Below are positions 1 through 64,000 of a stretch of DNA of 64,000 nucleotides, piece after piece. The translations under genes and the position numbers were made by a program. The DNA is from a virus: the IMG/VR virus record IMGVR_UViG_3300031885_000010, positions 2,440 to 66,439 of that record; one strand, 5' to 3'. The notes under the pieces were generated by a model, which made no database searches, was not told the origin of the DNA, and saw only the letters and a program-made list of their open reading frames with translations. Numbering within the stretch: position 1 is the first letter of the stretch; each line of letters begins with the position of its first letter.

Positions 1-6855: not shown

Positions 6856-9800
6856 TCACTCACCCATGGTGGGGAATTGTTCTGGAGTCATTGGTGGCAT
6901 ACCTCCAGCAGGTGTTCCAACTATACCTCTCGTTGCTTGAAATTTATCTAATATGATTGGAGCGATTCTCAATTTTTCCTCATCAGTTGCATTTTCCCAA
7001 ATACCTAAAGCACCCTTCAGATTCAGAAATGGAAGGCTTGATTCAAGCCCTGACCATGGATTTCTTCCAATTCTTTGGTTAATGTTTCTTGTAATCTCTA
7101 TCATCCTTAGATACATTTGTTCTATAAGATTTCTCTTTTCATCTGGATTCATGTCTGGATTAGCATATACTCTATCAATAACTCCTCTCATATTTGCAAG
7201 AGCTTTCTGTGTACGATTTATAGCTAATTCAAAATTCAATATGGCTCTATTTTCTCCAAGAAGAGTTCTGGCTTCATCAATTTTTCCTTGCTTTCTTAAA
7301 GCATTGATTGATGATTTTAAGGCATGGACTTCATGATAAGTCTCATAGAATCTTTGTATACTGCTGGCATCACTGCCGGGATATCGTGAAACAAAGGCCC
7401 TAATTACAGGTATATCGGCCAGTGTCCTTGATGGTTTAATTTCTTCTGGAACGATTCCAGCAGAGACGAGTCCCTTATCTAAAATTCTTAATGCATGTCC
7501 ACCTAATCCTCCAGACCACCCTCTTATAAAGTTTTCAATCTTTGCCGGAGAAGCAGCACCTTCACCTACGATTGGAAGATAAGAGAGTTGTCTGCCTATC
7601 CATTTAGCAGTCTCGGTAGTATAAGGTTGGTATTGATATTCTGGACGTAATGCCTCTTTCCCTCTTGGAACAATGGGTCTGCCGGTAAAGAAACTTTTGT
7701 TTGCCCAATTCTCAACAAAAGGCAATGCAGCAGTTGGTATTATTCCTGGCATAGAACCGGCAGTTAATGCCTTTCCGATATTCTCAAATGTTTCTGGATC
7801 ACCAGTTCGTAAGTATCTCATAATATATTCTGGTACACTGCCGAAGATTATTCCAAGCTCAAATGGTTTAGGAATTCTCCAGAGGTGTTTCTCTGTTGGA
7901 ATAATCCAGAACAATGCTTTTTGCCATTCTGGAAGTTCTTGGTAACGGGGATCACCTTGATTATAATAAGCAAGAAGTAAAGAAGGAATAGTGATACTTA
8001 TTGTTGCCTTTGTAAAAGTTCTGAGTGCAAGTTCTGGGTTCTTCTTAAAGTTTAGTGAACCTATTAATTTGTCGATTCCTCTCACATTAGCATTCCAGAA
8101 AGCAATGATCATGTTTACTGCTTTTGATCCAGAGGCAATCTTACCAAAATCTAATGTACTCTCTCTAAACTGCATTGCTGCTTCCGGCAATGGAGCACCC
8201 TTCTCTATTGCCTTTATTCCAACACCTAATCGAGTTCCCATTTCAGATAATTCAGTAAGAATCCTAAGAGCTTCAATAGGATGTGTAACAAGATTCTTCA
8301 TTACTTCCGTATAACTATCTCCTGATATTGCTCCACTTAATTTTTTCTTGGCAAGTAATTGTTTGGCTGTAAGTCTAATATCTGTTCTATCAAGGGAAAT
8401 AAAAGCTGATTGAGATCCTCCAGACATAAGAAGTTTTTGATAGGCTTCATCTCCCTTTACGGCACTTACTAAACCTTTAAAAAAATCCCAAGGTGTAAAT
8501 CCATATTTGGAATAGACAAAAGCTGAGAACCAATCCCTTGGTGGATTTCTCATCCAGAATTCTGGGGAAAGAATAGCTCCTGCCCTAAGTGTTTTGGCTG
8601 GAAAACTTAAAATCCTTGTTGCAATACCAACACTTGATCTATCTAAAGTCTGTAATGCTTTCCCGATTTCAGGATCAATCTTATTGAGAATAGGTTTCCC
8701 ATTCTCGTAAGTATAAAACATATCGGTTCTGCCTTTAATAAAATTGGGTCTAAATATCTTTATTACTTCATCAACAAGTTCAGATTTAACTCCAGAATTC
8801 AATCTGAATCTTCCTTGATTATCGAATCTTCCCATACCTGCTTCTTCCAATAAGGATTGAAGCAATGGACTTTTCCTCATTTCGTAGAGCGAGACATTAT
8901 ATTGATGAGTTTTAAATCCTGGCATTCCTGGCGTTAATTTTTCAACCAAATTTGGGGCTGAATCTGCAAAGTATTTTAACGCCATATTTTGCTCGGCACT
9001 TCCAAAAAGCATATAAGTATTCTTGATATCTGATTCCCTTGGATCAATTAATTTCTCTGGTCTTGCTTCCTTTCCAATCCATCTTTTTAATACTTTTTTC
9101 GCAGTGATTCCTGTTCCTATACCTTGTGGCCCAATCTGCTCATGCACTCTAAAAAATGGAACATACATTGCATTCTCAGTATCAAGAAGATTAAATCCTT
9201 CTTCAGATAACATTCCACTTTTTTGATAATATCTAAGTACTTCTCTTCTAAAATCTCTAACATCGTTAAAAAGTTGTTCATATGTCGTATTTCCAATTGA
9301 TTGATTTTTGTAAGTATTTACAATAGTATTTGCATCATTGAGATCAATTCCAGTTTTAAGACCTTTTGATTCCTGTTCAATGGTTCGTTTTGAAATTTCA
9401 TATCTCGAAAACTTAGGTCTATCTTCTTTTGATATTGATTCAAATATTGGTGCATAACCCTTGCTGACAATCCTGATTGATTCGGTAGTTGGTATCTGAC
9501 CAGTGACCCATCCTTGAATCTGATTAAAATCAGGGACTCCAACCTTTAAAGACTCTGTAGCCAATCCATATCCTTTTGGATGAGATAATCGTAGGAAAGT
9601 TACAGATTGAGGATTTGTTTTCTCTATCTGATACCAAGGATTAACATAATTTTCATAGAGATTATTGTAAATATCCTTGACTCTTTCTCTGAATGATATT
9701 TTCTCATCAGTCTTACTTGTAATATGATCCTGTATACGCTGTTCTTCTGGAGAAAGTTTGGCTAATCGATATTCGGGAAGTCCTACCATTCTTTCTTCTC

Positions 9801-12800
9801 TGACTCCAAATACTCCAGTTTCCATCTTTCCTTTAGCCTGTGCAATTACTCTCTGTATTTCAGCATCAGTAATCTCCATACCAGGAAATACCTTGGCTAA
9901 TTGTTCTCTGATCCATGCGTACATCTGTTTGAGTAGCCCTGGATTCTCACCTGTTTCAGTCAGCATGGCCAACTTCTCACGAGTAGCAGATAATTTTCCT
10001 TCCCGTGTATCAAAATTGAATCTGTATCCTAAATCAGACATTTCTTTCTCAAGTGCCGTCCGTCCATATTTCATGAATACACGATTGAGAAAAGGATCGA
10101 AACTGGGGTCCATAAGAGAATTGAGGGCATAATGGCCTATAGCTTCATGGTTAATAGTATTAAGGACTTCCGCTTCTGAAATCATGCGATCTCTTGCAAT
10201 CCAGATGGTACGTGAATCTCGGTCATAGGCACCTGCTGCACCCTTGGTTGCAAGATGAGATGGGAACTCTTCGGAGGTCTCAGCAATCATTATTGATGGA
10301 GCATTCTTGAGTTCGGAGGTACGCTTGTCGATGATGGATCGGAGAATATCCATGGGAAGTGGAGCACCTGCTATTGGTTTCTCTTCACCTGCACGGAACA
10401 TCGGGAAACCTTCACGGAGGGCGGATTCTTTCATGGAGGGAGTGATGTCGAGAGAATGAACACTTTCTGTCCGTGTAGCAAATGGCAAACCTTGGGTAGG
10501 TACTAAGTTCCCAAATTCATCTCTCGTAGATTTGGAAATATCTCTCTCTGTAATATCAAGTTGTGTCTCCCCTACCTTCGCTCCCCACTTCTTTCCAAAC
10601 TTGTTCATATACTCAGGGAGAATCTTGTCGTAGAAGCCCTTCATGCCCTCGCCACCGACCTGGAGGTCAAGGCCCTCAAATCCGCCAGCATCCTTTTGGT
10701 CTTCTACTATCTTGCGAGCCAGGTCTTTTCCAACATATTTATCTAAATCATTTATCTGTACTCGTTCCTCAATAATTCTTTGTCCATTCTTTAATGCCCA
10801 AATATCAACTAAATTGTCTTTGGGCGTTGTTGGATGCTTCACAAAGCCAAGGCTGTCAATCTGCTTACTCAAATCATACCTTGCCGCCTGTTGTTCTCCC
10901 GTAGTCCACGCAACCTTATCGTACCCATTCTCAGATGCCCATCTAACCATACGTCTCATCATAAGTTCATGCCATGTTTTAGAGAAGGGGGCGGGGGGAA
11001 CCTTATTAGTTTGATCATACTCTTTATATAATGTACTTAATTCTTGGGACTCTTGAGATGTTAATTCATTACCTCTTCCGTGTCTCCATTCCATCTGCTT
11101 ACCAGCAAGTTCGTTATATCTTTTGAGATTAGCATCACTCATTTCACCTATATATCCCTTCTCCCTCCCCGCCTGATGCCAATCACTCTGAACTTCCTCA
11201 ATAAACAGCACCTTCTTCCCCTGTGCATCCACACGGTCATTGAAGCGAACATGGGCGAGGACGTTAGGTTCATCAAAGTGAGTACCCTTGAACGTAGGAG
11301 GTCGTTCAGCAATTAGTTTATTTCCTTCTATCATTAGTGCATCCCATTCTTTCAATATCTCTGGATGCTCTTTATGCCATTGCGCAGGTTTTGCTGAAAT
11401 TTCATCCAAACGGGTTTGTACTTCTCGTAATCGTATAAACTCTTTTTGTGGCAATGTAAGTAACAACTCCCTACAATTCTCCCCACCAGGAAGTTGCCAT
11501 TGAGAAAACTTAGGAGGAATTAATCCTGCACGTTCTTCTCCAGTAATCGTACCTTCTGCGGCAGTCCGATGAAGCACTTCTTCTACCCTCACTTCATTCT
11601 GCTTCAAAAACTCCATTACCTCAGTTTTACTCACCCTCCCCATCTTAGTCTTCAGCCATTCATCCAGTCCTGTCCATTTAATCTCATCAGCCTTAATCCC
11701 AGCCCATTTCGCAGGTTCCTTAGTTCCAATACCAAGAACAGTTGCTAATTGTCCCACAGGCATAGACTCAGGCATCTTCTCAGAGAGGATACGCTGGAGA
11801 GTGGAATACCATGTGGGAGCAAGACGGTACTGTCCTGCCCTATGTAAACCTTGATCAATTTCCCTTGGAGTTAATGATAATTTTCCTGTTGCACCAAGAT
11901 ACCCTTCAACTGTTTCCCGAAGCATTTGATTTTCAAAACCTATATTGATACCTTCCTGTCCTTCTGGTACAGGTTTTGCAATATTACGTTTATATTCTTC
12001 CCAAGTTTCAATTGCCTCTTCCTTGGTTAAATTTTGGCCTCTGGCATGTGCTTCTTCTGTGGTCTTAGGTATGTTTACTTCTGGTGCAAGACGGTACTGT
12101 GGTTCCCCAGCCACAACTGCCTCTGGTCTTAATGCTGGATACCTTGTTTTCCCCGTTAATCCAAACAGCAATCCACCCGTAACAGCAGGTGCAATTGCTT
12201 GGCGTGGTTCTCCTGTTTCAATGAAAGGTGGAAGGGCAAAAGTACCTGCACCAATAGCTGCTCTTCCAGCTCGTCCTATCTGTTTCCCTAATAGCTTCTC
12301 GACTGGGGCAAGAGGAATCTTCCGTGCAGCAACTTCAGCAGCAGTTAAGGCAGGTCTCCCAAGAGCAGAGAACACTCCCATTGTGAGTCCTTCCTCAAGG
12401 CCCCGTCGCAACATTCTCTCAGGTCTGCCTTCCTGATATTCCTCTGTTGCACCTGCACCAGCAGCAATTAAGGGACCTGCGATTGGGCCAGCAGCCATCA
12501 TAGGCATATATTTGAGTGCAGCACCAGGAAGTCCAGCCGCACCTCCAACAATCTGCTGAGGAATGGTAAATTGTTGCGCTCGTCTTTCTTCCTCTTCAGT
12601 AGACTTGAAATATTCGGACATCGGATGAATCTTGCCATATTCTTTTTCAGGGTATATCATCCGAGCAGGAATCTCCCATGTCCGTAATGCACTTCTTAAT
12701 CCTGCTTTACCATAGTATTTTAAAGCTTCACCGTAGGAAGGAGCTTCAGGCAGAGGTCGAGCAAGCTGTTGCCTTCCCTTTATAAATGGATCTTCAAAGT

Positions 12801-12876
12801 CCAATCCACTTATAGGCATCCCTTGTGGTACTTGGGATTTGGAAGCATATGGATCTTCAAAGTCAAGAGTTGCCAT
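6856..12876 (-). CDS. Large polyvalent ejection protein (zincin-like HEAIGH domain, LPD38-like C-terminus)
   Basis: 2006 aa; FIEEVQSDWHQ module, HEAIGH, IPKPFELG...ENWANKSFFTGRPIV. Confidence 0.8.
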   Translation of the reverse strand: MATLDFEDPYASKSQVPQGMPISGLDFEDPFIKGRQQLARPLPEAPSYGEALKYYGKAGLRSALRTWEIPARMIYPEKEYGKIHPMSEYFKSTEEEERRAQQFTIPQQIVGGAAGLPGAALKYMPMMAAGPIAGPLIAAGAGATEEYQEGRPERMLRRGLEEGLTMGVFSALGRPALTAAEVAARKIPLAPVEKLLGKQIGRAGRAAIGAGTFALPPFIETGEPRQAIAPAVTGGLLFGLTGKTRYPALRPEAVVAGEPQYRLAPEVNIPKTTEEAHARGQNLTKEEAIETWEEYKRNIAKPVPEGQEGINIGFENQMLRETVEGYLGATGKLSLTPREIDQGLHRAGQYRLAPTWYSTLQRILSEKMPESMPVGQLATVLGIGTKEPAKWAGIKADEIKWTGLDEWLKTKMGRVSKTEVMEFLKQNEVRVEEVLHRTAAEGTITGEERAGLIPPKFSQWQLPGGENCRELLLTLPQKEFIRLREVQTRLDEISAKPAQWHKEHPEILKEWDALMIEGNKLIAERPPTFKGTHFDEPNVLAHVRFNDRVDAQGKKVLFIEEVQSDWHQAGREKGYIGEMSDANLKRYNELAGKQMEWRHGRGNELTSQESQELSTLYKEYDQTNKVPPAPFSKTWHELMMRRMVRWASENGYDKVAWTTGEQQAARYDLSKQIDSLGFVKHPTTPKDNLVDIWALKNGQRIIEERVQINDLDKYVGKDLARKIVEDQKDAGGFEGLDLQVGGEGMKGFYDKILPEYMNKFGKKWGAKVGETQLDITERDISKSTRDEFGNLVPTQGLPFATRTESVHSLDITPSMKESALREGFPMFRAGEEKPIAGAPLPMDILRSIIDKRTSELKNAPSIMIAETSEEFPSHLATKGAAGAYDRDSRTIWIARDRMISEAEVLNTINHEAIGHYALNSLMDPSFDPFLNRVFMKYGRTALEKEMSDLGYRFNFDTREGKLSATREKLAMLTETGENPGLLKQMYAWIREQLAKVFPGMEITDAEIQRVIAQAKGKMETGVFGVREERMVGLPEYRLAKLSPEEQRIQDHITSKTDEKISFRERVKDIYNNLYENYVNPWYQIEKTNPQSVTFLRLSHPKGYGLATESLKVGVPDFNQIQGWVTGQIPTTESIRIVSKGYAPIFESISKEDRPKFSRYEISKRTIEQESKGLKTGIDLNDANTIVNTYKNQSIGNTTYEQLFNDVRDFRREVLRYYQKSGMLSEEGFNLLDTENAMYVPFFRVHEQIGPQGIGTGITAKKVLKRWIGKEARPEKLIDPRESDIKNTYMLFGSAEQNMALKYFADSAPNLVEKLTPGMPGFKTHQYNVSLYEMRKSPLLQSLLEEAGMGRFDNQGRFRLNSGVKSELVDEVIKIFRPNFIKGRTDMFYTYENGKPILNKIDPEIGKALQTLDRSSVGIATRILSFPAKTLRAGAILSPEFWMRNPPRDWFSAFVYSKYGFTPWDFFKGLVSAVKGDEAYQKLLMSGGSQSAFISLDRTDIRLTAKQLLAKKKLSGAISGDSYTEVMKNLVTHPIEALRILTELSEMGTRLGVGIKAIEKGAPLPEAAMQFRESTLDFGKIASGSKAVNMIIAFWNANVRGIDKLIGSLNFKKNPELALRTFTKATISITIPSLLLAYYNQGDPRYQELPEWQKALFWIIPTEKHLWRIPKPFELGIIFGSVPEYIMRYLRTGDPETFENIGKALTAGSMPGIIPTAALPFVENWANKSFFTGRPIVPRGKEALRPEYQYQPYTTETAKWIGRQLSYLPIVGEGAASPAKIENFIRGWSGGLGGHALRILDKGLVSAGIVPEEIKPSRTLADIPVIRAFVSRYPGSDASSIQRFYETYHEVHALKSSINALRKQGKIDEARTLLGENRAILNFELAINRTQKALANMRGVIDRVYANPDMNPDEKRNLIEQMYLRMIEITRNINQRIGRNPWSGLESSLPFLNLKGALGIWENATDEEKLRIAPIILDKFQATRGIVGTPAGGMPPMTPEQFPTMGE

Positions 12877-14549
12877 TATTTTACCTGTCCATAGGTATCA
12901 GTATAATATTTCCTGAGATCCTTCTCACCCATCTTTGATCCACGTTCTTTTGCAACTGCCTTAAATTGTTCCCATGTGGGTTTTGTAGTACTTTCAGGAA
13001 GTTCTATAGGTGGTAAACCAAAGGAACGTCTGGTTTGATTAATATATTCTTTATAATTAAAGGGTTCTCCCCACATTGCAGCCTCTCTTCGTGCAGCAGG
13101 CTCTGCTTGTAGAATATGAGACTGCCATCTCTCCTCGGCTGTCTCTTTTGGCTGAGGCACAAAGCCTTTATCAGGTAGCCAATATCCGCCTGGTACGGTA
13201 GTTGGTCTTCCCATAGCATCTAAAGCATGAGCACCCATAGCCCTTTTATAATAACTCTCTGTTGGCAATTCTGCGGCTCTCAAAGAAGCTAAGTACTTTG
13301 AAGGTTCGGCACCAACTTCATGTCCATACATAAGTCCTTTAGTACCATAAACACCCTTCTCAAATTCTGCTGGGCTTACAGCAAGCCGTTCAAGCATGTC
13401 TGCAAAATGTGCCTGTGCTGCAAGTTGCTTTGGCCCATATTTGGCTCCCGATACCATTCCCCAACCCCTGCTTGGTCCTAAGTAGCCATAAACAGGACCT
13501 CGTGGTACCATTAGATTCTCATAGATAGATTTTAGCATCCCCATAGCTTCTGGAGAAGTACGATACTCTGGAGTAGTAGGTCGTATAGGAGAAGGACCTC
13601 TTTCAGGAATAGTTAATTCAGGAGGCATTGGAATTGCTGGAGCTGGAGCAACCCCTTCACCAGAGACAGGAGCAGTCGGCAGTTTTTCAGTAGTAATTGG
13701 TGCAGGTACATTTCCAGAAGGTTTTGCCTCATAAGTTCCAGCTGGTCCTTTTACCATTTCAGTTGGTTCTCCAAATACTGATTTCTCAAACTCAAATCCA
13801 GGTGTCCCCTTTCTTTCAATTCTTCCTATTCCAATATCAACACTTGTAGGCCAGTTTGTAAATTGGCTTGCTTGTCCTTTTAGCCAGCCAACAGGATCAG
13901 CCAAAGATTGTTTGGATCTTTCTAACCAATCAGAAATATTTTTTACACCTCTATTAATAAGTCCCTTTTCTCCTGAATATTGTAATGGTAATGGAGTACC
14001 AAGTTCATTAACCCTTGGTCCCTGTCGTGTGTCAGTCTGCCCTTCTGGAGTCCCAAAGTACCTTGAAATAGGTGTTATTTGTCCAGGTACTTCAGGGGTA
14101 AATAGTTCAGGTCCACCTTCACCTACAAGATAGGGTTGCGTAGGTCCACTCGGCAATCCCATAGCCGGATTCTCAGTAGGAGGTTGCATCCCACCTTCCG
14201 GCAATCCCATTATCTTCCTACCTAAATCTACAAGAAACCTTGCTACATAATCAGGAACTGAAGATAATTGACCCATGGATATAGTGTCTTGTGGACGAGG
14301 AGGAGGCGGAACTGGTACTGCTTTCCCAGATGGAGCAGGAGTTGGAGTACCTCCGCCGGACGGTTGCGATGTAGGTGCAGATGGTAAGTTCATACCTTGA
14401 TTAGGTGTACCCATCGGTCCCATGTCCATAGCAGGCGGCATCATGCCTCCCGTAGCCATATTAGGAACCATATTGTTCATCATATAATTGTTCACCCATT
14501 CTTTAGCCCTGCTTAATCCTTCATCATAGAGTGGCATACTATCCTCCAT
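12876..14549 (-). CDS. Internal virion/ejection protein
   Basis: Pro/Gly/Met-rich 557 aa coupled to giant gene; YLVGEGGPELFTP motif. Confidence 0.65.
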   Translation of the reverse strand: MEDSMPLYDEGLSRAKEWVNNYMMNNMVPNMATGGMMPPAMDMGPMGTPNQGMNLPSAPTSQPSGGGTPTPAPSGKAVPVPPPPRPQDTISMGQLSSVPDYVARFLVDLGRKIMGLPEGGMQPPTENPAMGLPSGPTQPYLVGEGGPELFTPEVPGQITPISRYFGTPEGQTDTRQGPRVNELGTPLPLQYSGEKGLINRGVKNISDWLERSKQSLADPVGWLKGQASQFTNWPTSVDIGIGRIERKGTPGFEFEKSVFGEPTEMVKGPAGTYEAKPSGNVPAPITTEKLPTAPVSGEGVAPAPAIPMPPELTIPERGPSPIRPTTPEYRTSPEAMGMLKSIYENLMVPRGPVYGYLGPSRGWGMVSGAKYGPKQLAAQAHFADMLERLAVSPAEFEKGVYGTKGLMYGHEVGAEPSKYLASLRAAELPTESYYKRAMGAHALDAMGRPTTVPGGYWLPDKGFVPQPKETAEERWQSHILQAEPAARREAAMWGEPFNYKEYINQTRRSFGLPPIELPESTTKPTWEQFKAVAKERGSKMGEKDLRKYYTDTYGQVK

Positions 14550-14859
14550 TTTATTCCGTGCTTTTACTTCTATAGTTTAAATATATTGGTACTGGTACTA
14601 CTGCGTTGGCAGGTAATTGAGTACTATCTAAAATTCCCTCAATCACACCAGTGAGAAGTATTCTTATTGTTTTAATGTTATTACTCACAGGACAGCTGAG
14701 CCTGAAGTCTGAGTGCGTTACCACGCATGGTTGGTTATTTGTATTGCCTGCACCTACTCTGAGAAATAACTGGCCTACGCAAACCTCTGGATTTAACCAG
14801 CATCCCCCAGAGAAATGCCACGAGCCGGAGCTGACCCAACCGGACAGCCCGTTCACGCT

Positions 14860-15774
14860 TCAGATCGGTGCGTAATCAGCGTTTTCGAGGCCCACGGATC
14901 CTCCAAAGTAAGCTGGATTCTCGGTTTCCAGTGTTATGTCAAAACTTAACTTGTTGCCAATCTTTCCAATGTATCCGTCCTTAATTGTTACTGGAACCCA
15001 GACCGTTTCTGAAGGATCAGAAAAGGTTAAGTTGAGTACGACTGGGTCTATGGGACTTAGAATGTTCTCAAAATTTTCCAAAGAGAAAGCAAATATATCA
15101 TTGGATACTGTAACTAAATCATCAATCCGTGAACCGTATGATCCAAGTACCAATGTGTCGATAGGAGAAGCACCGATGATTCCGTCATTATCTATTTGCC
15201 ATGTTTCCAACTTGCAATCTCCATAGAGATAAGTCCAGTATGTAACTGCGAATATTCCTGGATGAACCTGAAATATTGTATAGTCATAAATTTGAGTATC
15301 TGATATCTCCCTTGCATCCACATAATCTGGATCTATAATTCCCTCGGCTGAAATGTTGTAGGTAAAAATGTATCCCTTGAAGATGGTGGGATCAACCTCA
15401 TCCTGGTACTTGGTTATGACAGCAAAGATTGAATCAGACACTCTGGCTGCAAATACGGGAAGCGGATAACTCCCAGATGAGGTGGTTTGATCAATCCAAT
15501 CCTCACCTAAAGTTCCATCATCTGTTATTGCCAATGTGCTTGCCCTAATTTGCTTAAGAGACGAATATCCAAAGAATACAAGAACATTTTTACCGTGGAG
15601 AAAGAGTGAATCAAATTCTCCAGCGAGAGAAACTTTTGAAATAAAATCTGTACTGATTATACCTGCGTTACTAATTTTTCTGGTTTGAATATTATAATAC
15701 GGATAATCCGAAAGTGCAATAACCTTAATATTATCCGTGAAATTAATCATACTTTCGAAACAAACTCCTGGCAT
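14860..15774 (-). CDS. Putative tail/virion beta-rich protein (same frame continues to 14551 after TGA)
   Basis: Acidic beta-rich ORF in structural module. Confidence 0.6.
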   Translation of the reverse strand: MPGVCFESMINFTDNIKVIALSDYPYYNIQTRKISNAGIISTDFISKVSLAGEFDSLFLHGKNVLVFFGYSSLKQIRASTLAITDDGTLGEDWIDQTTSSGSYPLPVFAARVSDSIFAVITKYQDEVDPTIFKGYIFTYNISAEGIIDPDYVDAREISDTQIYDYTIFQVHPGIFAVTYWTYLYGDCKLETWQIDNDGIIGASPIDTLVLGSYGSRIDDLVTVSNDIFAFSLENFENILSPIDPVVLNLTFSDPSETVWVPVTIKDGYIGKIGNKLSFDITLETENPAYFGGSVGLENADYAPI

Positions 15775-15786
15775 ATTATCCTCCGC

Positions 15787-16323
15787 TTATATTTGTTTCA
15801 AATCTGTCTCTTCCCCAATTTCTCCACTTGCATTAATTGGTCTCGTTTCTAAAGATGGAAGGTAAAAAACATTATCAATATAGGGTGAAGCTAAAGAGGA
15901 TGTTCCAACAAGTCGTGGATGAAGAAATCCCCTTCCGTAAATTATAACTGAACTTATTATGGAGCTAATAATACCAGTCGCTTCATCCACCAGATAAGAA
16001 CTAACCGTTATTTCTTCGGATCCAGAATTAGAGGAATCAAAGGATACCAAAAGCACCTCACCTATCACTTCAACCACTACTTCTATCTTTCCTTCTTCCA
16101 CCACGATTTGAGACACAGTAATCTCAATCATATCCACACCAAAGAAAGATGAAGCTCTAATAAGACCAAAATTTCCGACAGGTTGTTGTAAACTAAACTG
16201 TTCAAGTTTATTAAAACTTGCCAGATTTCTCACTTTCAGTAGAAGTTGTAGGCCAAGACCAATAAGGGAATCTCCTATGGTTCTATCACCATTTATGATT
16301 ATTCTTGGCCCTATATTAACCAA
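15787..16323 (-). CDS. Putative virion protein
   Basis: ORF in structural module. Confidence 0.55.
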   Translation of the reverse strand: MVNIGPRIIINGDRTIGDSLIGLGLQLLLKVRNLASFNKLEQFSLQQPVGNFGLIRASSFFGVDMIEITVSQIVVEEGKIEVVVEVIGEVLLVSFDSSNSGSEEITVSSYLVDEATGIISSIISSVIIYGRGFLHPRLVGTSSLASPYIDNVFYLPSLETRPINASGEIGEETDLKQI

Positions 16324-16328
16324 GATGA

Positions 16329-17666
16329 TTACTCCGTCATGTCATATTTATATTCAAAACTTGCTTGCTCGCTCGCCGATACGGATTGACTTGCACTATT
16401 CTGAAATCCATAATGTATATCACTCCCAATGGAAGCCGAAGCATGAACCATTGTCAATGCAGATGCAGTAATCTGTGCAGCCACGTGTGAAATCGCTTCC
16501 ATAGCTTTTTCTTTAAGACTATTTAGAAGTTCATAATTCTTCATCTCAATTTCTTTATCTTTAATCAGTATATTAGCGTTTGCAACAGCTTGACTGATTT
16601 TTGCATCAATAACTTTCAGATCAAGTCCTGCTTTAGATATCTCAAAATCTGCAACAGACCTGAATTCTGCGACTTCAGCCTCATATCCTCTGGCAACCGC
16701 ATTAACCCTATCTGTTTCTCCTCTAATTTTAGCAGAATAGGCACTTAGTTTAGCAGTATACATCTCAATAAGGCTTATATTATACTGTATCTTAGTCTTG
16801 GCTGTCTCAAGGATAGATGCAATCTTAGCACTTACTGCCTCACGTCTCTCCCTGAATGCAACAAGGGCATTCTTGATTATCTCATCAGCAACCTGGAAGG
16901 CTAATGTGGCAACAGAATGAGCATAACCCATAAGTTGTGATTCAAGTGCAATTCCCTGCTGGATAATGAAATGGTAATTCTGTAATGCCAATTCAAAAGA
17001 CTTGATTGCCGTATCTCTGCTCATATCCAGACGCTTATTAGTGAAGTTGATTTCCTCTTCCTCGTAAGCACCTAACAAGGCTCCATTGGGTAGCGGATAT
17101 CCATTTCTTGCCCATGTCGCAGCAATACGATCCTGAGTATCATTGTGAATTATGAGTGCTCTTTCGTATTCTCTCTGGAATATAGCATCCTCAATAGCAG
17201 GAGTAAGGCCGGTAGAACCAGTATTAACATCACTGAGTAATTTAGACTTGATGGCGGTAAGCAAGGAAGTTGCATATGTCTCATCGGGCATCTGCAAGTC
17301 TCCTACTACCAGATCAGGAAACTCTGGCAGAGTACCAATGGAGGCATCCACAATTACCGGCTCAGTCGGCAAAATAGGCATATCTACTGTAAACTCATCG
17401 GGATCAATGGTTGGAGGAGAGATAGAGATTTCCGGTATAGAGATCGAAGTCGTATCTATTGGTATCGTCCTACTAATTAACTCCAATGCCAACGCAATGT
17501 CTCTAAGAGCATTCAAAGCAGCTACTGTTGTGGCATAAGCAGAATTGGCAAATGTCTCCGAATCTGCAAATCTATTTAACACAGTAGAAGGAGCATAATT
17601 AAGTAAAGTCGATGGTGTAATGGATGATGTAATGGGTATTAGTTGTGGTCTAAAATATTCAGTCAT
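16329..17666 (-). CDS. Putative internal virion protein
   Basis: Helical 445 aa, ARNGYPLPNG motif, typical position. Confidence 0.65.
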   Translation of the reverse strand: MTEYFRPQLIPITSSITPSTLLNYAPSTVLNRFADSETFANSAYATTVAALNALRDIALALELISRTIPIDTTSISIPEISISPPTIDPDEFTVDMPILPTEPVIVDASIGTLPEFPDLVVGDLQMPDETYATSLLTAIKSKLLSDVNTGSTGLTPAIEDAIFQREYERALIIHNDTQDRIAATWARNGYPLPNGALLGAYEEEEINFTNKRLDMSRDTAIKSFELALQNYHFIIQQGIALESQLMGYAHSVATLAFQVADEIIKNALVAFRERREAVSAKIASILETAKTKIQYNISLIEMYTAKLSAYSAKIRGETDRVNAVARGYEAEVAEFRSVADFEISKAGLDLKVIDAKISQAVANANILIKDKEIEMKNYELLNSLKEKAMEAISHVAAQITASALTMVHASASIGSDIHYGFQNSASQSVSASEQASFEYKYDMTE

Positions 17667-17678
17667 ATTAGTCTCCTT

Positions 17679-18578
17679 TTATCTTGTCTTTCTACTTATC
17701 ATCTCACCAAGAACCCTAAATGAATCAATTGAAAATTGTGATCCACCCTCATTCTTAATTCCAAAGGTGAAGAAACGTCCCTTCACTCCCTTACCTATTT
17801 TGGCTCTACCCTCATGTCCATTTCCATCTTTGATAAACGGATATGAGTATGCGTCCGTACTTTCATCTATCCTCATCTTCATACTCATATCTCCGACTGA
17901 TCGATACGACATCCATCCTTCTATAGGAACCTGTACAGCCTTCCTTGATAAATCTATAGCCCCAGATTCCAATTCAGCTTCAATCATCTGTCCATTATCA
18001 TTATCTCCACCAATGAGATATATTCCATTCTCATTTGCTCCAAGCAATACTCCATTGAACAGTACGAGAGAATTGAAATTGAAGTTCTCATAATGGGATA
18101 CGGCATGAGTATAAAGGTTCATCACTATGGCTCTACGGTTGAAGGTTACAACTGTAACTTTTCCATAACCATTAATCTCAAGCAGAGGAAGAGTAATAGC
18201 ACCTGTGCAACGAGTATCTGAAGATGTAATGGAAGATATGGTAAGCAATGGGAGAATAATTGATCCATTGGCAATAACTCCAGATAATGCTGTTCCATTA
18301 ATTTTGAATACTGGAAGACTTATAGATGCATTGGCAAGAACTTCACTATATCCTTGCCCAGTAATCTGTAATAAGGGAAGGATGATATTCCCTCTTGCTA
18401 CTTCTCCTACTTCTGCATGTCCTGAGATAGAAAAACATGGAAGAGTAATACTCCCTTCGCTAAGAGGAGATATGGCTGTACCTGTAACCTCAAGAAGAGG
18501 TAGAATGATAATTCCAGTTGATCCTGCTCCTCCCAAGACTTGCAGTAGGGGAAGAGTTATAGTCCCATTATTAGACAT
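17679..18578 (-). CDS. Tail protein with ITLPLL repeats
   Basis: About 8 repeats of GxIxLPxL; C-terminal RAKIGKGVKGRFFTF. Confidence 0.65.
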   Translation of the reverse strand: MSNNGTITLPLLQVLGGAGSTGIIILPLLEVTGTAISPLSEGSITLPCFSISGHAEVGEVARGNIILPLLQITGQGYSEVLANASISLPVFKINGTALSGVIANGSIILPLLTISSITSSDTRCTGAITLPLLEINGYGKVTVVTFNRRAIVMNLYTHAVSHYENFNFNSLVLFNGVLLGANENGIYLIGGDNDNGQMIEAELESGAIDLSRKAVQVPIEGWMSYRSVGDMSMKMRIDESTDAYSYPFIKDGNGHEGRAKIGKGVKGRFFTFGIKNEGGSQFSIDSFRVLGEMISRKTR

Positions 18579-18589
18579 GGACTAACCTC

Positions 18590-19405
18590 TTATACTAACA
18601 ATGGCAATGTCACTGAAAAAGTATCAATGGTGCATGTAGCATCCTCAGTAAGAGTGGTATTGGACATATTGATTTCTGCCCCACTGGCTGCACATGCTCC
18701 TTGTAATCTTACTTGCGTTGTACTAAGAGTTGCGTCATCTTCTGGAGCTACAAGTCTGAACCATCCTGCTACTCCAGTAGCCAGATTTAGTCCTGACCAT
18801 GTACCACTTGCCTTTGAAATTACACCAGCAACCGGTTTTCCAAACTGAAGAGTATTAACTCTGGAAGCCGTCGTAATCAAAGTGCCTGTACTTATTGTTG
18901 GTCCCGTAGATGCCCTTTGTGCAATCTCAAAACTCAATCCTGCTATTCTCGACTTAACCAGAATAATGTTTCCCTTTCCAGTTGTGGCTCCTGGCATTGA
19001 TAAGGCAGAAAGCTGAGGAATGTCATCGAGCATCTGAGCAAATTCACGAGTAACAGCCGTAGTTGTGCGAAGAGAGGCAGATGTGGCATGTATGGTGAAG
19101 ACATAATGTGCAGTAGTAGCATCAGCCAAGGTTACTTTAACAGAACAAGTTTTTCCTGCGGTACGTGTTCCTGACATGGTATATCTCTTCAATTTAGGTA
19201 CGGACCTGTCAGTACGAGAAGTAGTAACCACTGCCCCACTTCCGATTGTAATTTTGCAGAGTAAATTTGCTGCTGGAGCTATTGCGTCTGCCGTGGCTGG
19301 GGGAGTCCCAGAATAAATGTTTAAGATTGCATCCTCGAAGGCTTTCCTGAGACCACTTTCATCATCTAAAAACTGAGCTAATCCTGTACTAAGTTTGACT
19401 GCCAT
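18590..19405 (-). CDS. Virion structural protein (Thr/Ser-rich)
   Basis: IYSGTPPATADA...ATGVAGWFRL motif common in phage structural proteins. Confidence 0.7.
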   Translation of the reverse strand: MAVKLSTGLAQFLDDESGLRKAFEDAILNIYSGTPPATADAIAPAANLLCKITIGSGAVVTTSRTDRSVPKLKRYTMSGTRTAGKTCSVKVTLADATTAHYVFTIHATSASLRTTTAVTREFAQMLDDIPQLSALSMPGATTGKGNIILVKSRIAGLSFEIAQRASTGPTISTGTLITTASRVNTLQFGKPVAGVISKASGTWSGLNLATGVAGWFRLVAPEDDATLSTTQVRLQGACAASGAEINMSNTTLTEDATCTIDTFSVTLPLLV

Positions 19406-19417
19406 TTCTCTACCTCC

Positions 19418-20404
19418 TTAAATTGTAGTTGCTTCCACTGAGAGTAAAGGAAGATTAATACTTCCATCTATACCAGCAATCTCTGCTGGAGCCTGAGCCA
19501 TAAATACATATTGCCTATAATTACCATGCCACCTGATGATGGATGAACCAATTTCAATGTCATTTACTCCATAATAATCCCCAGTAAGATTCTTCAATTC
19601 ACCACCAGGCATTCCCATAAATATCCCAATACTGGTAGAGAATATTACACATTTACCTATTGCTCTATCCTTTAATGTGGTACTTGTGTAAGTCATCCTT
19701 TCTACTACAACTGGGCTTCCCTTGATGGCCGGTACATTCAGAAGTTCCTTATACTTCATATCGAACAAATCTGAGCCGTGATGGAAGCTAACTGTATTTC
19801 CAGCACTAATATACATTCCATCAATGACGGCATTCATCATGGTAATTGGTCCATCAAGCACTATGAAGTTACGTTTCTTTTCCATCTCCATGGGACTTGC
19901 AGCAACAGAGAAATAGATATGATCTCCATAAGAAGCATATAGACGTGCATTGTAATATTCAATTAATTCCCCACCTACCATCTTTTGTCGCATGGTACGA
20001 TCTGCATTTGGAAACCCATAAGCTACTCCATTCTTGATATATCCTACCTTCTCAAGGTTGGAGAAAAAAATCCTATCATCAACTTTTACGAAATTCATTT
20101 TGGATGGTCCAGCAGCAGTAAGAATAGTTGAAGAAGTCCAGTCCAGATTGATCTGTTTTAGATCATTATTCCTGACTCCAAAGCAGAGTGTATTCTCATC
20201 TGACCATAGACTATGCCAACTACCAGAAAATATTTCACTGAGTATTCCTACACGCCTATGCATCATTCCTTCTTCATCAAAGTCCACATTGTTAGCTACT
20301 CTGACGAAACCAGAAGGAAGACGCATATCGTCCGTAACCTGATTATTGATGCCTCGAAATACTTTAAATTCGATTAGAGGTATAAGTCGTTCTTGTCCAA
20401 TCAT
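19418..20404 (-). CDS. Tail/head-closure protein
   Basis: FRGINN...ANNVDFD N-terminus typical of podophage tail tubular/stabilisation proteins. Confidence 0.6.
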   Translation of the reverse strand: MIGQERLIPLIEFKVFRGINNQVTDDMRLPSGFVRVANNVDFDEEGMMHRRVGILSEIFSGSWHSLWSDENTLCFGVRNNDLKQINLDWTSSTILTAAGPSKMNFVKVDDRIFFSNLEKVGYIKNGVAYGFPNADRTMRQKMVGGELIEYYNARLYASYGDHIYFSVAASPMEMEKKRNFIVLDGPITMMNAVIDGMYISAGNTVSFHHGSDLFDMKYKELLNVPAIKGSPVVVERMTYTSTTLKDRAIGKCVIFSTSIGIFMGMPGGELKNLTGDYYGVNDIEIGSSIIRWHGNYRQYVFMAQAPAEIAGIDGSINLPLLSVEATTI

Positions 20405-21348
20405 AATGTACCCAATCTCGGTCTGGCCGTCTCATTAGAATTGCGCAACCAGTCCCGTGTAGCCTTACCCTTGCGTTTACTTGTTTCAAATAATCCTCGA
20501 TGCTCCATGGCTAACTGTTTATTGTAACACTGTGAATCCTGCTTCATATAGGCATCTCGCAGTATCCCATCTATAAGGTAGATATGATACTGGGATGCAA
20601 TCTCTGGGGATTCAGTAGCAATGCCTGCAATAGTGAGATCGGCCAATGGAAGTCTGGATACGGTAAGCCACAATGTATCTATAACTTTCTGCATGATTCC
20701 ACCTGATGCCACAGTTTCATCCGTTATTGTCTCGGATACGGTGAATGAAGTAGTAGAGACCGTTACCACAGTGAATGTCTTTGGCACAGCCGTAGTACCA
20801 TTGGAAACTGTTCCTGTCATCCATACCTGATCTCCTACCTCAAGCAAGTCGGAGAATGTTGCTCCAGTCTGGAAAATGGACTTGGTTGTTCCACCCGTGA
20901 AGGTGAATGCTCCCGTCCAGTATCCATCATCAGGACTGCCATACCTTACAATACGAAAGTGGCCATAATCATAGTCTGGAATCAAATATCCTGTTCCACC
21001 ATAAGCTGTTCTCCATCCGGTCATCATGTCATCTACATATGAGTCTGAGATTACCTCTACTTTCTTGGTAGTATATTGTTCCAAGACGGAATCATAATTG
21101 ATAATGTTGCAGGGAGTATGGATCTCCGTGATTCGGGGGTCTAAAGCGTAGGTATGCTGATTTGCAAGGAGGAGGGTCTTACAAATAGCAGACGTAGTGG
21201 TATCACGGATGCATCCTGTCTCCCTGCACCACTCGTTTAAAGCTTTATTAAGATGCCTAAGTAATTCTACATCCGACCATTTGTATGGGATTACAATATC
21301 ATCAAGATAGTCGGTTCTTGCGGCTAATAAGATGTCGGTTGTAAACAT
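20401..21348 (-). CDS. Head-tail adaptor protein with inserted Thr-rich beta domain
   Basis: ARTDYLDD...WSDVELLRHLN; PEIASQYHIYLIDG...AYMKQD. Confidence 0.7.
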   Translation of the reverse strand: MFTTDILLAARTDYLDDIVIPYKWSDVELLRHLNKALNEWCRETGCIRDTTTSAICKTLLLANQHTYALDPRITEIHTPCNIINYDSVLEQYTTKKVEVISDSYVDDMMTGWRTAYGGTGYLIPDYDYGHFRIVRYGSPDDGYWTGAFTFTGGTTKSIFQTGATFSDLLEVGDQVWMTGTVSNGTTAVPKTFTVVTVSTTSFTVSETITDETVASGGIMQKVIDTLWLTVSRLPLADLTIAGIATESPEIASQYHIYLIDGILRDAYMKQDSQCYNKQLAMEHRGLFETSKRKGKATRDWLRNSNETARPRLGTL

Positions 21349-21358
21349 ATCTTTTCTC

Positions 21359-21991
21359 CTATACGAATATTCTCTCTACTTCAAACCTTTCCACATGAAG
21401 TATTCCATGGGAGAGGGAGTATGGATCAGAGTGAAATGCATTAAGATATGTCTTATTCATATATGGCTTTAATGCTTGACTCTTATGCAATTGTAAACTC
21501 TTCAATTTGGAACCCATAAACCCGCTGATATTCACAAATAGTCTTGGATTAAAGTCAAGGGTATTACTGGGAAGCCCATAACATAGAACGGTAGCATTAG
21601 TTTGTCTGAGAGCAGTCATAGTTATTTCATGCAGTAAACGATGATCCTGATGCGTATGGTGTTGGCTCATCACCAATACCATATTAATCTGATGCTCATC
21701 CACGATGTCTTCTATACGACGTACTTCAAAATGATAATCCTCTCTTTTAATCCCTACTTTCTCATCCCAGATCATGATATCAGGATGCACACATACGAGA
21801 GCCAAGTCGGATTCAATCCTCCTATTGGCGAATTCATTAGAGAGATCCCCTTCTCCTCCAACTGTAGCAATGTAACAACAGAGAAGATTCATATCTTCTC
21901 TATATTTGAGCAAGGTTCCCAATGTACCCAGCTCGATATCATCTGGATGACTGCCTATTGCTAATACATTTCTTCCACGGAACATATTCAC
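21359..21991 (-). CDS. PIG-L/LmbE family deacetylase
   Basis: HPDDIELG and HQDH motifs, HKSQ. Confidence 0.92.
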   Translation of the reverse strand: MNMFRGRNVLAIGSHPDDIELGTLGTLLKYREDMNLLCCYIATVGGEGDLSNEFANRRIESDLALVCVHPDIMIWDEKVGIKREDYHFEVRRIEDIVDEHQINMVLVMSQHHTHQDHRLLHEITMTALRQTNATVLCYGLPSNTLDFNPRLFVNISGFMGSKLKSLQLHKSQALKPYMNKTYLNAFHSDPYSLSHGILHVERFEVERIFV

Positions 21992-22831
21992 CTATAAAAC
22001 TTTACTGAGAATATTTTCCAACCTATGAAACAAACTGTACTTATTCTCGTAGGTTTTCACCAAAGCGTTATAACCTATTTCCTGTCTTTCTTTAGTTTTA
22101 TCCAAATAGTATAGAAACTTATCGGCATATTCCTTTTCATCTTTCGCTATTGCCATATCCTTCTCGGAATAAAACTTATTTAAGATTGCGGGATTATCCA
22201 CCAGCTGGAAACCGCCACAGGCCGAGATAACAAAGGTTCTTTCATTAATCTCATTCTCTGAATCTCTTTGCATTTGTAAATGGTAATTCAAATTTATCTT
22301 AGCTCTGTTGTAAAAGAACCTACTATCATTAGGATGGAGTTCCAGAATTGATTCATCCCAGTATGTTCCCATCAATACACCGTTATAATGATTGACTATT
22401 GGAAGCAAGTATTTTTTGGTTTCTTCCACCTTTCTATAACTGTTTGTTCCCACGAAAAAGTAATCATATATCTCCTTACTCTCTTCAGGGTAATAGATAA
22501 TAGGATTAAAACCAAAGGGAATGGATTTTATATTAAAATCATTTTTAAAATCTTTCTCTGAATTACTAATGTAGAATTTATCTCCTATGATGTCTACAAA
22601 GATGTCATACCCCTTATCAAACAGGTCATTTTCCATACTATATATGATGTCGGTCTCAATCCCCATGTACTCAAGTATCTGCTTCCATGATATAAATGCG
22701 TACTTCCAGAATCCATTACTGGTGGAATGTATCGAAACTCGTAAATGTCTATTGGAGTATTTGTCTTTATACTCTTCCAACAGGTTTTGTCTTAATTTCT
22801 GTCCTTCATGACACGTCTCAGCAGATGGCAT
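21992..22831 (-). CDS. CgeB/YkvP-like glycosyltransferase
   Basis: YNRAKINLNYH...INERTFVISACGGFQL. Confidence 0.85.
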   Translation of the reverse strand: MPSAETCHEGQKLRQNLLEEYKDKYSNRHLRVSIHSTSNGFWKYAFISWKQILEYMGIETDIIYSMENDLFDKGYDIFVDIIGDKFYISNSEKDFKNDFNIKSIPFGFNPIIYYPEESKEIYDYFFVGTNSYRKVEETKKYLLPIVNHYNGVLMGTYWDESILELHPNDSRFFYNRAKINLNYHLQMQRDSENEINERTFVISACGGFQLVDNPAILNKFYSEKDMAIAKDEKEYADKFLYYLDKTKERQEIGYNALVKTYENKYSLFHRLENILSKVL

Positions 22832-22842
22832 AATACTCTTCT

Positions 22843-23670
22843 CTAAAAGTTGAATTTGCTTACAAATGGTCTTTCAGTATAGATTCTTATTCCCCACCTT
22901 CGCATATAATCCCGAAAATCATCTGTCTCATCGTCTTCTTCACCTACATATTCAAATGTCTCAACATTGATTGTCATTCCTCTAAATCGAACAAAAGGAT
23001 ATTCAATACTTATTCCACCAACAACCTCATGATACTTTGCAACTGGCATATACTTATTGATAATATCGTTTAGTTTATCTACCTTTTGATCAGTGGTAAA
23101 AGGAATAATATCCCTGATGAACCTTGCTGGAGATCCGGCATAAACACCCTTCTTGGTAATACTCTTTGTAACCACACTTTGAGCGCCGATCACGGAACCA
23201 TCAGCTATCTCAACTCCCATCATAATCAAACTTCTATAGCCTATGATGACACCATTTCCGATCTTGATGCCTGAAAATGAAGTCGGAAATCCATCAAGGA
23301 CTGATAGCCAAAATCCATGTGTAAGTAGTGTTGAATCAGGAGACAATCCTACATCATCACCAATCTCAATAGGTTCACAGGTATTGATGAAATTGTTATG
23401 AACCGTACATCTACTCCCGATAGAACAATTTGAAACTGGGTTTTGTGACCCACCTCCTCCTATTCTGAGTCCAGAAGAATTAAATAAATGTTGGCCTATC
23501 TTTACATTATTACCTCTTATCTGTACATCATCTCCTAATCGACTATAATTTCCAATACTGAACTCTCCTTTTAATAAGATGGAAATGTCTTTACCAAACT
23601 GAACATTGGTTCCTATCTCAATTGAGCTTGCTTCGATCCTGACATTCTTACTTTCATCTACATATATCAC
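22843..23670 (-). CDS. Left-handed beta-helix acyltransferase
   Basis: Hexapeptide repeats; IGAQSVVTK...YAGSPARFIR. Confidence 0.9.
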   Translation of the reverse strand: MIYVDESKNVRIEASSIEIGTNVQFGKDISILLKGEFSIGNYSRLGDDVQIRGNNVKIGQHLFNSSGLRIGGGGSQNPVSNCSIGSRCTVHNNFINTCEPIEIGDDVGLSPDSTLLTHGFWLSVLDGFPTSFSGIKIGNGVIIGYRSLIMMGVEIADGSVIGAQSVVTKSITKKGVYAGSPARFIRDIIPFTTDQKVDKLNDIINKYMPVAKYHEVVGGISIEYPFVRFRGMTINVETFEYVGEEDDETDDFRDYMRRWGIRIYTERPFVSKFNF

Positions 23671-24347
23671 GATAACCCACCATTGATATCCAAATTTGCT
23701 CCATTCACATAACTGTTTTCGATCAAGAAATTGACGGCATTATAGATGGTTTCAGGATTCCCAAACTCGTGAGAAGGTATCTTCTCTTTAATCATACTCC
23801 TTAGCTCAGGAGCAAGGTCTTCTCCCATTCCTATTTGAAAATATCCAAGATTAAGATTATTGATAGTAATACCCTTTGAACCATTCTCCGCCACCAGAGC
23901 CTTGGTTAATCCCATGAGACCGGCCTTTGAAGTTGCATAGGCACTTGTGCCTGGGATTCCAGATAGACCGACAATGGATGAAAAGTTAATAATTCTTCCA
24001 TAACTGTTTTTCCTCATCCATGGAAGCAATGCATGGATAACATTGAAAGTACCAACCAGATTTATCAATATCGTTTTTTCCCATTTATCAGGCTCAGCCT
24101 TATGTGCAAATGAGTTGCAGTTTATGGCTGCACAGTTTATGAGTTCCACTTTATTCGTAAGAGGAATTGAGTTTATCCAACCTACAACTTCCTGATAGTT
24201 CGAGACATCCACCTTAGAGTAACAATTATGGAACTCTGGAGATGGGTCAGTTGATAAAAAAGTGCCATAAACCGTCTCTCCAAGATTCATATATTTCTCA
24301 AGCAGGTATTTTCCAATTCCCTTAGATGCACCAGTGATAATCTTCAT
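23667..24347 (-). CDS. SDR family oxidoreductase (FabG-like)
   Basis: TGASKGIG, YATSK, NGANLDINGG. Confidence 0.92.
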   Translation of the reverse strand: MKIITGASKGIGKYLLEKYMNLGETVYGTFLSTDPSPEFHNCYSKVDVSNYQEVVGWINSIPLTNKVELINCAAINCNSFAHKAEPDKWEKTILINLVGTFNVIHALLPWMRKNSYGRIINFSSIVGLSGIPGTSAYATSKAGLMGLTKALVAENGSKGITINNLNLGYFQIGMGEDLAPELRSMIKEKIPSHEFGNPETIYNAVNFLIENSYVNGANLDINGGLS

Positions 24348-25114
24348 TCTTCTCCATGCAGTAATGCAACAATATTATTGTATCCGAATACCGATATCAT
24401 TTTCTCAGTAAGGTCTTTTTGCATCTGGGATCTTTCATGTTCTAAATGAGCTGTTCTCGATCCATCATGCATCCATCTATATTTTACTACCTGTTGTTTG
24501 ATCCTGCTGATATTGGGCCATGATGTATACCAGTCTATAGCTGTTGATGCATCAATGGAGAATGTAGTATTCGGAAATCTGGATAATTTCTTATCCTTAA
24601 GGAACTTGGTTGAAAACAGAGAACCTAATGTTGTCCCAAGACTTTTATGAATCCACATATATGAGATGGCATCTGGAACAGATTCTGGGAACCCATCATA
24701 TGTCCACCTATCAACTAAAATTCCATCTGGATCAATGATATCTAATCCGCCATACACCCAGTCTGCTGAAGTTTTCTCTGCATGATCTACCAGAATACTT
24801 ATGGAATTATCGTATAGGATATCATCTCCAGAGAAGAAGTATACGTAGTCATAATCCTCAGCCCTTTTTATTATCTCATGAAATCCCCTTCTTTCATCCC
24901 CTGAGTTTTCCGAATGTAACTCATAACTCATATTAGGAGAATCTTTCAAATACCGGCGGATTATTTCTACAGTCTTATCGGTGGATGCATCATCCGTTAC
25001 GAATACATCACATTTATAACTCTGGCCTAATGCACTCTGTAGGCATTCTGCTACGTATTTCTCATGGTTATATGTCAGGATTCCTATCAGAACACTTTTC
25101 ATATATCCTTCCAT
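24344..25114 (-). CDS. GT2 family glycosyltransferase
   Basis: LTYNHEKYV...DDASTDKT...SGDD. Confidence 0.9.
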   Translation of the reverse strand: MEGYMKSVLIGILTYNHEKYVAECLQSALGQSYKCDVFVTDDASTDKTVEIIRRYLKDSPNMSYELHSENSGDERRGFHEIIKRAEDYDYVYFFSGDDILYDNSISILVDHAEKTSADWVYGGLDIIDPDGILVDRWTYDGFPESVPDAISYMWIHKSLGTTLGSLFSTKFLKDKKLSRFPNTTFSIDASTAIDWYTSWPNISRIKQQVVKYRWMHDGSRTAHLEHERSQMQKDLTEKMISVFGYNNIVALLHGEE

Positions 25115-25914
25115 TCATATGCTTTTAAATATTTCTCTCTTAATACATAATTAGGAGTTACCTGTTCCTTGAGCAATCCCAAGTATTTGATTATTTCTGC
25201 TTTGTCAGGTGCATACCATACTCCATCCAGTTGGTTGACGGATATAGGATACTGAGCCATGAATGCAGATTTTAGACAGACCTGAGAAATACGAGTGTTT
25301 ACAGAATTTGAGTATGGGAAGAAGCATCCCTGGAAATGTTTGATCTCTTCATCCATAACTTCTTCATCCACCCAACCATGGTAGATTATATTCTCGGTAT
25401 TCTTCCCATCAATCCCATAGATATGGAATCTGACTTCCGGCATCTCTTTAGCTACTTCCAACGCCAATGGAATACCGTATTCTTCTTCCCTCTGTGGATG
25501 AGTATTCAAATACACTTGTGGCGTATCCGACTGGTGGTAGGATACCTGATACTTATTGATGTCTCCAAAGAACAGTGGATGGACAATGGCATTTACTCCT
25601 GCCTTGGACAATACCTTTTGATCCATGGTTGTATGGCAATAATGTCTGGCCGGATTCTCCTGCATGATGAGTTGCCACCCATAAGATACTAACAGGTTTC
25701 TAATATCTGTCCCATTCCAGAACACAGACCGTTCCCCATGATGGTTAATAAATATTCGATAGTCCTCTGGAAAGTATAATCCCTCGAACAATACTGATTT
25801 ATCAATATCAATTTCTGGATCATATCTCCGATAGCCGAAGTGTCGTATAAGCCTTTCACCAAAGAATTTCATTGTCTCACAGTAATAAACGATTCTCCCA
25901 TTTTGCTCACTCAC
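25099..25914 (-). CDS. GT-B-fold glycosyltransferase-like protein
   Basis: AKEMPEVRFHIYG...NIIYHGWVDEE. Confidence 0.7.
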   Translation of the reverse strand: MSEQNGRIVYYCETMKFFGERLIRHFGYRRYDPEIDIDKSVLFEGLYFPEDYRIFINHHGERSVFWNGTDIRNLLVSYGWQLIMQENPARHYCHTTMDQKVLSKAGVNAIVHPLFFGDINKYQVSYHQSDTPQVYLNTHPQREEEYGIPLALEVAKEMPEVRFHIYGIDGKNTENIIYHGWVDEEVMDEEIKHFQGCFFPYSNSVNTRISQVCLKSAFMAQYPISVNQLDGVWYAPDKAEIIKYLGLLKEQVTPNYVLREKYLKAYEWKDI

Positions 25915-25924
25915 ACTATCCTCC

Positions 25925-26602
25925 TCATGCCATCTTTATATCTATATGCCACGCACCATCCTCACTCCTGCGAGGCCAGATACCCATGTGGTTGATATGA
26001 CCTATAGGATTGTCGAGATCAATAAACACCTTGAATCCTGCTCTCTGGGCAGCATGACAGAAATAGAGATCAGAACCTGAAAATTCAGGGCTTAATTTAC
26101 CTGCCCGAAACCATGGCTCCTCGATCTTATCGAAAACATGCTTTCGGATGAGCATACCAGCATTACCTGTAGTCCCATTCCATTCTATCATCCCAGATTT
26201 ATCAATAAGATAAGGCCAACTATCTTCTATGGCAGCAAAGTTTCCTGCTGCATCGTTATTCAATATTGGAGTAAAATCACTTCTGCGCAGGCATAATGGC
26301 ACCACTATATCCACATCTCTTTCATATAATTTGAGCCACAAATCTTGACAGAATAGATGATCATCTCCCAGTATCCATAACCAATCAAGATTTCGTTCCC
26401 TCATCCTTCTCACCATCTCATTGTAATGGTGACAGGGATCAACCCCCAAGAAGTACTCCTTAATAGTTCCTGGAGGAAACCAAGCGGTATTTAAGCATGT
26501 ATCAAATTCCCGATACCTACCGAGGAAGTGGGTTGCTGCTCCCACTTCCCCTGGTGGTATCTTATTTAATCTTTCCTGAATATCAGGTATAGCATCACTC
26601 AT
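25925..26602 (-). CDS. GT-A-fold glycosyltransferase-like protein
   Basis: WLWILGDDH, GMLIRKHVF, SDLYFC, GFKVFID...GH. Confidence 0.8.
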   Translation of the reverse strand: MSDAIPDIQERLNKIPPGEVGAATHFLGRYREFDTCLNTAWFPPGTIKEYFLGVDPCHHYNEMVRRMRERNLDWLWILGDDHLFCQDLWLKLYERDVDIVVPLCLRRSDFTPILNNDAAGNFAAIEDSWPYLIDKSGMIEWNGTTGNAGMLIRKHVFDKIEEPWFRAGKLSPEFSGSDLYFCHAAQRAGFKVFIDLDNPIGHINHMGIWPRRSEDGAWHIDIKMA

Positions 26603-26642
26603 TACTTTATCCTCCTCTACTAAAAGTTTATGATGCTTCTAC

Positions 26643-26891
26643 TTATACATCCAACTTGACCATGATATCATCAAGATTGCTACTAATTTTATTAAGTTTG
26701 ATATCCATGGCATCCAATTTTTCGTTGAGGTCTATGTTCTCATTATGCCCTGACTCTATATAACCAGAAGCAGAACAATCTGGGCAATCATACTGGCTGT
26801 TAATAACAGCAACACCACCACTTATGCCCATAACCTGAACAACACCATCCCCATTGCATCTTCCACATTTAAGAACAATTTTATCAGCCAT
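26643..26891 (-). CDS. DnaJ-type zinc-finger plus coiled-coil protein
   Basis: CGRCNGDG...CPDCSASG. Confidence 0.65.
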   Translation of the reverse strand: MADKIVLKCGRCNGDGVVQVMGISGGVAVINSQYDCPDCSASGYIESGHNENIDLNEKLDAMDIKLNKISSNLDDIMVKLDV

Positions 26892-26910
26892 TCTAAACTC
26901 CTAATTAGAA

Positions 26911-27894
26911 TTATCCAACAGTCGTTTGTTGTGCAATACCGATCTTTGTAGTTGTCTCACCGTATGCTGTAAAGACAGCACGGCTCACATTCCCAGTTGC
27001 GATGATGTCATCGACACCAACAAACACGCAATCTTCAAACACATGTTGCAATCCACCACCAGTTTCCGCCCAAGATATTGCATATGTCAGGGTTTGAGCC
27101 TGTCCACGTACGTTAATGAACGAACATCTCTTGAACAAAGAACCAGTACCCTGACCAGTTGTGCCCTGATCATAAATAAAGAATGGGGTTTTATTGGTGT
27201 TATTCTGCATCAAGAATCGGCAATCCTCGAAGAAATTCATAGGATGATTAACACCTGCGGCCCCAAAACTGAGAAGCCCATTAGCGGCAGACATCGGAGC
27301 AGTATCCAATCCGATAACACAATCCTTGAATAAATTGTAAGCACCCGTCACTGTCAAGGTTCTGTAAGCTGTATCAGCACCATTACCTAACGGTCCTGCA
27401 AAATTCACTCGATCAAACCTGTTGTAACTACCACTAACAAGGGCAGTACCATGAGCATCGCTGCTGCTGTCAGAGAGGTAGAAATCTGAAAAGTAATTTC
27501 CAGTACCAGCAACCGTCAGTATTGGTGTTACTCCACTTGATGCATTGAAGATCCTTGACCTTGCGCCCTGAGCATTGCCTGAATTAACTCCACAAAGCTT
27601 GCTGTAATTAAGAGTTGTTCCACCAGTAAGACCAGTGGTTGACCAAAACATAGCAGCCGTGAGTGTAATTCCGCTTGTTCCAGAAATATAATAAATCATG
27701 TCATGTCTGTTGTTCTGGATTAATGACAAAGCAGAAGCCATAGTCCTTCTGGCACTATCTATTTTCTTACCACTATATCCATCACTTCCATTAGTCGGAT
27801 CAAGATAGATAACTCTTCTGACAAATGGATTGATACCTCCACCAATGATGTTATCAACCGTTAATTGTCCAACTGAATATTCTTCCTTTCTCAT
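26911..27894 (-). CDS. Right-handed beta-helix (pectin-lyase-like) virion protein
   Basis: YLDPTNGSDG N-terminus; F(E/K)DC repeats. Confidence 0.7.
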   Translation of the reverse strand: MRKEEYSVGQLTVDNIIGGGINPFVRRVIYLDPTNGSDGYSGKKIDSARRTMASALSLIQNNRHDMIYYISGTSGITLTAAMFWSTTGLTGGTTLNYSKLCGVNSGNAQGARSRIFNASSGVTPILTVAGTGNYFSDFYLSDSSSDAHGTALVSGSYNRFDRVNFAGPLGNGADTAYRTLTVTGAYNLFKDCVIGLDTAPMSAANGLLSFGAAGVNHPMNFFEDCRFLMQNNTNKTPFFIYDQGTTGQGTGSLFKRCSFINVRGQAQTLTYAISWAETGGGLQHVFEDCVFVGVDDIIATGNVSRAVFTAYGETTTKIGIAQQTTVG

Positions 27895-27986
27895 AATAAA
27901 CCTCCTTTTTTATTCACAAGCGTCTGTGCTTCCCAGCCTTGTTACTCAAAGAGGGAGGATTATGAGTCCCCCCTCCGTCAAATTGT

Positions 27987-28469
27987 TTATGCCGGATAAA
28001 TAGTATCCGTATCATTTGTCGTATTCACATTCAAATCTAAAAGCTTGGCAAATACGTCAATGACAACCGTGTTGGCAGCCCCTACTGACTTAGCAATAAT
28101 GTCAATGGTTCCTGCAACCTCAAAGAACTTACCTTGACTGGCAGCCGTACCTGAAGTTGAGGATATATATGCATATTTCCCTGCAGTAGTAGCAAGCGAT
28201 GCAGACGTAATCAGTCTTGCACTTGATACGGGAGTCTTAGCCCGAATTGTCATCACGGTACTCGAAATATTACTCTTCGTGACAATCCTGTATGCCACTC
28301 TCTCAACATATGCTCCTGCCGGAATATTCATAATTCTGTAAACGGTGCTTCCTACAAGAGGCTTAGCCGTTGTTGCAGTTACCCTTTGATGAATCCAAGT
28401 AGACTTATCCTTTCCATCCCAAGGGAACCCTGCACTTCCTACCGCAATGTTTGCTGAAGTTGTTGCCAT
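27987..28469 (-). CDS. Putative capsid decoration/cement protein
   Basis: IPAGAYV motif; immediately after major capsid. Confidence 0.65.
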   Translation of the reverse strand: MATTSANIAVGSAGFPWDGKDKSTWIHQRVTATTAKPLVGSTVYRIMNIPAGAYVERVAYRIVTKSNISSTVMTIRAKTPVSSARLITSASLATTAGKYAYISSTSGTAASQGKFFEVAGTIDIIAKSVGAANTVVIDVFAKLLDLNVNTTNDTDTIYPA

Positions 28470-28495
28470 AAGTAATCTACCTCCTTATTACAGAA

Positions 28496-28520
28496 TCCTC
28501 CGGCCATTAAGAAGCCGGAG
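28496..28520 (-). terminator. Hairpin after major capsid gene
   Basis: CCTCCGGC...GCCGGAGG inverted repeat. Confidence 0.5.
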
Positions 28521-28529
28521 GGTTAGTGA

Positions 28530-30781
28530 TTATGTGAAAACTACAGTAGCATAGATTCTGCCGACTGCCACAGGCTTAATCATCTCATACCCATACACGT
28601 GCAGGGATTTGATGTGCTTCCCAAATGTGGATTCCGGCTTATCTATATAATCTGTCTCTACGAACTGAGATGCATAGGTGATACCATATGGGTGTCCGAA
28701 AATGATATCCCAGCACAACTGACCCGTAGTAGAATCAGTATAGGATGGAAGTAGGTTGGAGGCATAAAGAGTAAAGTTACCCAACCGTCCCAGTCTCCCA
28801 CTTCTTAATGTTGACTGGTTATCTCCCATCATGGATGCATCCTTTACATCGGAGTTCCTGAGCAATACTGCTGCTGCTTCCGGCATAACGATGAACCATC
28901 CACCCTGTGGCACGTTCTGTTCACCCAGTACCCCACCAGCCATGAGAATATATTTGACCATATTGGCGCTGGTGAGTTCCACGGGTGCGCCTGATGCACC
29001 AATATTATAGAGTCCTGAGACTCTTCCTGCTGCAATGCCGACATTATGCGAATCACACTTCGCAGCGATCCATGCTAATACTTCCGTATCCCTGTCGATC
29101 TTCTCATTCTCGATAGCATCCTCTGCCCACTGATTCATAAGGTCAATGTCGGACTGATACTTATCAATATCATCAATCCCGAATCTGGCATAGGCTGCCT
29201 TGTCAATGAGAAGCTGAATATATGGAGATTCAACCCTGTCCACAGCTTGCAATTGCATACCCTTCTGATAGGTATGCCACGGAACTGTACCACGGGTTCT
29301 GATCCAGACGGTATCACCTTGGGCCTTAATCGACCCTTCATACGCTATGTTATCCTTGAGGCTCTTTATCCCCAAGTTCTTGCGGTTTATTTTCCACGCA
29401 AGGCCGGACTATCTCATCACCCTTATAAAAACTACCATCCTTTTTCTTAGATTTTCTACCATCACGAAATCTTGAAACTTCCCTGTAATACTTTCGTGAA
29501 TAGCATCTAACGCAAAGTCCTTTCCTACGAATATCGTAGATTGAAGCAGAGCATTTAGAACAGTAGGCTAAGGGTGCTCGGTGCTCGTGCAAACCAAGAT
29601 TTGCCACATGTGCAATTTTATACATCATTGATGGAATAATATATGGCTGGATAAGCCCAACAAACTCCCGACTATTTTGGGTATTAGCTTCAATCAGCCA
29701 TTGTTTACCTTCGGAAACTTGTTTCATAAATCTCAGATTAAATGTGATTCCATATTCATCCTGAAAATACTTTTGGATTATATGAATCTCATCCTCATTA
29801 CACATTGTAGCAATGTTAGTAGCAACAGAGGAAATCCATCCTTCTTTATTTCTATTTACTCTCGCATTCCCATCATCCATATACCAGATTGCTATTCCTT
29901 CTGGAGTTAACATCCTTAATACTCTTTCAGAAAAGGTCTTAACTCCATTAGGATATAACCATTCTCTTATTTGCTTGAAATATGGATTAGACACGGAGAA
30001 CGCACAATATCTATATTTTTTCTTTGGACCATGCATTCCAAATGTTACTGAGAAGTTTCCACCCAAATGTTTCTTTATCAACCCAGCCTTGTGTTCACAA
30101 TAGTCAAGTTGAGAAACTGAGTGAAGAATTCTCATCTCTGAACTTACATAGCCATTATATCCATTATGTCTATAACGGACATTCAGATATGAATCACCCA
30201 AACACATCCCAATCAGAATTCCCCTTGTCTCTACTTTCATCTTGCCTCCATCAGGGCATGAAGCCCAGGAGAATTAATCTTAGCTTGTAGTCTCTGAACC
30301 TTCTCCTTACGGAGCTTGGCTGCGGATAACCATTTCAGGCTTCCCCGCAATTCGCCGAGTTTTACACGAACTATGTGGCTAATTCGTGTTACTGATGTGA
30401 GTTATTACTGTTGCCGTTTCTGTTATCACTGAGGCTCTTTATCCTCAGTATCTTACGGTTCATTTCCTGTAAGACCGGACTATATCATCACCCCATAGGG
30501 TGTCGGGCACTCGTGTGGGGATTATTCTTTCGTCACCCCTTAGTCTCTGAACCTTCCGCATCCCTTGAGTTTCCTCTACATATGCGACTTGGCTGCTGAT
30601 TGGCATTTCAGCGTTCCAGCAATTCACCCGATTCACAGTGTCAAATTTCTCTGACATGGGACTGCAACATTTAGCAATCATACCACTTTTCAACCAGCTT
30701 CGTACTCCATATTTGAGGTATGAAGGCGCTGGTTCCTGCTGAACTATAATCGGGATACCCCGATACTCTTGCGACTGCCAT
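28530..30781 (-). CDS. Major capsid protein, spliced: join(complement 30677-30781, 30382-30414, 28530-29342), 316 aa
   Basis: AAGGAGG RBS; exons join in frame to MAVARVSGYPDYSSAGTSAFIPQIWSTKLVEKWYD|ATVITHISNTN|YEGSIKAQGDTVWIR, a P22-coat-like N-terminus. Confidence 0.9.
29343..30381 (-). mobile_element. Group I intron 2 (1039 nt) with LAGLIDADG ORF
   Basis: Exon ends in U; P1 ACACGAAT/GTTCGTGT; P10 CATA/TATG; GTTCAGAGACTA and GAGATAGTCC core; terminal G. Confidence 0.92.
29350..30240 (-). CDS. Intron-encoded LAGLIDADG homing endonuclease with C-terminal CxxC...CxxC extension
   Basis: LIGMCLGDS and IAIWYMDDG motifs; IIPSMMYK. Confidence 0.92.
   Translation of the reverse strand: MKVETRGILIGMCLGDSYLNVRYRHNGYNGYVSSEMRILHSVSQLDYCEHKAGLIKKHLGGNFSVTFGMHGPKKKYRYCAFSVSNPYFKQIREWLYPNGVKTFSERVLRMLTPEGIAIWYMDDGNARVNRNKEGWISSVATNIATMCNEDEIHIIQKYFQDEYGITFNLRFMKQVSEGKQWLIEANTQNSREFVGLIQPYIIPSMMYKIAHVANLGLHEHRAPLAYCSKCSASIYDIRRKGLCVRCYSRKYYREVSRFRDGRKSKKKDGSFYKGDEIVRPCVENKPQELGDKEPQG
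30415..30676 (-). mobile_element. Group I intron 1 (262 nt, ORF-less)
   Basis: Exon ends GAU; IGS TGTTGCAGTC pairs with both exons; AATTGCTGGAA...AATCAGCAGCCAAG, GTTCAGAGACTA, GATATAGTCC; terminal G. Confidence 0.9.
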
Positions 30782-30864
30782 AAGATGTTACCTCCTTAAT
30801 GATTAATGCACTAACCATATTGGTTAATGTTTATTGCTTAACCATTAAGGATAATCCCTAATGG

Positions 30865-31944
30865 TTAAGGTTGCACACGGCTTCCTACACTGATAATCTT
30901 GCGGAGAGTAGCATCACGCTTAACGTATTCATCCTGCGTACCCTTCCACAATCCACAATTCTTCAGTTGAGACATGCTGGTTAATTCCTTAATTGCCTCG
31001 GCTACCGTCATCTTGGCTGGAGGTGCAGTGGAGACTGGAGGTCCATCACTTCTATTCGGTGCCACCTTACTTGCCAGCTTATCCTGAACAGCAGCCGGAT
31101 TGCCTACAGGTGGAACCACAGATGGTTTCTTTTTCCCTGTTGCAATATCCAGAAACTTTATTACTCTTCCCAAATCCCGTCTGTCAAAAGCATCCTTGAT
31201 AATGGCATACTTTGAGATTCCGGTAAGTGGGTCTTCTTCGTTGACGAATGCCTGAAATTCTGGACTGGCCTTAATTGTTACCCAATCAGAGTACTCCCTA
31301 TTGAAATCCGCCCAGAATCTCTGTTCTGCGGTTTGAGCAAACTTAGCATCTACCTTACCTACTTCCTGAACAATAGTCTGATTTGCCTGCTTCTGAGCAC
31401 GTTCCAATGCAAGATTATAGACTCGTTCTTGGCTTCCTAAAAGAGCCTCAAAAGCTTCAGGAACCATGTTATCCTTAAGCGTCTTGAATTCAGGCATCTC
31501 CATAAGAACTTCCCGTACAGGCTTCTCTGGAACCTCTGTCTTAACAGGCGGTGTCTCCTTAATCTCAGTAAGTCTCAGTACCTGTTCCGTCAGAAAGTTG
31601 ACCTGTCTCTGTAATTCAGCAGGTTCCTTATCATACTTACCCTTGAGGCTACTGTATTCCTGCTGAAGCCTATCGAACTCCTCTTGAGTGTAGGTCTTTG
31701 GTGCAGGAGACTCAACTGGCGGTTCCACTACAGGTTCCACAGGCGGTTCCACGAGTGGTTCTATAGGTGGCTCTACCGGAGGTGTTACTGCAACAACCGG
31801 AGGAGGCTCTATAATAGACTCCACAGGTGGTGCCGGAGGCGGAGTACCCGCTTCCTTAGCCTTCTGCCTGTCAATGATGAATTGGTCAGCTTTCTTCACT
31901 CTACTCTTAATGTCCAATGGCAAATCAGTGTACTTATCACTCAT
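30865..31944 (-). CDS. Capsid scaffolding protein
   Basis: Pro-rich N-terminus, YSSLKGKY coiled coil, directly upstream of capsid; AAGGAGG RBS. Confidence 0.8.
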   Translation of the reverse strand: MSDKYTDLPLDIKSRVKKADQFIIDRQKAKEAGTPPPAPPVESIIEPPPVVAVTPPVEPPIEPLVEPPVEPVVEPPVESPAPKTYTQEEFDRLQQEYSSLKGKYDKEPAELQRQVNFLTEQVLRLTEIKETPPVKTEVPEKPVREVLMEMPEFKTLKDNMVPEAFEALLGSQERVYNLALERAQKQANQTIVQEVGKVDAKFAQTAEQRFWADFNREYSDWVTIKASPEFQAFVNEEDPLTGISKYAIIKDAFDRRDLGRVIKFLDIATGKKKPSVVPPVGNPAAVQDKLASKVAPNRSDGPPVSTAPPAKMTVAEAIKELTSMSQLKNCGLWKGTQDEYVKRDATLRKIISVGSRVQP

Positions 31945-32058
31945 AATATCCTCCTTGTGAGCGCCATACGGAATCAATGTTCCATGGTCTGCTCAATGTA
32001 TTAGATTTCCTACCGCCGCCATTACGTGGTCTGGTAGAATGGTGGCCAATCAAACTAC

Positions 32059-32118
32059 CCAAACAAAAAAGCCCACTGTCAGTCATGCATGACAATGGGC
32101 TTTCTGTTATCCGTTTGG
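32059..32118 (-). terminator. Terminator-like hairpin in structured leader of scaffold gene
   Basis: AAAGCCCATTGTCA...TGACAGTGGGCTTTTTT on minus strand. Confidence 0.6.
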
Positions 32119-32193
32119 TTTCTCCCAGGAGGCGTGGCCAACGCACTGGAATAGGTTATTATCTATTATCCACTTGTATCTTTCATATCTTAT

Positions 32194-32409
32194 TTATCCC
32201 GTAATATTCCTCAATGTTACTCTCGCACTTGCAATCTTGTGTTGTATATCCATTAACTCAGCAATTCTTCCGGCGTTAAAATGATTAACCCCTAACTCTT
32301 TATGTATACTCCATATAGAATCATTAATCCACGAAAGTATCATATCCCAGTTGGGATTACCTTCAATGGCTACTATTGCCCGTAAGGTTTCTTCGTCTGG
32401 GTGTATCAT
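32194..32409 (-). CDS. Small head-module protein
   Basis: Position between portal region and scaffold. Confidence 0.55.
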   Translation of the reverse strand: MIHPDEETLRAIVAIEGNPNWDMILSWINDSIWSIHKELGVNHFNAGRIAELMDIQHKIASARVTLRNITG

Positions 32410-32804
32410 TCAATCCACTCCGGTTGCCTTCCATCAGGATAGTGTTTAAGTTTCCTTACCGACAACTCCTTGTCCTGTGAATCATATCTGGTGAAGATCA
32501 TTATGTCTCTTTCCCGATCCTTCGTATCGTAATAAGTTACGGTCATCTTTTCCTTAGAGATCATATTTCCAAGAACATCTCTTGTTACGTTGATCCGTTC
32601 TTTTATCTGGCCATCAGGCCAATATTCCTCACTTGGTCTACCCTGAATCTCAAGATTCTCAATATCAAGATCATTCCCCTTTAAATAGAGAATGATAAGT
32701 TGCTTTTTGGTCATCAGGTCAAGTTTCTGTTTAAATTTGGTTCTGATAACGGTCACATCTGCATCTTTTAGTTGCTGTAAGGTGTAATCCCCTAAAATTC
32801 CCAT
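32406..32804 (-). CDS. Hypothetical protein
   Basis: ORF with GGAGG RBS. Confidence 0.6.
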   Translation of the reverse strand: MGILGDYTLQQLKDADVTVIRTKFKQKLDLMTKKQLIILYLKGNDLDIENLEIQGRPSEEYWPDGQIKERINVTRDVLGNMISKEKMTVTYYDTKDRERDIMIFTRYDSQDKELSVRKLKHYPDGRQPEWIE

Positions 32805-32806
32805 TT

Positions 32807-33283
32807 TCAACCTCCAGTCTGAATATTATTTAGTTTGGCAAAATCCCCATAATATAATTTAGCCGCTTCATTATAGGCTAATGCTGCATCATCCCTTTGG
32901 ATGAATACGCCGAGATGAATCGACTTATTTTCTACACTAATTCCAGATTCCCACTTTTTAAGTCGGGGATACCACCAAACACCTTTATAACCAGATGTAT
33001 TCCCTTTCTGTATTCTACGATTTCGGTTATTATCAAGGGGTCTACATACTCTCATATTCTCACGAATGCAGTTCAAACCATTTCCATCTTTATGGTCAAC
33101 TTCCATTTTGATAGAAGGTTGCATTAAAAAGCGATGAAGATAAACGAGATGATTCTCAATTTGTGCTCTTGCATACCATATTTTTTTAATACATACAGCG
33201 CACCATTTATATTTAGAAACAGCATCAAAATCTTCGTCATCAATGATTGCAACCTTGTTTTGAGAAAGAAAAATCTCTTTCAT
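32807..33283 (-). CDS. HNH-AP2 endonuclease
   Basis: VDHKDGNGLNCIRENMR; NTSGYKGV; AALAYNEAAKLYYGDFAKLN. Confidence 0.93.
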   Translation of the reverse strand: MKEIFLSQNKVAIIDDEDFDAVSKYKWCAVCIKKIWYARAQIENHLVYLHRFLMQPSIKMEVDHKDGNGLNCIRENMRVCRPLDNNRNRRIQKGNTSGYKGVWWYPRLKKWESGISVENKSIHLGVFIQRDDAALAYNEAAKLYYGDFAKLNNIQTGG

Positions 33284-33286
33284 CCC

Positions 33287-34114
33287 TTACCCCCCCCTGA
33301 CCAAAGCAACAAAACAGGGAGCAGTCTTAAGGACGCTGTACACGTTGCCATAGCCGAAACTCACGATAATGGCGTAAGCAACGTTGCTAGGGTGCGTAGT
33401 AGCCGACCAAAAGTAATCGCTCGTAGGCCACCCAGGGAATGCCACCGCATCGGGCGCTGCGATGGGTTGCTCCATATGACGTAAGCTGAAAAGTTCTACA
33501 TCATCAGCTATTTTCCAATCCCCGTATCCCCCTAACAATGCAGCGTTTACCGCTAACACATAGGGAAATATTCCATACCCACTTATGGTAGTCCAGGGAA
33601 GTTTACCATCGCTGGCAGGTCCCATCTTGTCCGAGACTGTTTGAGACCACATCAAGCCTGTGTTATTATCTAACACACAGGCATTACTGTGTGCCTCACG
33701 TTTCTTGATGGTAATACTTGCACCTTCGACCTCACTCGTTAAGACATTACTTGAAGTCAATGTGATTGTCCCAGCCGCAACGCCTCCTGCTGCAATCGTA
33801 TGTGCTATATTGTTTCCTGGCGTTGGAGACCCAGAGACGGGAATAACATCACCAGCCACGAACAGGGTGGTAAAGTTGGTTGTGTCAGAAGTTAATGTAT
33901 CGGGTGTTCCCTTCACGAATGCAATATGGGTTGAAACCAGATGGGTAAGGTCAATCGTGGTAGTACCAGAGAATGTTCCAGCGGTAAAAACCGTGTAGGA
34001 TTTGGCCATTCCCTTCTCATAATAACCATCATCGTAATCCACATAACTGGTCGTCTGGCCGGTTACTAATAATCTTGCCCTATTTAAAAGAACACCATTT
34101 CTATAGGTACTCAT
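33287..34114 (-). CDS. DUF1566/Lcl-C (C-type-lectin-fold) receptor-binding-like protein
   Basis: VLDNNTGLMW...GGYGDW...YFWSATT...VRGG. Confidence 0.8.
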   Translation of the reverse strand: MSTYRNGVLLNRARLLVTGQTTSYVDYDDGYYEKGMAKSYTVFTAGTFSGTTTIDLTHLVSTHIAFVKGTPDTLTSDTTNFTTLFVAGDVIPVSGSPTPGNNIAHTIAAGGVAAGTITLTSSNVLTSEVEGASITIKKREAHSNACVLDNNTGLMWSQTVSDKMGPASDGKLPWTTISGYGIFPYVLAVNAALLGGYGDWKIADDVELFSLRHMEQPIAAPDAVAFPGWPTSDYFWSATTHPSNVAYAIIVSFGYGNVYSVLKTAPCFVALVRGG

Positions 34115-35370
34115 ACCAAATATCCTCCATTAACATTAGCTCGATAATGAATTATCACATCACAGGTTGTAGGATTAGTATCTGCCGTTCCGCCAGCAAT
34201 CGTTAATTGCACCAAATTTCCAGTCTGAAGAAGTATCTTTCCAGTCCAACTTAATTGTGCATATGCAGTTAGATTTGCTATTGCCCCTTCAGTTGAAGAA
34301 ATAATGACTTGCGGAGTGGTATGATCGGTTTGAACCGAAATTGAAGTAATTCCACCAGTATCATCGGCAACATTCAATCTTGGAGAAAAAATCACAGACT
34401 CAATAGTTACATTCTGAGTTGTTCCAGTTGCAATGGTATAATTACCTGCACTATTATGGAGATCAACTGTCGCAGAAAGAATTTGAAGGTTGCCTACTGC
34501 ACGATTGATAGCATTCACAGAACCTTCAAGACCGCTTTGTGCATATTCCTGTCTCTCAAATACATTCCCATCTGCATTTGATGTAACCCATGCAGAATTA
34601 TAGACACCTGCAATAAACTGCTCTCCACCACTACCATAAACAATATATCTGAAATGCCCGAAGTCTCCCTGAACAATCTCTGAGGTACTGGTTCCTTTGG
34701 AGTATGACTCAAAGAAGAGTGTAACTTGATTCGTCATGTAATTAGATGGATCTTCGACCTTGGTTATTAGTACCCAATTGTAAAGTGGATATTGGACTGT
34801 TGAGTAATAAAGATTCCACGATTTTCCCCATCGTTCAATCTTAAATGCCACTGCATCATCAGTCGTATTCACACTGGCAGTGACCTCTGCTGCGTTATTC
34901 AACTTGGATCGAACTTGATATCTATTAATGGACGTTCCTTTCTGTCTCTCAATGGCAATATAGTTGGTGGAATCGTAGGTTGTCCCTTTCGACAATAGCA
35001 TCCCTGCTGCTTTTGCAGTCGCACTATCCACAGATCCCCAAGTTAATGACAGGTCACAAATGATACTGAATATATCAGCATAAAATGGGATAGCGTGATT
35101 GACTGCATATCTGGCTTCGGTAGGGGTTCCATCGGGGTCGAGTTTTACCATTAATCTATTTGCCGTAGTAGTATTGATGTCTGCCGACCCACCTTCCGTA
35201 CCCGTTATGTATCCTACATTCCACCTCTCATTATCAGCATCGGCATCAGCAACATCAAAGTCATCCATATCAGCAATGGCAGGAACCAATGACATGATGG
35301 CACCTGGAGTATAATAAGGTGGATAGCCGAAACCAAGATGATATATGTCTGCCCAATTCTTTCGTGACAT
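34111..35370 (-). CDS. Virion beta-sandwich (lectin-like) protein
   Basis: Beta-rich 419 aa in structural module. Confidence 0.55.
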   Translation of the reverse strand: MSRKNWADIYHLGFGYPPYYTPGAIMSLVPAIADMDDFDVADADADNERWNVGYITGTEGGSADINTTTANRLMVKLDPDGTPTEARYAVNHAIPFYADIFSIICDLSLTWGSVDSATAKAAGMLLSKGTTYDSTNYIAIERQKGTSINRYQVRSKLNNAAEVTASVNTTDDAVAFKIERWGKSWNLYYSTVQYPLYNWVLITKVEDPSNYMTNQVTLFFESYSKGTSTSEIVQGDFGHFRYIVYGSGGEQFIAGVYNSAWVTSNADGNVFERQEYAQSGLEGSVNAINRAVGNLQILSATVDLHNSAGNYTIATGTTQNVTIESVIFSPRLNVADDTGGITSISVQTDHTTPQVIISSTEGAIANLTAYAQLSWTGKILLQTGNLVQLTIAGGTADTNPTTCDVIIHYRANVNGGYLV

Positions 35371-35384
35371 TTAAATTCCTCCTT

Positions 35385-35762
35385 TTATATTAATTCCATG
35401 AAGTGATCTGGAATATAATCCATATCAACTGTAACCGTACCATTAGAGCCAGGATCTCCGCTTGGTTGTGCCGTTACATACTCCCCATAAGTAATAGGGA
35501 TACTGGAAGGAAGTACATATCCTGCGGCTCCTGAGTTCTTGTCTAATGGTTCGGATTCAGCCAGAAGTATTCCATTCCGATCATAAAGGCGAACCAAAGT
35601 CGTAACATTATTTGTGAAGTCTGGAGTAACTATTTTTACCATGCATAACATTCCCTGACATCTTCCAGTATTGGCTGATATACTTGCTGGATTGGATTGC
35701 CGAACTTCTGCGGATGCTCCATCTGGAAGTATAATTGATATTCTTGGTATAATCTTAGCCAT
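35385..35762 (-). CDS. Hypothetical virion protein
   Basis: ORF with RBS after portal. Confidence 0.6.
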   Translation of the reverse strand: MAKIIPRISIILPDGASAEVRQSNPASISANTGRCQGMLCMVKIVTPDFTNNVTTLVRLYDRNGILLAESEPLDKNSGAAGYVLPSSIPITYGEYVTAQPSGDPGSNGTVTVDMDYIPDHFMELI

Positions 35763-35776
35763 CTTACTATCCTCCT

Positions 35777-37846
35777 TTATTGCATAGACGGTCCTGTAGG
35801 AACCATTCTATTAGCCGTTCCCTGCACGGGATTGCCTGCTGCATCTACCTGTGGTGCACCTGCCGGTGGAGGCACAGCCCCCTGCATCGGTAAGGGATTG
35901 AGTTGATCCTCCGGCACCAACTTACTGGCATCCAGATGCATACTCTTAGCCGATTCCTTCAGCCCATACTTTAATCCTTCACGTCCCATAAGTTCCTGAA
36001 ACACTGGGATAGTACCAGCATTACGCAGGAAGTCATTGAGTCGGAGTGCCTGTTGTTCTCTGAGCATAAGCCATGCTGAACCCTTAGCCTGTATTTTCGT
36101 ATCTCCGATGTATTCCAATGTTTCATCAAGATTGTAGTTCTCATAGTATTGAGCCTTGATTAAAGGTATGATGATATTGGTATCAACAGTAAATGCTACT
36201 TCCCTAATTCCACGATTCTGCTGACCCATGAACATGGAAAGGCCCGATGCAGTATTGCCAGCTCCTGACACGTTGGGATCTCCATGCGCATATCCGGCAA
36301 TCCCACAGTGTTCATCAGCAATCTTGGAGGCATCATGATAAGCACTAAGGAGTTCAGAAGCATGCATTTGTGCTTGGAAAAACTGCATGAAGGGTTCAGT
36401 CTGGGAAGAGAATGCATTCTTAACAAACTTCCAAATCTTCCATGGCCATATTTTGGTTACATCTTGTCCAGGTGCAAGAGATTCAGTATCAAATGCCACC
36501 TGTGGTCCACTTGCTAATGCTATATTATTCTGTAATGCCCTAATAGCTGAGTTAGCTAATGACTGTGCATCAGGAATTGTTTCCGGCAATCCCCTTCCCC
36601 AAAAAGAATTCTTCTCCTCCACATAGGAGGCTTTATAATAAGGTTTTAGGCCGAGTGGATTATCATTAAGCCTGACTGCTAATATCCATCTATCAATGAG
36701 CCATGTCTGGACACGGTACACCAAGTCTGGATCAATCTTAACTCCAAAAAGGGTCTCTCCCTGATCCTCACTTTCTCCTGCCCAGCTAAGAAGCAATCTT
36801 CCTTCTACGGCATCATGGTACTCCAAGCATTCTATCTTATCCCAGGTATAATACTGAGACGACTCTCTACCTTCTGCCTCGATGCGTTCCTGCTCATCCC
36901 AAGTCCATTCATGCCAACCTCTATCGGTGAAAGTACGAAGGATCTCTCGAATCGCCACTTCATCGAAGCCAGGAAGCTCGATCATATCTTGCAGATCGGT
37001 ACGGGTAAAGAATAGACGTTCTATGATTCCTGTATCATTAATATTAGTGGCCCCTGGAAGCGGGAACATATCGAAGGGAGATGGAGAATCCCAGGTAGGA
37101 ATGGTCTCATCCTTCACCTTTACTTTCCCACGTCCATCTGCACTCTCCTCAATATCCATGGCTTTCTTCTTACGGTAGATAGGCCCCTTTATGAATCCAG
37201 CCTTGAGATCCACAATATCCATTAGACATGATGCTAATGCTTCGTAGAATCCTCCCTCTACCAGCTGATCCTCTATCTTAGCCGCCATCATCTCGGACTT
37301 ATCTTTAGCAATGTCCATGATAATAGCCTTATACTGATCCTTAAATTTAGGAAGAGCTTGCATCATGGACTGCTGGATGGCTGATGGGTCTAAACCGGAT
37401 GCGATTACCTGTTGCATGAATTTGTTGACTTCGGCCATAAAGGTGATTTCAGCAAGCCTTTCGTTTTGTGGACTGAGAGATGGAAGAGGAGTTGGCTCGA
37501 TGGAGTATGGGCGCTCGCCTGATTGGAAGTAAACTTCCTTGAGCATAGCCTTAGCAGTTCTGGATTTTACATCTGTTATCATCATGAACAGGTCGGAGCC
37601 AAGTTGTTTAATATCGGCTAATTTGGCTGGCTCATACTCTCCACGGATCTGGAGAAGGTTGGCAATCATCTGATTATGGAACTTTATCTTTTCGAGTTTG
37701 GCCTTCTCCCATGCGGTACGGACATGACCTGAGAGTTGGTTCACCATCATATCTGATGGCGTATCTCCCTTGGCCTTCATCTCACGATCTGCCTTGGCCT
37801 TGGCTTCCTCTTCTAATTTGAGTTGATCGTTGCCTATAAGTTGCAT
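35777..37846 (-). CDS. Portal protein (P22-like podophage type)
   Basis: 689 aa; SPFDMFP, FWGRGL, NIALASGPQV, TASGLSM; after terminase. Confidence 0.9.
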   Translation of the reverse strand: MQLIGNDQLKLEEEAKAKADREMKAKGDTPSDMMVNQLSGHVRTAWEKAKLEKIKFHNQMIANLLQIRGEYEPAKLADIKQLGSDLFMMITDVKSRTAKAMLKEVYFQSGERPYSIEPTPLPSLSPQNERLAEITFMAEVNKFMQQVIASGLDPSAIQQSMMQALPKFKDQYKAIIMDIAKDKSEMMAAKIEDQLVEGGFYEALASCLMDIVDLKAGFIKGPIYRKKKAMDIEESADGRGKVKVKDETIPTWDSPSPFDMFPLPGATNINDTGIIERLFFTRTDLQDMIELPGFDEVAIREILRTFTDRGWHEWTWDEQERIEAEGRESSQYYTWDKIECLEYHDAVEGRLLLSWAGESEDQGETLFGVKIDPDLVYRVQTWLIDRWILAVRLNDNPLGLKPYYKASYVEEKNSFWGRGLPETIPDAQSLANSAIRALQNNIALASGPQVAFDTESLAPGQDVTKIWPWKIWKFVKNAFSSQTEPFMQFFQAQMHASELLSAYHDASKIADEHCGIAGYAHGDPNVSGAGNTASGLSMFMGQQNRGIREVAFTVDTNIIIPLIKAQYYENYNLDETLEYIGDTKIQAKGSAWLMLREQQALRLNDFLRNAGTIPVFQELMGREGLKYGLKESAKSMHLDASKLVPEDQLNPLPMQGAVPPPAGAPQVDAAGNPVQGTANRMVPTGPSMQ

Positions 37847-38037
37847 TTAACTCCTGCAAATACATTGGGAAATGGATTTCCCGTATATGATGGAGAAAAA
37901 GGACTCCAAGGAATTACCCAAGGATTAGTTGGTTCTATTGGATAAGTTATCGTATCTCGATATGGAGGATTACAATTACACTCCCTTACCCACGGTGCAT
38001 ATACCTTCTGACAACGTGGACATACCCATCCTTCCAT
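37834..38037 (-). CDS. Small GWVCPRC zinc-finger protein
   Basis: MEGWVCPRCQKVYAPWVRECNC. Confidence 0.65.
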   Translation of the reverse strand: MEGWVCPRCQKVYAPWVRECNCNPPYRDTITYPIEPTNPWVIPWSPFSPSYTGNPFPNVFAGVKCNL

Positions 38038-38053
38038 TATTCCCTCCATTTCA

Positions 38054-38150
38054 CCCAACAAAAAAGCCACCTCCAGCCGGTGCACCGAAGATGGCTTTTC
38101 CAATTACATTGGGGAGGGATTTATCGGGAGCTACCCGACTATCCCCAAAG
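38054..38150 (-). promoter_or_regulatory. Structured leader: GGGTAGCTCCC hairpin plus terminator-like stem
   Basis: TCGGG-TAGCT-CCCGA inside TTGGGGA...TCCCCAA, then AAAAGCCATCTTC...GGAGGTGGCTTTTT. Confidence 0.5.
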
Positions 38151-38640
38151 ATTATTAATTAATATTCTGTTTCTATCATGTCCATGCCCTTGGCGATATA
38201 CCCAAATGTTAGAATTCTATTTTATAGTCACTTTCTTAGTTCCAACTTCTCTGCCTTCATCAACTACAACAATAAACTCCTCTTTGTATAAAATATCTAT
38301 ATCAATATAATCAACTTGTGTCTGATTTGTCATTCCCTTATTCTCAATTAATTCTTTCAAGTCTTCCCATGTCATGTCTATTATCCCTGATAATATATCC
38401 TTTTTTTAATAGAATTAACTCATAATAAAACAATTCTTTCGACCTATTTCTCTCCACATATCTTCCGTTAAGGGAAATGTATCAGGTTCCATTTTCACAT
38501 TGTGGATAATATCTGTTGGCCAAAACCAAGAACACTGATCACAAACATGATGTTTTCTATTTGTTAAATGCACTTCTCCTTTTTCTATATCAAGTTGCTT
38601 TTCACAAATGAAACATTTAATTATATTCATATCTCCTCTC

Positions 38641-39279
38641 TTATGTCCACGCTCTTGGGTTTATCCCTTTCTCCACTACCTTCACTGGTTGCTGAGCATC
38701 ACTCACCTCAAACTCCGCCAGTACATACCGTAAAGCATTAATCGCAAAGAACCTCTCAGGCGGGTCATCCTTCTTAATCTCCCTAAGCTGTGAATGTATC
38801 ACAAATTCCCGTGGAATGTCAAGTCCTTTTATTTCCCGAAGCCAACGCTTAATCATTTCTATGCCATAGAAGAAGTCATAGGCTTTAGGTGCATCCCTCA
38901 ACCGAACCTCTTGTTTAGGACGTTTCTTACGATGTGTCTCATAAAGAGACTGAGAAAATGAGTCATACTTGCTATTGAAATCGGTGCATATCTCAGTCAC
39001 TCCGAATATTCCCATTTCATCAAAAAGCTTGTCGAATAGCCCACTGACGGTTGGAGCCTTGAATTCTCCTACCATAGATAGAGTGTACTGTCCGGTCAAC
39101 AGTTTGATGTCCCTCTGTGCAAGGATGCAGAAGTATCCGCCTGGATTATCGGGAGTCGGCCATGCCAATCCTACTCTGGCTCCACGGAAGAACTCCTTGT
39201 CTGTTCTGCCATCAGTATTGGTTTCGATGGTGAATGGCCCACCTGCCGTATGGATTCTACGGTTTGACATGAGATGCAT
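38641..39279 (-). CDS. Possible stand-alone terminase-nuclease-like (RNase H fold) protein
   Basis: VGLAWP...GYFCILA beta pattern; between terminase and portal. Confidence 0.4.
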   Translation of the reverse strand: MHLMSNRRIHTAGGPFTIETNTDGRTDKEFFRGARVGLAWPTPDNPGGYFCILAQRDIKLLTGQYTLSMVGEFKAPTVSGLFDKLFDEMGIFGVTEICTDFNSKYDSFSQSLYETHRKKRPKQEVRLRDAPKAYDFFYGIEMIKRWLREIKGLDIPREFVIHSQLREIKKDDPPERFFAINALRYVLAEFEVSDAQQPVKVVEKGINPRAWT

Positions 39280-39800
39280 ACCTCTTATCTAAAGGTGGAG
39301 AGGGTGGAGGCGGAATTGTAGGTGGTTCAACAACTCTGCCTAATAGCGGTTCTCCAGCCATCTTATCCACCATTTTTGGTTCTTCCGATCTCCCGCTTGC
39401 CCATTCAAAGATTGTTTTAGCAGTCTCCATTACATCATCTGCAAAATTCTTCTTGTTGGCCTTAACATAGGTGGTAGATGGATGTGGACCAATAATATCA
39501 GTTGCCAATCTTACACACTGCAATTTCAAATCTTCTTTTTCCATGATTAATCCTCCTCTTTTAAGTTTTCTAATTCAGATTCAAGTTCTTCCATCCTGCT
39601 ATAGCATAATTTAACCACCTCTTTTTTGTGTTCTTCTTGCAGACGGTTCAGGTGGATATCATCAGCATAGAATACCTGTGCGCTTCCATTTTGGTTTTGC
39701 TGAAGACACGCTGATATCCTTTTTCTATCATCTACTATCCGAAGCACCTTTCTGGCCGTATCAAACTTCATTTTATATCCTCCTCTCTAATGGTTAATTG

Positions 39801-39839
39801 TTATAGCAACTCAGGGAACAATAAGTCCACCTGATATTG
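39801..39839 (-). repeat. Recoded duplicate of terminase last 12 codons plus stop
   Basis: Encodes QYQVDLLFPELL*, identical peptide to 40302-40340. Confidence 0.9.
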
Positions 39840-40301
39840 ATTTATTAAATTGGATGTTCTTTACGATATTCATAATATTTATCCCACATTTGATGTCTTT
39901 CCTCATCATTCATCTCAAATAAATAATGAAAGAGATGGGAACAATACTTCTTTTTCCATTCATGATCGCTCAAGAATACTTTGTCCAACTGTATCCTGAT
40001 CCAATGTAACATATAATATCCCTCCTCATAACAATTCTGGAAACAGCAAATCAACTTGATACCGCCTCACCATGCACTCATGTCCAAGTATGTTTATAAT
40101 TTTTTATCTCTATTGGATTAATTCTAAGTCCACATAAAACACAAACGGTTGATCCGACAACAGAATATTCTGGTCCTAACTTAGAATAATGATCTTCAAA
40201 AACATGAAATGGACAAGAGAGTTGCTCCATTTCGATTTCCTTACATTTCTTTAATAAACTTTCTAATCTGTTTTCTTGATCTGTCATCGCAACATTCTCT
40301 C

Positions 40302-42326
40302 TTACAATAATTCAGGAAATAATAAATCAACTTGGTACTGCCTTGCCATACATTCATAATTAAAGCTGTGCCTGAAATGGTCTTCCCCCAGCTTTTTATA
40401 CACATATCTCTTAGCCCCAGTGGGCTTCCCATCTTTATCCTTTTCTTCAATTAGCTCCTTACCAGCATTATGAAGTTGTTCTGCAAACTTCTTCATAAGA
40501 TCACAATCCTTGGGAAAAGTGATATTCCCCTCTTGTACCTCGTAATGGGACGCATCGAGACTCTCGGTACGATTGCATAGAACCATCATCTTCTCTTCAT
40601 CCCAGATGTAATCTCCCTTCTGGCGCTCTCTGTAGAAATTCAGGAATACTCTGCCCTTATGTTTCGTTGCAAATGCACGGGCATTACGGGTTTCCGGCTG
40701 GAGGTCACACACACAGCGATTAACATGAAATTTCTCCATTAGTGTATTAAGTTCGCTCCAATCCTTATAAATTCCAATATGGACTATCTTTCCTGCTTTC
40801 TCCAGCACTCGTTTCCCTATTGTTACATGAAGCGAGTGTGACATCTGATCTACACCCATAGTGCATGGCCCAGGATCAGAATCGGCTATTCCATCATCCC
40901 TGCACAGATCAAGTACTTCCCTAACAGTAAGTCTATTCTCTGCTTCGACAAAGGCTGATCCTATAGTAAGGTTATAGAACTGTTTAATATTAGATGTAGT
41001 GTTATATTCATCCAATATTTCTTGTGGAGATACAAACCAACTCCATAACTGGCTGTAGTGTCTGCCTCTAATATTAGTAATGGCCGGACGTTTGGCCACC
41101 CATTCACCTACCGATGGATTCAACTCGGCATCTCTACACGACTGGCATAGTCTCACCACTCCTCCATCCCATTCCACAATACACTCAGGGAATGTATCTT
41201 CCATGCAGGTGTATTTATTGCACTTGGGACATTTCAATAACCAGTATCTCATGTCACTGCGCTGAAATTGCTTGTTTATGCCATAGTCAGGAAGAGTAGG
41301 ATTAGAGAGCATGGCTATTTCTTTAAACTGAGAATGTGATAATCTTTTTAATGCCATCGCCATTCGATCTTCAGTTGCTTCATCCAATTCATCGAATATA
41401 ATGTAATCCCCAGGAGCACTTTTGACACCAATAGCACTATTCATTCCACGGAAAAGAAGGAATGTATTCCAGAGACGTTTAACAGTAGTATTGTTTGTTT
41501 CCTGTATCCAATTGCCTATTGTGTCTGGATTTTCTTCAATAAGGGGAGCAATACGAGTTCTACTGAAGTCTATAACGTCTGTCTTGGATGGAAAATAATA
41601 AAGAATATTCCTATATTTCCTAAATCTGGCTCGATGTATTACCCTACACATTTCCATAGAAGTAATACACATCTGCGTTGCTTTTTCATTTACAGTAAAC
41701 GGATGATCCTCAGTATAAGGTTCTATTAAGTATTCATGCTTTCTAAATGTTAATGGTTCACCATCAAGGATGATGGCATTCTTTTCTACCCACTCCTTGA
41801 GTGAAGGAACAGTTTCCCGAATCCCAAGTGGTATGGCTTCTCCAGTATCAAGGGCTACCCGTTTCGCTTCTACATCAGCCAATGATGCCACAAGGGGAGT
41901 CTGTTTCGCACTCCCACGCCTTCCCCTTCTTGGTTGTGGTTCGGCAATCTGTGTCCTAAATATTAGTCTTGGCCGATCAGAGAATAGAGCTTCTTTATCA
42001 ATGTTGTGAAGCCCTAATTGTTTATTGAGTCTGGATTTAAAATTATAGTAACTATTAATGTTAATATTAAATCGTTTGGCAATCTCTGCCCCTCTAACAC
42101 CCTTAGCAGATAGTTTTCGGATTGCTGTCTTCTCCTCACGGGTAAGAGGAGAACGGTGAGGCATACCAGGTCTGCCCCCTCCGCCAAAAAACCTGTGTCC
42201 CTTGGCTGCACCTCTTCTAAATGCAGGCTCACCTTCAGGTTCACTCTCAGACTCTAAGGCGGGAGTATCAGTCTCTAAGGCAGGAGTGTCTTCTAAAGTA
42301 GAAGTATCTATTGCAGCTTCCATCAA
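40302..42326 (-). CDS. Terminase large subunit (lambda GpA-like) with N-terminal HTH extension
   Basis: KATQMCIT Walker-A-like, IFDELDE Walker B, LSNPT, CPKC...CQSC, MGVD nuclease motif. Confidence 0.9.
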   Translation of the reverse strand: MMEAAIDTSTLEDTPALETDTPALESESEPEGEPAFRRGAAKGHRFFGGGGRPGMPHRSPLTREEKTAIRKLSAKGVRGAEIAKRFNININSYYNFKSRLNKQLGLHNIDKEALFSDRPRLIFRTQIAEPQPRRGRRGSAKQTPLVASLADVEAKRVALDTGEAIPLGIRETVPSLKEWVEKNAIILDGEPLTFRKHEYLIEPYTEDHPFTVNEKATQMCITSMEMCRVIHRARFRKYRNILYYFPSKTDVIDFSRTRIAPLIEENPDTIGNWIQETNNTTVKRLWNTFLLFRGMNSAIGVKSAPGDYIIFDELDEATEDRMAMALKRLSHSQFKEIAMLSNPTLPDYGINKQFQRSDMRYWLLKCPKCNKYTCMEDTFPECIVEWDGGVVRLCQSCRDAELNPSVGEWVAKRPAITNIRGRHYSQLWSWFVSPQEILDEYNTTSNIKQFYNLTIGSAFVEAENRLTVREVLDLCRDDGIADSDPGPCTMGVDQMSHSLHVTIGKRVLEKAGKIVHIGIYKDWSELNTLMEKFHVNRCVCDLQPETRNARAFATKHKGRVFLNFYRERQKGDYIWDEEKMMVLCNRTESLDASHYEVQEGNITFPKDCDLMKKFAEQLHNAGKELIEEKDKDGKPTGAKRYVYKKLGEDHFRHSFNYECMARQYQVDLLFPELL

Positions 42327-42378
42327 TCTTTGCGTTCACCAATCAATGCATATTCACTATTTAGTAAACACTGTGAAT

Positions 42379-42543
42379 TTATAGTGGACTCGCAGGCCCC
42401 TTACTTCCCGTTCCACCCTGTTCCTTGGGTGCAATCACATTCTTCTTATGTCCCTTCAATCCCTCACTGGTATTGGGATCAGGGGTATTACCTTGATTGG
42501 AACTGGACTTTGGCGATGCTTTCGTGTTAGCTATCTTCTTCAT
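42379..42543 (-). CDS. Small disordered protein (54 aa, not in ORF track), ends ASPL
   Basis: AAGGAG RBS; MKKIANTKASPKSSSNQG...GPASPL. Confidence 0.6.
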   Translation of the reverse strand: MKKIANTKASPKSSSNQGNTPDPNTSEGLKGHKKNVIAPKEQGGTGSKGPASPL

Positions 42544-42866
42544 AATCTTTCTCCTTTTTTTGCAATGGCTAATAATATCTCTGAATTATCCCTTAATACT
42601 TGATGAATAGCCGATCCAAAGGTAGCAATGGTCTGATGATTTAGGTTGAGACTGTAGGTATCATTAATCATTTCTGCAACCTCATGCCACAGATCACTCA
42701 TTAATCCATCAGTTTTCCTGTCATCGGAACATATGACTATTCTTTGATGCCAGCCAGCAGCAGATGCGGAAGTGGTTTTAAGACTATCTTTGCTATCAAT
42801 AAATGATAACTCGAAATCTCTATCTCCAATACGCATCTTCAGTTTAGATTCGGCAGATGGTTTCAT
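42540..42866 (-). CDS. Zincin-like small protein
   Basis: LWHEVAE motif; HQVLRDN. Confidence 0.55.
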   Translation of the reverse strand: MKPSAESKLKMRIGDRDFELSFIDSKDSLKTTSASAAGWHQRIVICSDDRKTDGLMSDLWHEVAEMINDTYSLNLNHQTIATFGSAIHQVLRDNSEILLAIAKKGERL

Positions 42867-43057
42867 AGTGGTTTCGCCGTACTATGATCTCCCTTTCCAT
42901 CTATCTCCCTACTCTTCTCACCTTTCCATGGTCTTGGTCCCGTCCATTCTCTCGCCTGTTCCCCACTCTTGATTCTCTCACCCTTTTTATAAGGCATTAC
43001 TGGCTCTGGAGTTTCTATCCCAGCAGCTATTTCCATCTTTCTAATACCGTTTGGCAT
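42863..43057 (-). CDS. Small protein ending GKGDHSTAKPL
   Basis: AGGAGG RBS. Confidence 0.65.
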   Translation of the reverse strand: MPNGIRKMEIAAGIETPEPVMPYKKGERIKSGEQAREWTGPRPWKGEKSREIDGKGDHSTAKPL

Positions 43058-43081
43058 ATTATATCCTCCTATAATGTAAAG

Positions 43082-43273
43082 TTATAATGGTTGTGCCGTA
43101 ACATAGAAATACCCTCTGGGACATTTTATATCCTCAATTACAGTTAATCCAAGAATATATTTGTCTAAAATTATCCCAGGACTTACATAGAGATACTTTG
43201 CCGAAGAACCATTGTGCTTATTATACTCCTTCAATAATTCTGTAACCATGTCTTCAAGACTATCAAGTTTCAT
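43082..43273 (-). CDS. Small protein ending VTAQPL
   Basis: ORF in late operon. Confidence 0.55.
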   Translation of the reverse strand: MKLDSLEDMVTELLKEYNKHNGSSAKYLYVSPGIILDKYILGLTVIEDIKCPRGYFYVTAQPL

Positions 43274-43282
43274 TACAGGTTC

Positions 43283-43516
43283 CTATAATGGTTGTGCAGT
43301 ACTGTGATCCCCCTTCCCAGACTTCTTACTGGACTCAGGTAGATCCTTACCTCCAGCCTCCTTAAGATGAGATTTCAATTCTGCTTTAGTAATACCAGGC
43401 ATCTGAGAACCTTTGCCAGCTTTCCTCCGAGCATATTCTGCGCCGAACAGTCCTCTCTGTTTTTCTGAAGTAATTGGTGTGTGTGCCCTTCCACTTTTAC
43501 ATGCTTTAGTTGTCAT
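43283..43516 (-). CDS. Small basic protein ending GKGDHSTAQPL
   Basis: AGGAGG RBS; SEKQR motif. Confidence 0.65.
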   Translation of the reverse strand: MTTKACKSGRAHTPITSEKQRGLFGAEYARRKAGKGSQMPGITKAELKSHLKEAGGKDLPESSKKSGKGDHSTAQPL

Positions 43517-44132
43517 TTTCAGCTTCCTCCTTTCTTTCCCTTAAACAATGATAGATTACCAATAGGCATATTGCTGACAGGTTGCACCATTGGAGGTTCC
43601 TCAAAGTTGCGTACCACATCTCTTGCTTGCTCCAGCATCCCATAACAGAGTAGCTTATTGACCAATGGCCCATTCACATTCAAGCTTCCATCCTCCCTCA
43701 ATGTAATAATGATTTTCATCTCCGGCATATCATCCTCCATCTATCATAAAGGTTGGCAGAGCTTCATAATCCCTTTCCCGTACTTCTCCACAATTTACAC
43801 AGCATCTAACCTTGCCTGCAAAATGTCCAGGTGCCCACATATAATCAATCCAATTAGTCAATTCAATATGTGAACAGTTGGCACGCAGTTCAGCTATCTC
43901 TCGCTCATGACGATCCCGCATTTGCCCAATATTTTCAGTCATCTATTCCTCCTACATCGGATGACTTTCATCAATCTTCTTCCCTGTCAACTCATGCCAT
44001 GCAAACAGAACTTTTTGGAATAGTTTTATTGTATCAAATATTTCTTGCGGAGACATACGTAATGTATCCTCATTACCTTGTACGAAAAAGGATGCACCAT
44101 CATCTCTTACTTCATAAAGTTCTATTGGTGGC

Positions 44133-44399
44133 CTACCCATAGTATAAACACCCCATATTCCTCAACCATGCCTGTGGCCCAAAGTTCATAGGGAACATCT
44201 TACAGAACTCCGGTTTCTCTTCATGTATCTCACATTTATTATCCTTTGTCAACCACTTGCAACGGGAAGGCAGGAATGCCTCCATACCTTTAATAGTTCC
44301 CCCTCGGCCTTCTACCCACTTGAGATCGAAGCCTATAGATGAGAGAGGGATGCAAAGTACCTGACAGCATCGGGCACATCCATGGCAATGCGGCTTCAT
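44133..44399 (-). CDS. YkgJ-like CxxCxxCC metal-cluster protein
   Basis: CHGCARCC...CKWL...CEIHEEKPEFCKMFP. Confidence 0.85.
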   Translation of the reverse strand: MKPHCHGCARCCQVLCIPLSSIGFDLKWVEGRGGTIKGMEAFLPSRCKWLTKDNKCEIHEEKPEFCKMFPMNFGPQAWLRNMGCLYYG

Positions 44400-44686
44400 G
44401 GCTCCATCTTCCCCTCTACTCCTCTGGCTTCCCGATCCGCCGTCCTACGCTCCAACCAAGAAAGGGCCTCTCGCAGTTTCCCTATGGCGACAGCATTTTC
44501 CCGACAAGGGAACTTTGCATTCATCCTACGTATCCTGTCAATCAACACTTTAATCACTTCCTCGTTCGTCGTTCCATTGATGATCGTACCATCATCCCTC
44601 ATTTCATAGAAGGATAATATGGGTGCAACCTTGCTCTGCTTCATCTGCTTCAATTGGTAATTATGACCGTCATCTAACGCTTTCAT
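44396..44686 (-). CDS. tad1: Tad1-like anti-defence nucleotide-sponge protein
   Basis: NGTTNEEVIKVLIDRI...FPCRENAVAIGKLREALSWLERRTADREARGVEG resembles the Tad1 helical-hairpin C-terminus as I recall it. Confidence 0.78.
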   Translation of the reverse strand: MKALDDGHNYQLKQMKQSKVAPILSFYEMRDDGTIINGTTNEEVIKVLIDRIRRMNAKFPCRENAVAIGKLREALSWLERRTADREARGVEGKMEP

Positions 44687-45261
44687 GGTTTTCTCCTCAT
44701 CCTTGGTTGTAGAGAGCCGTAGTTTTTAAACACTCACGGCAAAAGTAGACAGCCACCGCACAACAATCATGTAACCAATAGTTCCCCTTGCCTTCATTGG
44801 GATGCAGGTCTGCTACAAATTGGATAAAATCCCGTGGACAGATTGGCTTATCTTCTTTATTCATACCCTCATGTGCCACAAACCCAATTCTTGCTTCGCC
44901 TTGACATCGACAACACTCCGTTGTTTCTGGAAATTCATTTTGCCATGAATATTGTAATCCTTCTTTACCGATTGTTATTTTCATGGTTTTCTCCTCTCAC
45001 CTTTCATTTCATCTTTTGAAATGAAATATCACATTGTGATAGATCGATATTGATTCCACCCCCAAGCCATTTGTAGCCCAATTTTCTAAGGGCCTTCTCG
45101 ATCTTATGCCTTTCTGCCGGCAACAATGCAGGTTTGATCGTTAAAATATAAACCTGCTTCGTCTGGGTTTTCATGGATTTCTCTAACTGACTTGCCGTTA
45201 ATCCACTACCTGTACAACTTACTTCTATACCTTTCATTCTCATGGTTTCCTCCTCCATAGA

Positions 45262-45489
45262 TTACACGACTTTTGAAATACAACACTTTTTAAATTTTAA
45301 CCCGCTTCCACATGGACACAGATCATTCCGTCCAATCTTTACACGTTGAATGAGAGTATATTTCTGCTCCTGAAGCTCATCCAACCTTTTATCCATTTTG
45401 GACATAACTTCGGAATCTGTACTTCCTTTAAAGAACTCCATTAACCTCTTGGATTCTTCTTCTGATATTTTATATTCTGTTTCTTGCAT
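45262..45489 (-). CDS. SEC-C motif protein
   Basis: [20 protein letters not shown]. Confidence 0.88.
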
Positions 45490-46219
45490 GGTTTCCTCCT
45501 CCATACACCTGATTGGTGTATGATTGTTAATGTTGAATTGATCTTACCTTTTTAATACTCTCCCTTGCCACCAGATCCTTCGGATGAGATGCAAGATGCA
45601 TACTCCAAGCTTTCTCTTTATTCTTGGCCGTCCTATCAAATTGCCGTTGGTATTTTCGCAGGTGTGCCACATGCTGTGCTCCCTTCTTACTCTGCCCGCC
45701 AACCTTTGTCTTAGACTTTGTTATCGTTTTTTCAATAGTCTGAGATTTACCCATTGATTTTCACCATAGTCATCTCATTCATTTCTTCCATCATTGTATT
45801 TAAGCAGTCAATAAAAGTGGAGACGGACATTTCTTTATCAAGCATTAAAATAGTATACACACGATCATTCTTTTCAGGCCGATCAAATATCCCCTTGAGA
45901 AAAAGATTTTCCAATTCATCACGGATAATTCCCAACTCCAAAAGATTAGGATGATTTCTAATGTTAGAAAATTTTATACAAACACCATCCATGCTAATTT
46001 CCTATAAATAGTTGAGGCCCACAAGCATTAACGTTCCGCCGATGGGCCTCGCCGAAAGGAGGGTAAATCGAGATGTACCATATATTTATGTTAGTCTTAG
46101 ACTACCTGCTGTAAATGTCGCACAACGAGAACCACTTGATATATAATAGCCACTCTCTGTTTGAATTCCCCAGGAAGGATTGTGCGAGCCAATACTGGGG
46201 CTATCATTTGACCCGCTTT

Positions 46220-46417
46220 TTAGAAAGGGCGTACAAGCACTTTCATCCGTGTCATATCTACCTTTATACCTTTTCCCAGTATTGTGTTAATAGCTGCTGA
46301 CTGACCATCATTGGCCACGATTGGCTCTGGTCCGAATATCAATTTCTCCTGTGCATTAACCTCCTCTACTTCTTTTTTCGTCGGTGTCTCCAAAATAGCT
46401 ACTTCAAATAACGGCAT
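46220..46417 (-). CDS. Hypothetical conserved phage protein, first gene of leftward operon
   Basis: GGAGG RBS before MPLFEVAILE...VLVRPF. Confidence 0.65.
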   Translation of the reverse strand: MPLFEVAILETPTKKEVEEVNAQEKLIFGPEPIVANDGQSAAINTILGKGIKVDMTRMKVLVRPF

Positions 46418-46710
46418 ATTTATCACCTCCTCTATAATTAATATTTTATTTTTCCTATGCACCTATCCCATATCATAATCTCCGCCGTTTGTCAACCCCA
46501 TCCTACAACAATCCATCCATCAAAATACATTTAGCCATTGGCACGATAATTTCCATCATGGTTTGGCACGAATATTTCCCACATATAGATCCAAATTTAA
46601 TTATGGAGTTGGCATAATAATTGACGATATCAATATATGTACCATCTATACACTACAAGTAATGTATCATATTAGGTTTACCATAATAACTTGATGTAAC
46701 TATTGATGTA

Positions 46711-46761
46711 TCAGGTTACATTCACTACGATAACTTCAGGTTACATTCACTACGATAACTT
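46711..46761. repeat. Tandem 25-bp direct repeat TCAGGTTACATTCACTACGATAACT x2
   Basis: Read directly; followed by TAATATCCA(T) x3 at about 46785-46815. Confidence 0.85.
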
Positions 46762-47468
46762 GATGTATCACATTAGATTTAATTTTAATATCCATTAATA
46801 TCCATTAATATCCAATACCTATATGTACAATCTTAATGTGTTAGATTAAGTTTTATTAATGTATCACGTTAGGTTTACTACTGTAACTACTTGTATGTGT
46901 GAGATATACTCTGTGTATGGGGGAGGGTAGAGTCACATATATGTAGAAGGGATCACGCAGGCATGGGCCTTTCACGACTATGGGGTATGGGGTATGTCTG
47001 GGGTTGACATAGGTATAAATAACGTCTGATAAGAAAGAATTATGTCTGCTGTATAACTTTTGTATTACTTAATACATTCAATACTTTATATTATAATACT
47101 TAAAGGATCATTTTTCCTACCACCAGCAAACCCTTGATAATAGGACATTGTGAAATAGCTATAAATCAGATCACAAGCACATAATCCGGGATAGTACTAA
47201 TGTCTGATTATCTGTTGATAGTATAATCGTATTATCAAATTAACTGTTTAACTCCCTATCAAGTTGTCTATACAACCTTACAACCTACTTGTATAGTTAT
47301 CTATACAACTTTACATCTATCTCTTATACGCAGGCGTATAGATGCATATGAGCATACATATTACATATGAGCGTACACGTGAGTGTGAGCAATCAAGTGC
47401 AGGTGCATAGTGAATGAGCGGATACAGGTGCAGGTGTGTATCATTAAAAGAGAGAAGCCGGTTTTCAG

Positions 47469-47497
47469 TTGACAAACTTTGTTACTCAGTATATAAA
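47469..47497 (+). promoter_or_regulatory. Sigma70-type promoter
   Basis: TTGACA-17 bp-TATAAA. Confidence 0.55.
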
Positions 47498-47634
47498 ATT
47501 TTATTCTCAATCAAATTATGGGCTTAAATGAATTATCGACATTTCAACAGTCCGTAAATTGTCACCGGGTTGCAGAATACTGCACTTGTTCAAAAGTGGG
47601 CAGTATGAAATCATTAAGGAATTATTATTTTGGG

Positions 47635-47651
47635 TTGGCATGGAGTTTGCT
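47635..47651 (+). promoter_or_regulatory. Sigma54-type -24/-12 promoter
   Basis: TTGGCATGGAGTTTGCT matches TGGCAY-N5-TTGCW, upstream of early genes. Confidence 0.55.
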
Positions 47652-47905
47652 ACAATATAAATTGAAATTTGGAATTAACCCTTAATGGATAAGATATAAT
47701 ATGAAAACTCTATTAGAAATTACTGAATATTGTAAGTTAAAATCTTGTTACTCAAAGGAAGGGAAAATAGAACGATGTAATTATCTGAAAAAGGCTCGTT
47801 GCAATAAAACCTTTTGTGGAATAGTTTATGTTAAACGAGGTCAATGGTATTGTAATAAACCTTGACAGTCTGATAAAACAACAGACAAGAAAGAGAGGTT
47901 ATAAA

Positions 47906-48319
47906 ATGAATGAAAGAATATTTCAAACAGGTAAGAGATTACAAATAGCTATTGATAATCCAGAGAAATTTGAAGGAATGCAAGACTATCTTGATCGAGC
48001 CTTTGCTTATTTAATGTTCGATCAAGATGGAGATGCACCGGAAAAAATCTTTAATGGTGCATGGTTTGAAGTGCCATATTGGATTGAGAAGTATCATAAC
48101 AAATTGGATGATGATTTAAATGATAAATATCTGTGTGAATATATTCCAGGACACTATGAACCATTGAAATATGGCCATATTCAAGAGTATGAAGGAAAAC
48201 AGTATAAATATATTGATAGTCAATCCTTAAGTGAAGAAATGGAACACCAAACAAAGGATGGAAAATATATTTATGAAAATAGGGGTTATTCATTTCTCAG
48301 AATATGGCGGTTAGTATAG
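47906..48319 (+). CDS. Hypothetical early protein
   Basis: GAGG RBS, MNERIFQ. Confidence 0.65.
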   Translation: MNERIFQTGKRLQIAIDNPEKFEGMQDYLDRAFAYLMFDQDGDAPEKIFNGAWFEVPYWIEKYHNKLDDDLNDKYLCEYIPGHYEPLKYGHIQEYEGKQYKYIDSQSLSEEMEHQTKDGKYIYENRGYSFLRIWRLV

Positions 48320-48375
48320 TAGGATTAACCTTTGATTGCTCGATAGATCATCGAAGCAAGAAAGAGAGGTGATAA

Positions 48376-48564
48376 ATGAGATTTATTCCTAATAATTTGG
48401 ATGATGATTTTATTGGAAGGAATGATGACGAAGAAATGGATACAGGCAATCTTGACACATATATAAAGGATGGAGTGAAAACGTATGCTCTGGGTCATGA
48501 TTGGTTTGAGAATGAGAAAGCGCCGTATCCTTTATACTCTGTTGAAACAGAAAAAGAGATTTAA
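48376..48564 (+). CDS. Hypothetical early protein
   Basis: GAGGTG RBS. Confidence 0.6.
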   Translation: MRFIPNNLDDDFIGRNDDEEMDTGNLDTYIKDGVKTYALGHDWFENEKAPYPLYSVETEKEI

Positions 48565-48624
48565 TCTATCATTATTATATAAACCTATCCGATAGAATAC
48601 CGGATGAAGAAAGAGAGGGTTGAC

Positions 48625-49452
48625 ATGGAATATGAAAGATTGACTAAAAGGGAAGTAACACAAGAGTTAATGAAGGATTGTAAGAATCACGTGAAATGTC
48701 TCGTTTGTGGAGAGTGTGTCACGTGTAATTTGAGGCCATGCAGAGACAGTAAAGAACATATTGCAATGTCTTATAACCTTGAAGTAAAAAGGTTAGATAA
48801 TAATACGTTTGAGGTTACTTATCCAAATGGGAATAAGGCTATCCGTTATCACCATACGGACATTATAACTTACCATCCAAATGGCAATATTATCATTAAT
48901 GTGAATGGATGGTTGACCAGTACAACAAAAGAGCGTCTCAACAATTACTTACCCTCACAATGGCGAATCAATCAGATTAATAAGATTTGGTATCTTGCTA
49001 ACAACTCCCATTCATACGCCTATAAGGATGGAATAACCATTCATGTAGACGGCACAGTCACAGGCAATGGCACAGATCCAAAGAAGCTATTGAAGCTTGA
49101 TAAACAGATCAAGAAGTATATTGAAGGATATGTCAAGGCTCTGTTTGATGGGAAGATTAAGAAGCCTGGACCTGGTGACTGTTGGGGTTGTTTAATGAAG
49201 GATATAAAGACAGGCCAAACAGTATTTGGAACAGATCATTTGTTAGATCATTTTAGAGAAAGATATTATGTCCCTTCATTGTTAATAAATGCAATCGAAG
49301 TATTTCCTGTCTCAATCGCTGCAAAGTCATCAATCGGTTATTATCTGAAATATTACAACCAAGAATGCAAAGACTTTGAAGATATTGCAAGGGCGCAAAT
49401 CAAGTCATCCTTGCGCCGGTATCTGCGCCGTCAATTAGGAATGACGACATAA
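48625..49452 (+). CDS. Hypothetical early protein
   Basis: IRYHHTDII...NGWLTSTTKERLN. Confidence 0.7.
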   Translation: MEYERLTKREVTQELMKDCKNHVKCLVCGECVTCNLRPCRDSKEHIAMSYNLEVKRLDNNTFEVTYPNGNKAIRYHHTDIITYHPNGNIIINVNGWLTSTTKERLNNYLPSQWRINQINKIWYLANNSHSYAYKDGITIHVDGTVTGNGTDPKKLLKLDKQIKKYIEGYVKALFDGKIKKPGPGDCWGCLMKDIKTGQTVFGTDHLLDHFRERYYVPSLLINAIEVFPVSIAAKSSIGYYLKYYNQECKDFEDIARAQIKSSLRRYLRRQLGMTT

Positions 49453-49698
49453 ACAGATTGAGTTAACCTTAACTACCTCGATAGATCACCGAGGGAATGG
49501 AGAATAAAATGGAAAACGGAAGGGTATTTTATATTTATGACGTGGTTTTGAATGCATTAATAGGAATGAGATTGACAGATGAGGGAATCGAACCAATATA
49601 TAATGATTCTCTATCTGGTCAAGAAATTACTTCCATTAGTGCTCAATAGGAATGAACCCTTGACCTATCCAGCACAACACCGGAGATATGGAGGCACT

Positions 49699-50130
49699 AT
49701 GAAAGATGTAGAATTTATGACAGCTAAAGAGAAAGAAATGGTATTGAAGCAATGGATAACGTTTATAAAGAATGGAATGAAAGTAGAACATTTTACAGAT
49801 AGACTTTATAAGCACCTATCGCTTCATTGCTCATTCATTGCTCATTATAACAGGATGGGTTTTTATTCAACCTATTTTGAGAGGCCAGAAGATACAATCA
49901 GATTCATAGGTCAATTTGACGAAGATCAAGGTCATAAATCCATTGAATACGGAAGTCAATACTGGTTTACCGATTCAGATTATAATGACCTCAATCAAGC
50001 CATGTGTGAGGCTGTCGAACCGTACAAAAAAGAAATATACCAAACTCGAAGAAATACAGAAATGGAAAGAGATATTGAAATATCTAAGGCATTAATGAGA
50101 AAACATGGTTTAACTCATTTGGAAGTTTAA
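49699..50130 (+). CDS. Hypothetical early protein
   Basis: GGAGG RBS; FIAHYNRMGFY. Confidence 0.7.
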   Translation: MKDVEFMTAKEKEMVLKQWITFIKNGMKVEHFTDRLYKHLSLHCSFIAHYNRMGFYSTYFERPEDTIRFIGQFDEDQGHKSIEYGSQYWFTDSDYNDLNQAMCEAVEPYKKEIYQTRRNTEMERDIEISKALMRKHGLTHLEV

Positions 50131-50244
50131 AATTGATGTCCAAGATGACGCAGGACAAGAGATAAGGGATAGGTGAAGGGTAAACCATGAACCAGTATTC
50201 AATAACTTAGACGCTTCCGATAGAACACCGGAGGGAAGGGAGAT

Positions 50245-50667
50245 ATGCCAATGGAAGAACAAAAAAAATGCAAAGACAGAATAAGGGAGCATTACAAAGG
50301 ACGAATGGAAGACTTGACTACTCTCTGGAATCTCTACAAAAAGGATTGTGAAGCCAGCGATCCCGACCTTGGAACATGGAATGAATACGGATTATGCTTT
50401 GACTATGTAGCTCCTGGGACATTCAACGAACAACGAAGAGGATATTGGAGATATCAACTATCCTGGGGTGGACCCTCAGATGAATTCAGATTCTATGCAG
50501 ATGAAAATCTAAATATAACAAAAGTTGAATATTGGTTTATGGACTGGTTTGATGGTGCAAAGGTCAATGTCTCAGGGAAAAGTCTTGAGCTTCTTATTGA
50601 GATATGGGAAGATCTTAAGGAATGCGGAACTATCGAGCATACACAAAAAGAAGCAATGGCAGCCTAA
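50245..50667 (+). CDS. Hypothetical early protein (LSWGGP family)
   Basis: YQLSWGGPSDEFRF. Confidence 0.75.
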   Translation: MPMEEQKKCKDRIREHYKGRMEDLTTLWNLYKKDCEASDPDLGTWNEYGLCFDYVAPGTFNEQRRGYWRYQLSWGGPSDEFRFYADENLNITKVEYWFMDWFDGAKVNVSGKSLELLIEIWEDLKECGTIEHTQKEAMAA

Positions 50668-52324
50668 TCATTTAACCCTTATTCCCTCCCTGCATTGCCT
50701 TTAAGGTGGTGCAGGGAAGAAAGGAGACACCAAAAATGAAAGAGCATGAACCTATAAAGAATTATTTTGATTTGTGTGAAGCAATCAATTCTCCAACATT
50801 GGGAAGAGATTTACAATATATGGCTGATACAGGGGAGAATCCTGCAGGATATTTTCTCGATGAACTCCAACTGATGAGGGAATATTTACAGAGAGAGGAG
50901 TAAGCTATAACTGCCGAGACCGAGACCATCATTATATTTATAGCTTTGTTGGTGGCTTATGGATTGATAAGGGGAGAGAAAGGAGAGAAGAAAGAATGAA
51001 GATCATAAATAGTCATTGCTTACCATTCTTTTGGGATAAGACAGTGAGTATTTTCGATGCTATAACGGGTAAAGAAATAGTTATTCAGAAAGATAAGTTT
51101 AAAGATGTGACAACGGACGGCGGAAGATTCGTTCAGTTTTATACATTTGAGATTGAAGATTAAGAAAGGAAAAACAGAATGCCTGTTAGAAAGTATAAAG
51201 ATTGGTATATTGAGACGGTTGGAGGCCATATCACAATAAAGAGATTTGAAGCTGAAAAAGGAGATCGATTCAATGATCCGAATCATTATCAATGGCACTG
51301 GGCTTTTAAGCTAAAAGATTGTAAGGAACTTTGTGACAAAAGAGATAGGGGAGAAGAAATAGACGGATTATATCTTAAATCACTTTATTGATTCAGAGTA
51401 GTATTTAACCCTCGATATGAATGATGAAGAAAGAAAACAGATTCAAAATGAGATGGAAAAAGAACATAAATATAGACAGGTCAAATCATTGCATTGTGAT
51501 CGACCCTTTGAAACCAGAATATTTGGTCGATGGATAACGATTAGATCGAATAAAGAAATAATTCAGTGGTTAAGGATTAGAGATAAAAGAATGAAAAAAG
51601 AAAGGAGAAAGTAGAATGGATAAAGGAAAAAAGATTTGCATCATTTGTAAGATCCGGCCGGGGATCAACTATGATGGCAGGGATATTTGCTGTTGCTGTT
51701 GGCCGAAGGAGGCTAAGAAGAAAGGAGGAAATGAGAAATGAGCTATTGCTGGACGGGAAAGTGTAAGATGTATATCTGCACCATCTGTGGGGATCTCAAT
51801 TACTCCATTATTGCATTGCGTACTGGTAACGTGGAGGTCCAATACTGCCATGAGTGCTGGACGGCAAGAACGACACAGGAAGCATGGCGGATTGAGAATG
51901 AAGCAATAGCCATGATTAATTAATAACGAGGTAATGGTAACGAGGCATGAAGAATGGTATGAAGCTAAGAATATACCGCATATGCAGAATGGTAACATGG
52001 ATCGTTGGAATAATAATTGCAATTGGGGCAGGAATAGTAATTGTGATGTATTGAAAGGAGATAGGAATATGCATACAACAGAAGGGAAGCAATTTACATT
52101 CGTTCATCATGGAGATTATTCGGGGGAGATTAAGATCATAAATAATAAATCTCAAAAAATGGTTGCTGAGATTCCGTTTGAGGACATCAAGCGATTGGTG
52201 GCTGAATGGGTGCGAGGAGAATGGATTGAAGCGATTGAAGGTATGGAAGATGACACACTTCTTGTGGGAAAATTACCCTGAACCACAAGCTATTGTGATA
52301 TTAATTTCCCTTTGCCTCGGAGGC

Positions 52325-52470
52325 TTGACATTTCTGAACTTATGTTATATTGTAAAAGTTGAGGCGGTTGAAATGGCTTTTTTATTAGGAAAATTTAGAG
52401 GCTTTATTCCGAGGGTATTGACTAACAAGCCATTACCGCCTCGACTCGGTTTAAAGCCTTTTTTATTTTT
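52325..52470 (+). promoter_or_regulatory. Sigma70 promoter plus attenuator-like leader
   Basis: TTGACA 52325; competing stems GAGGCGGT..AATGGCTT/AAGCCATTACCGCCTC and AGGCTTTA..CCGAG/CTCGG..TAAAGCCT plus T-run. Confidence 0.55.
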
Positions 52471-52486
52471 CTAATTTGGAGACATA

Positions 52487-52816
52487 ATGAGAAGATTTAT
52501 TCACCGTGAGAAAGTCAAAGGAGAAAGATGGCATCCATGCATGTGCAAACAGTGTGAGAAAGATAATAAAAGAAAGGCTCAATGTAGAAAGACATTTCAT
52601 TATTTTTTGAAAAAGTTTTCTATTAGTTATTTAGACAGTATATGCTCTATTTGTGGTAGTCCATTCTTTGTTGTTGCACATCATCCAGATTATAATAAAC
52701 CATTTCAAGTGATTTGGATATGCGTAAGTTGCCACCGACGTATCCATGAAGGAAAACTTCATTTTTCAAAAAGATTAATTTTCGATTACATAAAAACACA
52801 AGATTTAGTGATGTAA
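52487..52816 (+). CDS. HNH endonuclease-like protein
   Basis: CSIC...HHPDYNKPFQVIWICVSCH; same family as 2423-2821. Confidence 0.8.
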   Translation: MRRFIHREKVKGERWHPCMCKQCEKDNKRKAQCRKTFHYFLKKFSISYLDSICSICGSPFFVVAHHPDYNKPFQVIWICVSCHRRIHEGKLHFSKRLIFDYIKTQDLVM

Positions 52817-53346
52817 AAAACTAAAATCATTATATGTGGACTCTTTGCCTATTAGGCAAAATTCATGCCACATATATTTTGAGCAAATGCTTGACAAATA
52901 AAGGCTGGCGTGATATTTGGTATGGCACACTGAAAATTAGAAATCATAACTTTTTAGCTGAAATTTGGAGGAGAAAATGAAACAGCAATTAACCATCCAA
53001 CAATTAATTGGGAATCTCATTGAAGTATGATAAATAGATTCCCAAGTGAGTTTTGCGATCATGTGATAGCCAGATTGAGGAGGTATCCCATGCAGAAATT
53101 CCCAGAAATTGATGCATCAAGGTTAAAGCAGGAAGTAATTTATCAAGGAGTCACCTTTACCCTCACCCGCCTCACTTATACCAATAATACTTATTCTATA
53201 ATTGCAGAAGGACTATCGAGACGATCCCATGTTGATCCACCGGATGATAACCTTGGCAGAGAGATTAGTCTTGGCAGAGCGATGAAGGCACTGAGGAAGA
53301 AGTTGAAGCACGAGATTATTCGTCATACCTTAATGGGATGAGCCAT

Positions 53347-53424
53347 CGGGGAGTAAGTCAGCGGCAGACGGCACGGCTTGGGACCGTGCAGTTCGGAGGT
53401 TCGAGTCCTCTCTCCTCGATACCA
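53347..53424 (+). tRNA. tRNA-Pro(UGG)
   Basis: CGGGGAG acceptor, anticodon arm CACGG-CTTGGGA-CCGTG, T arm GGAGG-TTCGAGT-CCTCT. Confidence 0.88.
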
Positions 53425-53463
53425 ATTAACCTTTAACCAATCTAACTAAAGGAGGTAATTATT

Positions 53464-54399
53464 ATGGGAGGCGGAAGTTACAGTTCAAGGGATTGGGATA
53501 GTTTTTCAACGTCAAGAAAGTATCATGATCCAAAAACCACAACAAAACATATTTATAGTAAGGGGGCACTCGATGATGTCCTTGATCCAAAGAAGTTCCG
53601 TATTCGAGAATCAGTTGATGGTTTAGATAATCCTGAATCAACCCCTATCATCTTGGCTCTGGATGTAACAGGCTCAATGTCTCCGGTTCTTGACAGTATT
53701 GCCAGGAAAGGACTCAAGACAATCTGCGAGGAAATTTACAATCGGAAACCAATTACAAATCCTCATATCTGCATTTTGGGTATCGGAGATGTTGAATGCG
53801 ATCATGCTCCATTCCAGGCCACTCAATTTGAGGCGGACATTCGGATCTTTGAACAGTTGGAAAAACTTTTTCTGGAGGGAGGTGGAGGTGGAAACAACTA
53901 CGAATCCTATATCCTTGCTTGGTACTTTGCAGTCTACAGGACGAAAATAGATTCATTTTCCAAAAGGGGCCGAAAGGGATTTATCTTCACCGTGGGAGAT
54001 GAAGAAATTACCCCCAAAATAACCGCCCATGCAATAAAGGAATTTATGGGAGATGGGCAAATGAGAGACTTCTCGGCAGAAGAACTTTTCGATCTCGTAT
54101 CAATGGAATGGAATGTATACCATGTGATCATCAAAGAAGGAGACTACGCATCCAGACAATTCACTGAAGTCAAGAAATCATGGGAAAACGTGATCGGGAT
54201 AGAGAGAACAATTCCGCTTGACGATCACATGAAACTCGGAGAAGTAGTAGTTTCTGTTCTCGAAATGATGGCTGGGAAAAAACCAGAAGAGATTGTGGCA
54301 TCATGGGACGGAAAGACAGCAATAGTTGTAAAGTCTGCCATTAAGTCTGTGACACCAAGTACCGTCACTAAAACAAAGAATATTGATGCCTTCCTATAG
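53464..54399 (+). CDS. vWA-domain protein
   Basis: MGGGSYS N-terminus, LALDVTGSM MIDAS, GGGGGNNYESY, TVGDE. Confidence 0.88.
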   Translation: MGGGSYSSRDWDSFSTSRKYHDPKTTTKHIYSKGALDDVLDPKKFRIRESVDGLDNPESTPIILALDVTGSMSPVLDSIARKGLKTICEEIYNRKPITNPHICILGIGDVECDHAPFQATQFEADIRIFEQLEKLFLEGGGGGNNYESYILAWYFAVYRTKIDSFSKRGRKGFIFTVGDEEITPKITAHAIKEFMGDGQMRDFSAEELFDLVSMEWNVYHVIIKEGDYASRQFTEVKKSWENVIGIERTIPLDDHMKLGEVVVSVLEMMAGKKPEEIVASWDGKTAIVVKSAIKSVTPSTVTKTKNIDAFL

Positions 54400-54408
54400 G
54401 AGAAGATT

Positions 54409-55623
54409 ATGGAAGCAACTGCGGTCATTGGTATGAATTATGGCGATGAAGGAAAAGGACATATCACAAATTATCTTTCCGATTCAAATACACTTAACAT
54501 CCGATTTAACGGAGGTGCCCAAGCATCTCACGCTGTTTTTCTTTCTGATGGCCGCAGTCACCTCTTCCATCATTTTGGGTCAGGTTCTCTTCAGGGAGCA
54601 AGAACACTTTTGGCAAGTCATTTTATTGTGAACCCAATTATTTTTGCTTGGGAGATGCAGGAACTTATAGAAAAAGCCCCCATGCGTGAGGTTTTTATTG
54701 ATCCAAGATGCCGAGTTACTACTCCTTACGATATGTTTATTAATGAATTTTCTGCCAAATTTCATGGAAAAAAAGATACTGTGGGAATTGGAATAAATGA
54801 GACTGTTGAGCGTAGTACCTTTAGGCAACTCAAAATTAATATGCGAGACTTTGTTGAAAAGAGTAATGACGAAATTACATCTATACTGAGAACTATTGAA
54901 AATGAATATATGCCCTTTCGTATAAAACAATTAAATATTCCATGGAGTGATTTTGTAAAGCATTATTCTGATAGTATTAAAAAATCGGTTGAATCATTCT
55001 TAAAGATTAGAACATGGATGACCGACCACATGATTGTAATATGGCCCGATGATGGCGTGATAGACAAATTTCTTGCCAAAGATAAGGATCGCCGTATTGT
55101 TTTTGAGGGTGGACAAGGAATGCTTCTTGACCAAAATAGAAAAGAGTTTATGCCATATCTCACTCGATCCAATACAGGAATCTTAAATATTTTGGAACTC
55201 CTGAAGACTATTAAGACAACATTGGATTTTAAGGTTTATCTTGTAACCCGAACATATCTAACTCGACATGGAGATGGACCAATATGGAACCATATCCCAA
55301 ATACTTTCCCATTTCCAAATATAGAAGAATCCACCAATCCAGATCATACATTCCAGGGGAAAATGCGCTACGGTCATCTCAATAAAAAATGGTACGATGA
55401 AGCAATTGAGGAAACCGAGACGATTATAGAGAACAACATGCCTTCTTGTATAAGCAATATAGAAATAAGTATTGCTATGACCTGTCTTGATCATCTCGGT
55501 AGCGAGTTCTCCTATTCTTTAGATGGAGATGGAAACATTGTTAAGGGAGATATATTTGATCTTCCAAGAATTAAATTGGTATCGAGCGGAAAAACAGAAA
55601 GAAATATTACACAATCTAAATGA
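54409..55623 (+). CDS. Divergent adenylosuccinate synthetase (PurA-like)
   Basis: GDEGKG, RFNGGAQASH, FEGGQGMLLD, TRTYLTRHGDGP, TCLDH. Confidence 0.88.
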   Translation: MEATAVIGMNYGDEGKGHITNYLSDSNTLNIRFNGGAQASHAVFLSDGRSHLFHHFGSGSLQGARTLLASHFIVNPIIFAWEMQELIEKAPMREVFIDPRCRVTTPYDMFINEFSAKFHGKKDTVGIGINETVERSTFRQLKINMRDFVEKSNDEITSILRTIENEYMPFRIKQLNIPWSDFVKHYSDSIKKSVESFLKIRTWMTDHMIVIWPDDGVIDKFLAKDKDRRIVFEGGQGMLLDQNRKEFMPYLTRSNTGILNILELLKTIKTTLDFKVYLVTRTYLTRHGDGPIWNHIPNTFPFPNIEESTNPDHTFQGKMRYGHLNKKWYDEAIEETETIIENNMPSCISNIEISIAMTCLDHLGSEFSYSLDGDGNIVKGDIFDLPRIKLVSSGKTERNITQSK

Positions 55624-56379
55624 AGGAGGAATGATTTTATGAAATCAATTGAGGTACTTGAAGTAAGGGCTATACCATGTTTAGGAAGTAATATCGGCGA
55701 TTGTTTTAAGGAAGCAATGCTTATATCTATTTCTGAATGGAGAGATGTTCGATTAACCTTTAATGGTAAAGATTACCTTATACGACCAGATCAACTGCTG
55801 GCAACTTGTAAAGAACAATAACAATCTAACCAAAGGAGGATTAATTTATGAAAGACACAATCACATGTTCAGAGTGTAATGCAGAGAATCCAAAGAGTAG
55901 GTTGACATGCCAGATTTGCCATTCACCATTAACGGTGAAGAAGGAGAAAACCGAAAAGGGAACTTCGGCTGGATCGAAGGTTGATCCAAAGATACCTGCG
56001 CCATCTTCACCATCTCCACCATCTCAAACATCTAAGCAATCACCACCTGCACCTCCACTTGACCCATTTGGTATATCATCTCCTTCCTCCAAGGATAAAT
56101 TATTGGGAAAACTTCCCAAAGAAAAAGTATCAAAGACTCCTGTTAAGCATAGGGCCAGACGCAAATCCCGTATGGTTCCTGAATCCCAGTACTTTATACT
56201 CCAGAATGGTACATTGATCCCTGTGCAAATTATCCAGACTGTGAGAACATTAAAGAAGAAAGTTATCAGTATGCAGGCTCAAGCATTGATGAGTCTGTGG
56301 AATCGGAGTAAGGACCTGCTGGCGAAGTAAGCATCAATCATCATACATTGTTAATGAATAATTAATAAAGGAGGATAAC

Positions 56380-56733
56380 ATGAAAGAGATTACTCCATTG
56401 TTAGAAAAATTGGCAAAGGAACTTGGTACAACTGCATCCTATCTTTGGAGTGTATTAATCCGACAGGCTTCAATCTCGGCCTCCATCGACTGTTTGCAAT
56501 ATTTGATCTTGGCTATATTCACTTATATAGCGGTGAAATTAACAAAGATGTCTATAGAGCGGGCAGATGAGAAAGACTGGGATGAGGTATGGATGATAGC
56601 CCCTATAATTGGATGGATTGTAATAGGTATTCTATGGATTGTTGTTTTCTTTTGTATCCCGCAAACCATCACAGGATTCATCAATCCTGAATATTGGGCT
56701 TTAGATAAAATCCTAAGCCAGATTAAAAAGTAG
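56380..56733 (+). CDS. Membrane protein
   Basis: Two TM segments, NPEYWAL. Confidence 0.7.
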   Translation: MKEITPLLEKLAKELGTTASYLWSVLIRQASISASIDCLQYLILAIFTYIAVKLTKMSIERADEKDWDEVWMIAPIIGWIVIGILWIVVFFCIPQTITGFINPEYWALDKILSQIKK

Positions 56734-56757
56734 GCTTGAGAATGTGGAGGTGCGCTG

Positions 56758-57063
56758 ATGCATTACATGAATTGTGAGGGCGTGAAGTGTACTCCAAGCG
56801 GCTTCCCAATTTGTTCAACTGACGAGAAATGTTGTGATGTAGAAGGATGCCGGTATTTCATAGTTGCCAGTACCATCGGCAATTGTGTGCTGAGAGTGAT
56901 GCCTGATGATAAACGTGAACCGAGCATGGAGAAAATCTCGGTATCATTTGGGATGCATGGGAAGAAGGTGTCCCGTCAATGTATTGATCAGATTGAGAAG
57001 AGGGCATTGAGAAAGCTAAGGGAGAGATGGGGAGCAGAATTGAGAGAAGCGAGGAATAGATGA
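56758..57063 (+). CDS. Sigma70 region-4-like HTH protein
   Basis: VSRQCIDQIEKRALRKLR. Confidence 0.75.
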   Translation: MHYMNCEGVKCTPSGFPICSTDEKCCDVEGCRYFIVASTIGNCVLRVMPDDKREPSMEKISVSFGMHGKKVSRQCIDQIEKRALRKLRERWGAELREARNR

Positions 57064-57239
57064 ATGAATCGTATACCCTTATGCACAAGCATACGGGAAT
57101 CTCTATTTCCCATATCTCAAGAGTATTAAGGAAGAAGCGAAAGCCGTCTCTCAGAGTATTACTGTTGTTGGCGAGGGAGATGAGAATAGAGACGGATGTA
57201 CTCATTAAGAGATTGGGATTGCATGGGGTGAATAGATAA
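57060..57239 (+). CDS. XRE-type HTH protein (59 aa, not in ORF track)
   Basis: TGISISHISRVLRKKRKPSLRVLLLLA; overlaps neighbouring start/stop codons. Confidence 0.7.
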   Translation: MNESYTLMHKHTGISISHISRVLRKKRKPSLRVLLLLAREMRIETDVLIKRLGLHGVNR

Positions 57240-57886
57240 TGAAGAAAGTCGTTCCAGTATTGATAGGCCAATCACATTATCTCATTAATGGTAAAAGATA
57301 CTCCCGTGTCTCAGATGTGGCTGGTGCTGGAGAAAAACCATGGTTAGAGCAATGGAAACAACGAGTCGGAACCACAGAGGCAGAACGCATATCCAAGGAG
57401 ACGGCTGAGTATGGGGAGTTAGTACATGAGATTACCATGTATTCAGATTTGCATCGATATAGGAAGATGGAAAAGATGCTTGAGTTCCATAGAGAATTGT
57501 CGGACTCTCTTGTTGCATGGGAAACATGGGTAGCTAATTATATTGAGAAATGGATACTCATTGAACAGGTAGTATGGAGTAATAGGTGGATGTGTGCAGG
57601 AAGGGTGGATAGGGTAGCCATCATTAAAGGAGATAAGTGGGCTACCATTGTGGATATTAAGACCGGCTCACTCTATGATGAAATTGGCATACAGATATAT
57701 GGGGGCTATCTGCCGATTTATAATGAATGGAGGAAAGGGAGGAAGTTGCCCAAGGCTACACGGGCATTGGCAGTTAATCTCCCACGGAACAATCCTGGAG
57801 AATTGACGGTGAAGGATTATACTAAGGAGAAGTATATTGCTGAATTTGAATCGAAGGTAGAACTATTCCGGTCGATGAATAGATAA
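57239..57886 (+). CDS. PD-(D/E)XK exonuclease
   Basis: GELVH, AGRVD, VDIKT, QIYGGY. Confidence 0.85.
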   Translation: MKKVVPVLIGQSHYLINGKRYSRVSDVAGAGEKPWLEQWKQRVGTTEAERISKETAEYGELVHEITMYSDLHRYRKMEKMLEFHRELSDSLVAWETWVANYIEKWILIEQVVWSNRWMCAGRVDRVAIIKGDKWATIVDIKTGSLYDEIGIQIYGGYLPIYNEWRKGRKLPKATRALAVNLPRNNPGELTVKDYTKEKYIAEFESKVELFRSMNR

Positions 57887-58081
57887 GGAGGAATGGATGA
57901 AGACTATTCCATATAAAGAAAAAGAAGGATTTCAAGAGGCCATGGTTAATCAAATTCCTAACCTGTTAGATGATGCTCTTGAATGGATAGGGAATAAATT
58001 GGACCCAGAAGATGTTTTCCCAGACAAAGTTTTAGAAACATGGGCCGAAGATAATGGATATATTAAAAAAGAGGAATAATC

Positions 58082-58543
58082 ATGCAGATTTTAGACGAAG
58101 TAAAAAAGGTACTTGCAAGCAAGATGAAGGGTGATAAATGGGTGGAATCGGCTGTTCCCGCATTGGTGGAAGTGGCCATCGAGATAAAGGATCTTGAAGC
58201 CAAGAAATCTGATGAATGCAAGGAGTATCGAACAGCCATCAAGAATGTGGATGAGAAGTATAAATCTGCCTTGAGCACACTGGGAGCAATAGATGAGAAT
58301 CTCAGGGATCGGGTGATGAAGGAGCATGAGGGGACTGAGAGTGTGAGGGTAGATGGAATTGGAGAACTCGTGTTTGCAGAGATATGGGGATACGAGGTAG
58401 AGGATATTAAGAAGGTCCCCGCTGAGTATTTGGGGGTGGATGGGAAGTTGGTACGGGAATCTATAAAAAAGGGTATAAGAAACATCCGTGGGTTAAATAT
58501 TCTACCCGTGAGAAGTTTACGGGTTATGACGAAGAGAGATTAA
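58082..58543 (+). CDS. Coiled-coil recombination-associated protein (Gp157/Gam-like)
   Basis: DIKKVPAEYL...GIRNIRG. Confidence 0.55.
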   Translation: MQILDEVKKVLASKMKGDKWVESAVPALVEVAIEIKDLEAKKSDECKEYRTAIKNVDEKYKSALSTLGAIDENLRDRVMKEHEGTESVRVDGIGELVFAEIWGYEVEDIKKVPAEYLGVDGKLVRESIKKGIRNIRGLNILPVRSLRVMTKRD

Positions 58544-58545
58544 TC

Positions 58546-58645
58546 TAATGGCCAGTGCATCGAGGGCACTCAAGCCATCGTGACTGGTTATCAGAAACAT
58601 AAGAACCTGACGGACATGAGTGAGAGACCTGGACATTGGCCATTA
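58546..58645 (+). ncRNA. Candidate structured RNA 1
   Basis: 12-bp stem TAATGGCCAGTG/CATTGGCCATTA, inner CACTCA/TGAGTG, branched apex. Confidence 0.55.
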
Positions 58646-58660
58646 ACTCCATAAAGGATG

Positions 58661-58797
58661 AGGCAGATCAGTGACGAAAGTACTCATACTCAAATTACAA
58701 TTGAGTCAGGATTAAAGAGGTGTGGCGAGCCTAAGATGTCCTATCCCCTTATAGAAATCGCTGGAGATAGGAACCTTTAATCTTGCCTGGTCTGCCT
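58661..58797 (+). ncRNA. Candidate structured RNA 2
   Basis: AGGCAGATCAG/CTGGTCTGCCT, CAGGATTAAAG/CTTTAATCTTG, CTCAA/TTGAG, CCTATC/GATAGG. Confidence 0.55.
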
Positions 58798-58817
58798 TAA
58801 TAATAGATGAATAAATA

Positions 58818-60005
58818 ATGAATCATACTGGTATTAATTTTCCTCGTTATACTATCAAGGGAGCGGCCTCACGGTTGGCTTATGTTTATGAGCATTACAT
58901 TGAAAGTCCATGGCAATTCCTGAGTATGTCTTACCTAACTTGCTTGGGCAGTATGGTTGGAAACAGGATATATTTAAAAAGCGAAATCAAACCTCAGCCA
59001 AGGATGTTTACGGCACTTATTGGAGAGAGTGCCGATGATCGCAAGTCTGAATCCATTCGGCAAGTAACAGATTTCTTTTATCGAACCATAAACAAATATG
59101 GTGTCTCGGATAGCCTGATGCATTCTGGGGAATCGATATTCAAGATGAGTATGGGCGTAGGAAGCGCTGAAGGATTAGCGAAGAGCTTTGGGGGTCAATC
59201 TAATCTCCTGCTTGTTTACGACGAACTCAAAGCATTTGTTTCAAAATCCCAAATAGATGGCTCCGTTCTTCTCCCTTGTGTTAATACTCTTTTTGACAGA
59301 AATGTTTACCACTCAGCGACAAAGAAGACCAATCTTATGTTAGAAAATGTTTTTCTCAGTATGTTATCCGCCTGCACTGCCGAAACTTACAGAAGGATGT
59401 GGACTCCGGCATTCCTCGATATTGGGTTCATCAATCGATTATTCGTTGTTACGGGAAAAGGAGAAAGGAAATTCGCCCTTCCTCAATTAATACCTGAAAA
59501 AGAGAAAATACCATTGGAAGAAGATTTATTGAACATCATTCGTTTTGTAGATTCTCTGCCGAAGGTAGATGGAAAATACTCGATGGGAGTTAGCCTTCCA
59601 GCACAGAATTACTTTGAAGATTGGTACTTATCCTTGGAACCATCCCCTCTAACAAAACGGCTTGATACTTACGGCCATCGGCTGATGATGCTATTTGCCG
59701 TGAATGAAGAAGAGAAATCGGTAATAGCTGATATCGCCGAGAGGGTAATCGTGTTACTCAATTGGGAACTTTGTGCTCGCAGACTCCTTGATCCAGAAGG
59801 TTCAGAAACGAAACTTGCAAGCATTCAGACCAGCATCATTAAAAAATTAACACAGGGACCACATACAAAAAGAGAATTAGAGAAGGCTTGCCATGCCCCA
59901 CGCTTTGGAACCTATTTATGGAAAATGGGATTAAGTGGATTGGTAAACGATAATCAAATAATCTTAACTCTAAAAGGTAAGTATGAACTTGTTTTGGAAG
60001 AATAG
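58818..60005 (+). CDS. DUF3987-like primase-associated helicase/replication protein
   Basis: LIGESADDRKS, SAEGL, VYDEL, GFINR. Confidence 0.75.
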   Translation: MNHTGINFPRYTIKGAASRLAYVYEHYIESPWQFLSMSYLTCLGSMVGNRIYLKSEIKPQPRMFTALIGESADDRKSESIRQVTDFFYRTINKYGVSDSLMHSGESIFKMSMGVGSAEGLAKSFGGQSNLLLVYDELKAFVSKSQIDGSVLLPCVNTLFDRNVYHSATKKTNLMLENVFLSMLSACTAETYRRMWTPAFLDIGFINRLFVVTGKGERKFALPQLIPEKEKIPLEEDLLNIIRFVDSLPKVDGKYSMGVSLPAQNYFEDWYLSLEPSPLTKRLDTYGHRLMMLFAVNEEEKSVIADIAERVIVLLNWELCARRLLDPEGSETKLASIQTSIIKKLTQGPHTKRELEKACHAPRFGTYLWKMGLSGLVNDNQIILTLKGKYELVLEE

Positions 60006-60283
60006 AGTGCCGCCACGTATGCCGCCAAGCGTTTTTAAGGCATTTTATTCAATAATTATAAGTGATTATATATATATTATATATTGAGATAGATAGTCGT
60101 ACTCCCTATACATAAGGGGGGTGGAGGCATTTAAGGTAACACATTGAATATAAACAAGAAGGTGCCATTTTGTGGGTATGGCGTCACCCATGGCGACATT
60201 TAAGCATAGAAAGGAGGAATAAAAACACCTCTCCGAATGGTAGAGGAAACAAAAATCTAACAATTTAAAGGAGGAATTTAATT

Positions 60284-61057
60284 ATGGTAGTACAAAAAAG
60301 TAAACAGGAAGAAGGGGCAAGTCTTCGGCCATCGGATGCAATGGAAGGTGGAGGTTTGCTCGACAATGTGAACGTGATATGGGAGGAAGTAAGATTTCAG
60401 GAATGGGATTACAATGGCACCCAACCCAAGGCTCCGGCACTGAAGGTCATCATGAGGCTGGAGGATGGAGATTTGGCGGAGCAGTATTTTAGTTGTGGAA
60501 AGATCGCTGCTGACGACTACAAGATAGCGGGAGATGGAATAAGGTTAGATAAGAAAGGCAAGACTGCAAGAGCCTTAAGCAAGTCATCTAACTTTATTAT
60601 CCTTATGCAATCTCTCGTTACAGCAGAATTCCCCGAAGACAAGATGGGAATTGATTGCACCATCTTTGAGGGAATGGAGTGCCATATGATTAGGGTGAAA
60701 GAACCTGAGAGAGTAGGACTGGCACCCAGAAAGCCACGGGCAGATGGAAAGGTGTTTGAACGCACCAACTTTGTGGTAGATAATATTATCAAGTTTCCAT
60801 GGGAAAGGAAGGAGGCAGGTAAAGAGAAAAGCAAGGCTGATGATGCAATATCCCAGAAGACCACCGAGGCTGTTATTGCAGTTCTGAAGGCTAATCCCAA
60901 GGGCCTTGATCCTAAGAAACTGGCCGGACAGGTATTCAATAAGACCAAGAGTATGCCTGTTGCACAACTGGCTGCGAAGGAGGATTTCCTGACCGAGGGT
61001 GCCATTGAAGGGAATTGGAGCTTCGAGGATGGGATAGTATCATCGGTTCCTTTTTAA
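60284..61057 (+). CDS. Putative ssDNA-binding protein
   Basis: Replication context, OB-like pattern, C-terminal VPF. Confidence 0.45.
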   Translation: MVVQKSKQEEGASLRPSDAMEGGGLLDNVNVIWEEVRFQEWDYNGTQPKAPALKVIMRLEDGDLAEQYFSCGKIAADDYKIAGDGIRLDKKGKTARALSKSSNFIILMQSLVTAEFPEDKMGIDCTIFEGMECHMIRVKEPERVGLAPRKPRADGKVFERTNFVVDNIIKFPWERKEAGKEKSKADDAISQKTTEAVIAVLKANPKGLDPKKLAGQVFNKTKSMPVAQLAAKEDFLTEGAIEGNWSFEDGIVSSVPF

Positions 61058-61165
61058 GGAATCAGGGCTAAAAAGGCCATCCCGTGCATCCACAATAGCA
61101 TAAAACGCATGAATTTGGGGTAGGATGGGGTAAATTCCCCATTCTTGCCCCAGAGAGGAGGATAG

Positions 61166-61966
61166 ATGGTAGCACCTAAGCTTAAACACACCGAGGTAAC
61201 AAAAGGAAGAATGGAGATGGTTCCTGGGTTCGAGGAAGCATCCACCAATGAGATACTCAGGCTCATACTCAACGTAGAAGGAGGAGAGAAACAAGGGAAG
61301 ACACATTTTGCATTGACAGCTCCTGGACCGATTGCACTCATTGATATGGATATAGGGTTAGAGGGAGTAATATCCAAATTTACTAAGGTCAAGAAGATTT
61401 ATGTAGCCAGTTTCAATTATCGGGATGCCACGGAACCTAAGCAATGGGAAGAAATGTGGAAGAGAATGAAACAATGCTATATGGATTCTCTTGCCAGCAA
61501 GAATATCCGAACATTGATAGTGGATACGGCAACTGAGATGTGGGAACTTGTGCGTATGGCATCCTTCGGGAAATTAACTCAAGTGAAACCACATCATTAT
61601 GCACCCGTCAATGCTGAATTCAGAGACCTACTGAGAAAGGCATACGACAGTAATAAGAATCTCATTCTCATTCATAAACAGAAGAAGGAATATGTCGATG
61701 AGAAATGGACAGGGAATATGGAGAGAGCAGGATTTGGGGATGTAGGATACGCTGTCCAAGCAAATATTATCTCATGGAGAATTACAGCATTAGATGAGAC
61801 GTATGGAAAAGGTAGAGAGGATGGATATAAAGGATTCGGCATTACAATTCGTGATTGCCGTCAAGTGTCGGAATTAGCTGGTACTGAAATCTTGGAGCCA
61901 CTGAACACATTTAGTGTGCTGGCCTCGCAAGTTTTTCCATCGAGTGATGAGAGTGAATGGGAGTAA
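61166..61966 (+). CDS. AAA/RecA-like ATPase (Sak4-like)
   Basis: GGEKQGKT Walker A, LIVDT Walker B. Confidence 0.8.
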   Translation: MVAPKLKHTEVTKGRMEMVPGFEEASTNEILRLILNVEGGEKQGKTHFALTAPGPIALIDMDIGLEGVISKFTKVKKIYVASFNYRDATEPKQWEEMWKRMKQCYMDSLASKNIRTLIVDTATEMWELVRMASFGKLTQVKPHHYAPVNAEFRDLLRKAYDSNKNLILIHKQKKEYVDEKWTGNMERAGFGDVGYAVQANIISWRITALDETYGKGREDGYKGFGITIRDCRQVSELAGTEILEPLNTFSVLASQVFPSSDESEWE

Positions 61967-63273
61967 ATGAAAATGTTGAATACGGCCATTAACATTTTAA
62001 TCCTTAGCATCATTCTCATCCTGGCAGAGCCAATATTATCTGTAAGTGCAGTGATATACTATTATTACTTATTATAGAGAGGATGGTCCATGGATTATTG
62101 TTACTTCTGCCATGGGAATATTATTGAAGGTAGGTGCATTCATTGCGGACGGAGCACAAATATTTCTTATGAATTACGAGTAATGGCAGAGCAGAAGAAG
62201 CCACATCGCAACTTGCATACCTGCACTGAAGAGACGGAGAAGGCATCAAGAAGTGGGAAGAGAAATCCTTATGGGTACGGAAGGAAGGAGGAATGAACAA
62301 TTGCACGACTTGCCAATACGATCACAATGGTGGCCAGTGTCAACAGGGCCACATCCGATGGAATAAGGATCAGCATTGGATCATTGAGAATTGCCATGCA
62401 TGGAAAGAGAAAGAAAGATGCAAATGCTATTATTTTGAGCACGCCTATTATACATCAACCGCCTTTAAGGAATATTTTAACGTTGTCTGTAAGAAATGCG
62501 GGCGGATAATCGAATGAGTCGGCCAACGCAGGAAGAAGATTATGCACGATACTTCACGGCCCTAAAGAAGCAACAAGAGAGAGTAGAGTGGGTTGTTGAG
62601 GGATTGGATGATGACAGATTGACGGTATGGGAAGCAGGATTTATGGAAAGTGTGCAGAAGCAGTCGGAGAATGGAAGATTCCTGTCGGATAGACAGATGG
62701 AAATAATTGAACGTATATATAAAGAGAAGGCACAATGAGTATTACCAAATGGGTATGGAGGAAGAAGAAAATGAATGTCACAGACCGAGCCGAGATGACT
62801 GAGGGTGTTGAACGATGTATGGCTACTGGATATAAGGAATGCCCATATTGTGAAGAGGAGATGGTAAGGGGAACTTGTAAGGATTGCGGATGGAATTTAA
62901 GCAGAGAGTATCCACCAATGGAGAATGAATGACCGATTGGCGAGCCAGTGGGATTGAACAATGTACCAAATGTAGGGAGTTGCTTACATGTAATATTTAC
63001 TGGTTCCCAATGATACATGAAGGATTATGTGTGTGCAGGAAGTGTTTGGGATATGAGAAGAAGATCAGGTATAATGCCTATGGGATGGAGATAGAGGAAT
63101 AGATGAATACTTATTGCCAAGACTGTACTCATTATCCATGTCCTGATATTGAAGATGATGATACGGAGATATTGGATTGTGATTACAAAGAAAGAGATAA
63201 TGAGATTGATACAGATAATATGACAACCAGTGGGCATGATTGCTATGGATCATTGGAATAAAGGAGGAATGAA

Positions 63274-63966
63274 ATGAGAGAACTACTTAAGGAGGATTTG
63301 CATCATGTGGTAACATCATTACCAAAGGATGTAATAGAATTGATTAAGAAGTATCCGACATTGATGGTAGCAGGTGGATTTATCCGATCAGTGATTGCGG
63401 AAGAGAGGGTAAGTGATATAGACTTGTTCGGAGATAAAGTAGAGACATTGAAACAGGCAGCACAGGAGCTTACCATCTCCAGAAAAGGGAGGATGCATGA
63501 GACGGCCAATGGTATAACGGTACTGGCTCCTCCACGGATGCCGATACAATTTATCACTCGGTGGACATATCCAGCCATGATACAACCATTACTTGATTCC
63601 TTTGATTTTACAATATGTCAGGCTGTTATTTGGTACATAGGAGAAGACATCAATAGATGGAATGGTCGTTGTAGTGATCGTTTCTATGAGGATCTTGCCG
63701 CTCGTCGATTATATTATACTTCTCCTACACGGGAAGAGGAGTCAGGGGGATCATTACTCCGTGTAAGGAAATTTCTGATGAAGGGATATACGATACAGGC
63801 ATGGAGTTTGGGGATGGTAGTAGCAAGATTGGTGAGCAAGATTGATCCTGAGAAGTTAGGTGGACACGAAGTGGGAACAATCATTGTGGGACTACTAAGG
63901 GAAGTCGATCCCTTACGTGTAATAGACGGTCTGGATATGGTGGATGAACATGACCATATTCACTGA
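63274..63966 (+). CDS. Nucleotidyltransferase (poly-A-polymerase-head-like) protein
   Basis: VAGGFIRS...DIDLF...FDFTICQ. Confidence 0.75.
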   Translation: MRELLKEDLHHVVTSLPKDVIELIKKYPTLMVAGGFIRSVIAEERVSDIDLFGDKVETLKQAAQELTISRKGRMHETANGITVLAPPRMPIQFITRWTYPAMIQPLLDSFDFTICQAVIWYIGEDINRWNGRCSDRFYEDLAARRLYYTSPTREEESGGSLLRVRKFLMKGYTIQAWSLGMVVARLVSKIDPEKLGGHEVGTIIVGLLREVDPLRVIDGLDMVDEHDHIH

Positions 63967-64000
63967 TTCCCGTACCGGATCTGTAGAACTGGCAGACTTA

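Follow-up and report, generated by a model that had tools for sequence, protein, structure and literature searches.

The introns in td, nrdB and nrdD of phage T4 belong to subgroup IA2, and the criterion for subgroup IA, which comprises the T4-like phage introns, is the presence of extra helices (P7.1/P7.2) between P7 and P3'. Here we describe two introns that interrupt the gene for the major capsid protein in an uncultured phage from sediment, with a genome of about 66 kb. The arrangement shares several points with the T4 type: the introns are phage-borne and of group I, an in-frame stop follows soon past each 5' splice site, and an endonuclease ORF reaches the core helices. In the interval from P7 to P3', intron 1 has a single hairpin and intron 2 the inserted ORF. 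Unlike in T4, the host gene is structural rather than one of nucleotide metabolism, the predicted endonuclease is of the LAGLIDADG instead of the GIY-YIG or HNH type, and the ORF covers far more of the core, from P3' through P9.1. Overlap of ORF and core in introns was described by Edgell et al. (2011; PMC3073962, Table 1), a paper which also cites a report of exon skipping in a phage Twort gene that has three introns.

Major capsid genes with group I introns, some of which contain LAGLIDADG ORFs, were reported for the crAss-like phages, uncultured tailed phages among which one capsid gene is broken into five fragments (Yutin et al., 2021; PMC7886860); according to that account there is therefore precedent for multiple introns per capsid gene. 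The rarity of capsid-gene introns implied by the original prediction is thus outdated, as is also evident from our own motif scan with hits in at least 117 viral contigs. As the same paper presents them, the crAss-like introns were identified mainly via protein domains, while the present case, in a phage of another lineage with another capsid family, is resolved down to ribozyme structures, exact junctions and an exon of 11 codons. In the Jug phages, jumbo phages of the gut, group I introns are stated to divide terL into two or three pieces, and metatranscriptome reads support 37 of 76 predicted introns (PMC12880540). The sediment phage is similar in that several small group I introns occupy an essential late gene of an uncultured phage; however, the genes reported there are terL and nrdD, the phage group differs, and splicing is predicted in our case. 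The main text of papers dealing with Lactobacillus, Certrevirus and S. thermophilus phages contained nothing on capsid-gene introns, and the word "capsid" is absent from that of a paper on Bastillevirinae introns. More introns in capsid genes may be listed in the supplementary host-gene tables to the papers on crAss-like phages, Jug phages and Bastillevirinae.

Layout of the split capsid gene

The whole major capsid gene, with three exons and two introns, is carried on the minus strand at 28530-30781 of the window (the entire stretch of 64,000 nucleotides analysed). The exon and intron coordinates of the original prediction proved exact on this strand and are given below together with the other elements of the locus. 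In intron 2, the strands of P3', P8, P7' and P9 were placed manually and through homology with intron 1.

30791..30797, minus strand: Shine-Dalgarno sequence AAGGAGG, 9 nt 5' of the capsid ATG, read from the sequence
30677..30781, minus strand: capsid exon 1, 35 codons, ATG at 30781
30415..30676, minus strand: intron 1, an ORF-less group I intron of 262 nt (RF00028 and helix check)
30660..30669, minus strand: internal guide sequence of intron 1, UGUUGC-A-GUC (helix check)
30382..30414, minus strand: capsid exon 2, 33 nt or 11 codons, ATVITHISNTN
29343..30381, minus strand: intron 2, a 1039-nt group I intron (partial RF00028 match, helix check, homology to intron 1)
30364..30375, minus strand: internal guide sequence of intron 2, CAUA + GUUCGUGU (helix check)
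30389..30288, minus strand: P1, P3, P4, P6 and the 5' strand of P7 of intron 2
29350..30240, minus strand: predicted LAGLIDADG homing-endonuclease ORF in intron 2, 296 aa (PF03161, phrog_11023 and I-SceI matches)
29581..29577, minus strand: P3' of intron 2
29576..29570 with 29424..29418, minus strand: P8 of intron 2
29411..29407, minus strand: P7' of intron 2, with P9 and P9.1 likewise at the 3' end
28530..29342, minus strand: capsid exon 3, 270 codons and stop (phrog_267 match, tblastn to annotated phage capsid genes)

Exon 3 matched phrog_267 ("major head protein") with 1.7e-38, while Pfam gave no match to it at E 0.01. Among annotated phage capsid genes searched by tblastn, the nearest was that of a Rhizobium phage (36%). 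The predicted structure of the intronless homologue P0002 (pLDDT 75.8, pTM 0.67) matched solved HK97-fold capsids, and the best match was 8e16_A of Mycobacterium phage Che8 (E 9.4e-20, TM 0.69/0.79). These two lines of evidence agree with the original identification as a major capsid gene; going by the model of its homologue, the product of the split gene is an HK97-fold major capsid protein.

No close DNA relative was found by megablast of 28000-32000 against the phage collection, and exon 3 alone as query found no relative among viral contigs; genome contigs gave a single distant match (27%). Protein homologues were found in 92 clusters for exon 3. The relatives P0002-P0006 are 79-89% identical, their intron state being judged from protein lengths and N-termini only.

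Splice junctions and the predicted spliced protein

When the exons were joined by their coordinates, a protein of 316 aa was obtained, which aligned without a gap to P0002 (316 aa, 280/316 identical). Six further full-length homologues also aligned gap-free across both junctions. The junctions originally proposed are therefore exact, and they are the sole ones giving the intronless 316-aa protein without a gap. Removal of both introns restores the reading frame of the intronless alleles. The segment encoded by exon 2 was present without gaps in all 64 homologues that have an N-terminus, and I42, N44 and T45 were conserved at 95-98%. The original prediction had set as a test whether this ATV..SNT segment is missing from intronless homologues, which is not so.

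Structure of the two introns

Intron 1 matched the Rfam model RF00028 over the full length of the model (30691..30456, model positions 1-253) with 69.9 bits at a cut-off of 50 (E 1.1e-15 in the 64-kb window). Its P1 has 6/6 pairs with the U at -1 opposite G, forming the U.G pair at the splice site; exon 1 contributes only its last three bases (GAU), the rest being three intron nucleotides. P10, formed with nucleotides 1-6 of exon 2, has 6/6 pairs. The 3' part of the guide sequence thus pairs with the end of exon 1 and the 5' part with the start of exon 2, and a single unpaired A sits between them. P7 has 5/5 pairs, and the terminal base is G at 30415. Complementarity was complete in P1, P2, P3, P4, P6, P7, P8, P9, P9.1 and the one hairpin (GGGG/CCCC) between P7 and P3', and an unconstrained fold recovered P2, P3, P4, P6, P8, P9 and P9.1.

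Intron 2 reached only 32.4 bits with the same model (E 4.6e-6 over 1.6 kb). Both matches exceed what chance would give. Its match was partial, covering the 5' half (P3-P7; 30352..30286, model positions 57-150), because the 296-aa ORF fills and overlaps the core. The search with group I models suggested in the original prediction was therefore successful for intron 1, whereas intron 2 stayed below the cut-off. In intron 2, P1 has 8/8 pairs, formed with the 8 terminal nucleotides of exon 2 and again with U.G at the splice site; P10 has 4/4 pairs, formed with nucleotides 1-4 of exon 3. P7 has 5/5 pairs and the terminal base is G at 29343. P9 (CUUGCG/CGCAAG) has 6/6 pairs by eye. In each of the two introns the core helices P3-P4-P6-P7-P8 show complete complementarity, and P7 interlocks with P3. 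The RF00028 matches and the fully complementary helices support the identification of both insertions as group I introns, and the U-G P1, P10, P7 and terminal G that had been noticed in both are all present. The same is true of the stop codon within two codons of each 5' splice site: the frame of exon 1 meets a stop at the second intron codon (UGC UAA) and that of exon 2 at the first codon of intron 2 (UAG).

The main body of the endonuclease ORF (about 700 nt) is placed between P7 and P3' of intron 2, at the position of the GGGG/CCCC hairpin of intron 1. Its frame continues through P3', P8, P7', P9 and P9.1 to a stop codon 7 nt short of the 3' splice site; the P8 loop of about 145 nt encodes a CxxC..CxxC stretch. 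The ORF matched Pfam PF03161 (LAGLIDADG_2) with 84.3 bits at a cut-off of 25 (1.2e-23, residues 6-193), phrog_11023 with 5.2e-19 and I-SceI chains with 1.1e-8. Judged by these matches, it is a LAGLIDADG_2 homing endonuclease with predicted activity. A hairpin that would mask the ribosome-binding site of the endonuclease (30228-30287) was considered and rejected, its stability being no greater than that of shuffled sequence (z -0.21, 70/200 shuffles equally stable).

Proposed splicing and mobility

We propose, with a probability of about 0.85, that the capsid precursor loses two paralogous group I introns, of which intron 2 is mobile and intron 1 co-converted. The gene would be transcribed as a 2.25-kb precursor, and the loss of both introns would yield an mRNA of 316 codons, each intron using its own guide sequence for its own splice sites. 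The first 6 nt of exon 2 pair with intron 1 and the last 8 nt with intron 2; as these segments do not overlap, both ribozymes could fold and splice independently. The in-frame stops one to two codons into the introns would free ribosomes ahead of the ribozyme cores. Intron 2 would be the mobile partner, its endonuclease cutting intronless capsid alleles, and repair of the cut allele would copy intron 2 in. Lacking an ORF of its own and separated from intron 2 by just 33 nt, intron 1 would be carried along by co-conversion. Self-splicing, endonuclease activity and co-conversion are in this scheme predicted from sequence, while the anatomy, the homology, the exact junctions and the occurrence of intronless alleles are direct results of the analysis.

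The insertion of the ORF and the P8 loop may lead to slower folding or protein-dependent splicing of intron 2. It could be that one intron, most likely intron 2, is poorly self-splicing and needs its own LAGLIDADG protein or a host factor as maturase, or that the gene is dead in a defective phage. The partial RF00028 match below the cut-off would fit such an impairment, as would the large insertions and an ORF running over the P3', P8, P7' and P9 strands. Nevertheless, the core helices are all still complementary, and an ORF over the core is, according to Edgell et al. (2011; PMC3073962), a known working state elsewhere. No stop interrupts the endonuclease ORF or any of the three capsid exons, identity of the exons to the intronless homologue is 89% with no damage to the frame, and the same arrangement was found with zero differences in further runs. 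We therefore consider impaired splicing or a dead gene unlikely.

Programmed exon skipping, producing a 305-aa capsid variant without the 11 residues of exon 2 beside the 316-aa protein, seems more unlikely still. Exon 2 with its 33 nt would indeed preserve the frame when skipped, as the original prediction had stated, and the 3' ends of both introns are similar. As in Twort, whose three-intron gene (cited in PMC3073962) is the precedent, several similar group I introns in one phage gene make skipping conceivable; in contrast to Twort, it is here a candidate only, and the conservation of exon 2 speaks against it. A functional skipped product is unlikely because the highly conserved segment, found in 64/64 homologues, would go. 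Moreover, the P10 part of the intron 1 guide is complementary to exon 2 and not to exon 3, and pairing of the intron 2 guide with the end of exon 1 would be limited to about 3 nt (by eye).

That the split is an assembly chimera or sequencing artefact is scarcely credible: the record is a metagenome-assembled contig, but contigs with zero differences, from two additional runs with different study codes, span exon 2 and both intron flanks (X2 record 14, 30294-30444; X3 record 20, 30330-30592), X2 records 13 and 14 and X3 record 20 reach across exon 2 and the border of intron 2 with exon 3, and the 98%-identical protein cluster P0001 begins with the translated tail of intron 2. In all, three runs with three different study codes have contigs that show the split arrangement. 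Among the matching contigs of the further runs (X2-X4), none had an intronless joint at either intron site. The only joints listed were two skips within exon 3, in one divergent X2 contig.

Significance of the locus

The interruption of the capsid gene by two related group I introns is a real arrangement but no new type, because capsid-gene introns have already been described and are common in environmental phages. The picture of group I intron function is unchanged by the split capsid gene. Gene callers give this capsid as a 281-aa fragment (P0001; window ORF 28530..29375), and 28 homologue clusters out of 92 have no N-terminus, in some cases at least because the gene is split in this way. 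As such genes are called as fragments, capsid-based classification and protein clustering lose or truncate them.

With 2.25 kb, the locus is a small and clean test case, in which two paralogous ribozymes surround a shared 11-codon exon and a single endonuclease ORF extends across nearly the whole 3' half of its own ribozyme. It is suited to the study of co-conversion of an ORF-less intron, of ribozyme folding with an ORF through the core, and of the rivalry between introns at adjacent sites.

The intron family and other insertion sites

Introns 1 and 2 are 70% identical in the 3' part and 66% in the 5' part, while the next-best relatives of either reached at most 64% and 58%, respectively, among the five sequences compared. 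By this measure the two are paralogues of one family and each other's nearest relatives by a modest margin. Both of the identical sequence blocks that the original prediction had noted are present in each.

Introns of relatives occupy four other sites within the first 50 capsid codons, and the guide sequences of introns elsewhere fit their own exons by eye (L098, L196, L084). The inserts in L084, L101, L117 and L124 gave no Rfam match at E 0.01; they were called introns only from motifs recognised by eye (P1 and P7-like) and from weak matches to LAGLIDADG_1. About a third of the contigs with the 3' motif of the family carry it in major head genes.

A broader reading, which we offer tentatively and regard as doubtful when taken jointly with all its parts, is that the two introns form a single mobile unit belonging to an undescribed pattern. 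One intron family, with a AUAAAGAG-loop hairpin followed by GAUAAC, might then specialise in structural genes of phages, the targets being the genes of major head and tape-measure proteins. In this capsid family, codons 1-50 might be a battleground with at least five sites (after codons 22, 35, 46, 47 and 49), served by sense-strand LAGLIDADG, by antisense HNH, or by no endonuclease at all, and introns 3-9 nt apart would ruin each other's target sites. The ORF-less intron 1 would be a relocated intron-2-like ribozyme kept by co-conversion.

The 3' hairpin that includes the shared block covaries among five related introns. All 30 of 30 cells were paired and three of the six pairs were double-changed, with a covariation score that none of 500 shuffles equalled.

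Layout of the split capsid gene

The source IMG/VR virus record is 66,439 bases long (completeness estimate 85%), the window being its bases 2440-66439. The capsid gene lies on the minus strand within a late-gene block, and two introns split it. Read on this strand, the coordinates and lengths of all exons and introns were exactly those of the original prediction. The features of the region are:

40302-42326, large terminase (phrog_675, 2.1e-94)
35777-37846, 689-aa protein (phrog_332, 'head-tail adaptor')
32807-33283, minus, free-standing HNH endonuclease gene (phrog_99, 4.7e-32) among the head genes, some 2 kb upstream of the capsid gene
adjoining the capsid gene on its upstream side, 370-aa protein
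upstream of the ATG at 30781, minus, capsid ribosome-binding site AAGGAGG
30781-30677, minus, capsid exon 1, 35 codons from the ATG
30676-30415, minus, intron 1, 262 nt, terminal G at 30415
30414-30382, minus, capsid exon 2, 33 nt, encoding ATVITHISNTN
30381-29343, minus, intron 2, 1039 nt, terminal G at 29343
30240-29350, minus, 296-aa ORF in intron 2 (LAGLIDADG_2, 1.2e-23, residues 6-193)
29342-28530, minus, capsid exon 3, open frame of 270 codons, stop at 28530

The exon-1 frame continues into intron 1 as UGC UAA, stopping at the second codon, and the exon-2 frame meets UAG as the first codon of intron 2. Beginning 9 nt past the capsid stop, an 8-bp GC-rich inverted repeat (CCTCCGGC ... GCCGGAGG, window 28497-28521) precedes the ribosome-binding site of the next gene; by eye, a U-run is not clear.

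Splice junctions and identity of the host gene

A search with exon 3 returned 92 homologous protein clusters. The closest full-length cluster, the intronless P0002, has 316 aa, equal to 35 + 11 + 270. The spliced protein, obtained by scripted joining of the three exons at their coordinates, aligned with P0002 without a gap (280/316 identities), and across both junctions with six more full-length homologues. A one-base shift of either splice site alters the encoded residues, and the junctions, placed as originally predicted, are therefore fixed. When all 92 clusters were aligned, the N-terminal part was present in 64. The micro-exon segment, which had been expected in intronless homologues, was ungapped in every one of these (64/64), with positions 42, 44, and 45 in exon 2 conserved at 95-98%.

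Exon 3 matched phrog_267 'major head protein' (1.7e-38) from profile position 68 onward, so that the 46 residues of exons 1 and 2 would fit ahead of the match; Pfam gave no match to exon 3 at E 0.01. By tblastn, 82 phage records were matched, every one below 60% identity, the best being Rhizobium phages annotated 'major capsid protein' (36% identity, 9e-46). An AlphaFold2 model of P0002 from 49 aligned homologues (mean pLDDT 75.8, pTM 0.67), weakest in the first 60 residues (score 55-70), resembled solved HK97-fold capsid proteins, with Mycobacterium phage Che8 at the top (8e16_A, E 9.4e-20). Several results thus agree that the host gene is the major capsid gene.

Both inserts as group I introns

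The Rfam group I model RF00028 (cut-off 50 bits) matched intron 1 along the full length of the model with 69.9 bits (E 1.1e-15, 64-kb window searched). The model ends at P9, and intron 1 extends 41 nt beyond it via one further hairpin to the terminal G. Intron 2 was matched partially, at positions 57-150 (P3' side of J3/4 through P7), with 32.4 bits (E 4.6e-6, search space 1.6 kb), which is under the cut-off and does not by itself qualify it as a member. Its helices were assigned by hand with homology to intron 1 as guide, and complementarity was checked by script.

Paired positions in the predicted helices
Intron 1: P1 6/6, P10 6/6, P2 5/5, P3 6/6, P4 5/5, P6 6/6, P7 5/5, P7-P3' hairpin 4/4, P8 5/5, P9 5/5, P9.1 6/6
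Intron 2: P1 8/8, P10 4/4, P3 5/5, P4 6/6, P6 4/4, P7 5/5, P8 7/7, P9 6/6 (CUUGCG with CGCAAG, by eye), P9.1 7/7

The final exon base U faces G in P1 of both introns, and the P10, P7, and terminal G proposed for each were likewise fully paired or present. Unconstrained folding of intron 1 recovered P2, P3, P4, P6, P8, P9, and P9.1. The reading of both inserts as group I introns, predicted to be self-splicing, is supported by these pairings.

The 296-aa ORF of intron 2 also matched a PHROG of LAGLIDADG homing endonucleases and, among solved structures, I-SceI (1.1e-8). Its body fills the stretch from P7 to P3', a position occupied in intron 1 by a small hairpin. From there the frame continues over P3', the P8 5' strand, the P8 loop (about 145 nt, encoding a CxxC..CxxC stretch), the P8 3' strand, P7', P9, and P9.1, and stops 7 nt short of the 3' splice site. 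The overlap between ORF and core is extensive; overlap of a similar sort is known from other introns (Edgell et al., 2011, PMC3073962, Table 1). A hairpin masking the ORF's ribosome-binding site was considered and rejected, its stability being no better than that of shuffled sequence.

Kinship of the two introns

In MAFFT alignments of both introns with three introns of related capsid genes, introns 1 and 2 shared 70% identity in the 3' part and 66% in the 5' part, and at most 64% and 58%, respectively, with the other three. On these values they are judged to be relatives by a modest margin, far from a recent duplication. Both sequence blocks that had been described as shared were found in both inserts. 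One, GGATAAAGAGCCTCA, belongs to the last hairpin, of which it makes up the loop and the 3' strand. Across the five introns its stem was paired in 30/30 cells, both sides had changed in 3/6 pairs, and the covariation score was reached by 0/500 shuffles; this marks the block as a structural feature conserved in the intron family and not a coincidence.

Each of the four sediment or groundwater runs compared contained many short contigs that matched only the ribozyme cores (window 30288-30347 and 30586-30634) and then continued as unlike sequence, which fits the presence of many other family introns in those communities.

Introns in related capsid genes

The spliced protein was compared by tblastn with 162 related loci in two sets of 81. 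The first (L001, L004-L083) gave a single continuous match in 80/81, seven of which begin only at residue 20-22, and a split match in one (L005). In the second (L084-L164), 72/81 matches were single, 6/81 split, and 3/81 started at a contig end. Closer inspection added L107 and L124, the latter with an upstream exon 1 at a weak E of 0.12. The interrupted loci amount to 9/162, at two sites:

After codon 49 (YEG/EIK), intron in L005, L098, and L123; RF00028 46.2, 34.6, and 44.8 bits, all below the cut-off; HNH_3 ORFs, minus in locus coordinates, at L005 3296-3922, L098 3329-3883, L123 3248-3931
After codon 22 (FIP/EIW), insert in L084, L101, L107, L117, L124, and L138; RF00028 35.3 bits in L138 and 27.7 in L107, no match at E 0.01 in the other four

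The endonuclease ORF type varied with the insertion site. The HNH_3 ORFs run opposite in strand to capsid gene and ribozyme, and two of the three have an N-terminal helix-turn-helix. The codon-22 inserts scanned (L084, L101, L117, L124, and L138) have sense-strand ORFs with weak LAGLIDADG matches in 4/5, L117 being without one.

Comparison by eye with the homologous L098 and L005 puts the 5' splice site of L123 (3051-3075 and 3985-4000) after C instead of U, with A rather than G facing it in the guide sequence, so that a C-A pair would replace the U.G wobble. By eye, a terminal G and U at -1 do not occur together at any 3' junction there.

The motif scan described below added introns after codon 47 (L196, L238). 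None of the fetched loci had an intron at the window's two sites, codons 35 and 46. Three clusters, P0001 (98% identical), P0031 (56%), and P0066 (40%), start with an in-frame intron-2-type tail right before YEG, and these translated tails indicate that other lineages use the codon-46 site as well. An intron at codon 35, the site of intron 1, was found only in the window. P0004, P0005, and P0050 start M-EIK, as would be expected from an intron ending NNG after codon 49.

The intron family across environmental phages

The exact motif GGATAAAGAGCC-N3-8-GATAAC occurred in at least 117 IMG/VR stretches. An open frame of 60 codons or more followed the motif directly in 66 of 80 fetched loci. Among these 66, phrog_1328 (n = 8), phrog_267 (n = 7), and phrog_9953 (n = 5), all major head protein, were matched, so that about 20/66 loci lie in major head genes (memberships may overlap between families); at least 9/66 matched tape-measure families. 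Ten representatives chosen by eye each matched just one head-protein PHROG; phrog_1357, a fourth family, was one of those matched. The motif scan shows that putative capsid-gene group I introns are common in environmental phages. By eye, the motif also stands upstream of Hsp70-like ORFs (L183, L195, L229, L243) and an RIIA-like ORF (L166).

Of 19 head-gene motif loci scanned with RF00028, 11 scored at or above the cut-off. In L169, L181, and L214 the match lies some 1 kb upstream of the motif and is a second intron that lacks an ORF; with junctions placed by eye an unrelated head-protein family thus also seems to have a two-intron gene. In L169 (phrog_1357, 2097-3369) the ORF-less intron spans 2097-2336 (97.8 bits). 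After an exon of about 135 nt follows an intron of about 0.9 kb with a 225-aa ORF, in which a LAGLIDADG-like motif is seen by eye, and with the same hairpin-GAUAAC motif at its 3' end.

Proposed splicing and mobility

Each ribozyme would use its own guide sequence, at opposite ends of the 33-nt exon, 6 nt serving P10 of intron 1 and 8 nt P1 of intron 2; the introns could therefore fold and splice independently. The original prediction noted that exon 2 might be skipped, exon 1 being joined to exon 3. Skipping does preserve the frame; however, it would delete 11 N-terminal-arm residues that are universally present, and by eye neither guide sequence suits the skipped pairing. The early in-frame stops would, by analogy with T4 introns, hold ribosomes off the ribozyme cores. 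Intron 2 may be mobile via its putative endonuclease. A distance of 33 nt is within the range usually co-converted during homing, and intron 1, without an ORF and only 33 nt away, would therefore travel with intron 2.

Group I introns in capsid genes are already established, as are phage genes with several introns. Twort reportedly has a three-intron gene with exon skipping, and capsid-gene splicing is said to occur in Faustovirus. Yutin et al. (2021, PMC7886860) describe group I introns, some with LAGLIDADG ORFs, in major capsid genes of crAss-like phages, including a Zeta-group capsid gene in five fragments. In Jug phages terL is reported in 2-3 pieces, with RNA reads backing 37/76 predicted introns (PMC12880540). 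Searches of the main text of openly available papers returned no account of two group I introns flanking a micro-exon in a phage capsid gene, or of the structural-gene bias of this intron family; as a negative this is weak. Out of the ordinary are the 11-codon exon common to two paralogous ribozymes, the endonuclease ORF overlapping nearly all of its ribozyme's 3' half, and the crowding of five insertion sites, with endonucleases of different kinds, into the first 50 codons of this capsid family.

Elsewhere in the window, a tRNA gene (RF00005, 48.8 bits) lies at 53347-53419 (+), and a 404-aa ORF at 54409-55623 (+) matches phrog_1211 '2-aminooxy adenylosuccinate synthetase' (4.6e-50). We take this family to be the PurZ-type enzyme of phages replacing adenine with 2-aminoadenine; if the ORF is of this type, the homing endonucleases of this phage would act on modified DNA.
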